This document shows positions 1 through 64,000 of a DNA stretch of 64,000 nt, piece by piece. Source of the stretch: a virus (lineage: Duplodnaviria > Caudoviricetes). The DNA is taken from IMG/VR virus record IMGVR_UViG_3300033463_000045, positions 48,266 to 112,265 of that record; one strand, written 5' to 3'. The notes beneath the pieces were generated by a model. The model did no database searches. It worked only from the letters and a program-made list of their open reading frames with translations, and was not told the origin of the DNA. A program made the position numbers and the translations under genes. How positions within the stretch are numbered: the stretch's first letter is position 1; each line of letters begins with the position of its first letter.

Positions 1-14
1 TTCCATATAAAGAA

Positions 15-308
15 ATGATTTTACTTTTATTAGATGTATTTAAATCTGAAGAAGAATTAATTAAATTTTTAGATTTATTTGCTGGAACTACTATTAAATT
101 ACCATCAAGAAGTAGAATTTATCATGTTATGGAAAATATATCTATTTATAGATATTGGCAAAATCATATAACTGATGAAGACCCAGAAAAATCAACAGCA
201 AAACATTTTAATATAACAAGACAATATGTTACTAGTATAATAGAAAGAGTTAATCATAGAGATAAACATTCTTTAGATATAGATAATATAACAAAATTAA
301 ATAAATAA
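15..308 (+). CDS. Mor-like HTH DNA-binding protein, probably 5'-truncated by the window edge
   Basis: FAGTTIKLP plus C-terminal HTH (AKHFNITRQYVTSII); the frame is open upstream of position 15. Confidence 0.45.
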   Translation: MILLLLDVFKSEEELIKFLDLFAGTTIKLPSRSRIYHVMENISIYRYWQNHITDEDPEKSTAKHFNITRQYVTSIIERVNHRDKHSLDIDNITKLNK

Positions 309-324
309 TAAGGAGGTATAATTA

Positions 325-2157
325 ATGACAGCAGAAGATAAATTAATAAATGAACTAAAAGATATTAGTAGAACATCAAAAGCTGAATTAATTAGACCAA
401 TAGTTCCTATAGAAGAGTGGATTGATTCACCTTATTATTTAGGAGACATTTGCTATACATTATATCCAAAATATAAACAACACTTAAAATCTATATTTGA
501 TTCAGAAAGAGACGAATCAGATTATATAGATGAAATAATAATGAAGACTTCAATTGGTGGAGGTAAAACTTCTTTCATTAATGTTGTATTAATTAGAAAA
601 TTATATGAATTAAGTTGTTATTCAGATATTAGACCATTATATAATTTAATGACATCAAAGAAATTATTAATGGTATATTTTTCTATAACTAAGAAAGTTG
701 CTGAAGATACTGGTTATGCTCAATTAAGAAATATGTTATTAACAATTCCATATTTTAGAGATAACTTTTTACCTAATACAAAGAAAAGTTCAGATATAGA
801 ATGGCCAGATAAAAATATGGCTATTACTTCTGGTAGTAATGCAAATCAAGTTATTGGAACAGACGTTATCGCATCAGTAGTCGATGAAGGTGATTTCTAT
901 GGTAGTACAAGTGTTACACCAGATGGTCAAGCACTATCTAAAGCACAATTATTATATACATCAATAAAACAAAGAGGTAGGTCAAGATTCATGGTTAATG
1001 GAATAAATCATTCATTAAATTGTGTATTATCTTCACCTACATATGAATCTAGTTTTATAACTAAATTAATAAATAATTCAAGAGGAAATCCACATACTTA
1101 TATAATAGAGGAAACATTATGGACAATAAAACCTAAAGGAACTTATTCAGATGTAATGTTTGTTGTATTTAAAGGAACCAATTTATTAGACCCACAAATA
1201 GTTGAAGATGCAAAATTTTATAATGAATTATTAGTTAGTTTATATAAGAAACCAATAGATATAAAAAATAAATCTATTAATGAGATATTAAAAGATTTAC
1301 CAGAAGATATAAAACAATATTTTATAGAAATACCGATAGACTTTTATGAAGATTTTAAACATGATTTATTAAAAGCATTACAAGATATTGGTTCTGTTGC
1401 GATCGCACCAGAAGGAAGATTATTTTCATCAAATAAATTCTATAATAAAGCATTATTAATAGATAACCCATTAATACAAGAAGAAATAACAATATCAACA
1501 AATAGATTAGATGAAAGAACAATTCAATCTTATTTTAAAGCAGATTATGTTCCTAAGCATCCAGAATTACCAAGATTCTTACATTTCGACCAATCATTAA
1601 CAGGTGATGAAGCCGGTGTAGCTTGTAGTTATATAGAAACAAAAATAAATCCAGATAATACAATAGATAAAAAAGTAACAGTTGAATGGTTAATAAGAAT
1701 AAAACCACCAAAGAAACCAGAACAAATAGATTTAAAGAAATTAAGAAGTATAGTTTATTATTTAAGAGATATATTACATTTAACAATAGGAAAGATAACT
1801 TTCGACTCATATGCTAGTGAAGAAGCTGTACAAGATTTAAAATTACATAATTTTAATTGTTCTACATTATCAGTAGATAGAGATGATAAAGCATATCAAG
1901 CATTAGTTCAATTATATTATACAGAAAGTATAAAGCATCCAGAGCATCAAAGATACCATGAAGAATTATTTAGTTTAATATGGTATAGAGCTAAAAGGAA
2001 AATTGACCATCCTGCAATGATAGGAAATGATGTTGTTGGAGATAAAGGTGTTACAGATGCAGTTTGTGGTTCAGTATATAATGCATTATTAGATGCTGAT
2101 GTAGTATATTCAAATTTAAGACAAGAAGATGCTAAATCAGTATTAGATATTTTATAA
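325..2157 (+). CDS. terL: Terminase large subunit
   Basis: Walker A SIGGGKT, Walker B VVDEGD, coupling motif LSSP, RNase H-like nuclease residues HFDQS, ITFDSY, KIDHP...KGVTDA. Confidence 0.88.
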   Translation: MTAEDKLINELKDISRTSKAELIRPIVPIEEWIDSPYYLGDICYTLYPKYKQHLKSIFDSERDESDYIDEIIMKTSIGGGKTSFINVVLIRKLYELSCYSDIRPLYNLMTSKKLLMVYFSITKKVAEDTGYAQLRNMLLTIPYFRDNFLPNTKKSSDIEWPDKNMAITSGSNANQVIGTDVIASVVDEGDFYGSTSVTPDGQALSKAQLLYTSIKQRGRSRFMVNGINHSLNCVLSSPTYESSFITKLINNSRGNPHTYIIEETLWTIKPKGTYSDVMFVVFKGTNLLDPQIVEDAKFYNELLVSLYKKPIDIKNKSINEILKDLPEDIKQYFIEIPIDFYEDFKHDLLKALQDIGSVAIAPEGRLFSSNKFYNKALLIDNPLIQEEITISTNRLDERTIQSYFKADYVPKHPELPRFLHFDQSLTGDEAGVACSYIETKINPDNTIDKKVTVEWLIRIKPPKKPEQIDLKKLRSIVYYLRDILHLTIGKITFDSYASEEAVQDLKLHNFNCSTLSVDRDDKAYQALVQLYYTESIKHPEHQRYHEELFSLIWYRAKRKIDHPAMIGNDVVGDKGVTDAVCGSVYNALLDADVVYSNLRQEDAKSVLDIL

Positions 2158-2159
2158 TT

Positions 2160-2172
2160 CATAATATATAAT
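2160..2172 (+). promoter_or_regulatory. Phage-specific promoter motif CATAATATATAAT (one of about 12 copies)
   Basis: Same 13-mer recurs just upstream of the RBS at 12947, 20105, 22460, 36075, 44068, 44479, 45922, 49387; variants at 7914, 34944, 47214. Confidence 0.75.
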
Positions 2173-2188
2173 ATAAGGAGTTGTTAAT

Positions 2189-2509
2189 ATGTATAGATTA
2201 ATATTTTTAGATAATTCAATGTTAGAATTAAAAGATTTAAAATCAATGGATGTAGAAACAAGTTTTTGGAATGGTCAAGGCAGACCTAAATATTTAAAAT
2301 TAATATTTAGACAAAAGAAAAATCCAGATTTAAATTTAGAGCAATTAAAAGAAGATTTTTATTCTAAACAATTAACAAAATTATTTATATATTCAGAAGA
2401 TGGACAAAAATTAGAATATGAAATACCAATTCCAACAAGAATTGATGTTGTAAATTATGCAGAAGAAAAATTAGAAGTAGGCTATGGAGACCCATTATAT
2501 TATAAATAG
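2189..2509 (+). CDS. Hypothetical protein
   Basis: ORF with AAGGAG RBS and upstream promoter motif. Confidence 0.7.
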   Translation: MYRLIFLDNSMLELKDLKSMDVETSFWNGQGRPKYLKLIFRQKKNPDLNLEQLKEDFYSKQLTKLFIYSEDGQKLEYEIPIPTRIDVVNYAEEKLEVGYGDPLYYK

Positions 2510-2517
2510 AGGTAAAT

Positions 2518-3231
2518 ATGGAAGCATTAGATTTAAATTATAAACAAATTAAATGTTATTTAGATACTAAGACAATAGATTATAATGCATTATCTATATT
2601 ACAAATGTTATACCCAACATATCAAACAGTTGATTCGACATTTAATATATACCCAGATATACCTTTTATTTATATAGGTGATTTAAAATATATAAATATT
2701 ATTAATAATAGACCAGAACCACATATAATAGTTGCTACAACTGGAGAATATGATTTTACAGATAAAGAAACATTATTAAAAGTTGCTTATTTAAAGCATA
2801 ATAAAAAGATACCAAAATATATATTAGAGATATATAAAACATGGAGTAATGAACAATTTTATAATAACATTAAATATATAATTTTATTTGGAACTTCAAT
2901 AGATAAAGAATTAAATAATAATATGGTTTTATTAAATATAATTAATAATATAACAAATCCTATAAAAGTAATTAAATCATATTTAGAAGATATAGAAACA
3001 AATGATGTTATATATTTAGAAAATGATTTATTATCATTTATAGATAGATGTAATAATTTAAATATAAATACTACAAAGAATAAAAAGACATTACAATTAA
3101 GAGCAAGATTTTATACAATGAGTAATAAAAATATAAAAGACGCTATTAATAATTTAATAGATTCAAATATAGATAATTTAGAATTAAGAAATTTAAATTT
3201 TATATTAGACTTAATTTGGTTAAATAGATAA
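2518..3231 (+). CDS. Hypothetical protein
   Basis: 237-aa ORF with GAGG RBS. Confidence 0.7.
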   Translation: MEALDLNYKQIKCYLDTKTIDYNALSILQMLYPTYQTVDSTFNIYPDIPFIYIGDLKYINIINNRPEPHIIVATTGEYDFTDKETLLKVAYLKHNKKIPKYILEIYKTWSNEQFYNNIKYIILFGTSIDKELNNNMVLLNIINNITNPIKVIKSYLEDIETNDVIYLENDLLSFIDRCNNLNINTTKNKKTLQLRARFYTMSNKNIKDAINNLIDSNIDNLELRNLNFILDLIWLNR

Positions 3232-3243
3232 GGAGATAAGACA

Positions 3244-3804
3244 ATGACAATTTTAGAATATTTACAGGAAAAGAATATATCATTTAAAGCTGCATCCCAG
3301 CAATTAGGAGTAGATTCATCTAATTTTAGTAAAGTTGTTAGAGGAAAAATACCAGTAAGTATCTTATTTTATAAAAAAGTAAAAACTTCTTTTTTAAAAG
3401 ATTGTTCATTAGATGATTTAACATTTTCAAAAGAATTGATAAATAAGAAACCTATTATAGATATGCAGGTTGAAGAAGAATTAAAAAATAGAAAAAATAA
3501 AGAATCAACTGAAATAAATGAAATAGATTTAAATTTTAGATTAGCAAATAAAGAAAATAATAATGAACAGAAAAATAAAATAATAAATATAGATAGAAAT
3601 TTACCTAATGAAATTAAAGCTAAAACTGATGATATGAAAAAGATAATTGAAGAAAATAAAAAATTATTTAGAATTAATTTCAAATATGCTACTCAATTAC
3701 AAAATGCTTTAGATTGTTTAGATGATTTAGAAATTCAAATACAGATATTAAGAAATATTATTAATAGAGATAAATATTTGCAAGAATTACAAAATTTAAA
3801 ATAG
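3244..3804 (+). CDS. XRE-like HTH protein with C-terminal coiled coil
   Basis: ISFKAASQQLGVDSSNFSKVVRG HTH pattern. Confidence 0.6.
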   Translation: MTILEYLQEKNISFKAASQQLGVDSSNFSKVVRGKIPVSILFYKKVKTSFLKDCSLDDLTFSKELINKKPIIDMQVEEELKNRKNKESTEINEIDLNFRLANKENNNEQKNKIINIDRNLPNEIKAKTDDMKKIIEENKKLFRINFKYATQLQNALDCLDDLEIQIQILRNIINRDKYLQELQNLK

Positions 3805-3813
3805 AAAGAAGAA

Positions 3814-4059
3814 ATGATTATTATGGGTAAAAGTAAAGGTAAAGGTAATAGAGCAGATGGTTCAGCACAATATTCTATTACTGCTAAAAATTTAGCTAGA
3901 AAAGGAAAGACAAATAAAAAATTAAAATTAAATCCTTTAGCTAGTAAATATGAAACTACAGAAAATAATAAATTAAAAGAACAAGCATTAGAAATGATAA
4001 AGAAACATCCAAAAGGAACTGGCTATAAATATAGAAAAAATAATAAAGTTGAGAAGTAG
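3814..4059 (+). CDS. Small basic hypothetical protein
   Basis: Lys-rich ORF in operon context. Confidence 0.55.
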   Translation: MIIMGKSKGKGNRADGSAQYSITAKNLARKGKTNKKLKLNPLASKYETTENNKLKEQALEMIKKHPKGTGYKYRKNNKVEK

Positions 4060-4070
4060 CGAGGTGTACT

Positions 4071-4409
4071 ATGGGTAATTCTAAGTATAGATATTATAAA
4101 TATAATAAACTTCGTAAATATAATACAATATTAGAAGATAATAAAAATTTAAAAGAAAATCTAGACATTGCAGAATCTTTGTATAAACACGAGTTATTAA
4201 GATTAGAATTAGAAATATTATCTTATCATGATGATATAGAAAGTGTTCAAGAGTTAATAGATATATATTCAAATGAACAACATGAATTAATATATTATGA
4301 GAAGACCCATTCTTTATTAATTAGAGGAAGTATGAGAGTAGATGTATTTCATAAATTTATATTAGACTCTAGAAAATTTAATTTTACAAATATTACATTA
4401 GAGGGATAG
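4071..4409 (+). CDS. Hypothetical protein
   Basis: GAGGTG RBS, operon context. Confidence 0.6.
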   Translation: MGNSKYRYYKYNKLRKYNTILEDNKNLKENLDIAESLYKHELLRLELEILSYHDDIESVQELIDIYSNEQHELIYYEKTHSLLIRGSMRVDVFHKFILDSRKFNFTNITLEG

Positions 4410-4410
4410 C

Positions 4411-4962
4411 ATGACAGATATAGAGATAAAGAAATATTTAGCGAAAGAATTAACCAAAGAAAATGTATTTAAAAATAAGACAACTTTATTAATAGGAAAT
4501 GCAAGTAGATTATTCAAATCTATTTATAGTGGTGATATAATAAGTATTAATACAGCAGAAGAGATAAAAGAATTTATAAATGAATATAATATACAATCAG
4601 ATAGACCATTAGTATTTGAAGACATATCATTAATGCAACAAAATGTTCAATCATATTTATTAAAGTTTATAGAAGATTTTCCGAGACCATTAATAGTATT
4701 AGCTAGTTTAGATAATATATCACCAATAATATTAAGTAGATTTAAAAGAATAATAAAGATACCTATTGAATATAAATATTCAAATGTAAGTTTAGATAAA
4801 TTCTTAGAAGAGCATCAAAATGAATTAAAATCTAATTATATTTTACCAGAATTAAAGACTGAGAGTTTATTATATTGTCCAGAATATTATTATAAATATA
4901 TAAAATTAAATTTATCTAATCATGATAATAAAAATAGAAATCAATTAATAAAATTTATGTAA
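4411..4962 (+). CDS. Clamp-loader subunit-like (DNA Pol III delta-prime type) degenerate AAA+ protein
   Basis: LVFEDISLM..VQSYLLKFIED.P and PIILSRF resemble the ANALLKxLEEP and TIxSRC motifs. Confidence 0.55.
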   Translation: MTDIEIKKYLAKELTKENVFKNKTTLLIGNASRLFKSIYSGDIISINTAEEIKEFINEYNIQSDRPLVFEDISLMQQNVQSYLLKFIEDFPRPLIVLASLDNISPIILSRFKRIIKIPIEYKYSNVSLDKFLEEHQNELKSNYILPELKTESLLYCPEYYYKYIKLNLSNHDNKNRNQLIKFM

Positions 4963-4988
4963 TAATATAGTAAAGGAGGTTAAATAAC

Positions 4989-5243
4989 ATGATTTTAGGT
5001 AGAAAAGATAAAGAACATGTAAGATTATTAGAAGAAGAAAATGATATATTAAAATATAATCAAGACCATGATGCTGTTAATTTCTTAAATTATTTACATG
5101 ATGAATTAGGTATAACTTATGCAAAAATCTCTTCTACATTAGGAGTATCACAGCAATATATTAATAGCATATGTATTAGAAAAACTAAAGTAAGAAATGA
5201 ATCTTTATATAAAATAATGGCAAAATTATTTAAAAAAGACTAA
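4989..5243 (+). CDS. HTH DNA-binding protein
   Basis: ITYAKISSTLGVSQQYINSI. Confidence 0.55.
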   Translation: MILGRKDKEHVRLLEEENDILKYNQDHDAVNFLNYLHDELGITYAKISSTLGVSQQYINSICIRKTKVRNESLYKIMAKLFKKD

Positions 5244-5291
5244 AAATTTAATAAAAACTGTAAATTTCCCGGAAAAAAGTGAAAGAAAATG

Positions 5292-5320
5292 TGTACATTT
5301 ATGGCAAAATATGGTATAAT
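5292..5320 (+). promoter_or_regulatory. Host sigma-A type early promoter TGTACA-N17-TATAAT with extended -10
   Basis: TGTACA 5292-5297, TGG-TATAAT ending 5320; near-identical copies at 11691 and 48910. Confidence 0.7.
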
Positions 5321-5380
5321 ATAATCAGATAATTAAAATTATTATCTGATTTTTTAATCAAAGGAAAGAAGGAATTAAAT

Positions 5381-6649
5381 ATGGACTTTAAAGAAATTTT
5401 AAAAGATGCCATAAAAAACAACACAAAAATAATTGTAACAGGAAAATCTGGTTATGGAAAATCAGAAATGGTTAAGCAAGTAGCTGAAGAACTTGGCTAC
5501 GAACTAATCGATTTCAGATTATCAGAAATATTACCAGAAGATTTAGTAGGTATTCCAAAATTAAGAGATGACTACTATGAATATGTACCACCTAAATGGT
5601 TGTATGAAGTAAAAGAAAATCCAGATAAGAAATATTTACTATTCTTAGATGAAATTACTCAAGGAACCCCTGAAGTTTTAAATATTTGTTATAAAATATT
5701 TGATAAGGTTACTAAAGTAGGTAATTATGAATTGCCAAATGTAGCAGTTGTAGGAGCAACAAATTATTCAGACGAATCAAATTATTTAAATGATTTACCA
5801 ATACCACTTAAGAATAGAGCATGTAATATTGAGTTAAATCATTCAAGTAAAATATATATTGATTATCTAATGAATAAATATAAAGATAACTTCTCAGAAG
5901 CTCAAAAGAAAACAAAGAATGAATTAAAAGAATTATTAAAACAAATAATAGAAGATTCTAATCCAAGAAGTGTAGATAAAGCAATAGAATTAATTAATAA
6001 TAATTGTTGTAAAGACATAGTTATTCCATATATTGGTTATAATAACTATTCAGCATTAAGAGGTTACTTATTAAATACAGCATCAGATATTTCAACATTA
6101 TCTGGATTAGAAAAAGCAGAAATAGATTTAGCAAATGGTTTTACAATAGTTCATGGTAAAAGATTTAATATTGATGAACCTGTAGATTTACAAGCTAAAT
6201 ATGAATTAACAGATGAAGAATATGAAATAGTATATAATAAATTCTATTCAGATTATACTAATAAAGGTGATAATAAAACAGATGTATTATATAATATATT
6301 AAAATATTCAGATATTCCAATTAAAAAAGATGCATTTAATAAGATATTAAGTAAAACAACAATGTTAGACTTAAATAAATATATGAAGATAATGAACTTA
6401 CAACCTAAAGATACGGAATTAACAAATGCAGCAATAGACCAAATAGAAGTCATTTGTGAAAAACTACAATATACTAAAAAAGACTTCTTCGAAAAGATTG
6501 GTTCAAATATTCAATATGTATCTATTGCATTATTAGATAAGTATAATGAAAGTATAAATTGGGAATTATATGCAGATTTATATAAAGCAAATAGAATAGG
6601 ACAAGCTAAATATGATGCATTAAGTAAATATTTTAAACAATATATTTAG
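5381..6649 (+). CDS. MoxR/dynein-related AAA+ ATPase
   Basis: Walker A GKSGYGKS, PEDLVGIP, Walker B LLFLDE, sensor GATN, Arg finger PLKNR. Confidence 0.85.
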   Translation: MDFKEILKDAIKNNTKIIVTGKSGYGKSEMVKQVAEELGYELIDFRLSEILPEDLVGIPKLRDDYYEYVPPKWLYEVKENPDKKYLLFLDEITQGTPEVLNICYKIFDKVTKVGNYELPNVAVVGATNYSDESNYLNDLPIPLKNRACNIELNHSSKIYIDYLMNKYKDNFSEAQKKTKNELKELLKQIIEDSNPRSVDKAIELINNNCCKDIVIPYIGYNNYSALRGYLLNTASDISTLSGLEKAEIDLANGFTIVHGKRFNIDEPVDLQAKYELTDEEYEIVYNKFYSDYTNKGDNKTDVLYNILKYSDIPIKKDAFNKILSKTTMLDLNKYMKIMNLQPKDTELTNAAIDQIEVICEKLQYTKKDFFEKIGSNIQYVSIALLDKYNESINWELYADLYKANRIGQAKYDALSKYFKQYI

Positions 6650-6663
6650 AAAGGAAGATATAA

Positions 6664-7896
6664 ATGTTACTATTTGAAAAAAGATTTAATTTATTACAAT
6701 ATGCAGCAGATAAAAAATTACCGAAGGTATATGATTTATTAAACGTAATAAAAAATGATAATTCAATTCAAGTTGCAGCAACTGATGGTACAACAGTATA
6801 TGTTAATATAGATGAATTTAATAAAAGAGATGTTGAGTCAGAGTTCTTTATATTATGTCATGAATTATTACATATATTATATCATCATTTAGATAAAGAC
6901 TATTATCCAGAAGATATATATCAAAATAAAGAATTATTGAATATGTGTCAAGACGTAGTAATAAATGAATTTTTAGTACAAAGATTACTTTATAAAGAAC
7001 CTAATGGTTTATATTTAGATAACATAGCTGAAGCATTATATGCTAGAGGACTTAGACATACACCATATCTTAGCTTTGGTGGAGGACAATTAACAACAAA
7101 ATATTTATATAATTATTTATTAGGAAGATATGATGAAGATAGTCTAGAACAAATGATGCAAGATATTGGTTATAATAGTGAAGATGATAGACTTCAAGAT
7201 GATAGACTTCAAGATGAAGGTAATCATCAACAAGGAACAAAACAAGCAATTGATAATGTTATTAATCAATTAACAAAAGCATTAAAAATTAATCCTAAAA
7301 TGTTATTAGAAGAAAATATAGATAAACAAGCAGGAAAAAGTAATGAATATTCAGGAATGGTTAGTTCAAGAGCAGAAGTAAATATTATATCAACAACAGA
7401 AATGGTTAATTATATTAATTCATTTATAGGAACTAATGCTATTGAAAAAGGAAGAAATAGAACATATAGCAGACCATCAAGAAGAATTAATTTATCAAAT
7501 GATATGGTAGCAGCTGGTTATAAGCGTTATAAGAATATTAAAAAAATATCAATATATTTAGATGTTTCAGGAAGTATGGACGACTCATTAGTTACAACAT
7601 TATATAAAACATTAAAACTATTATATAATAAAGTTGAATTTGATTTTTATACATTTAATGGACAAATAGCTAAAATAGATATTAAGAATACTCAAGAAAT
7701 AGAAGTAAGCGGTGGAACTGATATAACTAATGTATTAAATAATATCGAAAAAGAAAAACAAGATGTAGCAATAATGATTACAGATTGCGAAGATTACTTT
7801 TCATTAGATAACGTTAAATCAAATTTAATGATATATACAAATAACTTTTCAGTTAAGAATAATAATCCATTAGTAAAGCTAACATATTTTCAATAA
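6664..7896 (+). CDS. Metallopeptidase plus VWA domain protein (DUF2201-like), partner of the MoxR-type ATPase
   Basis: AATDG, HELLH zincin motif, MIDAS DVSGS, GGTD, ITD. Confidence 0.85.
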   Translation: MLLFEKRFNLLQYAADKKLPKVYDLLNVIKNDNSIQVAATDGTTVYVNIDEFNKRDVESEFFILCHELLHILYHHLDKDYYPEDIYQNKELLNMCQDVVINEFLVQRLLYKEPNGLYLDNIAEALYARGLRHTPYLSFGGGQLTTKYLYNYLLGRYDEDSLEQMMQDIGYNSEDDRLQDDRLQDEGNHQQGTKQAIDNVINQLTKALKINPKMLLEENIDKQAGKSNEYSGMVSSRAEVNIISTTEMVNYINSFIGTNAIEKGRNRTYSRPSRRINLSNDMVAAGYKRYKNIKKISIYLDVSGSMDDSLVTTLYKTLKLLYNKVEFDFYTFNGQIAKIDIKNTQEIEVSGGTDITNVLNNIEKEKQDVAIMITDCEDYFSLDNVKSNLMIYTNNFSVKNNNPLVKLTYFQ

Positions 7897-7913
7897 TTAA
7901 TATGTTAGCTTTT
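7876..7913 (+). terminator. Intrinsic terminator-like hairpin
   Basis: AAAGCTAACATATT...AATATGTTAGCTTT inverted repeat over the stop codon. Confidence 0.6.
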
Positions 7914-7949
7914 CATATTATATAATAAGAAAGAAGGTGACTTAATAAT

Positions 7950-8153
7950 ATGGAAGATTATGATTATGTTGAAGAAAATATAAGAGCAATAGATTTATCA
8001 GATGATGAGTTAAAACAAGCATATAAATACTATAAATATTGGTATGATTATATGAGAGAATTTAAAGTTAAATCATTAAGTGAAGAAGAAATAGATTGGT
8101 ATAATGAATTAAAGAATGAAATGTTTAATAGACAATTAAAATTAGATGATTAG
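7950..8153 (+). CDS. Hypothetical protein
   Basis: RBS and promoter-motif variant upstream. Confidence 0.6.
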   Translation: MEDYDYVEENIRAIDLSDDELKQAYKYYKYWYDYMREFKVKSLSEEEIDWYNELKNEMFNRQLKLDD

Positions 8154-8257
8154 ATATATATTAGAGATATGATAATAATAAAATAATATAAATATATGTT
8201 AATATTAAAACATATACCAGAGTGTCTCAGAATGCATAAGAAAGGATGTGAATTATT

Positions 8258-9490
8258 ATAAAATTAAATGAATTAAAAGATAAATGTAATCAATTAAAAA
8301 TTATTCCACAACCAACAAGAAAAAGAAGAAATCCTGATAGATTAGAAGTTTGCGCTGATGATTGTATAAGAGCAATTCAAAGATATAGTATAGACCAAAA
8401 GAAATCTTATGGTCTATATGACTTTAATTTAGAAGCATTAATTGGTATTAAATCACCAATGTTAGCATTATTAATTAAGCATCAACCTGAAGATGTTCAA
8501 AAAGAAATATGGAATGATAATAATTATAATTGGAGATTTGAAAAGAAATATAATGGCGTAAGATGTTTTATTTCATATAATAATGAATTGAAAAAGATTT
8601 TTATATATGGAAGAGAACTAGATAATGATACATTATTGCCAAAAGATTATACAAATAGATTTCAAAAAATAGCATCTGATGTTTTTGATTTATTTCAAGC
8701 TGGATTAGTTGGTTATAGTTTTGTTATAGATTGCGAATTAACTATTAACGATTATTCAAAAGATATAATAGAAGATATATTAAATGACCCATATAAAGAT
8801 ATGGAAGCATTTAAATATGAATTTAATGCCTTTGATATATTTTCTACATTAAGAGATGGAACAATTTATAGTTTAGCAAGATTATCTGAAAGAATAAATT
8901 TATTAGAAAAAACAATGCAACGTCTTACTCCATATAATTTACCAATATATTTAGTAATGTCAAAACCCGATAATGTGTCAAAAGAAGATTTTTATAAATC
9001 AATAATTCGTAGTGGTGGAGAAGGAGTTATTGCTAAAGATTTAAATTCATCTTATGATTTTCGTGGTAAAAGAAATGGTGATTGGACTAAAATTAAAAGA
9101 TTAAATTATGAAGGAGTTGAAAATTTAAATGCAGATACTTACGATTTATTTGTATCTGATTGTATTATCACTGATAATATGGTTAGCGGTTTAGAATTAA
9201 GTAGTTATTTAGTTAATGATAATAATGATTTTATATATGATAGATTTAATAATCAAATTCCAATAACATTAGGAATATTATATGACTTATTACCAGAAAC
9301 TAAAAAGTTATTAACATTATATGATAATAATGGAAAGCCATATATAAATCCAAGATTTTTAGATATTGTTGTAGAAGTAAGGTCTACAGGATTTGATGAT
9401 TATGTTAATCAATTACAAAATTTAAAATTTGTATGTTGGAGACTAGATAAAAATTCAAGAGATTGTAAATTTAATAAAGATAAAATATAA
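8258..9490 (+). CDS. lig: ATP-dependent DNA ligase; probable non-AUG start at ATA 8258 (ORF track starts at 8459)
   Basis: PMLA, EKKYNGVR, DCEL, AFDI, EGVIAK, WTKIK motifs; frame open from 8252 with AAAGGA RBS upstream. Confidence 0.8.
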   Translation: MKLNELKDKCNQLKIIPQPTRKRRNPDRLEVCADDCIRAIQRYSIDQKKSYGLYDFNLEALIGIKSPMLALLIKHQPEDVQKEIWNDNNYNWRFEKKYNGVRCFISYNNELKKIFIYGRELDNDTLLPKDYTNRFQKIASDVFDLFQAGLVGYSFVIDCELTINDYSKDIIEDILNDPYKDMEAFKYEFNAFDIFSTLRDGTIYSLARLSERINLLEKTMQRLTPYNLPIYLVMSKPDNVSKEDFYKSIIRSGGEGVIAKDLNSSYDFRGKRNGDWTKIKRLNYEGVENLNADTYDLFVSDCIITDNMVSGLELSSYLVNDNNDFIYDRFNNQIPITLGILYDLLPETKKLLTLYDNNGKPYINPRFLDIVVEVRSTGFDDYVNQLQNLKFVCWRLDKNSRDCKFNKDKI

Positions 9491-9503
9491 AGGAGGAGAT
9501 AGC

Positions 9504-9851
9504 ATGTATAATTTAAAGTTACTTAGAAATATTAAAGATAGTAGTGAATTATCGTTTTTTAAATATTTTCCTTATAATTTATGTAGAGAATTATCTCTTT
9601 GTGGATTTATTGATTATCATATTATAAATGATAATAAAAATCTTAAAAACGATTTAATTGAAATAATAAATGAATTACCAGAAATAGAAAAAAGAATTAT
9701 AGAATTAAGATATGGCGTTAATGATAATAAACTAATAACACAGAAAGAAATAATAAATGAATTGCATCTTACTAAAAAATGTTGCGACAATTTTAATTAT
9801 CATATATTTAAAGCATTTAGACAAATAGCAAATAAATTAAATAAAATATAA
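9504..9851 (+). CDS. Sigma-70 region-4-like HTH protein
   Basis: LPEIEKRIIELRYG..ITQKEI...KAFRQI. Confidence 0.65.
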   Translation: MYNLKLLRNIKDSSELSFFKYFPYNLCRELSLCGFIDYHIINDNKNLKNDLIEIINELPEIEKRIIELRYGVNDNKLITQKEIINELHLTKKCCDNFNYHIFKAFRQIANKLNKI

Positions 9852-9863
9852 GGAGGAATAGAT

Positions 9864-10106
9864 ATGGAAGAAAAAGTAACATTTACAACATCAATAGATA
9901 AATGTGGTAGATTTGTAATACCAACAAAAGTTCTTAAGACATTGTCTTGGGACAAAGGAATATTAGCATTTGGAGAAGTTAATGAAGATTATATCATTAT
10001 TAAAAGTTTAGGTGAACAAGTAAAGTGTAATAAATGTAATAAAAAATATAATTCTCAATATAATTATTGTCCAATATGTGGAGAAGTATTAAAAATTAAT
10101 AAATAA
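9864..10106 (+). CDS. AbrB/SpoVT-like DNA-binding protein with zinc ribbon
   Basis: IDKCGRFVIP AbrB motif; CNKC...CPICG. Confidence 0.7.
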   Translation: MEEKVTFTTSIDKCGRFVIPTKVLKTLSWDKGILAFGEVNEDYIIIKSLGEQVKCNKCNKKYNSQYNYCPICGEVLKINK

Positions 10107-10107
10107 T

Positions 10108-10153
10108 TGACACCCAGAGGCATTGAAATATAGTTAGATTAATAATTATATTA
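10108..10153. repeat. Dispersed intergenic repeat family member
   Basis: 10115-10153 matches 11624-11662 at 35/39; 10108-10118 is the exact reverse complement of 36007-36017. Confidence 0.7.
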
Positions 10154-10225
10154 CTCAAAGTAATATAACAAATCATTTTATATATATTTTCTCTAATAAT
10201 AAAAAGAAATAAGAGGAGAATATAT

Positions 10226-10444
10226 ATGAGAAAAGAAAGTTTAAGATTATTTTCAGAAATTATTATATCTATGTTAGCAATAGATAGTTTAAATAAAGAC
10301 CAATTATTAATATTAAAAAATAAAATAGAGGAGTTAAAAAAGATACCTCAAGATGATAGACTTGAATTAATGATAAATTGTTATCATTTATTTGATGAAA
10401 ATAAATATGAAGATAATATTGATATTTTATCAGGTAGAAAATAA
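10226..10444 (+). CDS. Hypothetical protein
   Basis: GAGGAG RBS. Confidence 0.55.
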   Translation: MRKESLRLFSEIIISMLAIDSLNKDQLLILKNKIEELKKIPQDDRLELMINCYHLFDENKYEDNIDILSGRK

Positions 10445-10464
10445 ATATAAAGGAGATGATATAG

Positions 10465-11088
10465 ATGGACTCTAATCAATTTAAAAATATCTATATTGGA
10501 ATAGACCCATCTTTAAGTGGTTTTGGAATTTCAATAATAGACACAAATAATAAACAAATTATATTAGATGAATTTAAAGCAGATAATCATCATAATTTTA
10601 TATTAATGTGTTGGTCTATTTCGAATTTATATAATAATATATTTGAAAAATATAAAAATTATATTGATAAAGAAACAAATATAGCACAAGAATTACCTAT
10701 TTCATCTGGAATTAATTCTGGCAAGTTAAATGCATTAGGCATGCATTTTTATAATGAATTAGGAAAATATAGTAAATATACAAATATATATTGTTATCAT
10801 CCAATTAAGTTAAAAGTATTTCATCATAAAAGAAAATATGATAAGAAAGATACAATAAGAGTTATTGAAGATATATTAGAGATATTTAAGAAGAATAATT
10901 ATAATATTGATATAAGATATTCAAGAACAAAAAAGAATTTAAATATTACTAATAATGAAGCAGATTCTTTTATGTATGCAATAAGATTATATATGAATAA
11001 GAATGATGACATAATAACTAAAGAGATATTAGATAAATACCCAAGATTTGAAAAGATAGTTTCTTTAAATGAGGAATTAGGAATGTAA
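10465..11088 (+). CDS. RuvC-like Holliday junction resolvase
   Basis: IGIDPSLSGFG, AQE, NNEADS catalytic pattern. Confidence 0.75.
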   Translation: MDSNQFKNIYIGIDPSLSGFGISIIDTNNKQIILDEFKADNHHNFILMCWSISNLYNNIFEKYKNYIDKETNIAQELPISSGINSGKLNALGMHFYNELGKYSKYTNIYCYHPIKLKVFHHKRKYDKKDTIRVIEDILEIFKKNNYNIDIRYSRTKKNLNITNNEADSFMYAIRLYMNKNDDIITKEILDKYPRFEKIVSLNEELGM

Positions 11089-11089
11089 T

Positions 11090-11617
11090 ATGCAAAATAA
11101 TACTCGAAAAAGTAAAATGACTCAACATGTAATTAAAAGAACTAGAGAAAGAGCAGACTTAAATGGTAAGTCAGCAAATACTTTAGTTAAAGAAACAATG
11201 CAATACGGGTTATCTCCAGGAGATTTTGTAGGAGATTTCTATTCATATTTGCATTATATAAAAGGTAAAAAATATAAATCAATTGGGATTAGAGTATTTG
11301 ATAATAATATATTAGTATATAATAAGAAAAGTAGAAAAGCAATAACACTTTATCAAGTTCCAGAAAAGTTCTTACCAATAGAGCAATATAGAATATCTAA
11401 AGCAAATGAAAAATTAAATGAATTGACAAAGACTATTAAAAAATTATTTAAAGATAAAGTAGATATAGAATTACAGATTTTAGTAGATAAACCAAAAGAC
11501 TTTGTTGCTGGATTAGTTATTAATAATGTATTTCAATGTTTTGGTAAAGGAAAAACAAGATTTGAGGCTGAAGAGAATGCAGTTCAATTATATTTAGACA
11601 AATTATATAAGAAATAA
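11090..11617 (+). CDS. Hypothetical protein with C-terminal dsRNA-binding-motif-like segment
   Basis: FGKGKTRFEAEENAV resembles the dsRBD GxGxSKKEAEQxAA motif. Confidence 0.45.
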   Translation: MQNNTRKSKMTQHVIKRTRERADLNGKSANTLVKETMQYGLSPGDFVGDFYSYLHYIKGKKYKSIGIRVFDNNILVYNKKSRKAITLYQVPEKFLPIEQYRISKANEKLNELTKTIKKLFKDKVDIELQILVDKPKDFVAGLVINNVFQCFGKGKTRFEAEENAVQLYLDKLYKK

Positions 11618-11690
11618 TGCATTCAGAGGCATTGAGATATAATAATATTAATAATTATATTATTTAATTTATATAAACTATAAGAAAAGA

Positions 11691-11719
11691 TGTACATTTG
11701 TGGTATTTTATGGTATAAT
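11691..11719 (+). promoter_or_regulatory. Early promoter TGTACA-N17-TATAAT
   Basis: Matches the 5292 copy. Confidence 0.7.
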
Positions 11720-11752
11720 ATAATTATATAAATTATATTAAAGGAGGAAATT

Positions 11753-11995
11753 ATGGAATTTGGTGGACATAAAATAATAGGAAATGATTATTATTCTATA
11801 AGAGGAAATATTATTGAATTAAATAATATAGACACAATAATACCAGAATATCATAATAATCATAGAAGTATATATCTTAAAGTTATTAAAAAGAATAAAG
11901 GCAAGACTATAATTAAAATGCAAAATAAACAAGAATATAATTATACAATTAAAGCAATTAATATACTTACAGATTTAAAATTAGAAGAAATATAA
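11753..11995 (+). CDS. Hypothetical early protein
   Basis: AGGAGG RBS after promoter. Confidence 0.6.
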   Translation: MEFGGHKIIGNDYYSIRGNIIELNNIDTIIPEYHNNHRSIYLKVIKKNKGKTIIKMQNKQEYNYTIKAINILTDLKLEEI

Positions 11996-12024
11996 TTTTA
12001 TTTAGTAGATTGGAGGCGACTTAA

Positions 12025-12360
12025 ATGAAATTTGATGAAAGTAGAATTATAACAGATGAAACTGGTTATAATTATGTAAGAGTAACCCCACAAGAAATAT
12101 TAAATTGGGGAGGTTATTGTATTTGCAATGGTTGCAATAAACAATTTTTAGATGAAGATATGAATCTCTTCTTTGGTTGCACAGATACTTATTGTGATAC
12201 TTGTTTTGATAGAATGAAACAAAGATGGAAAACATATTCTAAAGAGGATATAGAATATGATATAGCTATTCAAAAAGAAGAATCACTAAATTGGTATAAA
12301 TATCATTTAGATGATGAATATAGGGAAATGATAAATAATCAATTTAATAATGATTACTAA
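12025..12360 (+). CDS. Zinc-finger hypothetical protein
   Basis: CNGC...CDTC. Confidence 0.6.
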   Translation: MKFDESRIITDETGYNYVRVTPQEILNWGGYCICNGCNKQFLDEDMNLFFGCTDTYCDTCFDRMKQRWKTYSKEDIEYDIAIQKEESLNWYKYHLDDEYREMINNQFNNDY

Positions 12361-12366
12361 GAGGAG

Positions 12367-12642
12367 GTGAAATATATGGAACATGTAACTAGAAATAAAA
12401 ATGATATGATGAAAGATGTTGTCATTAATTATAGAGGTTGTGGTCATCATGAATATTATGGAATGTTAGTTTGGAGAGATGGTTTACAATATTGTAGAAG
12501 ATGCATTCATCAAATTTGGGTTAAAGAAAATCCAAATGGTTGGAAACCTGGTCCTGATGAAAAATATTTTCCATTATATGAAGATGGCATAAATTATTAT
12601 GAACAAGATTTAAAGAAAGGAGAAGATAGCGTATATGAATAA
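12367..12642 (+). CDS. Hypothetical protein with Cys motifs
   Basis: RGCG...CRRC; start may be ATG 12376. Confidence 0.55.
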   Translation: MKYMEHVTRNKNDMMKDVVINYRGCGHHEYYGMLVWRDGLQYCRRCIHQIWVKENPNGWKPGPDEKYFPLYEDGINYYEQDLKKGEDSVYE

Positions 12643-12937
12643 ACTAGAAAATCCACTATTAGCAGAAATTGATATTAGTGTAACTCATCAAGGTATTGGT
12701 GGTAAGACCATAGTAATAGAAAGAGAAGGTACTATTTCTTGGGTATTAGATGTACCATTTGATGAGATGACTATAGGATTATCAAACTTTATTAATAGAT
12801 ATAGTATAATGTCTATGCCAGAAGAAACTAAAGTATATTATGGTCATGTTGGAAATCTCGGATATTTTGTAGCTGAAAATGAATTACATAATTTAAGAGA
12901 ATCTACATTGTCTGAAGCATATGAATATTTACAATAA
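12635..12937 (+). CDS. Hypothetical protein
   Basis: Overlapping operon context with AAGGAG RBS. Confidence 0.6.
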   Translation: MNKLENPLLAEIDISVTHQGIGGKTIVIEREGTISWVLDVPFDEMTIGLSNFINRYSIMSMPEETKVYYGHVGNLGYFVAENELHNLRESTLSEAYEYLQ

Positions 12938-12976
12938 GATTAATTACATAATATATAATAGATTGGAGGAATTAAT

Positions 12977-13390
12977 ATGTATAAAGAGATAAAATCTAAT
13001 TTAAAAGAAACACTAAATTTAGATGAATGTGAAATACTTAATGAAATGGCAACCATTGGACAAGATAATAATGGTTATGTTTATATGATATATAAAAAAG
13101 AAGGAGTAATACCTCATTTTCATATATTAAAAGATAATAAAACAATTCAATGTATTAGAATAGATAAACCATATTACTTTAGTCATAATGGTAAATACAG
13201 TTATAAATTAAATAGTAAAGAAAGAAAAGAATTAGTATCATTTTTAAATAGATTACATTTCTCTAAGAGACCAAATAATACTATGACTAACTGGGAATTT
13301 TTATTAAGTCAGTGGAATATTGAAAATAATACAGATATAAATGAAGATTTAGTTATACCTGATTATACTAAATTAAAAATGGATAAATAG
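12977..13390 (+). CDS. DUF4160-like protein with a degenerate leader (YKEIKSNLKE)
   Basis: PHFHI motif; LKE and LNE putative cleavage sites. Confidence 0.5.
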   Translation: MYKEIKSNLKETLNLDECEILNEMATIGQDNNGYVYMIYKKEGVIPHFHILKDNKTIQCIRIDKPYYFSHNGKYSYKLNSKERKELVSFLNRLHFSKRPNNTMTNWEFLLSQWNIENNTDINEDLVIPDYTKLKMDK

Positions 13391-13405
13391 AAAGAAGGAA
13401 ATAAA

Positions 13406-13891
13406 ATGAGTAGAGAAATAAAAGATATATTTAAAGACCAAGAATTAATAGACTTATGTAATAATAATATTGAATTAACTTCTAAATTAAATGAGGTTAA
13501 TTTAGAAATAGTAAATAAATTTAAAGAAGTTACTAAATCTGATGAAATTGATAATGAAGAAAAAATATTTTTAGCAGAAAGCTTTGTTAATAAAGGTGAG
13601 TATGAGGTTTTCTTAAATGATAGATTTGAAGATGAACTTTATAATGAAATAGTTCAATTTAATAAATTAAAAGAATCAATTGATGAAAAGAAAGCATTAA
13701 TTAAGAATTTCTTAGAAGAAAACGGTATGGGAACTTTTGAAACAAGTACATTAAAAATTAAATATACATCAGCAACTACTGCTACAACAATAGACACAAC
13801 AAGATTAAAGAAAGAACTTCCAGATATTGCTGCAAAATATTCTAAAGTATCAGCAAGGTCTTCTTCATTATCAATTGAACCAATAGAATAA
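13406..13891 (+). CDS. Phage coiled-coil protein, possibly recombination-associated
   Basis: IDTTRLKKELPDIAAKYSK motif common in phage proteins. Confidence 0.45.
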   Translation: MSREIKDIFKDQELIDLCNNNIELTSKLNEVNLEIVNKFKEVTKSDEIDNEEKIFLAESFVNKGEYEVFLNDRFEDELYNEIVQFNKLKESIDEKKALIKNFLEENGMGTFETSTLKIKYTSATTATTIDTTRLKKELPDIAAKYSKVSARSSSLSIEPIE

Positions 13892-13905
13892 AAGGGCGAT
13901 AAATT

Positions 13906-14130
13906 ATGAATTTATATAGTAATATTAAAAATAATATTAATAGTGCAGATTCTAAGTATATGAAAGAATGGACAGAAATATGTGAAGCATTTTGTAAGAA
14001 GATAAATGCTGAACTATTATTTGTTAATCTTGATAACTTTGGTTATATGACTAAAGATGGTCAAACTATTCATATGTATGCTGATGAGCTTGCAGAATAT
14101 CTAAATAATAAAAATAAGAATAATCAGTAA
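13906..14130 (+). CDS. MNLY-leader family protein (putative internal head protein)
   Basis: MNLYSNIKNNIN; body is homologous to the C-terminus of 15502..16371. Confidence 0.65.
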   Translation: MNLYSNIKNNINSADSKYMKEWTEICEAFCKKINAELLFVNLDNFGYMTKDGQTIHMYADELAEYLNNKNKNNQ

Positions 14131-14172
14131 ACAATTTACTGATTATTTTCTTTATATAAGAGGAGATTATTT

Positions 14173-14418
14173 ATGAACTTATATGAAAGTATTGAAAAAA
14201 ATTTAAAAGAATCAGAAAAATCTTTGGAAGACAAATGTAAAGAAATATTTAATAAATATAGAGATGAATTTGATACTATAAATGATGTAAGAGATATTGC
14301 AGATTATTTAAATAAATTATATTCAGAAGAAGGAATACAAGCTGTAAATGATTGGTTCCTATCGAGTGCAACTGAAGAATACAAAAAAGATTTAAAATCT
14401 TTAATAAATAAAAAGTAG
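14173..14418 (+). CDS. MNLY-leader family protein
   Basis: MNLYESIEKNLKESE. Confidence 0.65.
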   Translation: MNLYESIEKNLKESEKSLEDKCKEIFNKYRDEFDTINDVRDIADYLNKLYSEEGIQAVNDWFLSSATEEYKKDLKSLINKK

Positions 14419-14432
14419 AAAGGAAAATAGAT

Positions 14433-14702
14433 ATGAACTTATATGAAAGTATTGAAAAAAATTTAAAAGAATCAGAACATTCTGATGATTATTGTACAAT
14501 AGCTGCTACAGAATTTGTTGTTGATAGATTACCAAGTGATTGGAAAAATTTATCTAATGACGAATTAAAAGAATTAGTAAGAGAAGAAGTAAATAATTAT
14601 AATAATGCTAATGTCGAACCTGAATATGAAAATGAAGATTTTTATGGTGATGAAGCAGATTATAATAAAGTATTTGATTATATAATATATAGTTATAAAT
14701 AG
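14433..14702 (+). CDS. MNLY-leader family protein, acidic
   Basis: MNLYESIEKNLKESE; first 45 nt identical to the previous gene. Confidence 0.65.
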   Translation: MNLYESIEKNLKESEHSDDYCTIAATEFVVDRLPSDWKNLSNDELKELVREEVNNYNNANVEPEYENEDFYGDEADYNKVFDYIIYSYK

Positions 14703-14716
14703 AAAGGAAGATTAAA

Positions 14717-15487
14717 ATGAATTTATATGAAAGTATTAAAAATAATTTAGATAAAGATTCAGATACAGAATTAGAAATTTTAGATACTCAAATAGATTTT
14801 CCTGCCGTGTTTGATTCATTTGATACAAGCGGCATTATTGATATAATAAAAGACACTGATTCAAAAGATTTAAGTGCGTGTATTGCAGGAGGAACAAGAA
14901 GTTCTCGCGAACAAAATGCATATAATTTATATATAGATAAATGCATTTTATGTGGCAAAGTAGGTTATAATAATTTTATCCCAGTGCATAAAAATAAATA
15001 TAAAGATTATAGTTATTGGTCGTATGAAGACAATTATGGATGGCCTTTTTCTAATGTTCATTTTCCATCTGAAAAAGTAGCCAAAATAATAGTTAAAATA
15101 CCTCATAAACAACGCAAAAAAATTTATATAAGAGCAAGAATATGTTTTTGCAAAGATTGTTATGAGAAAAATGTCGTACCATTTGTGCTTAAAAAAGCAG
15201 ATGAAATTAAAAAAATTGTCGCTTATTATAGAGATAATAATAAATATCCAAGTAAAGGCGAGGTTATAATTTTTGGTAAGGATATATTAGATATAATTAA
15301 TGACGGGATAATTAATGCTAGTCATTATAATAAACATGAAAAAAATAAAATAATCGATAGATTATATCAAATTGTTGATTTAGAAACACCTTATAATGAT
15401 GTTGATAAGATTTATGAAAGATTTCTCAAATATTTTATTTCATCGGGTAACGCTGATGACTCAATTAAATTTAATCCAAAGAAATAG
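14717..15487 (+). CDS. MNLY-leader family protein with Cys pairs
   Basis: MNLYESIKNNLD; CILC and CKDC. Confidence 0.65.
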   Translation: MNLYESIKNNLDKDSDTELEILDTQIDFPAVFDSFDTSGIIDIIKDTDSKDLSACIAGGTRSSREQNAYNLYIDKCILCGKVGYNNFIPVHKNKYKDYSYWSYEDNYGWPFSNVHFPSEKVAKIIVKIPHKQRKKIYIRARICFCKDCYEKNVVPFVLKKADEIKKIVAYYRDNNKYPSKGEVIIFGKDILDIINDGIINASHYNKHEKNKIIDRLYQIVDLETPYNDVDKIYERFLKYFISSGNADDSIKFNPKK

Positions 15488-15544
15488 AAAGGAAGATTAA
15501 AATGAATTTATATAGTAATATTAAAAATAATTTAAATGAATCTG
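15485..15544 (+). repeat. Stop-RBS-leader junction repeat, 59/60 identical to 52654-52713
   Basis: TAGAAAGGAAGATTAAAATGAATTTATATAGTAATATTAAAAATAATTTAAATGAATCTG. Confidence 0.9.
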
Positions 15545-16371
15545 CAAAATTCTATTATAAAGAATTTAGTGGCGCTGGTGAAATTGATTATGTTGAATTT
15601 GAGACAGAACAAGAAGCAAATGATTATGCTAAAAAAGTTAATGAAGAATCTGGTAATGAAACAGCAGTATATAGAATAGATAATGATGAATGCATTGCTT
15701 TATATGACGCATTAAATGAATCTGAAAAGTTAAAAGAAGATGATAAGAGTTATTCCAAAGGAGTTAATGTATTAGATAAATTATATAGTAATCCTGAGTA
15801 TGAAGCTTTATGGGATAAGAAATTTAATGAATTAGTCCCAAAATCAGGAAAAGCTAAGACAACTATTGGAGAGATTATGCGAGGATTTTCTTCATTAAGT
15901 CATGCATATTATCAAAATGGTGATACTGTTAATTCATTATATCGTCAACATTTTAATAGCGGTTATTTACAAGATGCACATGATTTATATAAAGCAGTAA
16001 AAGAACTTGGAGATAGAACTCTTATTGATTTAACAGATAAAATGTTTAATACAAGAAGAGAAAGCGCTTATTGTAAATATATGGCAGCTTTTTATGAGTA
16101 TTTTATAAATAATTATCTTTCAAAAGAAAATATAAATGAATCTGAAGATAAAGTATTAGATTCTATTAATCAACTTTCTTATAATAAAAATAAGAAATTA
16201 GATAAATATATGGCTGAATGGGAATCTATTTGTCAAGCTTTTTGTAAAAAGATAGGAGCTAAATTATTATTTGTTAATATAAATAATTTTGGTTATGAAG
16301 ATAAAGATGGAAATTTAGTTCATATGTATGCAGATGAATTAGAACAATATTTAAAAAATAATAAAATTTAA
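15502..16371 (+). CDS. MNLY-leader family multidomain protein
   Basis: MNLYSNIKNNLNES; internal LNESE, LKED, INESE. Confidence 0.65.
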   Translation: MNLYSNIKNNLNESAKFYYKEFSGAGEIDYVEFETEQEANDYAKKVNEESGNETAVYRIDNDECIALYDALNESEKLKEDDKSYSKGVNVLDKLYSNPEYEALWDKKFNELVPKSGKAKTTIGEIMRGFSSLSHAYYQNGDTVNSLYRQHFNSGYLQDAHDLYKAVKELGDRTLIDLTDKMFNTRRESAYCKYMAAFYEYFINNYLSKENINESEDKVLDSINQLSYNKNKKLDKYMAEWESICQAFCKKIGAKLLFVNINNFGYEDKDGNLVHMYADELEQYLKNNKI

Positions 16372-16387
16372 GAAAGGAGAAATAAAA

Positions 16388-19300
16388 ATGAACTTATATG
16401 AAAATATTAAAAATAATTTAAATGAAGATGAGAATGTTCAATCAGGTATGACGTTATATGATTATATTAAAAATGTCTGTAATGGAGAAATAGACATGGA
16501 CGTTTGTGATAATGATATAGATATGATGGTAGCATTTTGTCATAATATAAATGAACATAGTTCAGAATACCCACAAATGGAAAGATTTTTAAATTTATTA
16601 GCAAAAAGAACTAAAATTATTAAACAAAATAATGGAGGATATGCTCCAATATTAATTTGTGATTTTAGTTCAGCATTAAAACCATATAATGAAGAGTGGA
16701 AGAAATTCTTTGATATGGATTATTCAGACTTTGATGAAGATGAAGCATATTATGAAGCAGTAGTTAATCTTGAACCATTAATAAGCGGTAATGCAGGAGA
16801 AGATACTTATAAAGAATTTTGTGATATTATGGAAGGTAAAAAATTAGAAGAATCTGAAGAAGAAAATGAAGAACAAATTTGTGTTATATGTAATAAACCA
16901 TTTACTGGTTGGGGTAATGACGCTTGGCCAGTAGCAGAAGGTTATTGTTGTGATGAATGCAATTTTTCTAAAGTAATTCCTGCAAGATTAGCTCAATTAA
17001 GAGAATATCGTAATGATACTAAAATAAAAGAATCTGAATCTTTTAAATTAAATAAAGATGCAGAAGATTTTGAAGATTTAGTAAAAAGAGATTTTCAAAA
17101 TTATATAGAAGATACTTATAATATACAAAATGTTCAAGAATTAGCAGATAGATTAGAACACGTAACAGAAGAAGATATAAATGATTATTTTACAACTTTA
17201 TTCTATGAAATATTTGACAATGAAGATATGGAAACAGCTAATTTAGCAGAAGAAATTATAAGAAAAGAATATGGACTTCAAGATAATATAGATGAATCTG
17301 AAAAACAAGAAAAATTAAATGAGGCAAAAAATTATGATGATTATTGGAATTTATCGGAAGATATTCCGATTATTCCTAATTTTGACCTTGATAATTTTCC
17401 AAAAGATAAATTGTGGCAATTAAGAAAAGAAATAACTTTAGGAAGCCCATATTTATCTAAATATGATAATTCATTAGGTCTAAATCCAGCTGCTTTAAGA
17501 AATTTCTTTAATTCATTTGTTGAAAATGGAAAGAATAATAATAAAACATTAAAAGATATAGATAATCAAGATGATTTATATAATTTTTATATAAATTGTG
17601 AAGACCCTTTTAATTTAAAAGACGAATTAGATGAATCTGAAGAAGCAAATTTAACATTATCACAGATTAAAGATAATTTAGAAGCAATTAAAAATAATGA
17701 AGAAAGAAATTATGAAATATATGGAAGTGCATTAGAATTTCCAAGTATATTAGAAAAAATTGATAATGTAGATGACAGAAGAAAAGCATTAATGATGTTA
17801 TATATGAATAATCCAAAGTTAGAAGAATTAAAAACTTGGACTGCAAAACAAATTAAAGATTATATATTAGATACTGAGGAAGTATTTAATATAAATATTG
17901 ATAGTAATTTTGATGAAGAACCAACTAATTATAGAAAAGCATACGCAAAATGTTTTGAATTAATTGGAACAAATTTAAATGAATCTGCTAAAGGACAATG
18001 GACAAGTGGTTTTAAAAAATTAGATGGTTATACTGAAGAAGAAGCTTATAAATTATTAGTTAAAGCGGCTAATATAAAGCTTAATACTTTTGCAAAGAAT
18101 AATCATGATAATGAAGAACTTCAAAGAGAATTTGAAGAGAAATATAATGAACCATTTGGAATACAAATTGGTGGAGATACCGTAGGTAATTATGGTTATA
18201 ATCCAAAATATTTAGAATTTTTAAATTCTAAAGGAAATTTAGATGAAGCAGAAGATAATCAATTATATGTATTTTCAAATGCAGAATCTGAAGATATGAC
18301 AGATGCTATTAGTATGATTAATTCTATATATAAAAATGAAGCTCCTAAATTACAATTTAAAATGCATTCAGAAGGACCTATGTGGTTTGTTGATTTTATA
18401 GGTAGTTATCAAGACATTTGTGATTATTTAATTAAGTTAGGTTGGTATAATGAAAAAGAAATAAATGATTTAACTAATAATAAATTAATTAGACCGTTAC
18501 CTATAAAAGAATCAGAAGAAAAAGTAAATCCTAATAATTTAACTAAAGAACAATTATGGAAATTAAGACAAGAAATAAGATTAAATAGTATATATACAAA
18601 TGATTATGAAAATTCATTTGATTTAGACCCTGTAGCAGTTCAAGATTTCTTTGATACATTTATTGAAGATATGGAACAAGATGATGATGGAAATCCTAAT
18701 AATAGAAAAATAGAAGATTATGATAATGCTGATGATTTATATAATTTCTATACAGGTTGTGAAAATCCTTTTGGTGAAATAGAAGAAATTAAAGAATCAG
18801 AAGATTATTATGATGACGATGATGATTATTGGGAAGACCATAATGATGACCCAATAGAATGCACTATTGAATATGATGAAGATGGAAAACCATATTTTAT
18901 GTATAATAATGAGAAAGAATATATAGATGAATATATGAAAGATGGAGCAGGTGGAGCTACTAAACCATTAACAGCATTTTCAGCTATTAGAATAGTTCAT
19001 TCAGATAATGGAGAAACTGTTAGTGTTCAATATCTTCATGATTCAGAAAAGATTAAAGAAGCAGAAGAATCAGATGAAGATAAAAAGTTATCTTTTAAAG
19101 AAAGAGTTCTTAAAGCATATGATAATTGTAATTATTCAGTAAGGTCAGATATGCCAACAATTAAAGATATAATAGATTATTTAGACCTAAGTAATGATTC
19201 AGAAACAAGAGATAAAGTATCTCAAATTATTTATAAAGCAGGAAAAGATTGGCAAGTAGAAAGCTGTAATGAAGCAGAAGACAAAGAAGAATCTAAAGAA

Positions 19301-20041
19301 GAAGTAAAACATAAAGATGATATTAAAGTATATATGAATACATGGAAAAATTATAATGAATATGGTGCAGATTTAGATGCTTATGGAATTAAAGATGGTT
19401 GGATGAATCCTGATGATGCATTAGAATTTTGTAAAAAATATGCAGAAGATGAACCGTTTATAAATGATATAGATAATAATAGCGGAATTGATATTGAAGT
19501 ATCTGAATATGATAATGCTCCTTCAGTATTAGAAGGTTTAGCAAAATTAAATGATGTATTATATTTTGGAGCAGGAAATGCTGAAAAAGGAGATATTCCA
19601 TTAGTATATGAAGCTTGGGCTGATAAAGAGTCAGCAACTACTCCATCATTAGAAAATATAGAAAATTTTATAGATTTCTTAGAAAATGGAGAATATTATG
19701 TTCATAATGATGTTACATCAACAGAAGATATTGGAAAATGGTATGTTGAAAATGTAGGTTATGAAGGAGTATCAAATATAGAAAATTATATTGACTCAGA
19801 CCAAGTTAAAGAAGATTGGCAAGAAGATATAGACCAAAATTATTTAGATGATGATGGAAATCCAACAGAAGACTGGTACGAAGTTGATGATTCACTTGTT
19901 GACGAAGATATAGAATCAGCAAAACAAAGTAATGATACTAATTTCTTTGATAAATATTTTGATTATGCATCTCTTGGAGACGATATTTATGGAGATGGAA
20001 ATTGGTACGTAACAGATAATGGTTCAGTTGAAATATATTAA
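16388..20041 (+). CDS. MNLY-leader family polyprotein (1217 aa) with C-terminal ArdA-like antirestriction domain
   Basis: Leader; about 11 [LI]-x-E-[SA] linkers; IKVYMNTWKNYNE...GW...EPFIND and KYFDYASLGDDI..GNWYVTDNG resemble ArdA. Confidence 0.65.
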   Translation: MNLYENIKNNLNEDENVQSGMTLYDYIKNVCNGEIDMDVCDNDIDMMVAFCHNINEHSSEYPQMERFLNLLAKRTKIIKQNNGGYAPILICDFSSALKPYNEEWKKFFDMDYSDFDEDEAYYEAVVNLEPLISGNAGEDTYKEFCDIMEGKKLEESEEENEEQICVICNKPFTGWGNDAWPVAEGYCCDECNFSKVIPARLAQLREYRNDTKIKESESFKLNKDAEDFEDLVKRDFQNYIEDTYNIQNVQELADRLEHVTEEDINDYFTTLFYEIFDNEDMETANLAEEIIRKEYGLQDNIDESEKQEKLNEAKNYDDYWNLSEDIPIIPNFDLDNFPKDKLWQLRKEITLGSPYLSKYDNSLGLNPAALRNFFNSFVENGKNNNKTLKDIDNQDDLYNFYINCEDPFNLKDELDESEEANLTLSQIKDNLEAIKNNEERNYEIYGSALEFPSILEKIDNVDDRRKALMMLYMNNPKLEELKTWTAKQIKDYILDTEEVFNINIDSNFDEEPTNYRKAYAKCFELIGTNLNESAKGQWTSGFKKLDGYTEEEAYKLLVKAANIKLNTFAKNNHDNEELQREFEEKYNEPFGIQIGGDTVGNYGYNPKYLEFLNSKGNLDEAEDNQLYVFSNAESEDMTDAISMINSIYKNEAPKLQFKMHSEGPMWFVDFIGSYQDICDYLIKLGWYNEKEINDLTNNKLIRPLPIKESEEKVNPNNLTKEQLWKLRQEIRLNSIYTNDYENSFDLDPVAVQDFFDTFIEDMEQDDDGNPNNRKIEDYDNADDLYNFYTGCENPFGEIEEIKESEDYYDDDDDYWEDHNDDPIECTIEYDEDGKPYFMYNNEKEYIDEYMKDGAGGATKPLTAFSAIRIVHSDNGETVSVQYLHDSEKIKEAEESDEDKKLSFKERVLKAYDNCNYSVRSDMPTIKDIIDYLDLSNDSETRDKVSQIIYKAGKDWQVESCNEAEDKEESKEEVKHKDDIKVYMNTWKNYNEYGADLDAYGIKDGWMNPDDALEFCKKYAEDEPFINDIDNNSGIDIEVSEYDNAPSVLEGLAKLNDVLYFGAGNAEKGDIPLVYEAWADKESATTPSLENIENFIDFLENGEYYVHNDVTSTEDIGKWYVENVGYEGVSNIENYIDSDQVKEDWQEDIDQNYLDDDGNPTEDWYEVDDSLVDEDIESAKQSNDTNFFDKYFDYASLGDDIYGDGNWYVTDNGSVEIY

Positions 20042-20134
20042 TAAATACACAAATAAAATTAATATTAATAATAAATAAAGAAGGTTATTTAAACCTTCTT
20101 TTTTCATAATATATAATAGAAAGGGTAGATTATT

Positions 20135-21265
20135 ATGGATAAGAAATTAATGTATTATATTATTATTCATTATATTGATATGAGAAAACTTTTAAGAAGT
20201 CTTAATATTGATATTAGACCTAATAAAAGTATGCTATGCCCGTTCCACCAAAATACTCGTACGCCCGCTGCTCATTTCTATGAGGAAGAAGATGGTAGTT
20301 GTAGAATATGGTGTTATTATGAGAATAGAATGTTTAGTAATATAGATATTTATAGAACATATAAACCGGACATTAATTTAGAAGAATTAGCTCAGAAGAT
20401 ATATGATAATTTACCTGATGAAGAAAAGAAAAAGGTATTTAATAATGTTAATGTAACTTATGAATTACCAGAATTACCGTATAATAAAGCATTAAATGAT
20501 TTTAAAAATAATAAGATTTCTTTTGATATTTTATTAAATACAATTAATTATTTAACACCTAGAGATGATAATTCTAATTTATTAGATATAATATATTCTC
20601 AGGGCTTATCTGGTATATCAGATTTAAATAAAAATAATAAATATGTATATTATATGAAGAATTATAAATCTAATTACAGATATATATTAGCTAATAAAAT
20701 ATTAATGACTATGCAAAATAAATTACCTAATTATATAATAGAGTATTTTCAATATTCAGGAGATTCTATAATGTTACCTAATATAATAAATGATAGATTA
20801 TATGCAATAACATTTAGAAATTTAAATGGAAATAAGCAATTTATAAAATTAGGAGTTGCATATTTATTTTATAATTTAGGTAATTTACCAAAAGATTTTA
20901 AATATGGCATGCCATTATTAATAACTGAAGGAAATATAGACTCTGATGTTGGTAAATTAATCTATCCATATTGTATTGCAACAATGACAAATTCATTATC
21001 AACAAATCAAATTCAATTATTATTAGGATTAACTAATAAAGTAATAATAGCTTTTGATAATGATGAAGCCGGAGAAAAGGGATTTAAAAATGTTTATCAT
21101 AAATTAAAATCATTTCAATTTGATGTTAAAAAATTTAAGCATAATTCTAATTTAAAAGATTTTGGTGATTTATTAGAATTAAAAATGAAAGATGAAGATG
21201 AATATAATTATATTTATCAAACATATAAGATACAAATAGAGAATTTGGTTGGTGACGTGAGATGA
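20135..21265 (+). CDS. DNA primase (DnaG-type)
   Basis: CPFHQNTRTPA zinc finger; TOPRIM ITEGNID, AFDNDEAG, KDFGD. Confidence 0.88.
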   Translation: MDKKLMYYIIIHYIDMRKLLRSLNIDIRPNKSMLCPFHQNTRTPAAHFYEEEDGSCRIWCYYENRMFSNIDIYRTYKPDINLEELAQKIYDNLPDEEKKKVFNNVNVTYELPELPYNKALNDFKNNKISFDILLNTINYLTPRDDNSNLLDIIYSQGLSGISDLNKNNKYVYYMKNYKSNYRYILANKILMTMQNKLPNYIIEYFQYSGDSIMLPNIINDRLYAITFRNLNGNKQFIKLGVAYLFYNLGNLPKDFKYGMPLLITEGNIDSDVGKLIYPYCIATMTNSLSTNQIQLLLGLTNKVIIAFDNDEAGEKGFKNVYHKLKSFQFDVKKFKHNSNLKDFGDLLELKMKDEDEYNYIYQTYKIQIENLVGDVR

Positions 21266-21642
21266 AATATTTTGTAGATATTAATGAAGGAGATATACGA
21301 TTAGTAATTAGAGCTTTAAGAAGATATAATACTAAAGGAGTAAAATATTTATTTTTTACAATATTCCCGTTATTAAGAGACGGTAATTTTGAAAATGAAG
21401 AAATAAGTAATAATAGATTTTATATTCCTTGGGACAAATCATTCGAATTTGTTTATGGTAAAATATATGTAGAATTTTCAGTATTAGAAAATAATAAGAT
21501 ATATTTTATATTAAGTGATAAGATAAAATATATTTTATATTCTTTATATCATACAGCTGTTCAGATTGTTGATGGTATTCCAATTATAGATGAAAATGCA
21601 TTATTTAAATATAATGTTTATAAAAATATTAAAAATAGATAG
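21262..21642 (+). CDS. Hypothetical protein
   Basis: ATGA overlap with the primase stop. Confidence 0.6.
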   Translation: MKYFVDINEGDIRLVIRALRRYNTKGVKYLFFTIFPLLRDGNFENEEISNNRFYIPWDKSFEFVYGKIYVEFSVLENNKIYFILSDKIKYILYSLYHTAVQIVDGIPIIDENALFKYNVYKNIKNR

Positions 21643-21651
21643 GGTGATAAT

Positions 21652-21867
21652 ATGAAAAGAATTTTTCCAAGATTACAAGGACTGGAATGGCATAATATGA
21701 AAGAGTCATTGATACTTATTAGATATAGAAAAAGTATTAATGGACATATTAAAGGAATTTATAAAGATAAATTTGATAATAAGTATACTCATTGGTTAAA
21801 TGATGAAGAAATAGAAGAATTATCAAATAATATTAAAATTATGAAAGAGGGTATTAGAAATGTTTAA
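21652..21867 (+). CDS. Hypothetical protein
   Basis: Operon context. Confidence 0.55.
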   Translation: MKRIFPRLQGLEWHNMKESLILIRYRKSINGHIKGIYKDKFDNKYTHWLNDEEIEELSNNIKIMKEGIRNV

Positions 21868-22261
21868 GAGAAAAAAAGAAAAAAGTATGCATGAAGAATT
21901 ATTAATTCAATTAAAAGGATTAATAGAAATAGAATTAGGAGAGTATATTAATAATGATATTAAAGAATCAAAATTAAAATTACATATTGAAACTTATAAT
22001 GGTTTAGATATTTATGTATTAGATGACGATTTTGGTTTTATAGATAATTATAATAGCATACATTTTTATGCAGAAAATTTTATGTTTAAAGGATTATATA
22101 TAGATGATATATCTTTAGTAGGACATTATCATTATGAAGATTTATTATATTTAATATTAAATTTTAAAGAAGAAAAGAAACAGATAATTAAGAATATAGA
22201 AAAATATATAGAATGGAAGAATAATTATTTAGAAGTATTACAAAGAATTAAGAATAAGTAG
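21860..22261 (+). CDS. Hypothetical protein
   Basis: Operon context. Confidence 0.55.
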   Translation: MFKRKKEKSMHEELLIQLKGLIEIELGEYINNDIKESKLKLHIETYNGLDIYVLDDDFGFIDNYNSIHFYAENFMFKGLYIDDISLVGHYHYEDLLYLILNFKEEKKQIIKNIEKYIEWKNNYLEVLQRIKNK

Positions 22262-22269
22262 GAGTAGAA

Positions 22270-22455
22270 GTGATTTGCATGATTAAACAATATTCTTTAT
22301 ATCTATTAAGATGGCAATTATCAACTCCTATTTTAGCTTTAGTATTGTATTTATTTAATTATAATGAATTAGTTGAGACAATATTAGCAAATTTAATAGG
22401 AGGTCTTATATTCTTTTGGGTAGATAAAAAGATATTTCAACAAAAGACAAAATAG
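22270..22455 (+). CDS. Small membrane protein
   Basis: RWQLSTPILA...ANLIGGLIFFWVDK, two hydrophobic segments. Confidence 0.6.
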   Translation: MICMIKQYSLYLLRWQLSTPILALVLYLFNYNELVETILANLIGGLIFFWVDKKIFQQKTK

Positions 22456-22492
22456 ATTTCATAATATATAATAGAAAATAAGGAGAAATAAT

Positions 22493-23923
22493 ATGGTAAA
22501 TAATACTAATACTCAAAAATTTAATTTAAATACAGAACCTAGATTAGAACAGATATTAATATCATTGACAAGAGAAACATATTTACCTGTTATTAATATG
22601 TTAAAACAAGGTTTATCAGAAATAGATAGACCTTCAGTAGAATTATTAGATAAATATTTATGGTTAGTTGAAGGAAATCTTAATGGAAAACCGCCTTCAA
22701 TAGAATTATTAAGAAGAGAATTTCCAACTTTAAATTTTGATAATATTCAAATGATTAATAATATAGATGAACTAACCGATATGGTTTATGCTTTTATTAA
22801 TATGAAGAATTGGAGATATGGTTCAAATTTATTAGTAAGTTTAGCTGATAAGAATAGAACTCAAGGTTTAACAGATGAAGATACAGATTCTATTTATAAA
22901 TATTTAGCTAAAACAACTGCAACAGATAATTATAAATCAATAGCAGATAAAGATACTTTTTTAGATTTATATGATAAGCAAGCAAAATTAAAAGGTATTT
23001 CATTTTTAAGTCCTGAATTAGACCAATTAACTGGTGGAATTATGCCTGGACAAATATGTACAATATTAGGAGCTCCAGGTAGTATGAAAACAACTTATTC
23101 AAGTAATATAGCTTATAATGCAATGAGAGATGGTAAAAATATATTATATTTATCATTAGAAGAGCAGCCATTACAATTATTATCTAAATGGCTATCTAGA
23201 TGCTCATTAGATATTAATAAACCATTACCTCAAAAAGATATAGTTCAAAGAACATTAGATGATAAGCAAAAGAAAATTTTATTTGATGAGGTATTTGAAA
23301 AATTTAAATCTTATCCAGGAAAGTTATATATAGTTGGAGAACAAGATTTACCTAATTATTCTTTATCTACATTAGAAGCTAAATTTAAAGAAATAGATAA
23401 ATTAGCAAGAAAAGAAACAGAGCATGGAATAGATTTAGTTGTCGTAGACCATATTCAATTATTAAAATTTGCTATTTCAGGTTTAGATACTATTTCAACA
23501 ATTAATATGTATGTATCATTTTTTAGGCAACAATCATTATCTTGGTTACATGAAAAAAGAAATGTATCTATAATATTATTATCACAAGCAAATAGAGAAG
23601 GTTATTCGTATGCTCAAAAGAATAATGGAGCATATTTATCACAACACGTGGCAGAAGCTAGTGAAGTAGAAAGAGCTTCCGCTTATATAATATCTGTATA
23701 TACAGATGCAATGTCTCAAATAACAAATCAATTAACATTATGCGCTGTTAAATTAAGAGGTTCTGCTTTACCTCCAAGTGTAATACCTATTTACGAAGAT
23801 GGTTCAGTTTACCAGGTAGGTGAAATAAATAAGACAATTGTTGATTTAGATGATAATATAGTTACAAATGATAATTCTAAAATAACTATGGATGCTTTAG
23901 ATAGTATGTTAGGAGACTTATAA
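22493..23923 (+). CDS. Replicative DnaB-like helicase
   Basis: GAPGSMKT, YLSLEE, VVVDHIQLL, LSQANR, KLR motifs. Confidence 0.88.
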   Translation: MVNNTNTQKFNLNTEPRLEQILISLTRETYLPVINMLKQGLSEIDRPSVELLDKYLWLVEGNLNGKPPSIELLRREFPTLNFDNIQMINNIDELTDMVYAFINMKNWRYGSNLLVSLADKNRTQGLTDEDTDSIYKYLAKTTATDNYKSIADKDTFLDLYDKQAKLKGISFLSPELDQLTGGIMPGQICTILGAPGSMKTTYSSNIAYNAMRDGKNILYLSLEEQPLQLLSKWLSRCSLDINKPLPQKDIVQRTLDDKQKKILFDEVFEKFKSYPGKLYIVGEQDLPNYSLSTLEAKFKEIDKLARKETEHGIDLVVVDHIQLLKFAISGLDTISTINMYVSFFRQQSLSWLHEKRNVSIILLSQANREGYSYAQKNNGAYLSQHVAEASEVERASAYIISVYTDAMSQITNQLTLCAVKLRGSALPPSVIPIYEDGSVYQVGEINKTIVDLDDNIVTNDNSKITMDALDSMLGDL

Positions 23924-23924
23924 T

Positions 23925-24635
23925 ATGACAGAACAAGAATTAGAAAATGCAAAAAGAAATATTAATAGAGTCAATTTAAGATTATCTAATTTAACTCAAA
24001 ATATTAATGAGATTAAAGAGAAGTTTAAGCATTGTAAAGTATTTAAATTAGATAGATTAAATAATAATATAAAGTTAAAGCAAGTTAAATTAGAAGATAT
24101 AGACTTTAAAAAATCAAATGTATTTATTTCAGATTCATTAGATATATTACCATTATTTACATATATAGGTTTGATTCAATTAAATAATGTTATTTATCCA
24201 GATATTTCTTCTTCAGGAATAAATAGTATTATTAAAACAACATATATGATAGTTAACTCAAGAGATATTAGATATAGTAAAATTCCTCAAGATTCATTCT
24301 ATAATGATAATAGAGATGGAGTATTACCAGATTCTTGGAATAGTATTAATTTCTTTAAGAAAGATATAATTGCTTGGAGATTATCTAATGATGTAGGAAT
24401 TGGTGAAGATGAAAAGATGTTTAGTGGTTGCGCTTCATGGATTGAAGATAGATATAATGATAGAAAGATAGATTGGATTTTCTATAGAGGAAGTTATGAT
24501 TTATTTAAAACAAATTATACAGCAATTTCTAATTTAGAATTACCTATCTATAAGATAGATTATGATAATTCTAAAGTAAAATTAAAAGAGTCAGAAGAAA
24601 AACATAATAATATATATAAAGGAAGTGTATTTTGA
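23925..24635 (+). CDS. Hypothetical protein downstream of the helicase
   Basis: 236-aa ORF, translationally coupled. Confidence 0.6.
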   Translation: MTEQELENAKRNINRVNLRLSNLTQNINEIKEKFKHCKVFKLDRLNNNIKLKQVKLEDIDFKKSNVFISDSLDILPLFTYIGLIQLNNVIYPDISSSGINSIIKTTYMIVNSRDIRYSKIPQDSFYNDNRDGVLPDSWNSINFFKKDIIAWRLSNDVGIGEDEKMFSGCASWIEDRYNDRKIDWIFYRGSYDLFKTNYTAISNLELPIYKIDYDNSKVKLKESEEKHNNIYKGSVF

Positions 24636-24859
24636 TGATAAAGTTCTTTGTTAATAAAAATCAATTATATAATTTTTTAGAATTAAAGGAACCTGTTCAG
24701 TTAGTTAATTATATATTTAGTGAAGATTATTTTGAATTTAATTATGAATTAAAAGATGTTATTATAAATATTTATAATACAACAGCAACAATAGAATTAT
24801 CTACATTTAGAAAGAGGGTAAAAAATAAATGGCAAAAGATGAGAACAAAAAGAAAATAG
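24632..24859 (+). CDS. Hypothetical protein
   Basis: Overlaps both neighbours. Confidence 0.45.
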   Translation: MMIKFFVNKNQLYNFLELKEPVQLVNYIFSEDYFEFNYELKDVIINIYNTTATIELSTFRKRVKNKWQKMRTKRK

Positions 24860-25437
24860 AATTAGATACTACAGATAAAATGCTTAATAATTTAGAAGAT
24901 AGTTTTAATGATTTAAATTTATCAGATTTATCTTTAATAGATGATTCTGGTTTATCTAATACAATGCAACCAGTAACAACAGAATTATTAGAAGATATAA
25001 AAAGAATTGCTCCAACATTAACGACAGAACAAGTACAACAATTAGTTGATTATATTAAAGGTGGAGAAAGACCTGATTTTGTTGACTTAATGTTAACACA
25101 AACAAATGGCAAATTAACTGAATTATTAAAAGTAATGTCAATATTACAATTAGTACAATTACCAAAATTATATGATTATCAAAGAGCTATACAGGAAAAT
25201 CTATTAAATCCAGAAATGTTAAAGAATATGACAGCAAATGACTTATCTACTGAGGCAGTTAATATTCAAAAACAAATTAGTGATATATTATCTACTTCAT
25301 TAAAAATAAATACACAAACTAATCCAGATAATGCAATGCCAACTAAAGTAGAAAAGATTGCAAATCAATTAATGGGTTGCAGTGAAGCAACTCGTCAAAG
25401 AGTTATTGAAATATTAGAAGCAGACCAACAAGAATAA
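24829..25437 (+). CDS. Hypothetical helical protein
   Basis: 202-aa ORF with GAGGG RBS. Confidence 0.65.
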   Translation: MAKDENKKKIELDTTDKMLNNLEDSFNDLNLSDLSLIDDSGLSNTMQPVTTELLEDIKRIAPTLTTEQVQQLVDYIKGGERPDFVDLMLTQTNGKLTELLKVMSILQLVQLPKLYDYQRAIQENLLNPEMLKNMTANDLSTEAVNIQKQISDILSTSLKINTQTNPDNAMPTKVEKIANQLMGCSEATRQRVIEILEADQQE

Positions 25438-25447
25438 TGGTGATATT

Positions 25448-25816
25448 ATGAATCAAAAATTATTAGAAAAAATAGAAGAAAAATATAAAGAAGCAAAAGT
25501 GTTAGCAGAAAAATATTCATTTACAGAAGTTTGGTTAAATACAGGAGAAAAGTTAAAAGATATAAATGATGAGTACGCTAGACAAGTTAATTTTACAAGC
25601 TTATATAGACAAAAAGAAAAAGATTTATTATTTATATTATCTTTATTACAAGAAGCTTCTAGCAATATTCAAAACACTCCTAGAGGTCAATCTACAATTA
25701 AGTTAATAGATACTTATTCAAATAATATTAAATCATTATTAAAGGTATATCAAAAAATAGATGAAACGCAAACAACAATATTAAGGTATTATGAAAAAGG
25801 AGGAGCTACATTATAG
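25448..25816 (+). CDS. Hypothetical coiled-coil protein
   Basis: Operon context, hairpin at the stop. Confidence 0.6.
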   Translation: MNQKLLEKIEEKYKEAKVLAEKYSFTEVWLNTGEKLKDINDEYARQVNFTSLYRQKEKDLLFILSLLQEASSNIQNTPRGQSTIKLIDTYSNNIKSLLKVYQKIDETQTTILRYYEKGGATL

Positions 25817-25839
25817 CTCTTTTATTTTGTATTATTTTT

Positions 25840-25851
25840 CATTAAATATAG
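25840..25851 (+). promoter_or_regulatory. Putative late promoter motif CATTAAATATAG
   Basis: Recurs before structural and lysis genes at 38072, with variants at 27854, 36495 and 51328. Confidence 0.55.
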
Positions 25852-25904
25852 ATAAAGATAATATACGCACATATTAATATAAATTAACAGAAAGGAAAGT
25901 TATT

Positions 25905-26114
25905 ATGGTTACAGTAGGAAAAATAGAAAGAACTATTTTTGGTCAAGAAGGCGAAGAAAAAGTCTTAGTTGAATTAAGAGGTTTATCAACAGATACTCCT
26001 AAACCAACAGAACTAAATAGTCAAAAGATTGAAAATGGTTCTACATTTATAGAAATAGATACAGGAAAAATATATATGTATGATTATGAAAATGAAGAAT
26101 GGAAGGAGATTTAG
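25905..26114 (+). CDS. Small virion-associated protein
   Basis: GLSTDTPKP...NGSTFIEIDTGKIYMYD...W motif typical of Bacillota phage structural regions. Confidence 0.55.
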   Translation: MVTVGKIERTIFGQEGEEKVLVELRGLSTDTPKPTELNSQKIENGSTFIEIDTGKIYMYDYENEEWKEI

Positions 26115-26117
26115 TTT

Positions 26118-27491
26118 ATGGACATACCAAGTTATTTATTAGGTAAACAAAAAGGCGGAGGAGGAACTCCTTATATATTACCTCCAGCAACAACTAATTC
26201 ATTAGGTGGAATTAAAGTTGGTAATAATTTAACAGTAGAGAATGATGGTACTTTATCACCAGAAATTCTTAATGTTACATTTGATTATAATTTTGTTAGC
26301 AGATATTTTACAAATTTAGGACAAAATATAAAAGTTACTAATGCAGATGATATTGCAATTTTTGAAGATATAGAAACTTATTTAACAGCTCATGAAGAAG
26401 CAGATATAAATGCTTTTGTTGAGTATGGACAAGGATATAATAAAATTCCAATAGAAACAGTTATCGATAATGGTTCTTTAAAAGAATTACATGGTAATAT
26501 TACAATATCTACTGGAGATTGCTTCATTATGTCTGTTTATAAACAAGGTAATGATTTTTATATTAAACCAAATATATTTAATGTAAATTCTGGTGGAGGA
26601 AGTAGTATAACTCCAGTATTTGTACCAGTGGAAACTATTATGGAAGCATATATTAATGCAATTTATCCAGTATGTCAGGGAATAGATTTTCCACTTAATA
26701 CAGGATTTCCTTGGGAAGAATATCCTCATTTAGAAATAGATTCAACAACATATCAAGATGAATATTCAGCAATAAAAGCAATTTTTGAAGACCCATATAA
26801 TACAAAAAATATATTCTTTACATTAGATGGAATAGAATTACCTTGGTCATTTCAAAGAGACCCTCTTTCTAATTCTACACCATATACAGGAAATTTAACT
26901 ATTAAAATACAAGATAATCTAGTTGTAATTGTTGCATCACCAGAAGATGAAGAATCTGAAGACGACCCTATAGTATTTACTCATCCATTTCAAATGTATG
27001 CTACACCAATAAAAGCAGACCATACATTATACCCATATTATTTGATTAATGTAGTAAATGAATCAGAGTTACAATCTTCTACTGGTGGACATAATCAATT
27101 TAGTACATATACTTATACAATAGATTTTGGTAATCCATTTCCAGAACCAGGAGACCCTATAACTCATAATGTTGTATTATATAATAATTTAATGCTATTA
27201 TTAAATGCATGGCAATATGCTTATTATCCAAGTGGAGATTTCTATAGAGGTAGAGAATTAAAAGATTTCTTATTCTATTTAAGAACTCCTCATTTCAGTG
27301 ATGGTATTCCAGTATATCAAATAAGATATGCTGACCTTGAAGGTAAAGATAGTAATACTATATATTTCTCTTCATCACCAATAAATGCATCTGATGCTAA
27401 TATAAATATGATAACAGGAACTATTGATATATCTCAAGACCCACCTGTGATTGAGTATACAGAATATTTCTTTGATAATACTCAAGCATAG
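26118..27491 (+). CDS. Head-fibre/fibre-like structural protein
   Basis: YILPPATTNSLGGIKVGNNLTVENDGTLS fibre repeat. Confidence 0.6.
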   Translation: MDIPSYLLGKQKGGGGTPYILPPATTNSLGGIKVGNNLTVENDGTLSPEILNVTFDYNFVSRYFTNLGQNIKVTNADDIAIFEDIETYLTAHEEADINAFVEYGQGYNKIPIETVIDNGSLKELHGNITISTGDCFIMSVYKQGNDFYIKPNIFNVNSGGGSSITPVFVPVETIMEAYINAIYPVCQGIDFPLNTGFPWEEYPHLEIDSTTYQDEYSAIKAIFEDPYNTKNIFFTLDGIELPWSFQRDPLSNSTPYTGNLTIKIQDNLVVIVASPEDEESEDDPIVFTHPFQMYATPIKADHTLYPYYLINVVNESELQSSTGGHNQFSTYTYTIDFGNPFPEPGDPITHNVVLYNNLMLLLNAWQYAYYPSGDFYRGRELKDFLFYLRTPHFSDGIPVYQIRYADLEGKDSNTIYFSSSPINASDANINMITGTIDISQDPPVIEYTEYFFDNTQA

Positions 27492-27507
27492 ATAAAAGGA
27501 GTTTATT

Positions 27508-27792
27508 TTGGAATATTTTGTTTCGATATTAGCAATTATAGTTCCATCTTTAGTAACATTAATAACAAGTTCAAAACAACTTAAAATTTCTAAGATGCAT
27601 GCTGCAAAACAAAGTATTTTACAAATGCAGATGGAAGACGTAATTGCTGTTGAAATATTACATAAAGTTCCAGTTAATCATACAAATATTCATTATGAAT
27701 ATGATGAATATAAAAAAGCAGGTGGAAATTCAGATATAGATTTAAAAATGGTAGAATATGAAGAGTGGTATGGAAAGATAAATAAAAAATAA
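27508..27792 (+). CDS. Small membrane protein, holin-like
   Basis: N-terminal transmembrane helix; YDEYKKAGGNS motif; TTG start with RBS. Confidence 0.45.
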   Translation: MEYFVSILAIIVPSLVTLITSSKQLKISKMHAAKQSILQMQMEDVIAVEILHKVPVNHTNIHYEYDEYKKAGGNSDIDLKMVEYEEWYGKINKK

Positions 27793-27879
27793 ATATAGTT
27801 AGTAGCTATATTTATTTTATTTTGAATTTAACTTTTTATTTATTATTTATTTTCATAAATAATAGAAAAGAGGAATATT

Positions 27880-28233
27880 ATGCGTCTAAGATTAAAAAAT
27901 TCAGAAGAATTGGTAGAATCTGATAATACAACGACAGCATTTATTGATATTGATGAAATATTATATTTTGCAGAGAAATATTTAAATGATGTTGTTGGAA
28001 AAGGATTTTCAATATATAAAAGACCAGATGGTCAATTTATGTTAACGATGTTACAAAGTGAAATAGACAATTGGTTGGAATTACATAATAAAGTAAATAA
28101 TATAGGAAATACAAATGAATCTGAAGATTCTTCAGAAGCAACACAACCAAATGATATTGCTAAAAAAGAAGAATATAAAAATATGGTAACTCCTACATTT
28201 AAAGTAGGAAAAAAGATTAAGGAGGAAAAATAA
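27880..28233 (+). CDS. Putative prohead/internal protein
   Basis: MRLRLK leader; LVES and TNESE sites. Confidence 0.5.
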   Translation: MRLRLKNSEELVESDNTTTAFIDIDEILYFAEKYLNDVVGKGFSIYKRPDGQFMLTMLQSEIDNWLELHNKVNNIGNTNESEDSSEATQPNDIAKKEEYKNMVTPTFKVGKKIKEEK

Positions 28234-28234
28234 T

Positions 28235-28495
28235 ATGAAAGCATTTTTTAAAGATAGTAATAAAATAATAATTAATTCAATGACTTATGATGAAGCATTG
28301 GTAGGAAAACAATTCTTAAAGGATTTAGAAGGTAAGCAATTAAAAGCAGAACAAAGAAATGATATTAATGATGATTTTGATGGTTTAGTTCTTACTATTG
28401 AAGAAATTCCTACATCTACAACACCTGAAGAACCAGAAGAACAAATAACTGAAGATACAGTTAATACAGTAATAGATAATGATAATGAAGGATAG
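28235..28495 (+). CDS. Acidic hypothetical protein
   Basis: AGGAGG RBS. Confidence 0.55.
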   Translation: MKAFFKDSNKIIINSMTYDEALVGKQFLKDLEGKQLKAEQRNDINDDFDGLVLTIEEIPTSTTPEEPEEQITEDTVNTVIDNDNEG

Positions 28496-28529
28496 TATAT
28501 TTATTAGATAGAAAGAGAGATGTTATTTA

Positions 28530-29120
28530 ATGAAAATTAGATTAAAAGAAGCTCCATTTGAAGAAGAAAATTATGTTGAAGATTTTACTAACAGTACTCC
28601 AGAAGTTCAAGCTCCATTAGATTTAGAAGTTGTAGAACCTGAAACAACCGATGAAGAATCTATTTTTATAGATGAAACAGACCCTAAGTTGACTGAGTTT
28701 ATCTGTTCTGATGCATTAAATGAATTAAGAGATATATTAATAGAATTACCAGAAGATATTCATTTATTATTATTAGATAATAAAGTTATAGTAATAGCTA
28801 GAAATAGTAATGATGAGAAAAATGAAACATTCTTATATTGTTTAAGAGATGAAGATGATGAATTTACTTTAATTCAAATGCCTTTAAAATTAGATGAGAT
28901 ATTAGCAAATGATTCTATAATTCAATATACTCCAGCAAATATTTCTGATGTACATGATAAAGTAGTAGAATTATTTGCAAGAGAATTGGAACCAGAAGAT
29001 GAAGAAACAGAAGAAGTAATTCCTGAAGAAAGTATAGAAGATAATATAGATAATGATATAGAAGAAGATATAAATATTGAGGAGGAAGACGAGGATGAAG
29101 AAGATAAAATTAGTTCTTAA
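28530..29120 (+). CDS. Highly acidic putative prohead/internal protein
   Basis: MKIRLKEA leader. Confidence 0.5.
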   Translation: MKIRLKEAPFEEENYVEDFTNSTPEVQAPLDLEVVEPETTDEESIFIDETDPKLTEFICSDALNELRDILIELPEDIHLLLLDNKVIVIARNSNDEKNETFLYCLRDEDDEFTLIQMPLKLDEILANDSIIQYTPANISDVHDKVVELFARELEPEDEETEEVIPEESIEDNIDNDIEEDINIEEEDEDEEDKISS

Positions 29121-30324
29121 TGAATCTTTAGTTACTAATATAAATACTAATCAAGTAGACCTAATTGAAGATGTATCAGTACAACAAAAACCTGATTATC
29201 AAATTATTGATATTACAGTAATTCCTGATGAAGAATATAATCCTACAATTCAATCAATTTTAATTGACCTAGATGAAAGCAGTAGATTATGTGAATCTGT
29301 AGATGAATCTAAAAATTTATCTATTAATATATTATCTGAAACAGTTAACATAAAAACAGGTTATAGTAATTCATTATTTGAATTTGAAAATAAAAATCAT
29401 ACTATTACATTATCATTGGTTCTACAAGAGACTGAAAAAAGAGGAATTTATAAAGTTGAAGCATACACAACTAAAGGTGAAAAGGTATTTGAATCAAATA
29501 CTTGCAAACCTAGAAAATTAATTGAATCATATTTAAATAGTTTAGCTGTTGAGTATTTAATTGATAGACCATTAAAAGAATCAGAACAAGATGATATGGA
29601 ATGGTTAAAAGATACTGGATATGAAGATGAATTAGAAGAAATGATAAAGAATTTTAAACCAAGTGGAGATATAGAAAAAGATACACTTCGTTTAGTAAAT
29701 CGCGCTAGTAATTATTTTTATGATATTGTTGGTATACATAATGACAATGTAGAAAGAGCATATTATACTTGGGCAGAAGAAAAAGCTAAACAATTAAATG
29801 AAACAGAAGATAAAAAATTACATAAATTAAATGAATCAAATTTAAAAGAAGATGCGATTGATAATGCGAGAGCTGATACTGCTATGGGTGGTGTAGCTTA
29901 TGATGATTATATGACAAATTTTAGACAAGACAACTCAGATGAAAATGAAGACCCTATTAAAGATGATGTTAAAAGAGATTTAAATATAGAACCCGGTTCA
30001 GATGAAGAATCAATGTTGGACGACTTGTATTATGACGATGAAGAAATTGAAGAAGAAAAAGATTATTCAGTAGAAGAATTTATGCAAGCAAATAAATTAA
30101 CTGATGAAGTTAAAAATTTAAATATAGATTATTCAGAATGGAATAACATGAATCAAGAAGAAAGAGATAAATTAGTTACTCCTGAATTAAATAGATTTTA
30201 TAATAAATATAAAGTAGAATTTGATAAAAATCCTAAATTATTTGAATTATTACAATATAATTTAACTGATGATAACTTCCATACAGAAGCTAAAATATTA
30301 AGAGATTTAAGAGGAGGAGAATAA
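29095..30324 (+). CDS. Putative prohead core/internal polyprotein
   Basis: MKKIKLVLNES; many LxES sites; ATG 29095 with GGAGG RBS preferred over 29077. Confidence 0.5.
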   Translation: MKKIKLVLNESLVTNINTNQVDLIEDVSVQQKPDYQIIDITVIPDEEYNPTIQSILIDLDESSRLCESVDESKNLSINILSETVNIKTGYSNSLFEFENKNHTITLSLVLQETEKRGIYKVEAYTTKGEKVFESNTCKPRKLIESYLNSLAVEYLIDRPLKESEQDDMEWLKDTGYEDELEEMIKNFKPSGDIEKDTLRLVNRASNYFYDIVGIHNDNVERAYYTWAEEKAKQLNETEDKKLHKLNESNLKEDAIDNARADTAMGGVAYDDYMTNFRQDNSDENEDPIKDDVKRDLNIEPGSDEESMLDDLYYDDEEIEEEKDYSVEEFMQANKLTDEVKNLNIDYSEWNNMNQEERDKLVTPELNRFYNKYKVEFDKNPKLFELLQYNLTDDNFHTEAKILRDLRGGE

Positions 30325-30327
30325 TAT

Positions 30328-31752
30328 ATGAGAATACCAAAAGGATTTATTAAAGACTCAGAAGGAATTTATAGAAGAGGAAATTTTGTATTTAGAGATA
30401 ACAAAATATTTAGAGAATCCGCTATTGTTCCTAAAGGTACTATTGAAGAAGTTGCTGATAATTATACTACTGTTTCAGAATGTATAAGAGCAATTTTAGC
30501 ATTCCCTGCTTCTATTGGTGAAAAACCAAGAACAACAGATATATATGTTAATAAAGTAGGAAATAATTTTAAACAATCAGATAAATTTACAAAAGATACA
30601 GTTGCAATAGTTACATCAGATAGAAATGTAATAGATATTAAAGCAAAAGATATTAGTGATTCAACAGAATTTAAAGATTTAATTAGTAAAGATAAACCAG
30701 TTAAAGCAAAAGAAATTAAAAGTTTTAGTTCAGATAAACCAAAAGATTCTCAAGAAGTAATTAGAACAGGATTAAAGGAATCTGAAAGTTCTATAGTACG
30801 AGTTGACGTATATACAGATGCATCAGATGAAAATGGCATTATACAAGAATTAAGAACAAATTCAAATCCAATACCACAAGAAATAGGAATTAAAGTTCTT
30901 AATGAACATGGTCCAGCGGGTGGAAATCCAGAAATTCTTTTAATTGGCGATTTAAATGTAATTAAAAACTGGTTACATACTGAGTTATTTGATGATGATA
31001 TGTATGTTGTAATAAAGGAATCTTATTCAGAAAAACTTGGAGGAGACCCAGAAGATTTTATCTCAGATGTAAATGATATATTAGCTCATGTTAAAACATT
31101 TGATACAAATAAACTTGCTACTAAATTAGCATATGAAATAATAGAAGATTTTGAGATGAAATGTGAAGATTTAATTAGTATGGCTAAAGGTAAATATTTA
31201 AATATTATATACAGGAATAAATCATTCAATGAATCTGCTGAGGGTGTTGATGAGTTCTGGGATAAATTTGATAAAGGTGAAGTTAAAATCGGTGACAAAT
31301 TTGAAAATGGTCCAGAATTATTAAAAGCAAATAAAAAAGCAGATTATATCTTAGTATTTAAAAATGATGAATATGTTGCCGCTTGGGCTCCTGAATTAAG
31401 TGGTGGAGATTTAGTTTGGGGACAAGGACATTATTTTGATAATGAAAAAGATGCTAACGAATATTTTAGTTCTAAATTAAATGAGTCAGAAAAGTTAAAT
31501 GAAGAATTTTATGATTGGAACTATAATAGTATATCAAAAGAACCTGACGAAGAAAAAGAATATCAAGAAGTTAAAAAAGAACTAGAAAAAAAGAGATATT
31601 ATAATAAATCAATTAAAGATTTTAAAAAAGGGTATATTGATGCTGAAGGTTTAAAAGAAGATTTAATATATAAGTCTGAAGGATTTATTCATAATAATAG
31701 AAAATACATAAATAGATATGTTGATGAACTTACTGGTTCAGCAGAAAAATAA
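30328..31752 (+). CDS. Putative internal head polyprotein
   Basis: LKESE, IKES, FNES, LNESE linkers. Confidence 0.5.
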   Translation: MRIPKGFIKDSEGIYRRGNFVFRDNKIFRESAIVPKGTIEEVADNYTTVSECIRAILAFPASIGEKPRTTDIYVNKVGNNFKQSDKFTKDTVAIVTSDRNVIDIKAKDISDSTEFKDLISKDKPVKAKEIKSFSSDKPKDSQEVIRTGLKESESSIVRVDVYTDASDENGIIQELRTNSNPIPQEIGIKVLNEHGPAGGNPEILLIGDLNVIKNWLHTELFDDDMYVVIKESYSEKLGGDPEDFISDVNDILAHVKTFDTNKLATKLAYEIIEDFEMKCEDLISMAKGKYLNIIYRNKSFNESAEGVDEFWDKFDKGEVKIGDKFENGPELLKANKKADYILVFKNDEYVAAWAPELSGGDLVWGQGHYFDNEKDANEYFSSKLNESEKLNEEFYDWNYNSISKEPDEEKEYQEVKKELEKKRYYNKSIKDFKKGYIDAEGLKEDLIYKSEGFIHNNRKYINRYVDELTGSAEK

Positions 31753-31776
31753 AATAAATAGAAAGGAAAAGCAAAT

Positions 31777-33090
31777 ATGAATTTATACGAGTCAATTAAA
31801 AAGAATTTAAAAACAAAAGAGAGAATATCTAAATTAAATGAATCTGAGAATAATTTAAAAGAGGTTATTCGTACAGGTTTAGAAATGAAAGATTATTTAA
31901 AGTTAAATGGTTTTGAATCTCTTGTTAATAAAATAGATGATGATAAAGCAACTTATAGATTATATTTAGACCCAGTAAAAGGAACATTTAGTGGTAATTA
32001 TAAATTAGAAAAAATAAATGAATCTTGTGGAAGAAAGAAAAAAATTAAAATAAAAGAAAGTAATTTAGCAAAATATCTTGGAGTTGCTCAATCATTAACA
32101 GAAAAAGTAAATCATGCTAATGATGATATTAATGCTAAAATACTAGAAGCTTTAAGAAGTAAATATAAAGCAAAGAAATATGCAGATGATTTTAAAAAAG
32201 CAGGAATTACAGTAGATGATTCACCAAGAGAAGGTGTTACATTAATTGGACCTAATGGTAAAAGATTATCTGCTGACAGATTAGAAATACATGGACCAGC
32301 AAAACCAGGACATAATAATACTCATGGTGGTCGTTATGGTTCAAGAATTAAATCTAAAATAAAAGATTTAGATAATTATAATAAGAGAATAGCAGAACAA
32401 AAAGAAAATATTGAAAATCTTAAAAATGCTGAGCATGATGATATTATTAGAAAATATCCTAATAAAACTACTGAAGAAGCTTTAAAAGCACATGAAGATA
32501 ATATTGCTAGTGAAGAAAGTAGTTTAAATTGGAATAAGAGATGGAGAAAAGATACTCAAAAAGATATTGCTCGTGAACATAGAAATCGTGCTGAGGGACA
32601 TAATAGTGATTTAGGATATGGAAATAGAATTATTGATAGAAAATCATCTGCGATTGATAAAATAGACTATAAAGGTTATTTAGACTCTAAGGATAATGAT
32701 ATTAATAAAGACTTTACAGGTGGCGGTTATGTAAAACCTACTCCAGGACAACAAGTTAGACAAGACCTTAAAAATGCTAAAGATAAAGTAAATAATACTT
32801 ATTATAGATGGGATGCTCAAGATGTTGCAAGAGATAGAAAAATTGATGCGAAAGCAATTGAAGCCCGTAAGAAAGAAATTGAAGAAGAATATAAAAAGAA
32901 AATGGACGATGAAGTAAATAGAATGTTAGAAAGAAAATCTAAAGCAGATTCTAGTTATAAAGACCATAAAGAATATTATAGAAAAAATGTTAATGATTTA
33001 AATGCTTTTAGAAAACAACATAATTTACCAACAAAAGATGAAGATTCATTCGATGATTATCTTGAAAAGAAAGCTAATTCAAATTGGTAA
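31777..33090 (+). CDS. MNLY-leader family protein with basic C-terminal domain
   Basis: MNLYESIKKNLK; GPNGK domain shared with 52671..54302. Confidence 0.65.
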   Translation: MNLYESIKKNLKTKERISKLNESENNLKEVIRTGLEMKDYLKLNGFESLVNKIDDDKATYRLYLDPVKGTFSGNYKLEKINESCGRKKKIKIKESNLAKYLGVAQSLTEKVNHANDDINAKILEALRSKYKAKKYADDFKKAGITVDDSPREGVTLIGPNGKRLSADRLEIHGPAKPGHNNTHGGRYGSRIKSKIKDLDNYNKRIAEQKENIENLKNAEHDDIIRKYPNKTTEEALKAHEDNIASEESSLNWNKRWRKDTQKDIAREHRNRAEGHNSDLGYGNRIIDRKSSAIDKIDYKGYLDSKDNDINKDFTGGGYVKPTPGQQVRQDLKNAKDKVNNTYYRWDAQDVARDRKIDAKAIEARKKEIEEEYKKKMDDEVNRMLERKSKADSSYKDHKEYYRKNVNDLNAFRKQHNLPTKDEDSFDDYLEKKANSNW

Positions 33091-33105
33091 TAAGGAGGAC
33101 TTCTT

Positions 33106-33444
33106 ATGAATTTATATGAAAGTATAAAGAATAATCAAAAATTTAATGAGGCAGAAGAAAAAACTTTAGTAACAATATATCAAGTTCCAACAGGAAAAGA
33201 TTATGCTTTTATGGATTATGATTTTGCTAAAGAACATGGATTTAATTTTAATGACTATGAAAAAGTTGCTGATATTGAAGTGCCAATAAGTACTGACTTA
33301 GAAGAAATCTTTACATTAGGTAATATACATAAAGATATGTTCAATGCCTCTAGAGATAAATTTAGAAGTATTTCTGTTTCAGATATAATTGAAAAAGATG
33401 GTAAAAAATATTACGTAGATTCATTCGGATTTAAGGAGGTATAA
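33106..33444 (+). CDS. MNLY-leader family protein with YodL-like domain
   Basis: TIYQV..DYAFM..DYEKV..LEEIF..FRSISVSDII..YYVDSFGFKEV. Confidence 0.75.
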   Translation: MNLYESIKNNQKFNEAEEKTLVTIYQVPTGKDYAFMDYDFAKEHGFNFNDYEKVADIEVPISTDLEEIFTLGNIHKDMFNASRDKFRSISVSDIIEKDGKKYYVDSFGFKEV

Positions 33445-33446
33445 AT

Positions 33447-34082
33447 ATGGCATTAGTTGAAATAGGAATTACTGGTAATGCAGGATATAGCACAAATCAA
33501 GTAAGAAAAATGTCTGTTAGCGAATTAATATCAGAATTAGAAAATTTTGATTCTGAAGATGAAGTATATTTAAAAGATGCTGGAAATAGATATGGCGCAG
33601 CTTATGGACAAATTAATTATATAGAACAAGGTTTATCAGAAGATTATGAAGATGATGACGAAGATGAATATTATGAATCAAATCTTTATTCAATGATTAA
33701 GAGCAATCAAAAATTAAATGAAAGTGTAGATGATACTAAAACAGATGAAATTTTTAATTTATTTGTTGAGTTAGCTAATGAAATAGAAAATAAATATAAT
33801 GTTAGTGATATTACTTCTAAATTAAATAAATCTGATATGAAAGTAAGTGAAAAATGGGGTTCTTATAATTTGTATGTTAAGAATTATATGACAATACCAT
33901 TTCTTAATTGTCCTTTAAATATAGATTTTGAATTTCATTCAGATGATAATAAATTTAAAGTTAGAGCATTATTATCAAATCCAGATTCAACAGGTTTTTG
34001 GTCAGATGTAATGAAGGGAAAAACTCTTGCATCTGGTAAATATGAAAATAATAATATTAGATTTTATAAAGATAAACAATAA
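33447..34082 (+). CDS. Two-domain protein with an internal copy of the MNLY leader
   Basis: YES-NLYSMIKSNQKLNES in mid-protein. Confidence 0.6.
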   Translation: MALVEIGITGNAGYSTNQVRKMSVSELISELENFDSEDEVYLKDAGNRYGAAYGQINYIEQGLSEDYEDDDEDEYYESNLYSMIKSNQKLNESVDDTKTDEIFNLFVELANEIENKYNVSDITSKLNKSDMKVSEKWGSYNLYVKNYMTIPFLNCPLNIDFEFHSDDNKFKVRALLSNPDSTGFWSDVMKGKTLASGKYENNNIRFYKDKQ

Positions 34083-34094
34083 GGAGGAATAAAT

Positions 34095-34913
34095 ATGGGA
34101 GTATTAAAAGTATTAAAAGGTACATTATCTACATTAGGTAAAAAGAATCGTAATGGTCGTATTTATTCTAAAGAGTTATGGGAAAATGTTCTTAATTCTG
34201 AATATTGGAATGATATGATGAGTAATAATTCATTATTTGGAGAATGTGTTCATCCTGCAGATAATAGAAGTACATCAGATTCATTTGAAATAGATGCTAA
34301 TAATGTATCTCATAGAATTAAAGAAGCTCATATTGAAGGAGATAAATTAATAGGTACTGTTGAAATATTAGATACTCAAGCAGGAAAAAATATTGCAGCA
34401 TTAATTGATAGTGGTTGTAATATAGGAATATCTGCAAGAGGTGCAGGAGACCTTAATGGTGATACTGTAGACCCAGATACTTATCAATTTAAAACTTTTG
34501 ATTTAACATTTAGACCTTCTGATTATAATGCTAGACTAGTTCCTTTAACTGAATCAGAAAAGAAAAACTTTAAACCTATTAAAGAATCTGAAGAATCAGA
34601 TACATTAATTAAAGGTGCAGAAGAAATAAATTCTACTAAAGTAGATAAAGATATTAAAAAAGGTTTAAAAGATAGAGTAGTTAAGAAATATATTGATGGT
34701 TATACAGATAAACCAATTCAATTTAGTAAATTTACAATAGAAATATTACCCACTACTTCTGATACTGATAAATTAAGAGTTGCTGTATATGATAAAGAGC
34801 ATGACGCAAGAGAGATTGTTGGTTATTTTAATAAAGATGACATACATACAGATGATTCGTTAGTTGAAAAAATATTAGATATAATGAGTTATTCATACGA
34901 ATATGATTTATAA
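34095..34913 (+). CDS. Prohead core protease (T4 gp21-like)
   Basis: KNRNGRIYS, GECVHP, VSHRI, ILDTQAG, GISARGAG, FDLTFRPS. Confidence 0.88.
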   Translation: MGVLKVLKGTLSTLGKKNRNGRIYSKELWENVLNSEYWNDMMSNNSLFGECVHPADNRSTSDSFEIDANNVSHRIKEAHIEGDKLIGTVEILDTQAGKNIAALIDSGCNIGISARGAGDLNGDTVDPDTYQFKTFDLTFRPSDYNARLVPLTESEKKNFKPIKESEESDTLIKGAEEINSTKVDKDIKKGLKDRVVKKYIDGYTDKPIQFSKFTIEILPTTSDTDKLRVAVYDKEHDAREIVGYFNKDDIHTDDSLVEKILDIMSYSYEYDL

Positions 34914-34990
34914 AAGTAAACTTAGTGTTTACTTTTTATTTTGCATATTATATAATATAAAACATAAAATTTATTTTGGAGGAGACATAT

Positions 34991-35932
34991 ATGGAAAATA
35001 TTCAGAAAACAAGAGAAAAGAAGTCATTTTGGGGTAAGCTAATGAAAAAGAATAAAGTAAATTCTTATGATATAGCAGAAAAAACAAATATACCTGAAGA
35101 AAAGGTAAAAGAAATAATTAATGGAGAAAGAACTTTACCTAAAAATAAAGTTAATGATTTTGTTAAAGCAATTCATGAAACTAAAAAAGAAAGTAAAAAC
35201 GGATTAAGAAATGAAGCATTATTATTTTTTACAGGAAAAGATATTAGAACATTAAGATTAAAATTTAATTATGAAACACAAAGAGATTTAGCAGAAGTAT
35301 TGAAAGTAAGTCAATATACTGTATCTAGAGCAGAAAGAAATGGAGCAAATTCATTAAATACAACAACATTATTAAAATTTTATAATTTCTTTAAAGATGA
35401 ATTAAATATTAAAGTAAATAAAAAGAAAGAAAAAGTAATAAAAGAAAAAGATAGCAATGGAAATTATACTATTGAATATTATAGAAATTATTTTAAAGGT
35501 ATAGATTTAAAACAAGAAATTGCAAATACAGGAAAAAGTATTCCACAATTTGCTAAATCTATTGGTCTTAATCCTTCTACTATTTATAAATATGCATTAG
35601 GAACTATTGAATGGTCAATTAATATTTATAGAAAAGTATTTAATGCACTTAATAATATTGAAGAAGATAATAAAACATTAATAGTAAAAATAGATAATGA
35701 TAATAATTATAAAAGAGTAAGTGAAGAATTAGGAGTAATGAGCAGAGAAGTTAAAAATTCAGACTTATATAAATCAGAAATTCCTAATTATACTCAATTA
35801 GAAGAAAAAACAATGACTGTTATTCCAGATTTTGATGCAAATATCTTATTTGAATATTTAATTAATAATTGTATTACAAAAGATGTTGTAGAATTACATA
35901 AATTATTAAATGAATATTTTAAAAGTGAATAG
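34991..35932 (+). CDS. Multi-HTH (XRE-like) transcriptional regulator
   Basis: Three HTH-like segments (SYDIAEKTNIP, TQRDLAEVLKVSQYTVSRAE, FAKSIGLNPSTIYKY); ATG 34991 follows GGAGG. Confidence 0.7.
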   Translation: MENIQKTREKKSFWGKLMKKNKVNSYDIAEKTNIPEEKVKEIINGERTLPKNKVNDFVKAIHETKKESKNGLRNEALLFFTGKDIRTLRLKFNYETQRDLAEVLKVSQYTVSRAERNGANSLNTTTLLKFYNFFKDELNIKVNKKKEKVIKEKDSNGNYTIEYYRNYFKGIDLKQEIANTGKSIPQFAKSIGLNPSTIYKYALGTIEWSINIYRKVFNALNNIEEDNKTLIVKIDNDNNYKRVSEELGVMSREVKNSDLYKSEIPNYTQLEEKTMTVIPDFDANILFEYLINNCITKDVVELHKLLNEYFKSE

Positions 35933-36100
35933 CAATAATTTTGTTATATTCTAGATGAATTTTCTTATAAAAGTAATATAAATATATTAAAATATTAAAA
36001 CATTCATCTGGGTGTCACTAAATAACTAATAAATTAATATTAGTTATTTTTATTTTGCATTAAATAATTATTTTCATAATATATAATAAGAGGTGATAAA

Positions 36101-36451
36101 ATGATAAGCTTAGTTAAATATTTTAGTAATTTAAGACTAAAAAGATTTGAAAAGCGAATGAAAAAATTAAAACCTGATTTATTATTATCTTGGTATGATA
36201 CACAAGAGGAAAGTATCAGAAAAGAATATGATGATGAGATGGAAAGATTACATGATGAGATACAAAATTTAAAGGAAGAATTAAAAGAAAGCAGAAAGAA
36301 ATCAGATTTTTGGAAAGGTAAATATGAAGGAGTCTCCGAAACGCAAGATAAGATTAATGAACAATTAATAACAAAAATAGAAACAAGCTCGGTAGATAAA
36401 GGTAAATTAAAAGAGCAAGTAAAACAATTAAAAGATGAGATACAAGAATAG
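36101..36451 (+). CDS. Coiled-coil hypothetical protein
   Basis: Own promoter motif, RBS and terminator. Confidence 0.6.
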   Translation: MISLVKYFSNLRLKRFEKRMKKLKPDLLLSWYDTQEESIRKEYDDEMERLHDEIQNLKEELKESRKKSDFWKGKYEGVSETQDKINEQLITKIETSSVDKGKLKEQVKQLKDEIQE

Positions 36452-36520
36452 CTAATTAATATTAGCTATTTTTATTTTATTTATTAAAAATTTTCATTAA
36501 TATAGAAAGGAGAATATCTT

Positions 36521-36793
36521 ATGACTTTAGAAATTATTTTTGCTATTGTTCAAGTTGTAGTAACTGAGATAGTAGCAGTATTTTTTAAAGACAATATAAT
36601 TCCTAAAAAAGCAATTCCATTAGTTAATTTAGGAATAGGTATTGTAGTTGCTATTTTTGCTATTTGTTTTGGACTATTTGACAATCCTTTAACTGCAATT
36701 CTTGCATCATTAGGATTAGCATTCGCTGTAGGTGGAATATATGATACAGCAAAATCAGTTAATAAAACATTTATAAGTAAAGAAGAAAAATAA
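36521..36793 (+). CDS. Holin
   Basis: Three hydrophobic segments, KKAIPL..GIYD, upstream of the endolysin. Confidence 0.75.
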   Translation: MTLEIIFAIVQVVVTEIVAVFFKDNIIPKKAIPLVNLGIGIVVAIFAICFGLFDNPLTAILASLGLAFAVGGIYDTAKSVNKTFISKEEK

Positions 36794-36812
36794 TTTAGAA
36801 GGAGAAATAATT

Positions 36813-37019
36813 ATGGCACTATTAAAGAAGAAAAAGAAAAGTAAGGTTGCTGCTGAACCTATTGAAGAAGCAGTTGTTACAAATTTAAATGTAGAAGAAG
36901 TAGATGAAGAAATTCAAACTACATTTAATGAAGACCCAGAAGGTGTTTTTGAAGATGTAATATTTATTGACGAAGAAACTGCTTTAGAAGCAGAAGAAAT
37001 AGAAAAGGAGGATAACTAA
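36813..37019 (+). CDS. Small protein with basic N-terminus and acidic tail, in the lysis cassette
   Basis: AAGGAG RBS; TAATG coupling to the endolysin. Confidence 0.55.
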   Translation: MALLKKKKKSKVAAEPIEEAVVTNLNVEEVDEEIQTTFNEDPEGVFEDVIFIDEETALEAEEIEKEDN

Positions 37020-38011
37020 TGCCTAACTTTACTAAAAGAACTAGTAAACCTGCTAATGATAATAAGAATTATATTTGTAAAAGCGATGGTGGTTGGAATA
37101 CTTGTATACATGGAAATCCAATGGATAAATATTTAACTGCTTTGGCCAATTGCGTAGGTGGAGCTAGTGGTCGTCTTAATGAAATTGTAAATGAAATTAA
37201 TGGAACTACTGGTTGTAAATATACAAGATTTAATTGTAATGCTGAAGGTTTCTTAAAGAGAGCACAAGAATATGGTTGGGAAGTTAGTATGACTCCTAGA
37301 GCAGGTTCTATTATGTGCTGGGAAGGTAAAGGTTCTCTTGCTGGACATGTAGCATCTTGTGAATCAGTATTAGATGCAACTAATAGAGTTTATACTTTTG
37401 AATCTCAATGGGGTGGAAAAGCATCTCTTAATACAGTTAGAACAAATGATAATGGTCGTTGGGGTATGAGTAGTAATTATAAATTCTCTGGTTTCTTATA
37501 TATTCCAGAAGTAGTAGTTGAACAAATTACACCAACAGTAGAAAGAGATATTTATACAAATCAATTAAAATTAAATAAAGATATGAACGTAAGACTAGGA
37601 ATTGAAACTACATCAGAATCAATTGGTTTAGCACATAGTGGAGACGTATTTAATTATTATGAAGAAAGACAAGGTAATTCATCTAAATGGTATGCAATTA
37701 CTCCAGATAAATCTCAATGGGTTGCTGGTGTAAATAATGATGGTACTAAATATTGTGATATATATCCAGCACAACCAATACCACCAGAACCAACACCTAC
37801 ACCAACTCCAGAACCTCCTGAACCAGAAACATTTAAAGTAGGAGACATTGTAGTTCCAACTAGATTAGTTAATTATAGAGGAACTCCGGTTATTCAATAT
37901 GACCCTTGGTATAAGATTACTGAATTACATGGTGATAGAGCAGTATTAAGTGCAAGAGGTCAAATATGGGCAGCAATGAATACTAAAGATATTACTCATT
38001 ATAAAGGTTAA
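37019..38011 (+). CDS. Endolysin: CHAP amidase/peptidase with SH3-like cell-wall-binding domains
   Basis: ANCV catalytic Cys, AGHVA His, ESQW; Pro-rich linker. Confidence 0.8.
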   Translation: MPNFTKRTSKPANDNKNYICKSDGGWNTCIHGNPMDKYLTALANCVGGASGRLNEIVNEINGTTGCKYTRFNCNAEGFLKRAQEYGWEVSMTPRAGSIMCWEGKGSLAGHVASCESVLDATNRVYTFESQWGGKASLNTVRTNDNGRWGMSSNYKFSGFLYIPEVVVEQITPTVERDIYTNQLKLNKDMNVRLGIETTSESIGLAHSGDVFNYYEERQGNSSKWYAITPDKSQWVAGVNNDGTKYCDIYPAQPIPPEPTPTPTPEPPEPETFKVGDIVVPTRLVNYRGTPVIQYDPWYKITELHGDRAVLSARGQIWAAMNTKDITHYKG

Positions 38012-38129
38012 TAAATTTCATAATGTACAAAAAGATTACTACTAAGTAGTCTTTTATTTTGCTTTAATTTTCATTAAATATAGATAAAGAATTTTCATTT
38101 TTTATTGTAATAAAAGGAGGAAATGAAAT

Positions 38130-39575
38130 ATGGCAACTCAAATTCCAGTATATGACTCACATTTTAATCAACCTGATGATGTATATTCAAGAGACTTTTA
38201 TACTATAGATGTATCAAACACTATAGGTGATTGGGTTGATGCCTTTAATAAGAATGCTTTGGGTTCAACTGACCACAAATGGTATTTAAATGAGATGCTA
38301 TTTAATGGTATATTATATACAGGACTTGAAACAATAGGAGGAGTAGCAATTCATTCATTAACTAATTTAAGTATTGCTTCATCTTCTATACAAAATTTAG
38401 AATTAGATAATTTTTATCTATATTTTAGGTCTTTAGGACAAATTAAATTATTAGACCAGGTTACTTTTGATTTAACAGATTATGATGATGGTGAACCTCA
38501 TTTATTCTATATTAATTCAGAATTAGGTTATAGAGTATCACAACAATTAGACCAACAAGCAGATGAAATAATGTTATTTAGATTTATTATAAAAAATGGA
38601 ATATTTACACAATGTTATGTTACAGCACAAAGATTTGGAAGTAATGTTTATGATTCTGGAGATGAATATTATTTAGTTCAAGGTTGCATGCCTTTAGCTA
38701 ATTCAGCATTAACATTAAAATTAAGTGATGGAACAATTAAAAGGTCTGGTATTAAATTTGATTATCATCAATTACCAGATGTAGTTCATATAATTGATGA
38801 AAGTATTCCAGTACCATTAAGATATATTACAGTTTCTAATACTGTAGATTTTAGTGTATCAACAGTTAATAATATAGACCCAGACCATTATTTAAATTAT
38901 TCATCTGAAACATTACAAAATGTTCCAGCTAATAAATTTACAGTTCAAAGAATATTATTTGATGTATATTCTAATTGCTTAATAATGCAATATGGTAATA
39001 ATGTTTATGATACAATGCAAGATGCATTAACTTCATTAAATAATGTAAATTATCCATTCCCTTATGAATCATTAATGTTTATTCCATTAGGATTAATGTT
39101 TATTAAGCAAGGAGCAACAGATTTAACAGACCCTAATCAATGTATTTTAGTTCAACATTTAAATACTACAATTAATCCTGCAGACTCAGCTTTCTTTGCT
39201 GAAGATAGTTATGCTCGAGGACAATTAGATGCAATTAATAATGCTATTGATATATTACAACAAGCAGTTGCTCAATTACAATCAGATTTAAGTTCTCATA
39301 CAACAAATTATAATAATCCTCATCAAGTTACTAAAGCACAAGTTGGTTTAGGTAATGTAGATAATTATAGTTATGATACAATTAAAACTAAAATATCAAA
39401 TGACTTATCTAGTAAGTGGATTAGAAAAGATGCTGATGATGGAACTACTTATACATTAACAATGCAAGACGGTGTAGTTAATGCTCAATATATAACTATT
39501 AATGGACAAAGACTTTATATAGGAGTCTTACCAAATGATGCCCCTAATGGTAGCTGGGGAATTTATACAAGTTAA
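38130..39575 (+). CDS. Tail/baseplate fibre-associated structural protein
   Basis: HTTNYNNPHQVTKAQVGLGNVDN fibre motif. Confidence 0.6.
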   Translation: MATQIPVYDSHFNQPDDVYSRDFYTIDVSNTIGDWVDAFNKNALGSTDHKWYLNEMLFNGILYTGLETIGGVAIHSLTNLSIASSSIQNLELDNFYLYFRSLGQIKLLDQVTFDLTDYDDGEPHLFYINSELGYRVSQQLDQQADEIMLFRFIIKNGIFTQCYVTAQRFGSNVYDSGDEYYLVQGCMPLANSALTLKLSDGTIKRSGIKFDYHQLPDVVHIIDESIPVPLRYITVSNTVDFSVSTVNNIDPDHYLNYSSETLQNVPANKFTVQRILFDVYSNCLIMQYGNNVYDTMQDALTSLNNVNYPFPYESLMFIPLGLMFIKQGATDLTDPNQCILVQHLNTTINPADSAFFAEDSYARGQLDAINNAIDILQQAVAQLQSDLSSHTTNYNNPHQVTKAQVGLGNVDNYSYDTIKTKISNDLSSKWIRKDADDGTTYTLTMQDGVVNAQYITINGQRLYIGVLPNDAPNGSWGIYTS

Positions 39576-39589
39576 GGAGGAAGATATAA

Positions 39590-40528
39590 ATGGCAGATAT
39601 AGTATTTCAAAGAATTACATCTACTAGAACAGGACAAGGTGCTTCAACAGGTAAAGAAACAGAAACAGCATTTAACGATAACTTTGCTTTAGTTAAAACA
39701 TGTTTAGACCAATTATTTAATATTGCTTCTAGTGTAATTCTTTCTGATAATATTACTCAAATAAAAGCAGATACTTCAACAAATCCATATACTTTATATT
39801 ATACAATAGACCCTTTAGATACTGAACCAAGTCAAATAAATTGGGAATTAATAACTAATGTATCTTTTGCTGATATTCAAGGTTTACCTTCTGATAATAT
39901 TGCATTAGGTACTGCATTAGATTCTAAAGGTTCTGCAACAGATGTTGCTACATTACAAAATCAAATGTCTGGTGCTTTAGATACAATAAGTACTCATACA
40001 AATCAAATAGCAACTAATACTCAAAATATAGGAACAAATACATCATCTATTACTTCAATAAGAACAGAATTAGAAAGTGTAGTTCATAATCCAGTAGGTA
40101 CAACATTATTTTTAAGATATAATTCTGGTGCTATTGAATATTCAACAGATGGAACTACGTGGACTAGTATTTTAGCAAGTGGAGTTGCTTATTCTCAATT
40201 AACAGGAGATGCTTCAGATAGTTCTTCATTAGTTAATTATGTAGCAGGAGAAATTACAACTGCTACTAGTTCATTAGTAACTAATACAGCATTTCAGGCA
40301 CATACGTCTAATAGAAATAATCCACATGATGTTACTAAAGACCAAATAGGTTTAGGAAATGTTGCTAATTTAGCTCCCGCTGATTTACCTATTTCAAATG
40401 CGGTTCAACAAGCATTAAATGAAATTACAGCAGGAACAGTTCCATTAGTAGCATTATCACCAACAGCATATAGAGCATTACCATCACCAAGTTCAGATTC
40501 ATTATATTTAACAAGCACTATGTACTAA
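39590..40528 (+). CDS. Tail fibre-like structural protein
   Basis: Coiled coil plus HTSNRNNPHDVTKDQIGLGNV. Confidence 0.6.
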   Translation: MADIVFQRITSTRTGQGASTGKETETAFNDNFALVKTCLDQLFNIASSVILSDNITQIKADTSTNPYTLYYTIDPLDTEPSQINWELITNVSFADIQGLPSDNIALGTALDSKGSATDVATLQNQMSGALDTISTHTNQIATNTQNIGTNTSSITSIRTELESVVHNPVGTTLFLRYNSGAIEYSTDGTTWTSILASGVAYSQLTGDASDSSSLVNYVAGEITTATSSLVTNTAFQAHTSNRNNPHDVTKDQIGLGNVANLAPADLPISNAVQQALNEITAGTVPLVALSPTAYRALPSPSSDSLYLTSTMY

Positions 40529-40548
40529 TATTATAAGGAGGTATTTAA

Positions 40549-41322
40549 ATGGCAAAAACATTTACTCAAACATTTAGAAATGTCTCTGCAGTTAATGTTG
40601 TATTACCAGCAAACTATGTAGAACTTGAATCTACAATAGATACTTCTGGTAATAATATGACAGGTTCTTATTGGTTTCATTGGCATGAACCAGAAGGATT
40701 TAACTGTTATGGTGTTTCTTATTTATGGTATATAAGACTTCTTGATGACCATGGTAATACTATAAAAGATATAAATGTTACTACAACTAATGTAAATAAT
40801 AAAGGTGAGAGAGTATTTTATTATCCAGCAAGTACAAGTCAATCTTTCCCAGTTAATGCATCTAATATTAGAACAGAAGCTATTTTAGATAGATATGCAA
40901 ATGATAATGGTATTCCAAGACATGATGTTGTAGGAACTCCTTATTGGAGTAAAGTACAAGCATGTAAAAGAGGAGAACAAGTAAGAGTTCCCGATAATAC
41001 AAGAATGACTTTTTCTATTCCAATGTCTGAAATACCAAATAACGCCAAAGCTTATTGTAATCATGTTATATTTGCTCAATATACATGGAATGGTCATCAA
41101 CAAGACCCTACAGACCCAGTAAATCAATTTGGAGTATATGATTTTCCAAGTGCAGGTCAAGCAATAAGTGATGATAGTACAATAATAGATTTTGCATCTA
41201 AGTTATATCTTAGAAATGGTAATTGGCAAGATACAGCAAGAATATGGCATAAAGAAAATGGAATATGGATTAAAAGATATTTATATAAAAAGATTAATGG
41301 TACTTGGACAAAGTTACCATAA
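40549..41322 (+). CDS. Putative receptor-binding/tail accessory protein
   Basis: C-terminal (K-x-N-G-x-W) repeats. Confidence 0.45.
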   Translation: MAKTFTQTFRNVSAVNVVLPANYVELESTIDTSGNNMTGSYWFHWHEPEGFNCYGVSYLWYIRLLDDHGNTIKDINVTTTNVNNKGERVFYYPASTSQSFPVNASNIRTEAILDRYANDNGIPRHDVVGTPYWSKVQACKRGEQVRVPDNTRMTFSIPMSEIPNNAKAYCNHVIFAQYTWNGHQQDPTDPVNQFGVYDFPSAGQAISDDSTIIDFASKLYLRNGNWQDTARIWHKENGIWIKRYLYKKINGTWTKLP

Positions 41323-41341
41323 TATGAAAGGAATGATTTAA

Positions 41342-41809
41342 ATGTCATTAATTAATTCAGGTGTAATAGCGTCACCTGCTATAGAATTTGGAGACCCTAA
41401 TGACCCTAATTTTAGTGGTACTTTAACTTTAAGTACTATGGAATCAGTTACATTAGAACCTGGATTCTATATAATAAAAGATTCTAAAACTATAGATGGT
41501 CAGACAGCAGATATTTGGAACGTTACATGTTTAGGAAATAATGATGCAAGTAATCCAGTATGTTATATGCAAGTATGGATTCCAGCTTCAAGTACAGGTT
41601 TAACTGTAGCAAACCAAAATATTTATGTAAGAACAATAAATTCTGCAGGAACTGGTTATGGAAATTTTACTACATTTGTAAATAAAGATTTTTTAACTGA
41701 TAATGCAGCAATGAATAAAACAGGAAATCCTTTAGAAATATATGCTCAAAATTCTTCTCCTACACCAGTAGTAGGAAAGAATATAATTTGGATAGATACA
41801 TCAAGTTAG
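41342..41809 (+). CDS. Tail fibre-associated protein
   Basis: PGFY..Q.W..IYVR pyocin-knob-like pattern; IWIDTS end. Confidence 0.45.
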   Translation: MSLINSGVIASPAIEFGDPNDPNFSGTLTLSTMESVTLEPGFYIIKDSKTIDGQTADIWNVTCLGNNDASNPVCYMQVWIPASSTGLTVANQNIYVRTINSAGTGYGNFTTFVNKDFLTDNAAMNKTGNPLEIYAQNSSPTPVVGKNIIWIDTSS

Positions 41810-41831
41810 TTTATTAATGGAGGAATAATTT

Positions 41832-41981
41832 ATGGGTTATATATTATTATTCTTTGGAGGTTGTTTACTGGGCATGACTATCATGACAGTGATTCTTTCA
41901 GCGAAATCAATATACTTACAAAGTAAAGTAGATAATCTAGAAAATAAACTAAGAAAAATACAAAAATTAAAAAGGAAGTGA
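41832..41981 (+). CDS. Small membrane protein (49 aa, missed by the ORF track)
   Basis: GGAGG RBS; MGYILLFFGGCLLGMTIMTVILSAK... Confidence 0.6.
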   Translation: MGYILLFFGGCLLGMTIMTVILSAKSIYLQSKVDNLENKLRKIQKLKRK

Positions 41982-41985
41982 TTAG

Positions 41986-43014
41986 ATGGCAGTAGTATCT
42001 GGTGAAGCTCCTTTAAAAAACTCCGGTGGTTATGTTTGGGGTGGAGCAATTATTGAAATTACCTATACTGCAGGTAATGGAGCAATAACAATTAATCAAA
42101 TAAGAGGTAAAGCAGCAAATAGTCAAGGTGGTCCATACAACTACAATTCCATAACTCATACATTAACATATCCTGGTGGTACTGGCACAATAACAACAAG
42201 AAATGCAACATTTAATAGTACTTCTTGGCAAACATGGACATTAGATGGAACAACTACATTTTATGGTTCTGGTTCTGGTGCATTTAAATTTACTTTAAGT
42301 AGCAGTTTTCCAACTATTCCTGGTTATGTATATGATTTTGGAACAATAGATATTGGAACACCAACATATACACCATCAGTTACAGCGCCATCAGTATCAG
42401 CATCAAGAACATCTGTATCTTATTCATTTAGTGTCACTGATTCAGGTGGTGCAGCAATAACAAGTAGTGGTGTTGATTTAAGTTTAACTTCATTTGGTAA
42501 TGTAGTTGCATCGGGTAGTGGAACTTCTAATACAATTAATGGATTAACACCAAATACAACTTATTATGCTCGTTCATTTGCATTTAATGGCAGTTATACA
42601 GGTTATAGTTCAACTTATCCATCATTTAGAACAACAGGAAATCCGCCAGTAATTACTAGTGTATCAGAGGCTCCAACATTAGATTCTTGTACATTAACAA
42701 TTAATGTAACTTATGATACTAATGCTACTTGGGCGGCAGGTCTAGTAGAATATGGTACAACACAATCTTATGGAAGTTCAACACCAAGTAATATTATTCA
42801 AGGATTAAATTCTGGAACGACTTATTACTATAGAGTTACAATAACAGATACTGAAGGTAGGTCTGGAACATATACAAGTAGTTTTACAACATTATCAGAT
42901 AGTAAAGTATTTTATTCATCTGCAGGAGGAAGTTTTGTAAAAAGAAAGCTATATATCTCTATTAATGGTGATGCATATAAATTAGTACAAGGAAATAAAA
43001 TAAATATTATTTAA
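41986..43014 (+). CDS. Fibronectin type III-domain virion protein
   Basis: INGLTPNTTYYARSFA and IQGLNSGTTYYYRV. Confidence 0.75.
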   Translation: MAVVSGEAPLKNSGGYVWGGAIIEITYTAGNGAITINQIRGKAANSQGGPYNYNSITHTLTYPGGTGTITTRNATFNSTSWQTWTLDGTTTFYGSGSGAFKFTLSSSFPTIPGYVYDFGTIDIGTPTYTPSVTAPSVSASRTSVSYSFSVTDSGGAAITSSGVDLSLTSFGNVVASGSGTSNTINGLTPNTTYYARSFAFNGSYTGYSSTYPSFRTTGNPPVITSVSEAPTLDSCTLTINVTYDTNATWAAGLVEYGTTQSYGSSTPSNIIQGLNSGTTYYYRVTITDTEGRSGTYTSSFTTLSDSKVFYSSAGGSFVKRKLYISINGDAYKLVQGNKINII

Positions 43015-43250
43015 TAAGAAAAATGAATATATTTAGATGACACCAGAGCATCGTAATTTTAAAAAATGATAAATTATATTAGACATAAAAATTATACCTT
43101 AGAGTGTCTCTATAGTGAAATTTCAAAAATTTAAAAGTTTCTATTTACTTTTAAATTTTTTTATTTTACAATGAATTAAAGTAATAAAAAGGTAGTATAT
43201 AATATGCATGTCATAGTATGTATTAGCATTCATAGAAATGGAGGTAAATT

Positions 43251-43973
43251 ATGAATCAAAATATTACTAAAACAGAGACAGAACAATTATTAAACAACAT
43301 TGGTATGACAATGGAAGGTGTTTATGACATTGTTAAGAAAGGAGTAGCAAATCGATTTAGACAAGTTTCTCAATTATGGGGATATGACACAGTAGATGAT
43401 TTAGTTCAAAGCTTAATGCTTTATTACTTATCACCTATGAAAAGTACAAAAGAAATAAGATTAAATTATTATATTAAAAAATATAATGATAAAAAACATT
43501 TAGAAAATCAGATTAGGTTAGTAGCATATCAATGGCCAATATGTCAAGCAAGAAGAAAAGAAATAAAAAATAAACCTATAAGTTTTGATAGAGATTTTAA
43601 TGTAGATTCAGATGATAATTCTTTAGCAGTTATTGAAACGATTCCAGATGAAAGTTCAATAGCACAAGTAGAAGATAAACTTATGATTGAAGATTTAATA
43701 AATAGATTAACTGAATTATTAAATCAATTAAATTTAGAAGCATTAAGAGAAAAATCTAAAAAAGATTCATTATCATTTTTAATCGATATGGACAATTATA
43801 TTATAGTTTATAATCAAACTAAAATACAATTAAGTTTATTTAAAGACTTATATTATGGTTATAAAAGATGTGAATTAAATAAAAAATATAATAATTATAG
43901 TAAACATTTAATGGTTTTAAAGAACGCTTTATCAAAAATCTATACTCAATATGATATGCAAAAAACTATTTAA
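43251..43973 (+). CDS. Putative phage sigma-factor-like protein
   Basis: DDLVQ region-2-like segment and ISFD...ETIPD region-3-like segment; divergent. Confidence 0.45.
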   Translation: MNQNITKTETEQLLNNIGMTMEGVYDIVKKGVANRFRQVSQLWGYDTVDDLVQSLMLYYLSPMKSTKEIRLNYYIKKYNDKKHLENQIRLVAYQWPICQARRKEIKNKPISFDRDFNVDSDDNSLAVIETIPDESSIAQVEDKLMIEDLINRLTELLNQLNLEALREKSKKDSLSFLIDMDNYIIVYNQTKIQLSLFKDLYYGYKRCELNKKYNNYSKHLMVLKNALSKIYTQYDMQKTI

Positions 43974-44096
43974 ACTTAAAGCATCTATAAAAAGATGCTT
44001 TTATTTTGTAATATTTTGTAATATTTTGATGCAATTTTATAATAAATTTATTTTTTCGATAATATTTCATAATATATAATAGGAAGGAGATTATTT

Positions 44097-44474
44097 ATGA
44101 AATTAATGCATGATTTTTTATTAGTAAAAGAAATAGAAGAAAATAGTGTTATTGAAGGAACAAATTTAAAAAGAAAGTTTGATGATTCAGATACTTTTAT
44201 GAATGTAGAAATTGTTGATATATCTAGTGAATTATCTATGGAATATGCTAAGTATTATAATTTAGATTTAGTTAATGCTCATAATGATATTAAAAGATTA
44301 GTTAATACTTTCTATAAGAAAGGAAATACAGCTATTATAAGAAGAATTAGCAAGGTTCCATATGAAAATGGTTTATATTTTTGTTCATTTAAAGATATAA
44401 TTGCAATTACTTCAGATGTTGATTTAAAAGTAGAAGAAGATTTAAAATTTAAACAAATGAATCTTTTTGAATAA
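44097..44474 (+). CDS. GroES-like co-chaperonin
   Basis: MKLMHDFLLVKEIEE...KKGNTAI...KDIIAI parallels GroES termini. Confidence 0.5.
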   Translation: MKLMHDFLLVKEIEENSVIEGTNLKRKFDDSDTFMNVEIVDISSELSMEYAKYYNLDLVNAHNDIKRLVNTFYKKGNTAIIRRISKVPYENGLYFCSFKDIIAITSDVDLKVEEDLKFKQMNLFE

Positions 44475-44508
44475 ATTTCATAATATATAATAAGAAAGGA
44501 GAATAAAT

Positions 44509-44934
44509 ATGCCAGAAGATATTAAGGCAAATGAAGAATTAGTAGAATTAGAAAAGAAAATAATTAATGATGCTAAAGTATATGTTTACAATGTCATGAA
44601 TTTTGAAGGCGAGTATAGCGAAGAAAAGTACAAAGACATGGTAGATAAATCAGTTGAAAAGATTAAAGCAAATGAAGAACCAGTATTTAGTGTATATGAA
44701 CCATCTATGATGCAAGCTAATTTAACTACTTTGATGCAAGGTTATCAATTCTTTGGAACAGCATTTATTAACAATTTAGTTAATAATGACCCTGAATCAG
44801 CAAAAGTTATTTTAGAATCAGTTACTCAAGATTGGTTTGATTTACAAGATTTCATTAAAAGTGTATCAAGTAAAATGGAAGAAGCAATTAAGCAAAATCA
44901 AGAAAAGTTAAAAGAAGAAACTAAAGAAAATTAA
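44509..44934 (+). CDS. Hypothetical protein
   Basis: Promoter motif and RBS. Confidence 0.65.
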   Translation: MPEDIKANEELVELEKKIINDAKVYVYNVMNFEGEYSEEKYKDMVDKSVEKIKANEEPVFSVYEPSMMQANLTTLMQGYQFFGTAFINNLVNNDPESAKVILESVTQDWFDLQDFIKSVSSKMEEAIKQNQEKLKEETKEN

Positions 44935-44950
44935 GAGAGGAAATTTAGAT

Positions 44951-45871
44951 ATGAATTTAGAAGAAGAATTAAAAATGGTTACTAGTTCAGTACCAGTTCA
45001 ACAAGAATCTACACCAGTAGTAAATACGGTTGCTACACCAATACAAGTTGCAGAAGAAGTTAAACAAGAACAACTTCAATCTCAAGCTCAAGTAGTACAA
45101 CCTACACAAACTATGATGTTTGGAGGAACTGCAATGCAACCAATGACTGCTATGCCAAATACTGCTCCAATTAATACAGCAGGATATATGCAAGTACAAC
45201 ATACTGCAGCTGATGAAGCAGGAGTTAGACAAATTCAATTTGGACAAACTATTAATACAAATCCTATTCAAATTATTAAATTAAATGTAGGAGAAAAAAT
45301 TAGATTTACATTATTAGAGCAAGATGTTAAACCATTAGTATTTCATTATTCAGAAGCACTAGGAGCAGGAACCACTAGAGGAAAAAGAATACCTTGTTGG
45401 TCTACGGGTACTTATACAGCAAGATGTTGTATTGACTTAGGAAAACCTAAATCAAGATATTATTTACCTGTATTAGTATATCCTACAATGCCAAATGACC
45501 CTAATACAATTATTCCTAATGCTAAAGGACAATTTAAAGTATTAATGACTTGGGATGATATTATTTATAATGCAATCGCAGATTATGCTATTAATACTAA
45601 TTGCAATGTAGATTTTATTGCAACAGGTAAAGATACTTATGGTGGATTAGATGTAAGAAATCAAGTTAATACATATAGAAGTCAATTTACAAATGATATT
45701 AATGAAGGTATTCAAAATTGGAGAAGATGTAAAGATATGATTCCATCAATGGTTAGAGAAAGTATGACTGAAGAAGAATATGTAAGAAGACTTTCTGAAG
45801 TTCAAAATGTAATTAGTGCAGCTCCACAAAATAATTATTCAAATTATAATAATTATAATAATATAATGTAA
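44951..45871 (+). CDS. Putative single-stranded DNA-binding protein (gp32-like)
   Basis: H..C..CC cluster, RYYLPVLVY, position before the polymerase; weak. Confidence 0.4.
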   Translation: MNLEEELKMVTSSVPVQQESTPVVNTVATPIQVAEEVKQEQLQSQAQVVQPTQTMMFGGTAMQPMTAMPNTAPINTAGYMQVQHTAADEAGVRQIQFGQTINTNPIQIIKLNVGEKIRFTLLEQDVKPLVFHYSEALGAGTTRGKRIPCWSTGTYTARCCIDLGKPKSRYYLPVLVYPTMPNDPNTIIPNAKGQFKVLMTWDDIIYNAIADYAINTNCNVDFIATGKDTYGGLDVRNQVNTYRSQFTNDINEGIQNWRRCKDMIPSMVRESMTEEEYVRRLSEVQNVISAAPQNNYSNYNNYNNIM

Positions 45872-45949
45872 TTAGATTATATTAAAGCATCTTTTATAGA
45901 TGCTTTTATTTTGCGATATTTCATAATATATAATATAAGGAGGAATATT

Positions 45950-47206
45950 ATGGCAGGAATAATTGAACAAGATTTTACTCATTGGTGTAAACCAGTTCCC
46001 TTAAATGATGATTATCCTGATAAATTTGATTTAAAATGCATAACTTCAATAGAAGAATTAAATAATATTTTAAATAGTTATAAAAAAGAAGATGGAACTT
46101 ATCCTATGATGGGATTTGATACAGAAACAACAGGTTTAAATCCAGAAGAATGTAATATTGTAGGTTACTCATTTTCATTTGACGAAATTCATGCTTATTA
46201 TGTTCCAGTAAAACATACTAATATTGAAGAAGCTGAAAAAGATGAAAATGGAAATATAATTAAATACCCAAAAGTTTATATATCATTAGGTGACGAAACA
46301 TTAGATATTATTTATAATGTAATGTTAAATTGTGAATTGGTATTAATGTATAATGCTAGATTTGATATAAGAATGGTGAAATGGTATAAGTTTAGCGAGT
46401 CAGATGATAATTATAAAAACGAATTTATAACTAATGCTAGAATGAATTTTAAATATAATATGTCTAAAGTAAATGTATATGATATTCAAGTTATGATTTG
46501 GGCAACAGATACAGCACATTATATGCCTAAATTAAAATGGGCAGAATTACAATTTTTAGGTTGGAGAAGTAATACATTTCAAGAAACAAGTGGAGATGCA
46601 GGAAATTTTGGTTTATTAGACCCAGAAGACCCAATAACTTATAAATATGCAGCCACAGACGCATTGGCATTAATAATGTTATATAATAAATTAAAATGGG
46701 TTAGAGATGAAGCAGGTTTATCTTTACAAATGCATGCTAATGGAAAAATAATGCCTTTAACTTATTTTGAAGAAACTCCTATTTTTGCAGATGTAGAGTT
46801 ATTAAAAAAGCAATCAAATTTTTATCATACTAAAGTAGATGAAATAGAAAAAAGAATATATAATATTGTAGGTTATGAATTTAATATAGCATCAGGACCT
46901 TCTAGAGCAAAAGCATTTAAAGATAAAAATATAATTATAATGGAAAAAACAGATTCAGGAGCAATCGCTACTGGCGCAAGTGTATTAGAAAAAATACAAA
47001 AAGAATTAGACCCAGATTCAGAACAATATATTTTAATATCTTTATGTATTGAATATTTACATATTAAAAAGATGTTAAGTACATATATTGATAGTTTATT
47101 AGAACAAACAACTACAGATAGTCCAATATATAAAACAGGTTTATTTAGATATAGTTATAGAAATACTGCAACCGTTTCAGGTAGATATGCTGGAGGTAAA
47201 TTTTAA
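45950..47206 (+). CDS. polA: Family A DNA polymerase, N-terminal part (3'-5' exonuclease and thumb)
   Basis: FDTETTG, YNARFD, YAATDA, EFNIAS, TATVSGR; ATG 45950 follows AGGAGG. Confidence 0.85.
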   Translation: MAGIIEQDFTHWCKPVPLNDDYPDKFDLKCITSIEELNNILNSYKKEDGTYPMMGFDTETTGLNPEECNIVGYSFSFDEIHAYYVPVKHTNIEEAEKDENGNIIKYPKVYISLGDETLDIIYNVMLNCELVLMYNARFDIRMVKWYKFSESDDNYKNEFITNARMNFKYNMSKVNVYDIQVMIWATDTAHYMPKLKWAELQFLGWRSNTFQETSGDAGNFGLLDPEDPITYKYAATDALALIMLYNKLKWVRDEAGLSLQMHANGKIMPLTYFEETPIFADVELLKKQSNFYHTKVDEIEKRIYNIVGYEFNIASGPSRAKAFKDKNIIIMEKTDSGAIATGASVLEKIQKELDPDSEQYILISLCIEYLHIKKMLSTYIDSLLEQTTTDSPIYKTGLFRYSYRNTATVSGRYAGGKF

Positions 47207-47242
47207 TTAAAAACATAATATATAAAAAGGAGAGTGATGCTC

Positions 47243-48421
47243 ATGGCTACCAGTGATTTTTTAATCAATGGTAATCCGTAATTACCACAGAACGTCCCAA
47301 AATTAAAAGGAGGAGATGTAATGTTCTATGTTGCTACAAAAGAACAAATAGAATCATTGCATCCTGAACTAATAAATTATGAACCTAATAAAACAAGATG
47401 TTTTTATAAATATGATAATGGTGAAGTAAGATTTTTTGATAGAATCTTTAATTATTATTTTAGTGATAGACCATGGGGTTTAGAACAAGAATATTTAGCA
47501 GAAGGATTAGACCAACAATGGGTAGATAAAATAGATTATTTATCATTAAATATTAGAAATACTCATAAAGCTCCAGATGGTTGGACATTTGTATGTTTAG
47601 ATTATAGTGCTGAAGAAATTAGATTAGGTGCAATTAATACCGGTTGTAAACTATATACAGAAGCATTTCAAGCAGGAAAAGATATTCATACATTAGTTGG
47701 AGAACAAACATGGGGTTACGATGTATATCATAGTAATAAAAAGAAATATCGTAAAATGGCTAAAATATTAAATTTTAATATGCAATATGGTGGAACAGCT
47801 TTTGGAGCAGCTAGATTATTAAATTGTTCTGTTGAAGAAGCTGAAGATACTCTTAATCGATTCAAAAGCGCATTACAAGACCATTTTACAGTTCAAGATT
47901 CTCAAGTAATAAAAACGCATCAAACATTATGCGAACATACATTTTTTGGTTTACCAATAAGATTACATAGACAATATAATAGTAAAACTTATAAAGAAGT
48001 TTCTCAAGGTGAAAGACTTGCAAAGAATTGTCGAATTCAAGGAACAGGAGCAGATATATTATCTATTGCATTTATGCGATTATGGAAAAAGATATGGAAA
48101 GAATTATCTCATCCAGAAGATTATATTAGATTTCAAATAACAGTTCATGATGAAATAGATTTTCTAATTAGAAATGATGTTTTACAAATATTAATTCCTA
48201 AAGTAATTGATTGCATGACAATACAAATGCCAGAATGGAAAATACCATTAGCGGTAGGTTTATCTTTAGGACCAACATTTGGACAGCAATACGAATGGGA
48301 ATATTCATCTAAAGAAGAAGGTTATAAATTATTAGGACCTGCATTAGAAGAAGCAAAACCTCAAGTTAAAGAAGAAAAGAAAGAAGAAGAGGTTAAGGAA
48401 GAAATTAAAATAGAATTTTAG
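47243..48421 (+). CDS. polA: Family A DNA polymerase, C-terminal catalytic part; in-frame TAA at 47279-47281
   Basis: QNVP, DYSAEEIR (motif A), RKMAKILNFNMQYG (B), IQGTGAD, VHDE (C); own promoter motif and RBS before ATG 47243. Confidence 0.8.
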
Positions 48422-48429
48422 GTGATTAT

Positions 48430-48897
48430 ATGGAAAGACGAGATAAAATAAATTATTATTTAGATATTGCTGAGACTGTATCAGAACGTTCTACATGTCT
48501 TAGGAGACATTATGGGTCTGTTTTAGTTAAGAATGATATAATTATATCAACAGGCTATAATGGAAGCCCTAGAGGTATTCAGAATTGCTCAGAATGTGGT
48601 TTCTGTCGTAGAGAGAATTGTCAAAGAGGAACTAATTATAATTTATGTCCTGGAGTACATAGTGAGATGAACTCTATAATAAATTGCGATAGAAGTGAAA
48701 TGATAGGAAGCATATTATATTTAGTAGGTAAAGAAATAGATAATAATTATGTTAATGATGCAAATCCTTGTGCTTTATGTAAGAGATTAATTATTAATTC
48801 TGGAATAGAAAAAGTAATTATAAGAAAAGATAAAAACAATTATTTAATAATAAATACTAATAATTGGACTTTAGAAGATATTACAGGAGCTTATTAA
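48430..48897 (+). CDS. dCMP deaminase
   Basis: RSTC, GYNGSP, HSEMN, PCALC. Confidence 0.92.
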   Translation: MERRDKINYYLDIAETVSERSTCLRRHYGSVLVKNDIIISTGYNGSPRGIQNCSECGFCRRENCQRGTNYNLCPGVHSEMNSIINCDRSEMIGSILYLVGKEIDNNYVNDANPCALCKRLIINSGIEKVIIRKDKNNYLIINTNNWTLEDITGAY

Positions 48898-48909
48898 TAG
48901 CTCTTTTTA

Positions 48910-48937
48910 TTTACATTTTGGTAAAATATGGTATAAT
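48910..48937 (+). promoter_or_regulatory. Early promoter TTTACA-N16-TATAAT
   Basis: Similar to 5292 and 11691. Confidence 0.6.
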
Positions 48938-48963
48938 ATAATAATATTAAAGGAGTTGAAAAT

Positions 48964-49383
48964 GTGAAAGATTTAGGAATAACAGATTATACTTGTAATG
49001 GTAAATGTTCTAATTGTGGTCAATGCTGTGGTGATATATTACATTTATCTCATAAAGAAATAAAAAGAATAAAAGAATATGTTAAGAAAAATAAAATAGA
49101 AGCAACACCAAAAATAGTATTTGCTTCTATAGATAATACATGTCCATTTAGAGATAATAAAAATAAAAAATGTAAAATATATGAAGTAAGACCAGATATT
49201 TGCAGAAGTTTTATTTGTAATTTAAAAAATGAAGATATTTATAATAATAGAGAAAAGAATAATAATCTTAGACTTGCTAGAAGTATGAGACAATTATTTT
49301 ATAATGATAAAGATAATGCTATTAAAATGATTAATTATTTAAATTATATTATTTATGATGAGAATGATAAAATAATTAAATAA
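48964..49383 (+). CDS. YkgJ-family cysteine-cluster (Fe-S/Zn) protein
   Basis: CSNCGQCC...CPF...CKIYEVRPDICRSF. Confidence 0.85.
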   Translation: MKDLGITDYTCNGKCSNCGQCCGDILHLSHKEIKRIKEYVKKNKIEATPKIVFASIDNTCPFRDNKNKKCKIYEVRPDICRSFICNLKNEDIYNNREKNNNLRLARSMRQLFYNDKDNAIKMINYLNYIIYDENDKIIK

Positions 49384-49428
49384 AAACATAATATATAATA
49401 TAGATAATATTTAGAAGGAGGCGATATT

Positions 49429-49770
49429 ATGTATAATGAAGATGCTATAGAAAGGGATGCTTTAATTGCTGATATTATTGCATTAGGTAAAAATTATAAA
49501 TTTTATAAATATACTAATGCTCAATTATGGAATATTAAAATGAAATTAATTGCTGCTCAAAAGAAAGAATTACAAGAAACTAGAGCAAGAATTGAAGAAA
49601 TGAAGAAAAGAGAAGAAGAAAAGAAAAAAGAAATATTACAACCTAGATTTACAGAAATTATTAGTGGTGATGTTTCTTATTATCAAGATAATGAAACAGG
49701 ACAAATGTTATTATTTAAACCAACTGAAGAAGAAATAATGAGGTTAACTAAGAAAAGAAAAAGAAAATAA
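49429..49770 (+). CDS. Hypothetical coiled-coil protein
   Basis: Promoter motif and RBS. Confidence 0.6.
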   Translation: MYNEDAIERDALIADIIALGKNYKFYKYTNAQLWNIKMKLIAAQKKELQETRARIEEMKKREEEKKKEILQPRFTEIISGDVSYYQDNETGQMLLFKPTEEEIMRLTKKRKRK

Positions 49771-49784
49771 AGGAGGTGATGCTA

Positions 49785-64000: not shown

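Follow-up and report, generated by a model that had tools for sequence, protein, structure and literature searches.

In bacteriophage T4, cargo proteins with a capsid-targeting sequence (CTS) are diverse and only their leader is conserved (PMC3012670, PMC9026906), targeting being carried by positions 4 and 7 of that sequence (PMC9026906); among them, the internal proteins IPI-III inhibit GmrSD-type enzymes (PMC3012670, PMC9026906, PMC12373910). The prohead protease of T4, gp21 (S77 family), cleaves after Glu in the motif I/LxE (PMC12991175). Polyvalent proteins (Iyer, Burroughs, Anand, de Souza, Aravind 2017) form another class, known from phages and conjugative elements, with 2-15 distinct conflict-related domains per polypeptide (PMC5512222). 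In the giant phages phiKZ, 201phi2-1 and SPN3US, a gp21-related protease likewise cuts after Glu, with several sites per substrate, paralogues that share their N-termini, and ejection products (PMC5694885, PMC9026906, PMC10052503).

We compared with these systems a 1217-residue protein encoded in a 64,000-nucleotide stretch of DNA from an uncultured T4-type phage (henceforth the window, to which all nucleotide coordinates refer; Table 1). The protein resembles T4 IPI, IPII, IPIII and Alt in that a short leader is common to otherwise unrelated proteins and in most of them ends in the I/LxE motif of an S77 protease followed by a small residue, that the loci are hypervariable and that the candidate cargo includes an ArdA-like, presumably anti-restriction, protein. 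It differs from them in carrying about eleven modules and internal motifs instead of one functional unit per leader, and it has no sequence homology to the T4 internal proteins. The proposed cargo here is also acidic, whereas IPI-III are basic, a difference that counts against the packaging of the chain. As in polyvalent proteins, in which many small conflict domains (including ArdA) occur in mosaic, fast-shuffling architectures with predicted delivery alongside the DNA, the chain has 11 modules, mosaic orders among its relatives and a recognised, ArdA-like effector. However, processing of polyvalent proteins is ascribed to a zincin-like MPTase in cis, and their anchoring to MuF/portal fusion (PMC5512222), whereas the polyprotein has neither (Pfam detected no peptidase, MuF or portal domain in it, and it contains no HExxH motif) and instead combines a CTS-like leader with the motif of a trans-acting prohead protease at every joint. 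In contrast to the giant phages, where the extra sites lie in long, discarded propeptides and each protein yields one mature product, every inter-site piece here appears to be an independent folded module, and the motif is L/I-x-E as opposed to S/A/G-x-E or A-x-E. The “viral-polyprotein strategy” of the original prediction is a fair analogy; T4 internal proteins with a CTS and Aravind-type polyvalent proteins are the closer frames. The papers searched contain no description of such a putative protease-jointed capsid cargo polyprotein. We consider it likely that the protein is polyvalent cargo that is targeted to the capsid and cleaved there by the prohead protease: given the leader and the protease motif found at each of the joints, the chain probably enters the head, is cut into its pieces and reaches the host along with the DNA.

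The gene is, as first proposed, a genuine, ATG-started open reading frame, and all eleven motifs originally listed were recovered in its translation, namely LEE↓SE at residue 153, IKE↓SE at 213, IDE↓SE at 301, LNE↓A at 310, LDE↓SE at 414, LNE↓SA at 530, LDE↓AE at 618, IKE↓SE at 706 and again at 801, IKE↓AE at 889 and CNE↓AE at 960 (arrows mark the proposed cut). An extra site at the end of the leader (LNE↓D, 11-13) brings the total to 12, every one of which reads (L/I/C)-x-E and then S, A or D, and the pieces between sites measure 142, 60, 88, (9), 104, 116, 88, 88, 95, 88, 71 and 255 aa. When compared with shuffles of the same protein, [LI]xE[SA][EA] was observed 9 times against 0.33 expected and the looser [LIVMC]xE[SAG] 15 times against 4.5. 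The strict motif, [LI]xE[SA], falls at proposed joints in 10 of 10 occurrences and never inside a bead. Two further readings were rejected: an assembly or genetic-code artefact, because similar long open reading frames recur in independent ENA and Logan assemblies, and an origin of the joints as remnants of fused leaders, because the MNLY..I part is present at no joint.

Table 1 Coordinates of the polyprotein, its modules and associated genes in the window.
Feature	Position	Strand	Basis
Polyprotein gene (P0001), 1217 aa	16388..20041	+	Open frame, ATG start, strong SD
Leader, aa 1-13, MNLYENIKNNLNE, candidate capsid-targeting sequence, ends LNE	16388..16426	+	Common to 13/143 proteins
Bead 1, aa 14-155, alpha/beta domain, ends LEE↓SE	16427..16852	+	pLDDT 87-97
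Bead 2, aa 156-215, Cys-rich, zinc-ribbon-like, ends IKE↓SE	16853..17032	+	Cys pattern, pLDDT 88-95
Bead 3, aa 216-303, helical bundle, then 9-aa spacer with double site	17033..17323	+	pLDDT 64-87
Bead 4, aa 313-416, family A module, ends LDE↓SE	17324..17635	+	Paralogue of bead 8
Beads 5-7, aa 417-532, 533-620, 621-708; ends LNE↓SA, LDE↓AE, IKE↓SE	17636..18511	+	Homology boundaries
Bead 8, aa 709-803, second family A module, ends IKE↓SE	18512..18796	+	Bead 4 homology
Beads 9 and 10, aa 804-891 and 892-962; ends IKE↓AE, CNE↓AE	18797..19273	+	phrog_17101
Bead 11, aa 963-1217, complete ArdA-like antirestriction module	19274..20038	+	Pfam, homologues, AF2/Foldseek
Five more leader-tagged genes (13906, 14173, 14433, 14717, 15502), tandem array directly upstream	13906..16371	+	MNLY(E/S)(S/N)I starts
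Leader-tagged gene pair (31777, 33106) close upstream of the protease	31777..33444	+	Leader
gp21-type prohead protease (Peptidase_S77), proposed processing enzyme	34095..34913	+	Pfam and PHROGs
Three leader-tagged genes (51658, 52027, 52671)	51658..54302	+	Leader; 52671 is a 543-aa multi-bead protein
Leader-tagged gene (MSLYSNIKKNLKE↓S) immediately upstream of the capsid gene	57016..57462	+	Leader
Gp23-type major capsid protein	57625..59010	+	Pfam Gp23 E=3.7e-10

Structure prediction with AF2 covered residues 1-320 and 963-1217. In the modelled beads the pLDDT was 87-97, 88-95, 64-87 and 90, and confidence fell at all six modelled sites (residues 1-20, 151-160, 211-220, 301-320 and the 12 residues after CNE↓A), with values of 56-66 at residues 301-320; against this, a low-confidence helix passes through site 215. 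With the motif itself excluded, hydrophilicity was also higher in the site flanks than at random positions (p about 0.003); the modelled sites thus sit in low-confidence, hydrophilic stretches, matching the linkers that had been foreseen. Foldseek returned no match at E<=0.001 for the model of residues 1-320.

A separate line of evidence on the joints comes from relatives, which comprise 78 long mosaic homologues and, at E<=1e-3, 1878 representative clusters with bead-wise matches. We found that 70% of the starts and 69% of the ends of 169 HMMER hits in these relatives lay no more than 10 residues from a site or terminus, compared with 20-23% under random placement (maximum 34% in 2000 trials). 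The strict motif lay within 20 residues of projected internal borders in 54% and 47% of cases, against 22-23% at random positions, so that roughly one projected border in two has lost it. Judged by these alignments, the sites mark true module borders and act, as had been claimed, as separators of domains.

That the borders are also cut is suggested by the joint motif itself, which agrees with S77 specificity at each position (P3, L/I; P1, Glu; P1', a small residue), returns at borders in relatives whose linkers otherwise differ, and is the same motif in which the N-terminal leaders end. The double site between beads 3 and 4 (IDE↓SEKQEKLNE↓A) is, moreover, like the redundant sites in phiKZ and SPN3US propeptides (PMC9026906, PMC5694885). 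These observations speak against a reading that we regard as unlikely, namely that the chain is packaged via its leader but stays largely uncut at its internal joints, with L-x-E-S-E serving as flexible acidic spacers and as recombination junctions (GAA TCT GAA) for shuffling, and works after injection as one multidomain polyvalent protein. Such a reading would fit the 8-9 nt of DNA identity that the joints have in common and the fact that polyvalent proteins can arrive intact, e.g., the N4 virion RNA polymerase (PMC5512222). It is also consistent with a strict motif, LLYE↓AW, that 61 of 116 stand-alone homologues have in their ArdA-like core, within a confidently predicted helix; given its position within a folded helix, the motif alone is not proof of cutting.

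In the mechanism that we propose, the leader MNLYENIKNNLNE would act like a T4 capsid-targeting sequence and draw the precursor, of 140 kDa, into the core of the prohead as it assembles. The S77 (gp21-type) protease, once activated, would then cleave exposed (L/I)-x-E↓(S/A) linkers behind their Glu and so free some eleven acidic proteins, small in size (60-255 aa), which would remain in the head, be ejected with the DNA and act in the new host ahead of any phage gene expression.

The beads themselves are diverse. Bead 1 is the first bead in most relatives and also occurs as stand-alone proteins of about 130 aa; it had no match in Pfam, PHROG or PDB and no usable match in the ESM Atlas. The proposed zinc-finger bead was confirmed as bead 2 (Cys165, 168, 187, 188 and 191; pLDDT 88-95), with a weak match to the DUF4428 zinc ribbon (E=0.009) and stand-alone homologues of 59-67 aa. 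For bead 3 (aa 220-298), VIA-align gave only helical-bundle matches with Z<=5.8, like recombinase core-binding domains, which is below the level that the tool itself treats as meaningful. Beads 4 and 8 (the latter compared as aa 709-803) are 46% identical (E=6e-27) and define a family, A, found in varied positions across many relatives; bead 8 additionally has a weak DUF7677 match (E=0.012) and is 55% identical to a Bacteroides phage BS-TP1 protein annotated as hypothetical. Homology boundaries for beads 5-7 gather at residues 532, 620 and 708, and these beads matched no family in Pfam or PHROGs, while beads 9/10 matched phrog_17101 (E=5e-6). Across the chain, per-bead searches of Pfam and PHROGs gave a function only for the ArdA-like module.

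Every bead is strongly acidic, as is the protein as a whole (24% D+E). This composition would suit a disposable prohead core or scaffold like T4 gp22, gp67 and gp68, whose acidic fragments would exit the head before DNA packaging, in which case the modules would not be injected effectors. Numerous I/LxE cuts are indeed made in T4 core proteins, which are expelled (PMC5694885), and the first place of bead 1 in many relatives could reflect a structural role. We nevertheless hold this explanation to be very unlikely: by AF2 the modelled beads are well-folded, independent domains, and a complete ArdA-like protein, together with the GNAT and other folded domains that relatives carry, would make no sense as throw-away scaffold. 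In addition, the locus is hypervariable, the flanking primase and DnaB being 82-86% identical to those of three relatives and the polyprotein 36-45%, and a bead set that varies between such similar flanks is unlike an essential scaffold.

The proposed cleavage by a prohead protease finds a candidate enzyme in the same genome. The phage record (112 kb, 25% GC, direct terminal repeats, 143 genes) has a T4-type head module with a Gp23 capsid protein, Portal_T4 and a Peptidase_S77 protease. The last belongs to the S77 family both by score (Pfam 44.5 bits, cut-off 27; phrog_207 E=6e-41) and by its catalytic dyad, His53 and Ser113, which align with H85 and S140 of T4 gp21, the positions mutated in 5JBL (PMC12991175). 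It carries motifs of its own near the C-terminus (LTE↓S and IKE↓S), and the capsid protein has three near the N-terminus (LKE↓G at 11-13, LKE↓S at 32-34 and MNE↓S at 61-63). The best match of the capsid protein is at 30% identity, and the phage has no cultured relative.

The original prediction had assumed a targeting leader, and we found the same N-terminus on 13 otherwise unrelated proteins among the 143 of the genome. The leader has the form MNLYxxIxxN(L-x-E), with the pattern M(N/S)LY(E/S/K)(S/N)I..N, and precedes bodies of 74-1217 aa that are unrelated to one another (at E<1e-4, paralogy did not extend past the leader). Its Tyr4 and Ile7 are constant, which parallels, but does not test, the role of positions 4 and 7 in the T4 CTS, and AF2 predicted a short helix at residues 3-12 of the polyprotein leader (pLDDT 57-63). 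Most family members end in L(N/K)E↓S at 11-14, whereas the polyprotein leader ends in LNE↓D, and this unusual P1' Asp makes removal of its own leader uncertain. The suggestion that further genes share the polyprotein architecture held for 15502 (3 sites) and 52671 (5 sites), which have the leader; 29077 (predicted as 29095) and 30328 have sites but lack the MNLY leader. Four of the five genes in the tandem array are missing in a close relative, L005. The regions upstream of leader genes contain strong Shine-Dalgarno sites and no obvious shared promoter, and leader DNA is near-identical in some neighbouring genes.

Between phages, by contrast, leaders differ in sequence (MKSITRNLLESLNE↓S, MNIFNEIQNNLKE↓S, MKTNVNIFNALNE↓S) and yet all end in L-x-E↓S, showing that selection acts on the peptide and not on DNA alone. 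Portal proteins of phages with leader-tagged genes have an N-terminal LNE↓S like the leaders, and in one distant relative a 786-aa polyprotein lies within the head cluster, directly after the gene for a T4-type portal, with an S77 protease 10 kb downstream. All this counts against the idea, to us distinctly unlikely, that the polyprotein is not a virion protein, that its leader and joints reflect another protease, translational control by the 5' coding sequence or common cassette ancestry, and that its modules are ordinary early proteins; nor does the polyprotein contain another protease domain or HExxH. Such an origin would agree with the place of the gene in this phage, where it adjoins replication genes (primase, DnaB) away from the head cluster, with ArdA-like homologues that wholly lack a leader, and with the near-identical leader DNA of some neighbours, which fits recent duplication. 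ArdA and Ocr are, furthermore, usually expressed early and not packaged.

The expectation that the chain carries effectors was upheld for at least one module, which is recognisable as ArdA-like and also exists in stand-alone and leader-tagged form. Bead 11 is ArdA-like in identity: its own match to Pfam ArdA (PF07275; E=3.9e-4, 21.5 bits) is under the gathering threshold of 27, but 93-100% of the bead is covered by each of about 140 homologues that stand alone and measure some 240 aa, and many of these, including many at 40-55% identity, carry PF07275 (best relative, E=6.3e-13). The AF2 model (pLDDT 90.2, pTM 0.80, first 12 residues disordered) is predicted to have the elongated three-domain ArdA fold, with ArdA 2W82 the sole Foldseek match at E<=0.001 (E=1.7e-4, probability 1.00, target TM 0.51-0.60); 2W82 was also on top, albeit weakly (E=0.077), in a profile search. 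Like ArdA (PF07275; Tn916 Orf18, PDB 2W82), the bead is very acidic (69 acidic against 16 basic residues), while the Tn916 protein is about 90 residues shorter. We infer that bead 11 would be a DNA-mimic inhibitor of restriction enzymes, and the other modules presumably further counter-defence or takeover factors. Whereas ArdA is an early-expressed gene, bead 11 is fused to a candidate capsid-delivery system and many stand-alone homologues are tagged for it by a leader ending in L-x-E↓S, others having none. No description of a capsid-packaged ArdA was found in the papers searched, and tblastn of bead 11 against GenBank phages gave no match.

On a wider view, the chances seem to us evenly balanced that T4-type phages of AT-rich, probably Bacillota, hosts possess a general cargo-polyprotein system, in which one leader loads recombining acidic modules, possibly mostly DNA mimics or decoys, that the prohead protease cuts into pre-made counter-defence proteins, including the first capsid-packaged ArdA. 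If the joints are cut, tailed phages would preload many different effectors from one targeting signal by a polyprotein strategy, and T4 CTS internal proteins and polyvalent proteins, so far treated apart, would be united. Leader, L/I-x-E↓S/A joints and S77 protease would then make a sequence rule for injected proteins in metagenomic phages, hundreds of small modules would become candidate first-minute counter-defence factors, and the module pool of >1800 protein clusters, hardly any of them with an assigned function, would represent a rich and so far unused source of anti-defence proteins that are injected. ArdA-type DNA mimics would be deliverable as protein, and the system would offer a natural template for multi-cargo packing in T4-type capsids or phage delivery.

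In GenBank phages, the nucleotide sequence of the gene had no match, tblastn with the whole protein found only one small match (a Bacteroides phage hypothetical protein), and the IMG/VR close-relative scan with the whole protein found none, while a bead 1 profile hit only 3 loci in IMG/VR, with S77 in 2 of these 3 relatives. Module order differs among relatives, and modules occur as stand-alone proteins too; modules homologous to beads 9/10, for example, are shuffled in P0003, P0004, P0005 and P0068. ArdA is present in 15 of 61 multi-bead relatives, a YodL protein adjoins the polyprotein of one relative, and another (P0078) has a weak LPD26 match.

The 1217-aa chain is encoded by an ORF that is open in the standard code and amounts to a string of beads (i.e., modules) separated by sites of the form (L/I/C)-x-E followed by S, A or D, with the proposed cut (marked ↓) after Glu. 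The original prediction had described such a polyprotein with protease-like joints; all the motifs it named were found where it had placed them, and this observation is confirmed. Specifically, the five-residue motif [LI]xE[SA][EA] was counted 9 times, whereas shuffles of this protein give an expectation of 0.33; for a looser form the figures are 15 and 4.5. The strict form [LI]xE[SA] lies at joints in 10 of 10 occurrences and never within any piece. Cutting after Glu would give a 13-residue leader and pieces of 142, 60, 88, 9, 104, 116, 88, 88, 95, 88, 71 and 255 aa.

The joints, as judged by homology, are borders of modules. We found 78 long homologues, and 1878 representative clusters matched the polyprotein at E<=1e-3, every match being piecewise; modules vary in order and number among relatives, and many exist in addition as small proteins on their own. 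Of the 169 HMMER hits, 70% began and 69% ended no more than 10 residues from a predicted site or terminus, compared with 23% and 20% under random placement (maximum 34% in 2000 trials). In the relatives, the strict motif was found within 20 residues of 54% (upstream) and 47% (downstream) of internal borders, against 22-23% for random positions. Beads 4 and 8 are paralogues (46% identity) whose alignment reaches the terminal LDE and IKE.

Structure prediction places the modelled joints in linkers, as had been anticipated. AF2 models covered residues 1-320 (mean pLDDT 83; bead 1 87-97, zinc bead 88-95, bead 3 64-87) and the last bead (963-1217; pLDDT 90.2). Confidence minima in the first model, at residues 1-20 (57-63), 151-160 (62), 211-220 (48) and 301-320 (56-66), coincide with sites 13, 155, 215 and 303/312, and in the second the 12 residues after CNE↓A fall below 50. 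Residues flanking the 12 sites are also more hydrophilic than random positions (p ~0.003, the motif itself excluded).

The leader belongs to a family. The start M(N/S)LY(E/S/K)(S/N)I..N is common to 13 of 143 proteins, most of which continue with L-(N/K)-E-S. The bodies behind the leader (74-1217 aa) are unrelated, with no similarity among them found by BLAST. This matches, by analogy, the T4 pattern, in which the one feature common to the varied internal proteins is a 10-residue capsid-targeting sequence (CTS) that gp21 removes (PMC3012670, PMC9026906). Targeting information in the CTS resides at positions 4 and 7 (PMC9026906) and the invariant leader positions here are Tyr4 and Ile7, which is a parallel rather than a test. 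In other phages of the group the leaders differ but share the L-x-E↓S end (MKSITRNLLESLNE↓S, MNIFNEIQNNLKE↓S and MKTNVNIFNALNE↓S). A second polyprotein, 35.8 kb upstream of the window start, shares the MNLYSNIKKKLNE↓S leader and contains 11 strict motifs, several of them double (e.g., LNE↓SEKLKE↓S). Among its beads is a homologue of bead family 'C' found in the 786-aa relatives.

The window also encodes a gp21-type Peptidase_S77 prohead protease (44.5 bits, cut-off 27; phrog_207, E=6e-41). Its His53 and Ser113 align with the positions of catalytic H85 and S140 in T4 gp21, both of which are alanine in the mutant structure 5JBL (PMC12991175). The major capsid protein is Gp23-type and the portal Portal_T4; these two and the protease itself carry protease-type motifs near their termini, as expected if they are substrates. 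Portal N-termini in this phage and two relatives begin with a short basic segment and then LNE↓S or LNE↓A, suggesting from sequence that the protease trims this end as well; T4 gp20 was reported to be unprocessed (PMC5694885). Directly 3' of the protease gene lies an ORF whose product has several helix-turn-helix matches (weak hits, some 20 PHROG regulator families); such a gene is unexpected next to a head protease.

We consider it probable that these elements act together: the leader would direct the chain into the prohead core, the S77 protease would separate modules at exposed joints, and the freed pieces would be ejected with the DNA, acting before phage gene expression. Within the reach of sequence analysis, this polyprotein interpretation is supported. 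The system would work in the manner of T4 IPI-III and Alt (CTS plus gp21), except that one leader serves many modules.

Bead 11 is the module with a recognisable function. It matches Pfam ArdA weakly (E=3.9e-4), and the sole significant PDB match of its model is ArdA 2W82 (E=1.7e-4, probability 1.0); such a module would counter restriction enzymes. Its 140 stand-alone homologues (~240 aa) span 93-100% of its length, and PF07275 is present in many of them. Some are bare and start a few residues ahead of the conserved VYMNTWKNY, and others are leader-tagged (e.g., MNLYEKFSKRLKE↓AEE or MNIFNEIQNNLKE↓S); this cargo is therefore seen in three forms: without a leader, with one, and at the end of a chain of beads. 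In multi-bead relatives ArdA was found in 15 of 61, and GNAT, DUF7678 and DUF5661 once each, while beads 1-10 gave no match in the family and fold searches made.

The same module cautions against equating motif and cut, because 61 of 116 stand-alone homologues (P0079-P0198) have the strict motif inside a confidently predicted helix of the ArdA-like core. The element, conserved as (L/V)(L/V)(Y/W)E↓AW at aa 1071-1076, reads VYE↓A in the polyprotein. Either the fold shields it or some phages have this module cut into two parts; secondary structure is reported to influence cleavage in T4, as cited in PMC12991175. A packaged chain that stays mostly uncut appears unlikely.

Further points count against the cargo reading: the gene sits amid replication genes in this phage, the leader P1' residue is Asp, and the cargo is acidic throughout. 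T4 internal proteins are basic, whereas every bead here is net acidic (acidic/basic residues e.g. 31/12, 27/7, 26/8 and, in bead 11, 69/16), for which reason several beads besides the ArdA-like one might be nucleic-acid mimics. We regard it as quite unlikely that the chain is not a virion protein. Elsewhere in the window, PHROG matches show a family-A DNA polymerase split over two ORFs.

Several cuts per substrate are known from giant-phage head proteins, but those lie within discarded propeptides (PMC5694885, PMC10052503). That the chain is a disposable scaffold-like core protein seems very unlikely. The concept of polyvalent proteins fits this polyprotein, although those have an in-cis MPTase and a MuF or portal anchor (PMC5512222), neither of which was found in it. 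A non-exhaustive literature search yielded no account of packaged ArdA or of a polyprotein that is CTS-led and protease-jointed.

The source record (IMG/VR; 112,265 bp, direct terminal repeat of 127 bp) has ~25% GC, with 142 of 143 ORFs on one strand; its right-hand 64 kb make up the window. In three close relatives the flanking genes (primase, DnaB and the upstream gene) are 82-86% identical while the bead sets differ (polyproteins 36-45% global identity) and four of the upstream leader-tagged genes are missing; the locus is hypervariable between conserved flanks. A distant 128-kb relative has a T4-type portal gene, a 786-aa polyprotein and a YodL-domain protein in succession, the polyprotein lying 10 kb upstream of S77, and S77 is present in 2 of 3 IMG/VR records bearing bead 1. 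Relatives L007, L010 and L011 carry SpoVS, SpoVG, YodL, FtsK/SpoIIIE and GroES/GroEL genes, and the window has strong AGGAGG ribosome-binding sites, which jointly point to a spore-forming Bacillota host. In relative L004, where bead 1 is a stand-alone gene (125 aa), the very short N-terminus shared by a run of small genes may represent the leader in minimal form. The leader-tagged run in L010 includes a stand-alone ArdA-like gene (245 aa) 7 kb upstream of a 1165-aa polyprotein.

Coordinates of the features discussed (window positions unless a contig is named; G000:C1, whole source record; L-numbers, contigs of relatives)
Feature	Position	Detail
Polyprotein	16388-20041 (+)	1217 aa
Prohead protease	34095-34913	S77
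Protein with helix-turn-helix matches	34976-35932	318 aa
Split DNA polymerase and nearby helicase ORF	45911-47206, 47321-48421, 49938-51299	
Major capsid protein	57625-59010	
Second polyprotein	G000:C1:12479-15418	979 aa; outside window
Portal	G000:C1:30607-32466	outside window
Portal, relative	L002:7950-9932	
Portal, relative	L007:7635-9617	
~10 consecutive small genes	L004:6749-15175	IMGVR_UViG_3300031993_000027, 127 kb; start MIR(V/L/I)(I/V/L)E(N/S/G/D)
Six small genes in a run	L010:174-3567	leader ...L(F)ES(F/Y)N.NL(N/K/D)E↓S in each

Follow-up and report, generated by a model that had tools for sequence, protein, structure and literature searches.

To our knowledge, programmed translational bypassing in bacteria is well proven in essentially one example, gene 60 of phage T4 and its homologues, with a few further candidates. 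Huang in 1988 and Bonocora in 2011 are said to have described the 50-nt bypass of this gene and its mobA homing-endonuclease cassette. Weiss, Dunn, Atkins and Gesteland reportedly observed in 1987 that ribosomes translating reporters in E. coli hop past a stop codon with about 1% efficiency, at synthetic or adventitious sites, and Lang et al. are said to have found in 2014 that the mitochondria of Magnusiomyces capitatus contain "byp" elements, which are GC-rich hairpin inserts of 27–55 nt. The prfB gene (RF2) uses a programmed +1 frameshift at CUU UGA C. The bypass of T4 gene 60 with the mobA cassette has been described by Manning and Atkins (bioRxiv 10.1101/2022.08.31.505936), and bypass of 10-nt inserts led by UUA has been proposed and partly shown for the terminase of Streptomyces phage phiHau3 (PMC10732093). 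In published bypass cassettes, the codons on either side of the gap match, the A site holds a stop or a hungry codon, a stem-loop lies on the 5' side, and the DNA is protected from the endonuclease (bioRxiv 10.1101/2022.08.31.505936; PMC10732093).

The window, a 64,000-nucleotide stretch of DNA, comes from the AT-rich genome of an uncultured phage in which the C-half of a DNA polymerase and an SNF2 helicase are both interrupted. The polymerase is of family A (Pol I type) and is encoded as two genes, an N-half and a C-half, in the same frame. The region contains the following features.

45950–47206, + strand: polA N-half, with the 3'-5' exonuclease and the first portion of the polymerase domain; C-terminus ...TVSGRYAGGKF-TAA
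47209–47225, + strand: promoter-like box AAAAACATAATATATAA between the polymerase halves
47227–47245, + strand: extended Shine-Dalgarno AAGGAGAGTGATGC and start codon(s), read from the sequence
47243–47278, + strand: C-half leader of 12 codons, MATSDFLINGNP, the last being the proposed take-off codon CCG (47276–47278)
47243–47279, + strand: 5' stem-loop, core 47248–47273, ending at the take-off codon
47269–47287, + strand: perfect 7-bp hairpin TGGTAAT-CCGTA-ATTACCA, -4.9 kcal/mol
47279–47284, + strand: coding gap TAA TTA, six bases, absent from intact alleles; it would place a stop in the A site at the proposed take-off
47285–48421, + strand: proposed landing codon CCA (47285–47287) and the remaining polA C-half, QNVPKLKGGDV-MFY..., with palm and fingers
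47307–47323, + strand: internal AAGGAGGAG and ATG 47321, a candidate restart site and the start picked by gene callers

Profile searches assign the two genes to successive parts of one enzyme. The N-half matches Pfam DNA_pol_A_exo1 and positions 2–120 of the DNA_pol_A profile, and more than 45 relatives of 397–421 aa share its endpoint, ...SGRY(A/S)GG... The C-half, terminated by TAG 48419–48421, matches DNA_pol_A positions 139–380, has Klenow and Taq as its best solved matches and contains the motifs DYS.EE.R and VHDE. Because a promoter-like box and a Shine-Dalgarno lie between the halves, the gene is genuinely split. Copies of the box core, CATAATATATAA with at most one mismatch, number 24 on the + strand versus 3 on the - strand and almost always lie a few bases upstream of a Shine-Dalgarno and start; a comparable box occupies the equivalent position in L004, the closest relative. 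ATG 47243 has better Shine-Dalgarno spacing than ATG 47237, which is also in frame. The GGAG(G/A)TGATGC context is common to the helicase leader and the interrupted polymerase alleles of L007, L042, L044, L050 and L059. The first-pass annotation had merged the proposed hop with this split; three in-frame TAA codons, not one, separate the halves, and the cassette of promoter and ribosome-binding site splits the gene separately.

The TGRLSS...PNLQNIP-type segment of the polymerase is discontinuous, with SGRYAGG at the end of the N-half and GNP|QNVP in the C-half cut by TAA TTA. Its GNPQN(I/V)P part is unbroken only in intact relatives or in the product that a hop would give. The earlier reading that ATG 47243 opens MATSDFLINGNP up to TAA 47279–47281 holds, as does the in-frame continuation, which reads LPQNVPKLKGGDV-MFYV into a 366-aa catalytic ORF (ATG 47321 to 48421). 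Intact relatives start M..(D/E)FL(I/V)NGNPQNIP and read ...FLINGNPQNIPKxKGG.MFY, free of any insert in GNPQN(I/V)P; P0271/L004, which is 94% identical and intact, reads MSEFLINGNPQNIPKLKGGDVMFY with site codons AAT CCA CAA. Compared to these, the window has a 9-nt insertion, CCG TAA TTA, ahead of CCA. Relatives were taken from ENA, Logan and JGI assemblies; blastn, tblastn and peptide-pattern scans returned no close relatives among cultured phages or in IMG/VR, and six of the eight JGI pattern matches were unrelated chance hits.

Codon usage sets this insertion apart. CCG makes up 19 of the 938 proline codons in the genome (2%) and CGG a single one of 976 arginine codons, and genes end in TAA (55), TAG (22) or TGA (3). 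Since TAA is the usual stop, the genome is not recoded; global stop-codon recoding was ruled out on this ground, together with the involvement of two different stops and the lack of any tRNA gene, and hence of a suppressor tRNA gene, in the genome. Comparison of these sequences indicates that the interruption exceeds chance, because intact relatives lack the insert, CCG is rare and the genome is not recoded.

Our preferred explanation, which we regard as fairly probable, is that ribosomes decode the polymerase C-half by a short programmed bypass, and that the sequences responsible form a transferable 5' cassette, which in relatives adjoins homing-endonuclease genes. Ribosomes would start at ATG 47243 from the strong extended Shine-Dalgarno and translate MATSDFLINGNP; they would then stall, the rare CCG holding peptidyl-tRNA(Pro) and TAA occupying the A site. 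A C-terminal proline before a stop is a poor termination context. The tRNA would then leave CCG, the mRNA would slip by 9 nt, and the same tRNA would re-pair with CCA (47285–47287). Decoding would restart at CAG to yield ...NGNP-QNVPKLKGGDVMFY..., the sequence of intact relatives, with the junction peptide ...DFLINGNPQNVPK. The movement of the mRNA would probably be aided by the 5' stem-loop, which would refold behind the ribosome. DFLINGNP, the nascent peptide, is conserved, though the enzyme itself contains it too; an internal Shine-Dalgarno would not fit in so short a gap. We infer the hop, its efficiency and the role of the stem-loop from patterns in the DNA. That a 9-nt proline-to-proline hop would restore NGNPQNVP had been suggested from the window; comparison with related polA genes supports it well, if short of proof, in that intact versions encode the exact predicted product.

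Eleven relatives are also interrupted, giving 12 interrupted polymerase alleles with the window, all within the same 10 codons. The site, codons (take-off, gap, landing) and displacement of each, as read from the DNA, are as follows.

L059, after GNP: CCG TAA CCA, +6
Window, after GNP: CCG TAA TTA CCA, +9
L007, after GNP: CCG TAA GTG CCT, +9
L042, after GNP: CCG TGA CGT CCA, +9
L050, after GNP: CCG TAA ATGT CCT, +10
L054, after GNP: CCG TAA ATAA CCT, +10
L044, after GNP: CCG TGA, 18 further bases, CCA, +24
L006, after QNIP: CCT CGG TGA GAA CCA, +12
L046, after QNIP: CCT CGG TGA AA CCA, +11
L048, after QNIP: CCG TAG GTT AA CCA, +11
L049: 23-nt GC-hairpin insert with flanking codons AAC and GAC, a poor fit to a hop
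L047: A run shorter by 1 nt (deletion), a poor fit to a hop

Matched take-off and landing codons (CCG or CCT to CCA or CCT) were found in 10 of the 12, the exceptions being L049 and L047. A stop lies directly 3' of the take-off codon in eight of these ten, and in the remaining two this codon is CGG. All seven alleles interrupted after GNP have CCG as take-off with the stop adjacent and CCA or CCT as landing; the six bases of the window's gap are replaced in its relatives by TAA, TAAGTG, TGACGT, TAAATGT, TAAATAA or a 21-nt gap, the last of which (L044) contains two stops.

Folding singled out a structure upstream of this site. The first-pass annotation had noted that a 5' hairpin shares its TGGTA arm with the 7-bp hairpin, so that the two are mutually exclusive, and this is borne out. 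It had ranked the 5' hairpin as the alternative, yet it is the 5' stem-loop that the minimum-energy fold contains (-12.2 kcal/mol, z -3.1, 1 of 200 shuffles equally good) and that is common to interrupted alleles. Its core, TACCA-G-TGATT-TTTT-AATCA-A-TGGTA, is extended by AUGG/CCGU. A 5' stem-loop is predicted to end at the take-off codon in 7/7 alleles interrupted after GNP (-7.9 to -13 kcal/mol), with z of -2.1 to -3.8 in the five tested against shuffles. Hairpins were folded singly per allele, the 5' arms lying at differing offsets in the alignment, and the arms covary (GGU/ACC, GGA/UCC, GGC/GCC) across the six other alleles interrupted after GNP. The intact allele of L004, the sole one folded as DNA, has no 5' stem-loop (-1.4 kcal/mol, z +1.4). 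The proposed 7-bp hairpin, whose loop has the stop, exists in the window, but it is not a shared element, as it is absent from L007, L042, L050, L054 and L059; it is probably a window-specific trace of the insert's origin. Its 5' arm lies upstream of the take-off codon. A take-off stem-loop of the gene 60 type, starting at the take-off codon, was not found in the window, and L044 alone has a small AAUCC-GUGA-GGAUU hairpin at take-off.

The helicase of the same genome provides a second site, with the following features.

49785–49901, + strand: SNF2 helicase leader of 39 codons, ...NASQTGL, with proposed take-off codon CTT (49899–49901)
49902–49904, + strand: coding gap TGA within the Walker A motif
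49905–51299, + strand: proposed landing codon CTT and helicase body (LGKT...), Pfam SNF2-rel_dom and Helicase_C

As the first-pass annotation had it, the helicase appears to follow the same logic. Matched CTT codons lie around TGA, and the ribosome would hop from CTT to CTT over the stop and so restore SQTGLGKT. The window reads CTT TGA CTT (+6), whereas the helicases of L051 and L052, which match each other exactly here and were recovered from two independent samples, read CTT TGA G CTT (+7), the form of a 90% relative, and that of L053 reads ACT TAA CC with landing on ACC (+5). The helicase of L004 is uninterrupted (AQTGIGKT). The stop thus directly follows the take-off codon in 3/3 interrupted helicase alleles, with the codon pairs CTT...CTT and ACT...ACC. 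Between the window and L051, dN/dS is 0.063 in the leader and 0.126 in the body at a dS of about 0.55, and both halves are under purifying selection. The 5' stem-loop of the helicase was not significant on folding (z of about -0.3).

The main rival is that the polymerase C-half is made instead by restart. Translation would terminate at TAA 47279 and the functional protein would begin at ATG 47321, independently or by termination-reinitiation, without GNPQNVP; the N-terminal tail would be dispensable, and the inserts in it would be lesions that the phage tolerates, perhaps left by escape from a nuclease. The DNA offers a good Shine-Dalgarno, AAGGAGGAG, 5 nt upstream of ATG 47321, a start codon 39 nt past the stop, and translation from there could yield a shorter C-half with no hopping; K-G-G-x-x-M is conserved in all alleles. 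Yet the glycine codons of the supposed Shine-Dalgarno vary and include GGC GGC and GGC GGT. Gene callers begin about half of the polymerase family at MFY, but the tail that would be lost, FLxNGNPQNIPKKKGG, shows strong conservation in intact alleles and remains conserved codon by codon where the gene is interrupted; across the 12 codons from the landing codon to ATG 47321, seven interrupted alleles give pS 0.84 and pN 0.11, so that nearly all variation is synonymous. Sister lineages differ, one after another, in whether their allele is intact or interrupted, and therefore some of this codon-level conservation may come from intact ancestors; such frequent switching of state also suggests a low cost. 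Restart leaves unexplained why inserts open with rare CCG and a stop, or with hungry CGG, and close at a proline codon, and why the 5' stem-loop is linked to them. Nor does it extend to the helicase, where the next ATG (49938) has no Shine-Dalgarno and lies 3' of the Walker A GKT, so that no Shine-Dalgarno-led restart precedes the Walker A lysine despite purifying selection on both halves. We consider restart unlikely.

Readthrough or +1/-1 frameshifting, which would add 2–8 residues inside the motif, is far less credible still. Both window sites are in frame, and a +1 shift could rescue the +7 form of L051; CTT TGA C is, moreover, the prfB shift site. However, the +10 and +11 polymerase alleles shift the frame, and coding picks up exactly past the second proline codon, which excludes readthrough for them. 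No single mechanism of either kind covers +5, +6, +7, +9, +10, +11, +12 and +24, the displacements seen at the polymerase and helicase sites, all of which, judged from DNA alone, would restore the intact sequence if hopped. Readthrough would also have to pass both stops in the gap of L044 and place the added residues inside GxGKT or PQNIP, in a genome with no suppressor tRNA and with TAA as main terminator. As a whole, the frame-independent series is what hopping would give, and neither readthrough nor frameshifting accounts for it.

Inactivated genes in a decaying or defective phage, or assembly errors, are a similarly remote prospect. In its favor, a single genome carries two broken replication genes, and CheckV gives it a completeness of 80%. 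Against this, the same kinds of interruption recur in independent ENA, Logan and JGI assemblies, selection is strong (dN/dS 0.06–0.13 for the helicase, 0.10 for the polymerase body), and the interruptions are patterned insertions except in L047, with no point nonsense changes. Removal of the insert before translation, through an RNA cut-and-ligate step or DNA heterogeneity in the phage population, is very improbable: L054 does have an RtcB RNA ligase gene between its polymerase halves, but RtcB is absent from the window's genome, 3-nt gaps are implausible as introns and no conserved cleavage motif is visible.

The short bypass that we favor appears to travel with its surroundings. While the window's gene body has 89% DNA identity to L004, its 5' cassette, from Shine-Dalgarno to CCG, is only 56% identical to L004 and 85% identical to L007 and L054. 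Because the 5' cassette is mosaic relative to the gene body, the insert and the upstream Shine-Dalgarno, start and stem-loop appear to behave as a transferable cassette. Five relatives, L042, L044, L047, L048 and L049, have NUMOD4 and HNH_3 genes after the N-half, and the C-half is interrupted in all five; L054 has other genes at this position, and the window's genome has no HNH_3 or NUMOD4 gene. The likely benefit of the cassette, drawn from the parallel with T4 mobA and gene 60, would be to break the DNA target of a homing endonuclease while leaving the conserved protein motif unchanged. Such a short-hop cassette would carry a strong Shine-Dalgarno, then a 5' stem-loop and a rare codon for take-off; a stop or hungry codon would come next, with the matching landing codon 5–24 nt on. 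These cassettes would repeatedly enter the most conserved motifs, PQNIP of the polymerase and Walker A of the helicase, with two in the window's genome. We see about an even chance that a family of uncultured, AT-rich phages of approximately 110–127 kb carries transferable short-hop cassettes in motifs of replication genes that are efficiently hopped and evade homing endonucleases with the protein unchanged.

A broader proposal, that the two sites belong to a phage-wide translational control system, found no support. A naive genome-wide scan for codon-stop-codon patterns was uninformative, with 1312 matches, and when ORFs were screened for long 5' extensions lacking a start, the polymerase and helicase were the only clear split coding sequences. 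The same screen returned one further, unexplained ORF at 8252. With two clear sites only, and allele states that alternate between sister lineages, the pattern resembles that of a mobile or selfish cassette, or of scars from immunity to a nuclease, more than that of a regulatory system.

If the bypass reading is true, one phage would naturally employ very short hops (6–24 nt) in two of its essential genes, and the graded natural series of gap lengths, stops and landing codons would be a ruler for the distance and rules of bacterial ribosome hopping. The link between split gene and HNH endonuclease would likewise extend the mobA/gene 60 idea to other enzymes and phage lineages. Gene callers, which start about half of the polymerase family from an internal methionine, would then be wrong in annotating these genes as truncated, and such sites would probably be under-counted.

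Among the systems described, prfB shares with the helicase site the CUU UGA C heptamer, in which a weak UGA C stop comes after a leucine codon, but a +1 shift would exit the downstream frame where the window needs +6 and its relatives +7 or +5, and the helicase has no Shine-Dalgarno 3 nt upstream of the site. The "byp" elements are likewise many, short, mobile and inserted in conserved genes, with matching flanking codons and an unassigned or slow codon in the A site; unlike the phage sites, they occur in yeast mitochondria and have no link to split genes or homing endonucleases. In the hops of 1987, as proposed here, peptidyl-tRNA reportedly moved to a matching codon 5–6 nt downstream across a stop, for example from Leu CUU to another leucine codon. 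The sites here are natural, recurrent, apparently selected and associated with a stem-loop. The low efficiency of unassisted short hops in E. coli reporters counts against a bypass reading.

The inserts of phiHau3 resemble those here in being about 10 nt long and missing in counterpart phages, and the slow A-site codon that leads them can be exchanged for a stop; the stimulators proposed are a Shine-Dalgarno and a stem-loop nearby, and the one phage has two sites. They differ in using the rare sense codon UUA, which is linked to the host bldA tRNA and to a life-cycle switch, whereas true stops or CGG interrupt replication genes of an AT-rich phage here, with a large natural series of gap lengths.

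T4 gene 60 differs in that it encodes a topoisomerase rather than a family A polymerase or SNF2 helicase, shares no cassette sequence homology with these sites, and has an experimentally proven gap of 47–50 nt, compared to gaps of 3–21 nt known from DNA alone. It uses Gly GGA, whereas the sites here have proline, leucine or threonine codons, with many gap lengths at one site, and its conserved 3' take-off stem-loop and mini-Shine-Dalgarno in the gap have no equivalent here. There are also resemblances. In both cases an essential replication enzyme is split in two and a bypass lies, or would lie, within a few dozen codons of the start of the downstream gene, between take-off and landing codons matched for one tRNA, with a stop or rare "hungry" codon in the A site and a 5' stem-loop. 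In both, an HNH-type endonuclease gene sits between the halves in relatives and has been lost elsewhere with the actual or proposed bypass kept, and gains seem recent and repeated. With its twelve interrupted versions, the polymerase site is a clean, well-populated candidate for short bypass, which would be a rare short form of the bypass of T4 gene 60.

The family A DNA polymerase of the window occupies a single reading frame, 45950-48421, that is broken by three in-frame TAA codons. The elements at the break were read from the sequence as follows:

47204, 47216 and 47279, + strand: in-frame TAA codons of the polymerase
Between TAA 47204 and TAA 47216, + strand: promoter-like box AAAAACATAATATATAA, at the polymerase split

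Since the first two stops flank this box, which is followed by an extended SD and ATG 47243, the polymerase is genuinely two genes. Exonuclease and Pfam polymerase positions 2-120 belong to the N-half, and positions 139-380 to the C-half. The N-halves of more than 45 metagenomic relatives (397-421 aa) all end at SGRY(A/S)GG, as in the window. Their C-halves occur in a long form of 386-390 aa, starting M..(D/E)FL(I/V)NGNPQNIPKKKGG.NMFY, and a short form of 365-368 aa, called from MFY. On this comparison, the split is old and common to the relatives, and the stop at 47279 is not.

The split site is also an insertion hot spot. In relative L054, the halves are separated by an RtcB RNA ligase gene (E 1.6e-60; L054:1876-3099, - strand), and the interval also holds a dUTPase and small ORFs in L042, L044, L047 and L049. 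Three N-halves (P0014, P0015 and P0023; 666 aa) continue in frame into a C-terminal domain of ~260 aa, placed just before the terminal GG, with weak likeness to PD-(D/E)xK nucleases (PvuRts1I-like_N, E 6e-5). Two C-halves, P0122 (794 aa) and P0123 (763 aa), contain long insertions within conserved polymerase motifs; read by eye, these look like inteins with endonuclease-type domains, so selfish elements have targeted this polymerase repeatedly.

The IMG/VR phage record from which the window comes is 112,265 bp long and has direct terminal repeats; the window covers its right-hand 64 kb, with a G+C content of 25.5% and genes on the + strand. With one mismatch allowed in its core CATAATATATAA, the promoter-like box tttCATAATATATAAta is present at 24 sites on the + strand and three on the - strand. 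Sites in the window include 45922, 47214, 49387 and ~20 more, nearly always with an SD and start codon 3-15 nt downstream, and the box is probably the main promoter class of the phage. A CHAP + SH3 endolysin (37019-38011) suggests a Gram-positive host. A further ORF (8252-9490), separated from the preceding gene by a 356-nt gap, has 69 open, coding-looking codons (IIPQPTRKRRNPDRLEV...) upstream of its first ATG (8459) and lacks a canonical SD-led start; a non-AUG start or another interrupted gene is possible.

The third stop, TAA 47279, is reached after 12 codons of the C-half (MATSDFLINGNP-TAA-TTA-CCA-CAG...), and the same frame goes on QNVPKLKGGDV-MFY. No interruption is present in the closest relative, L004 (94% identical): against AAT CCG TAA TTA CCA CAG in the window, it has AAT CCA CAA, so that the window carries a 9-nt insertion. 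The first-pass annotation had proposed a Pro-to-Pro hop over this hairpin-borne stop: both of its hairpins are present, and its predicted hop product is exactly the intact sequence that L004 holds naturally. The 7-bp hairpin with the stop in its loop, however, is not common to the interrupted alleles of relatives. Because it exactly repeats, in inverted orientation, the preceding 7 nt, it may be no more than a trace of the insert's origin by fold-back synthesis.

We compared the window with the DNA of 11 interrupted relatives, giving 12 interrupted alleles.

Interrupted alleles at and near the polymerase motif GNPQNIP: locus; place of interruption; codons; displacement (nt from proposed take-off codon to proposed landing codon)
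L059; after GNP; CCG TAA CCA; +6
Window; after GNP; CCG TAA TTA CCA; +9
L007; after GNP; CCG TAA GTG CCT; +9
L042; after GNP; CCG TGA CGT CCA; +9
L050; after GNP; CCG TAA ATGT CCT; +10
L054; after GNP; CCG TAA ATAA CCT; +10
L044; after GNP; CCG TGA, a further 18 bases with a second stop among them, CCA; +24
L006; after QNIP; CCT CGG TGA GAA CCA; +12
L046; after QNIP; CCT CGG TGA AA CCA; +11
L048; after QNIP; CCG TAG GTT AA CCA; +11
L049; between QN and IP codons, ~60 nt upstream of L049:2953; 23-nt insert
L047; PKKKGG region, L047:4460-4500; A run one base short (CCA AAA AGA AAG)

At the sequence level, a hop between Pro codons accounts for 10 of the 12 alleles, window included. Leader and downstream frames differ in the alleles with displacements of +10 and +11, yet coding picks up exactly after the second Pro codon; in one frame-changed allele the gene caller produced a false N-terminus, 'MAIRKC'. 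The L049 insert forms a GC-rich hairpin (CCGGC-TTTAA-GCCGG) with the stop in its loop and falls outside the simple matched-codon rule because its flanking codons are AAC and GAC. In L047, the frame would be regained only through -1 slippage at A AAA AG; failing that, the missing base is a homopolymer sequencing error.

The take-off codon is CCG in all seven post-GNP alleles, yet CCG makes up only 19 of the 938 Pro codons in the genome. Where the stop sits one codon further, the codon after take-off is CGG (1/976 Arg codons). Landing is mostly on the common codon CCA. Decoding by tRNA-Pro(UGG) is typical of low-GC hosts; assuming the same tRNA in the host of this phage, CCG would be decoded by wobble.

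Folding predicts a stem-loop in every post-GNP allele, ending at the take-off codon or within a few nt of it (-7.9 to -13 kcal/mol; z -2.1 to -3.8 in the five alleles tested against shuffles). Its 3' arm consists of the AAU-GGN-AAU codons and its 5' arm lies in variable codons 2-5, and the arms vary in concert (GGU/ACC, GGA/UCC, GGC/GCC). No comparable structure was found in L004, the one intact DNA compared (-1.4 kcal/mol, z +1.4).

The main rival to the hop, a possible though less likely route for the polymerase, is that ribosomes terminate and a new initiation takes place at ATG 47321, where the SD is good; this leaves the insert grammar, the linked stem-loop and the helicase unexplained. 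The 12 codons from the landing codon to Met 47321 show pS 0.84 and pN 0.11 across the seven post-GNP alleles, a codon-periodic pattern that an untranslated leader would not be expected to show. Interrupted and intact alleles interleave on the tree, even as sisters, so the inserts could be younger than part of this signal. Readthrough or frameshifting is unlikely: readthrough cannot explain the varied displacements and frame changes, nor can any single type of frameshift account for the series. Decay or artefact is unlikely too, random decay being unable to generate the series, as is removal of the insert before translation.

The helicase, for which the same logic had been proposed, is a stronger test of hopping than the polymerase. 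The window reads ...SQTGL-TGA-LGKT (CTT TGA CTT) and L004 is uninterrupted (AQTGIGKT). Loci L051 and L052, from two independent samples with helicases 90% identical to the window's, read CTT TGA G CTT (+7, frame change), so that the site and its codons are common to window and L051 but the frame is not. L053 reads ACT TAA CC GGT (+5, landing codon ACC). Between window and L051, dN/dS is 0.063 in the leader and 0.126 in the body, across dS ~0.55. Because the next ATG lies past the Walker A lysine and lacks an SD, the two pieces seem to be made as a single functional protein. Truncated or out-of-frame-looking N-termini are seen in many further helicase homologues.

Both interrupted genes of the window have an unusually long SD, GGAG(A/G)GTGATGC (47227-47245 and 49771-49787), absent from their intact counterparts in L004. 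This sequence is complementary to the 3' end of 16S rRNA in Gram-positive bacteria, and efficient initiation may compensate for the cost of hopping.

The body of the window's C-half is closest in DNA identity to L004 (89%, versus 79% to L007), whereas its 5' module (SD, start, stem-loop and CCG) shares 85% identity with L007 and L054 and only 56% with L004, which places a recombination boundary at the insert. Five relatives have a NUMOD4 + HNH_3 gene after the N-half, and in all five the C-half is interrupted; none was found in the window's genome.

The short hops proposed for the polymerase and helicase genes are well supported by comparison. In the literature searched, bypassing is described for gene 60 with its homologues, for phiHau3, for mitochondrial byps and for hops in reporters, with no report of hops in polymerase or helicase genes. 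In the mobA/gene 60 cassette, bypass guards the DNA against the nuclease that the element itself encodes, and it can persist once that nuclease is gone (bioRxiv 10.1101/2022.08.31.505936); the 5' module and the association of NUMOD4/HNH_3 with interrupted C-halves parallel this arrangement, and by analogy the polymerase inserts may serve in nuclease protection. The rare take-off codon, the stop or hungry A-site codon and the landing mostly on CCA likewise fit the published rules for gene 60 homologues (bioRxiv 10.1101/2022.08.31.505936) and for phiHau3 (PMC10732093).
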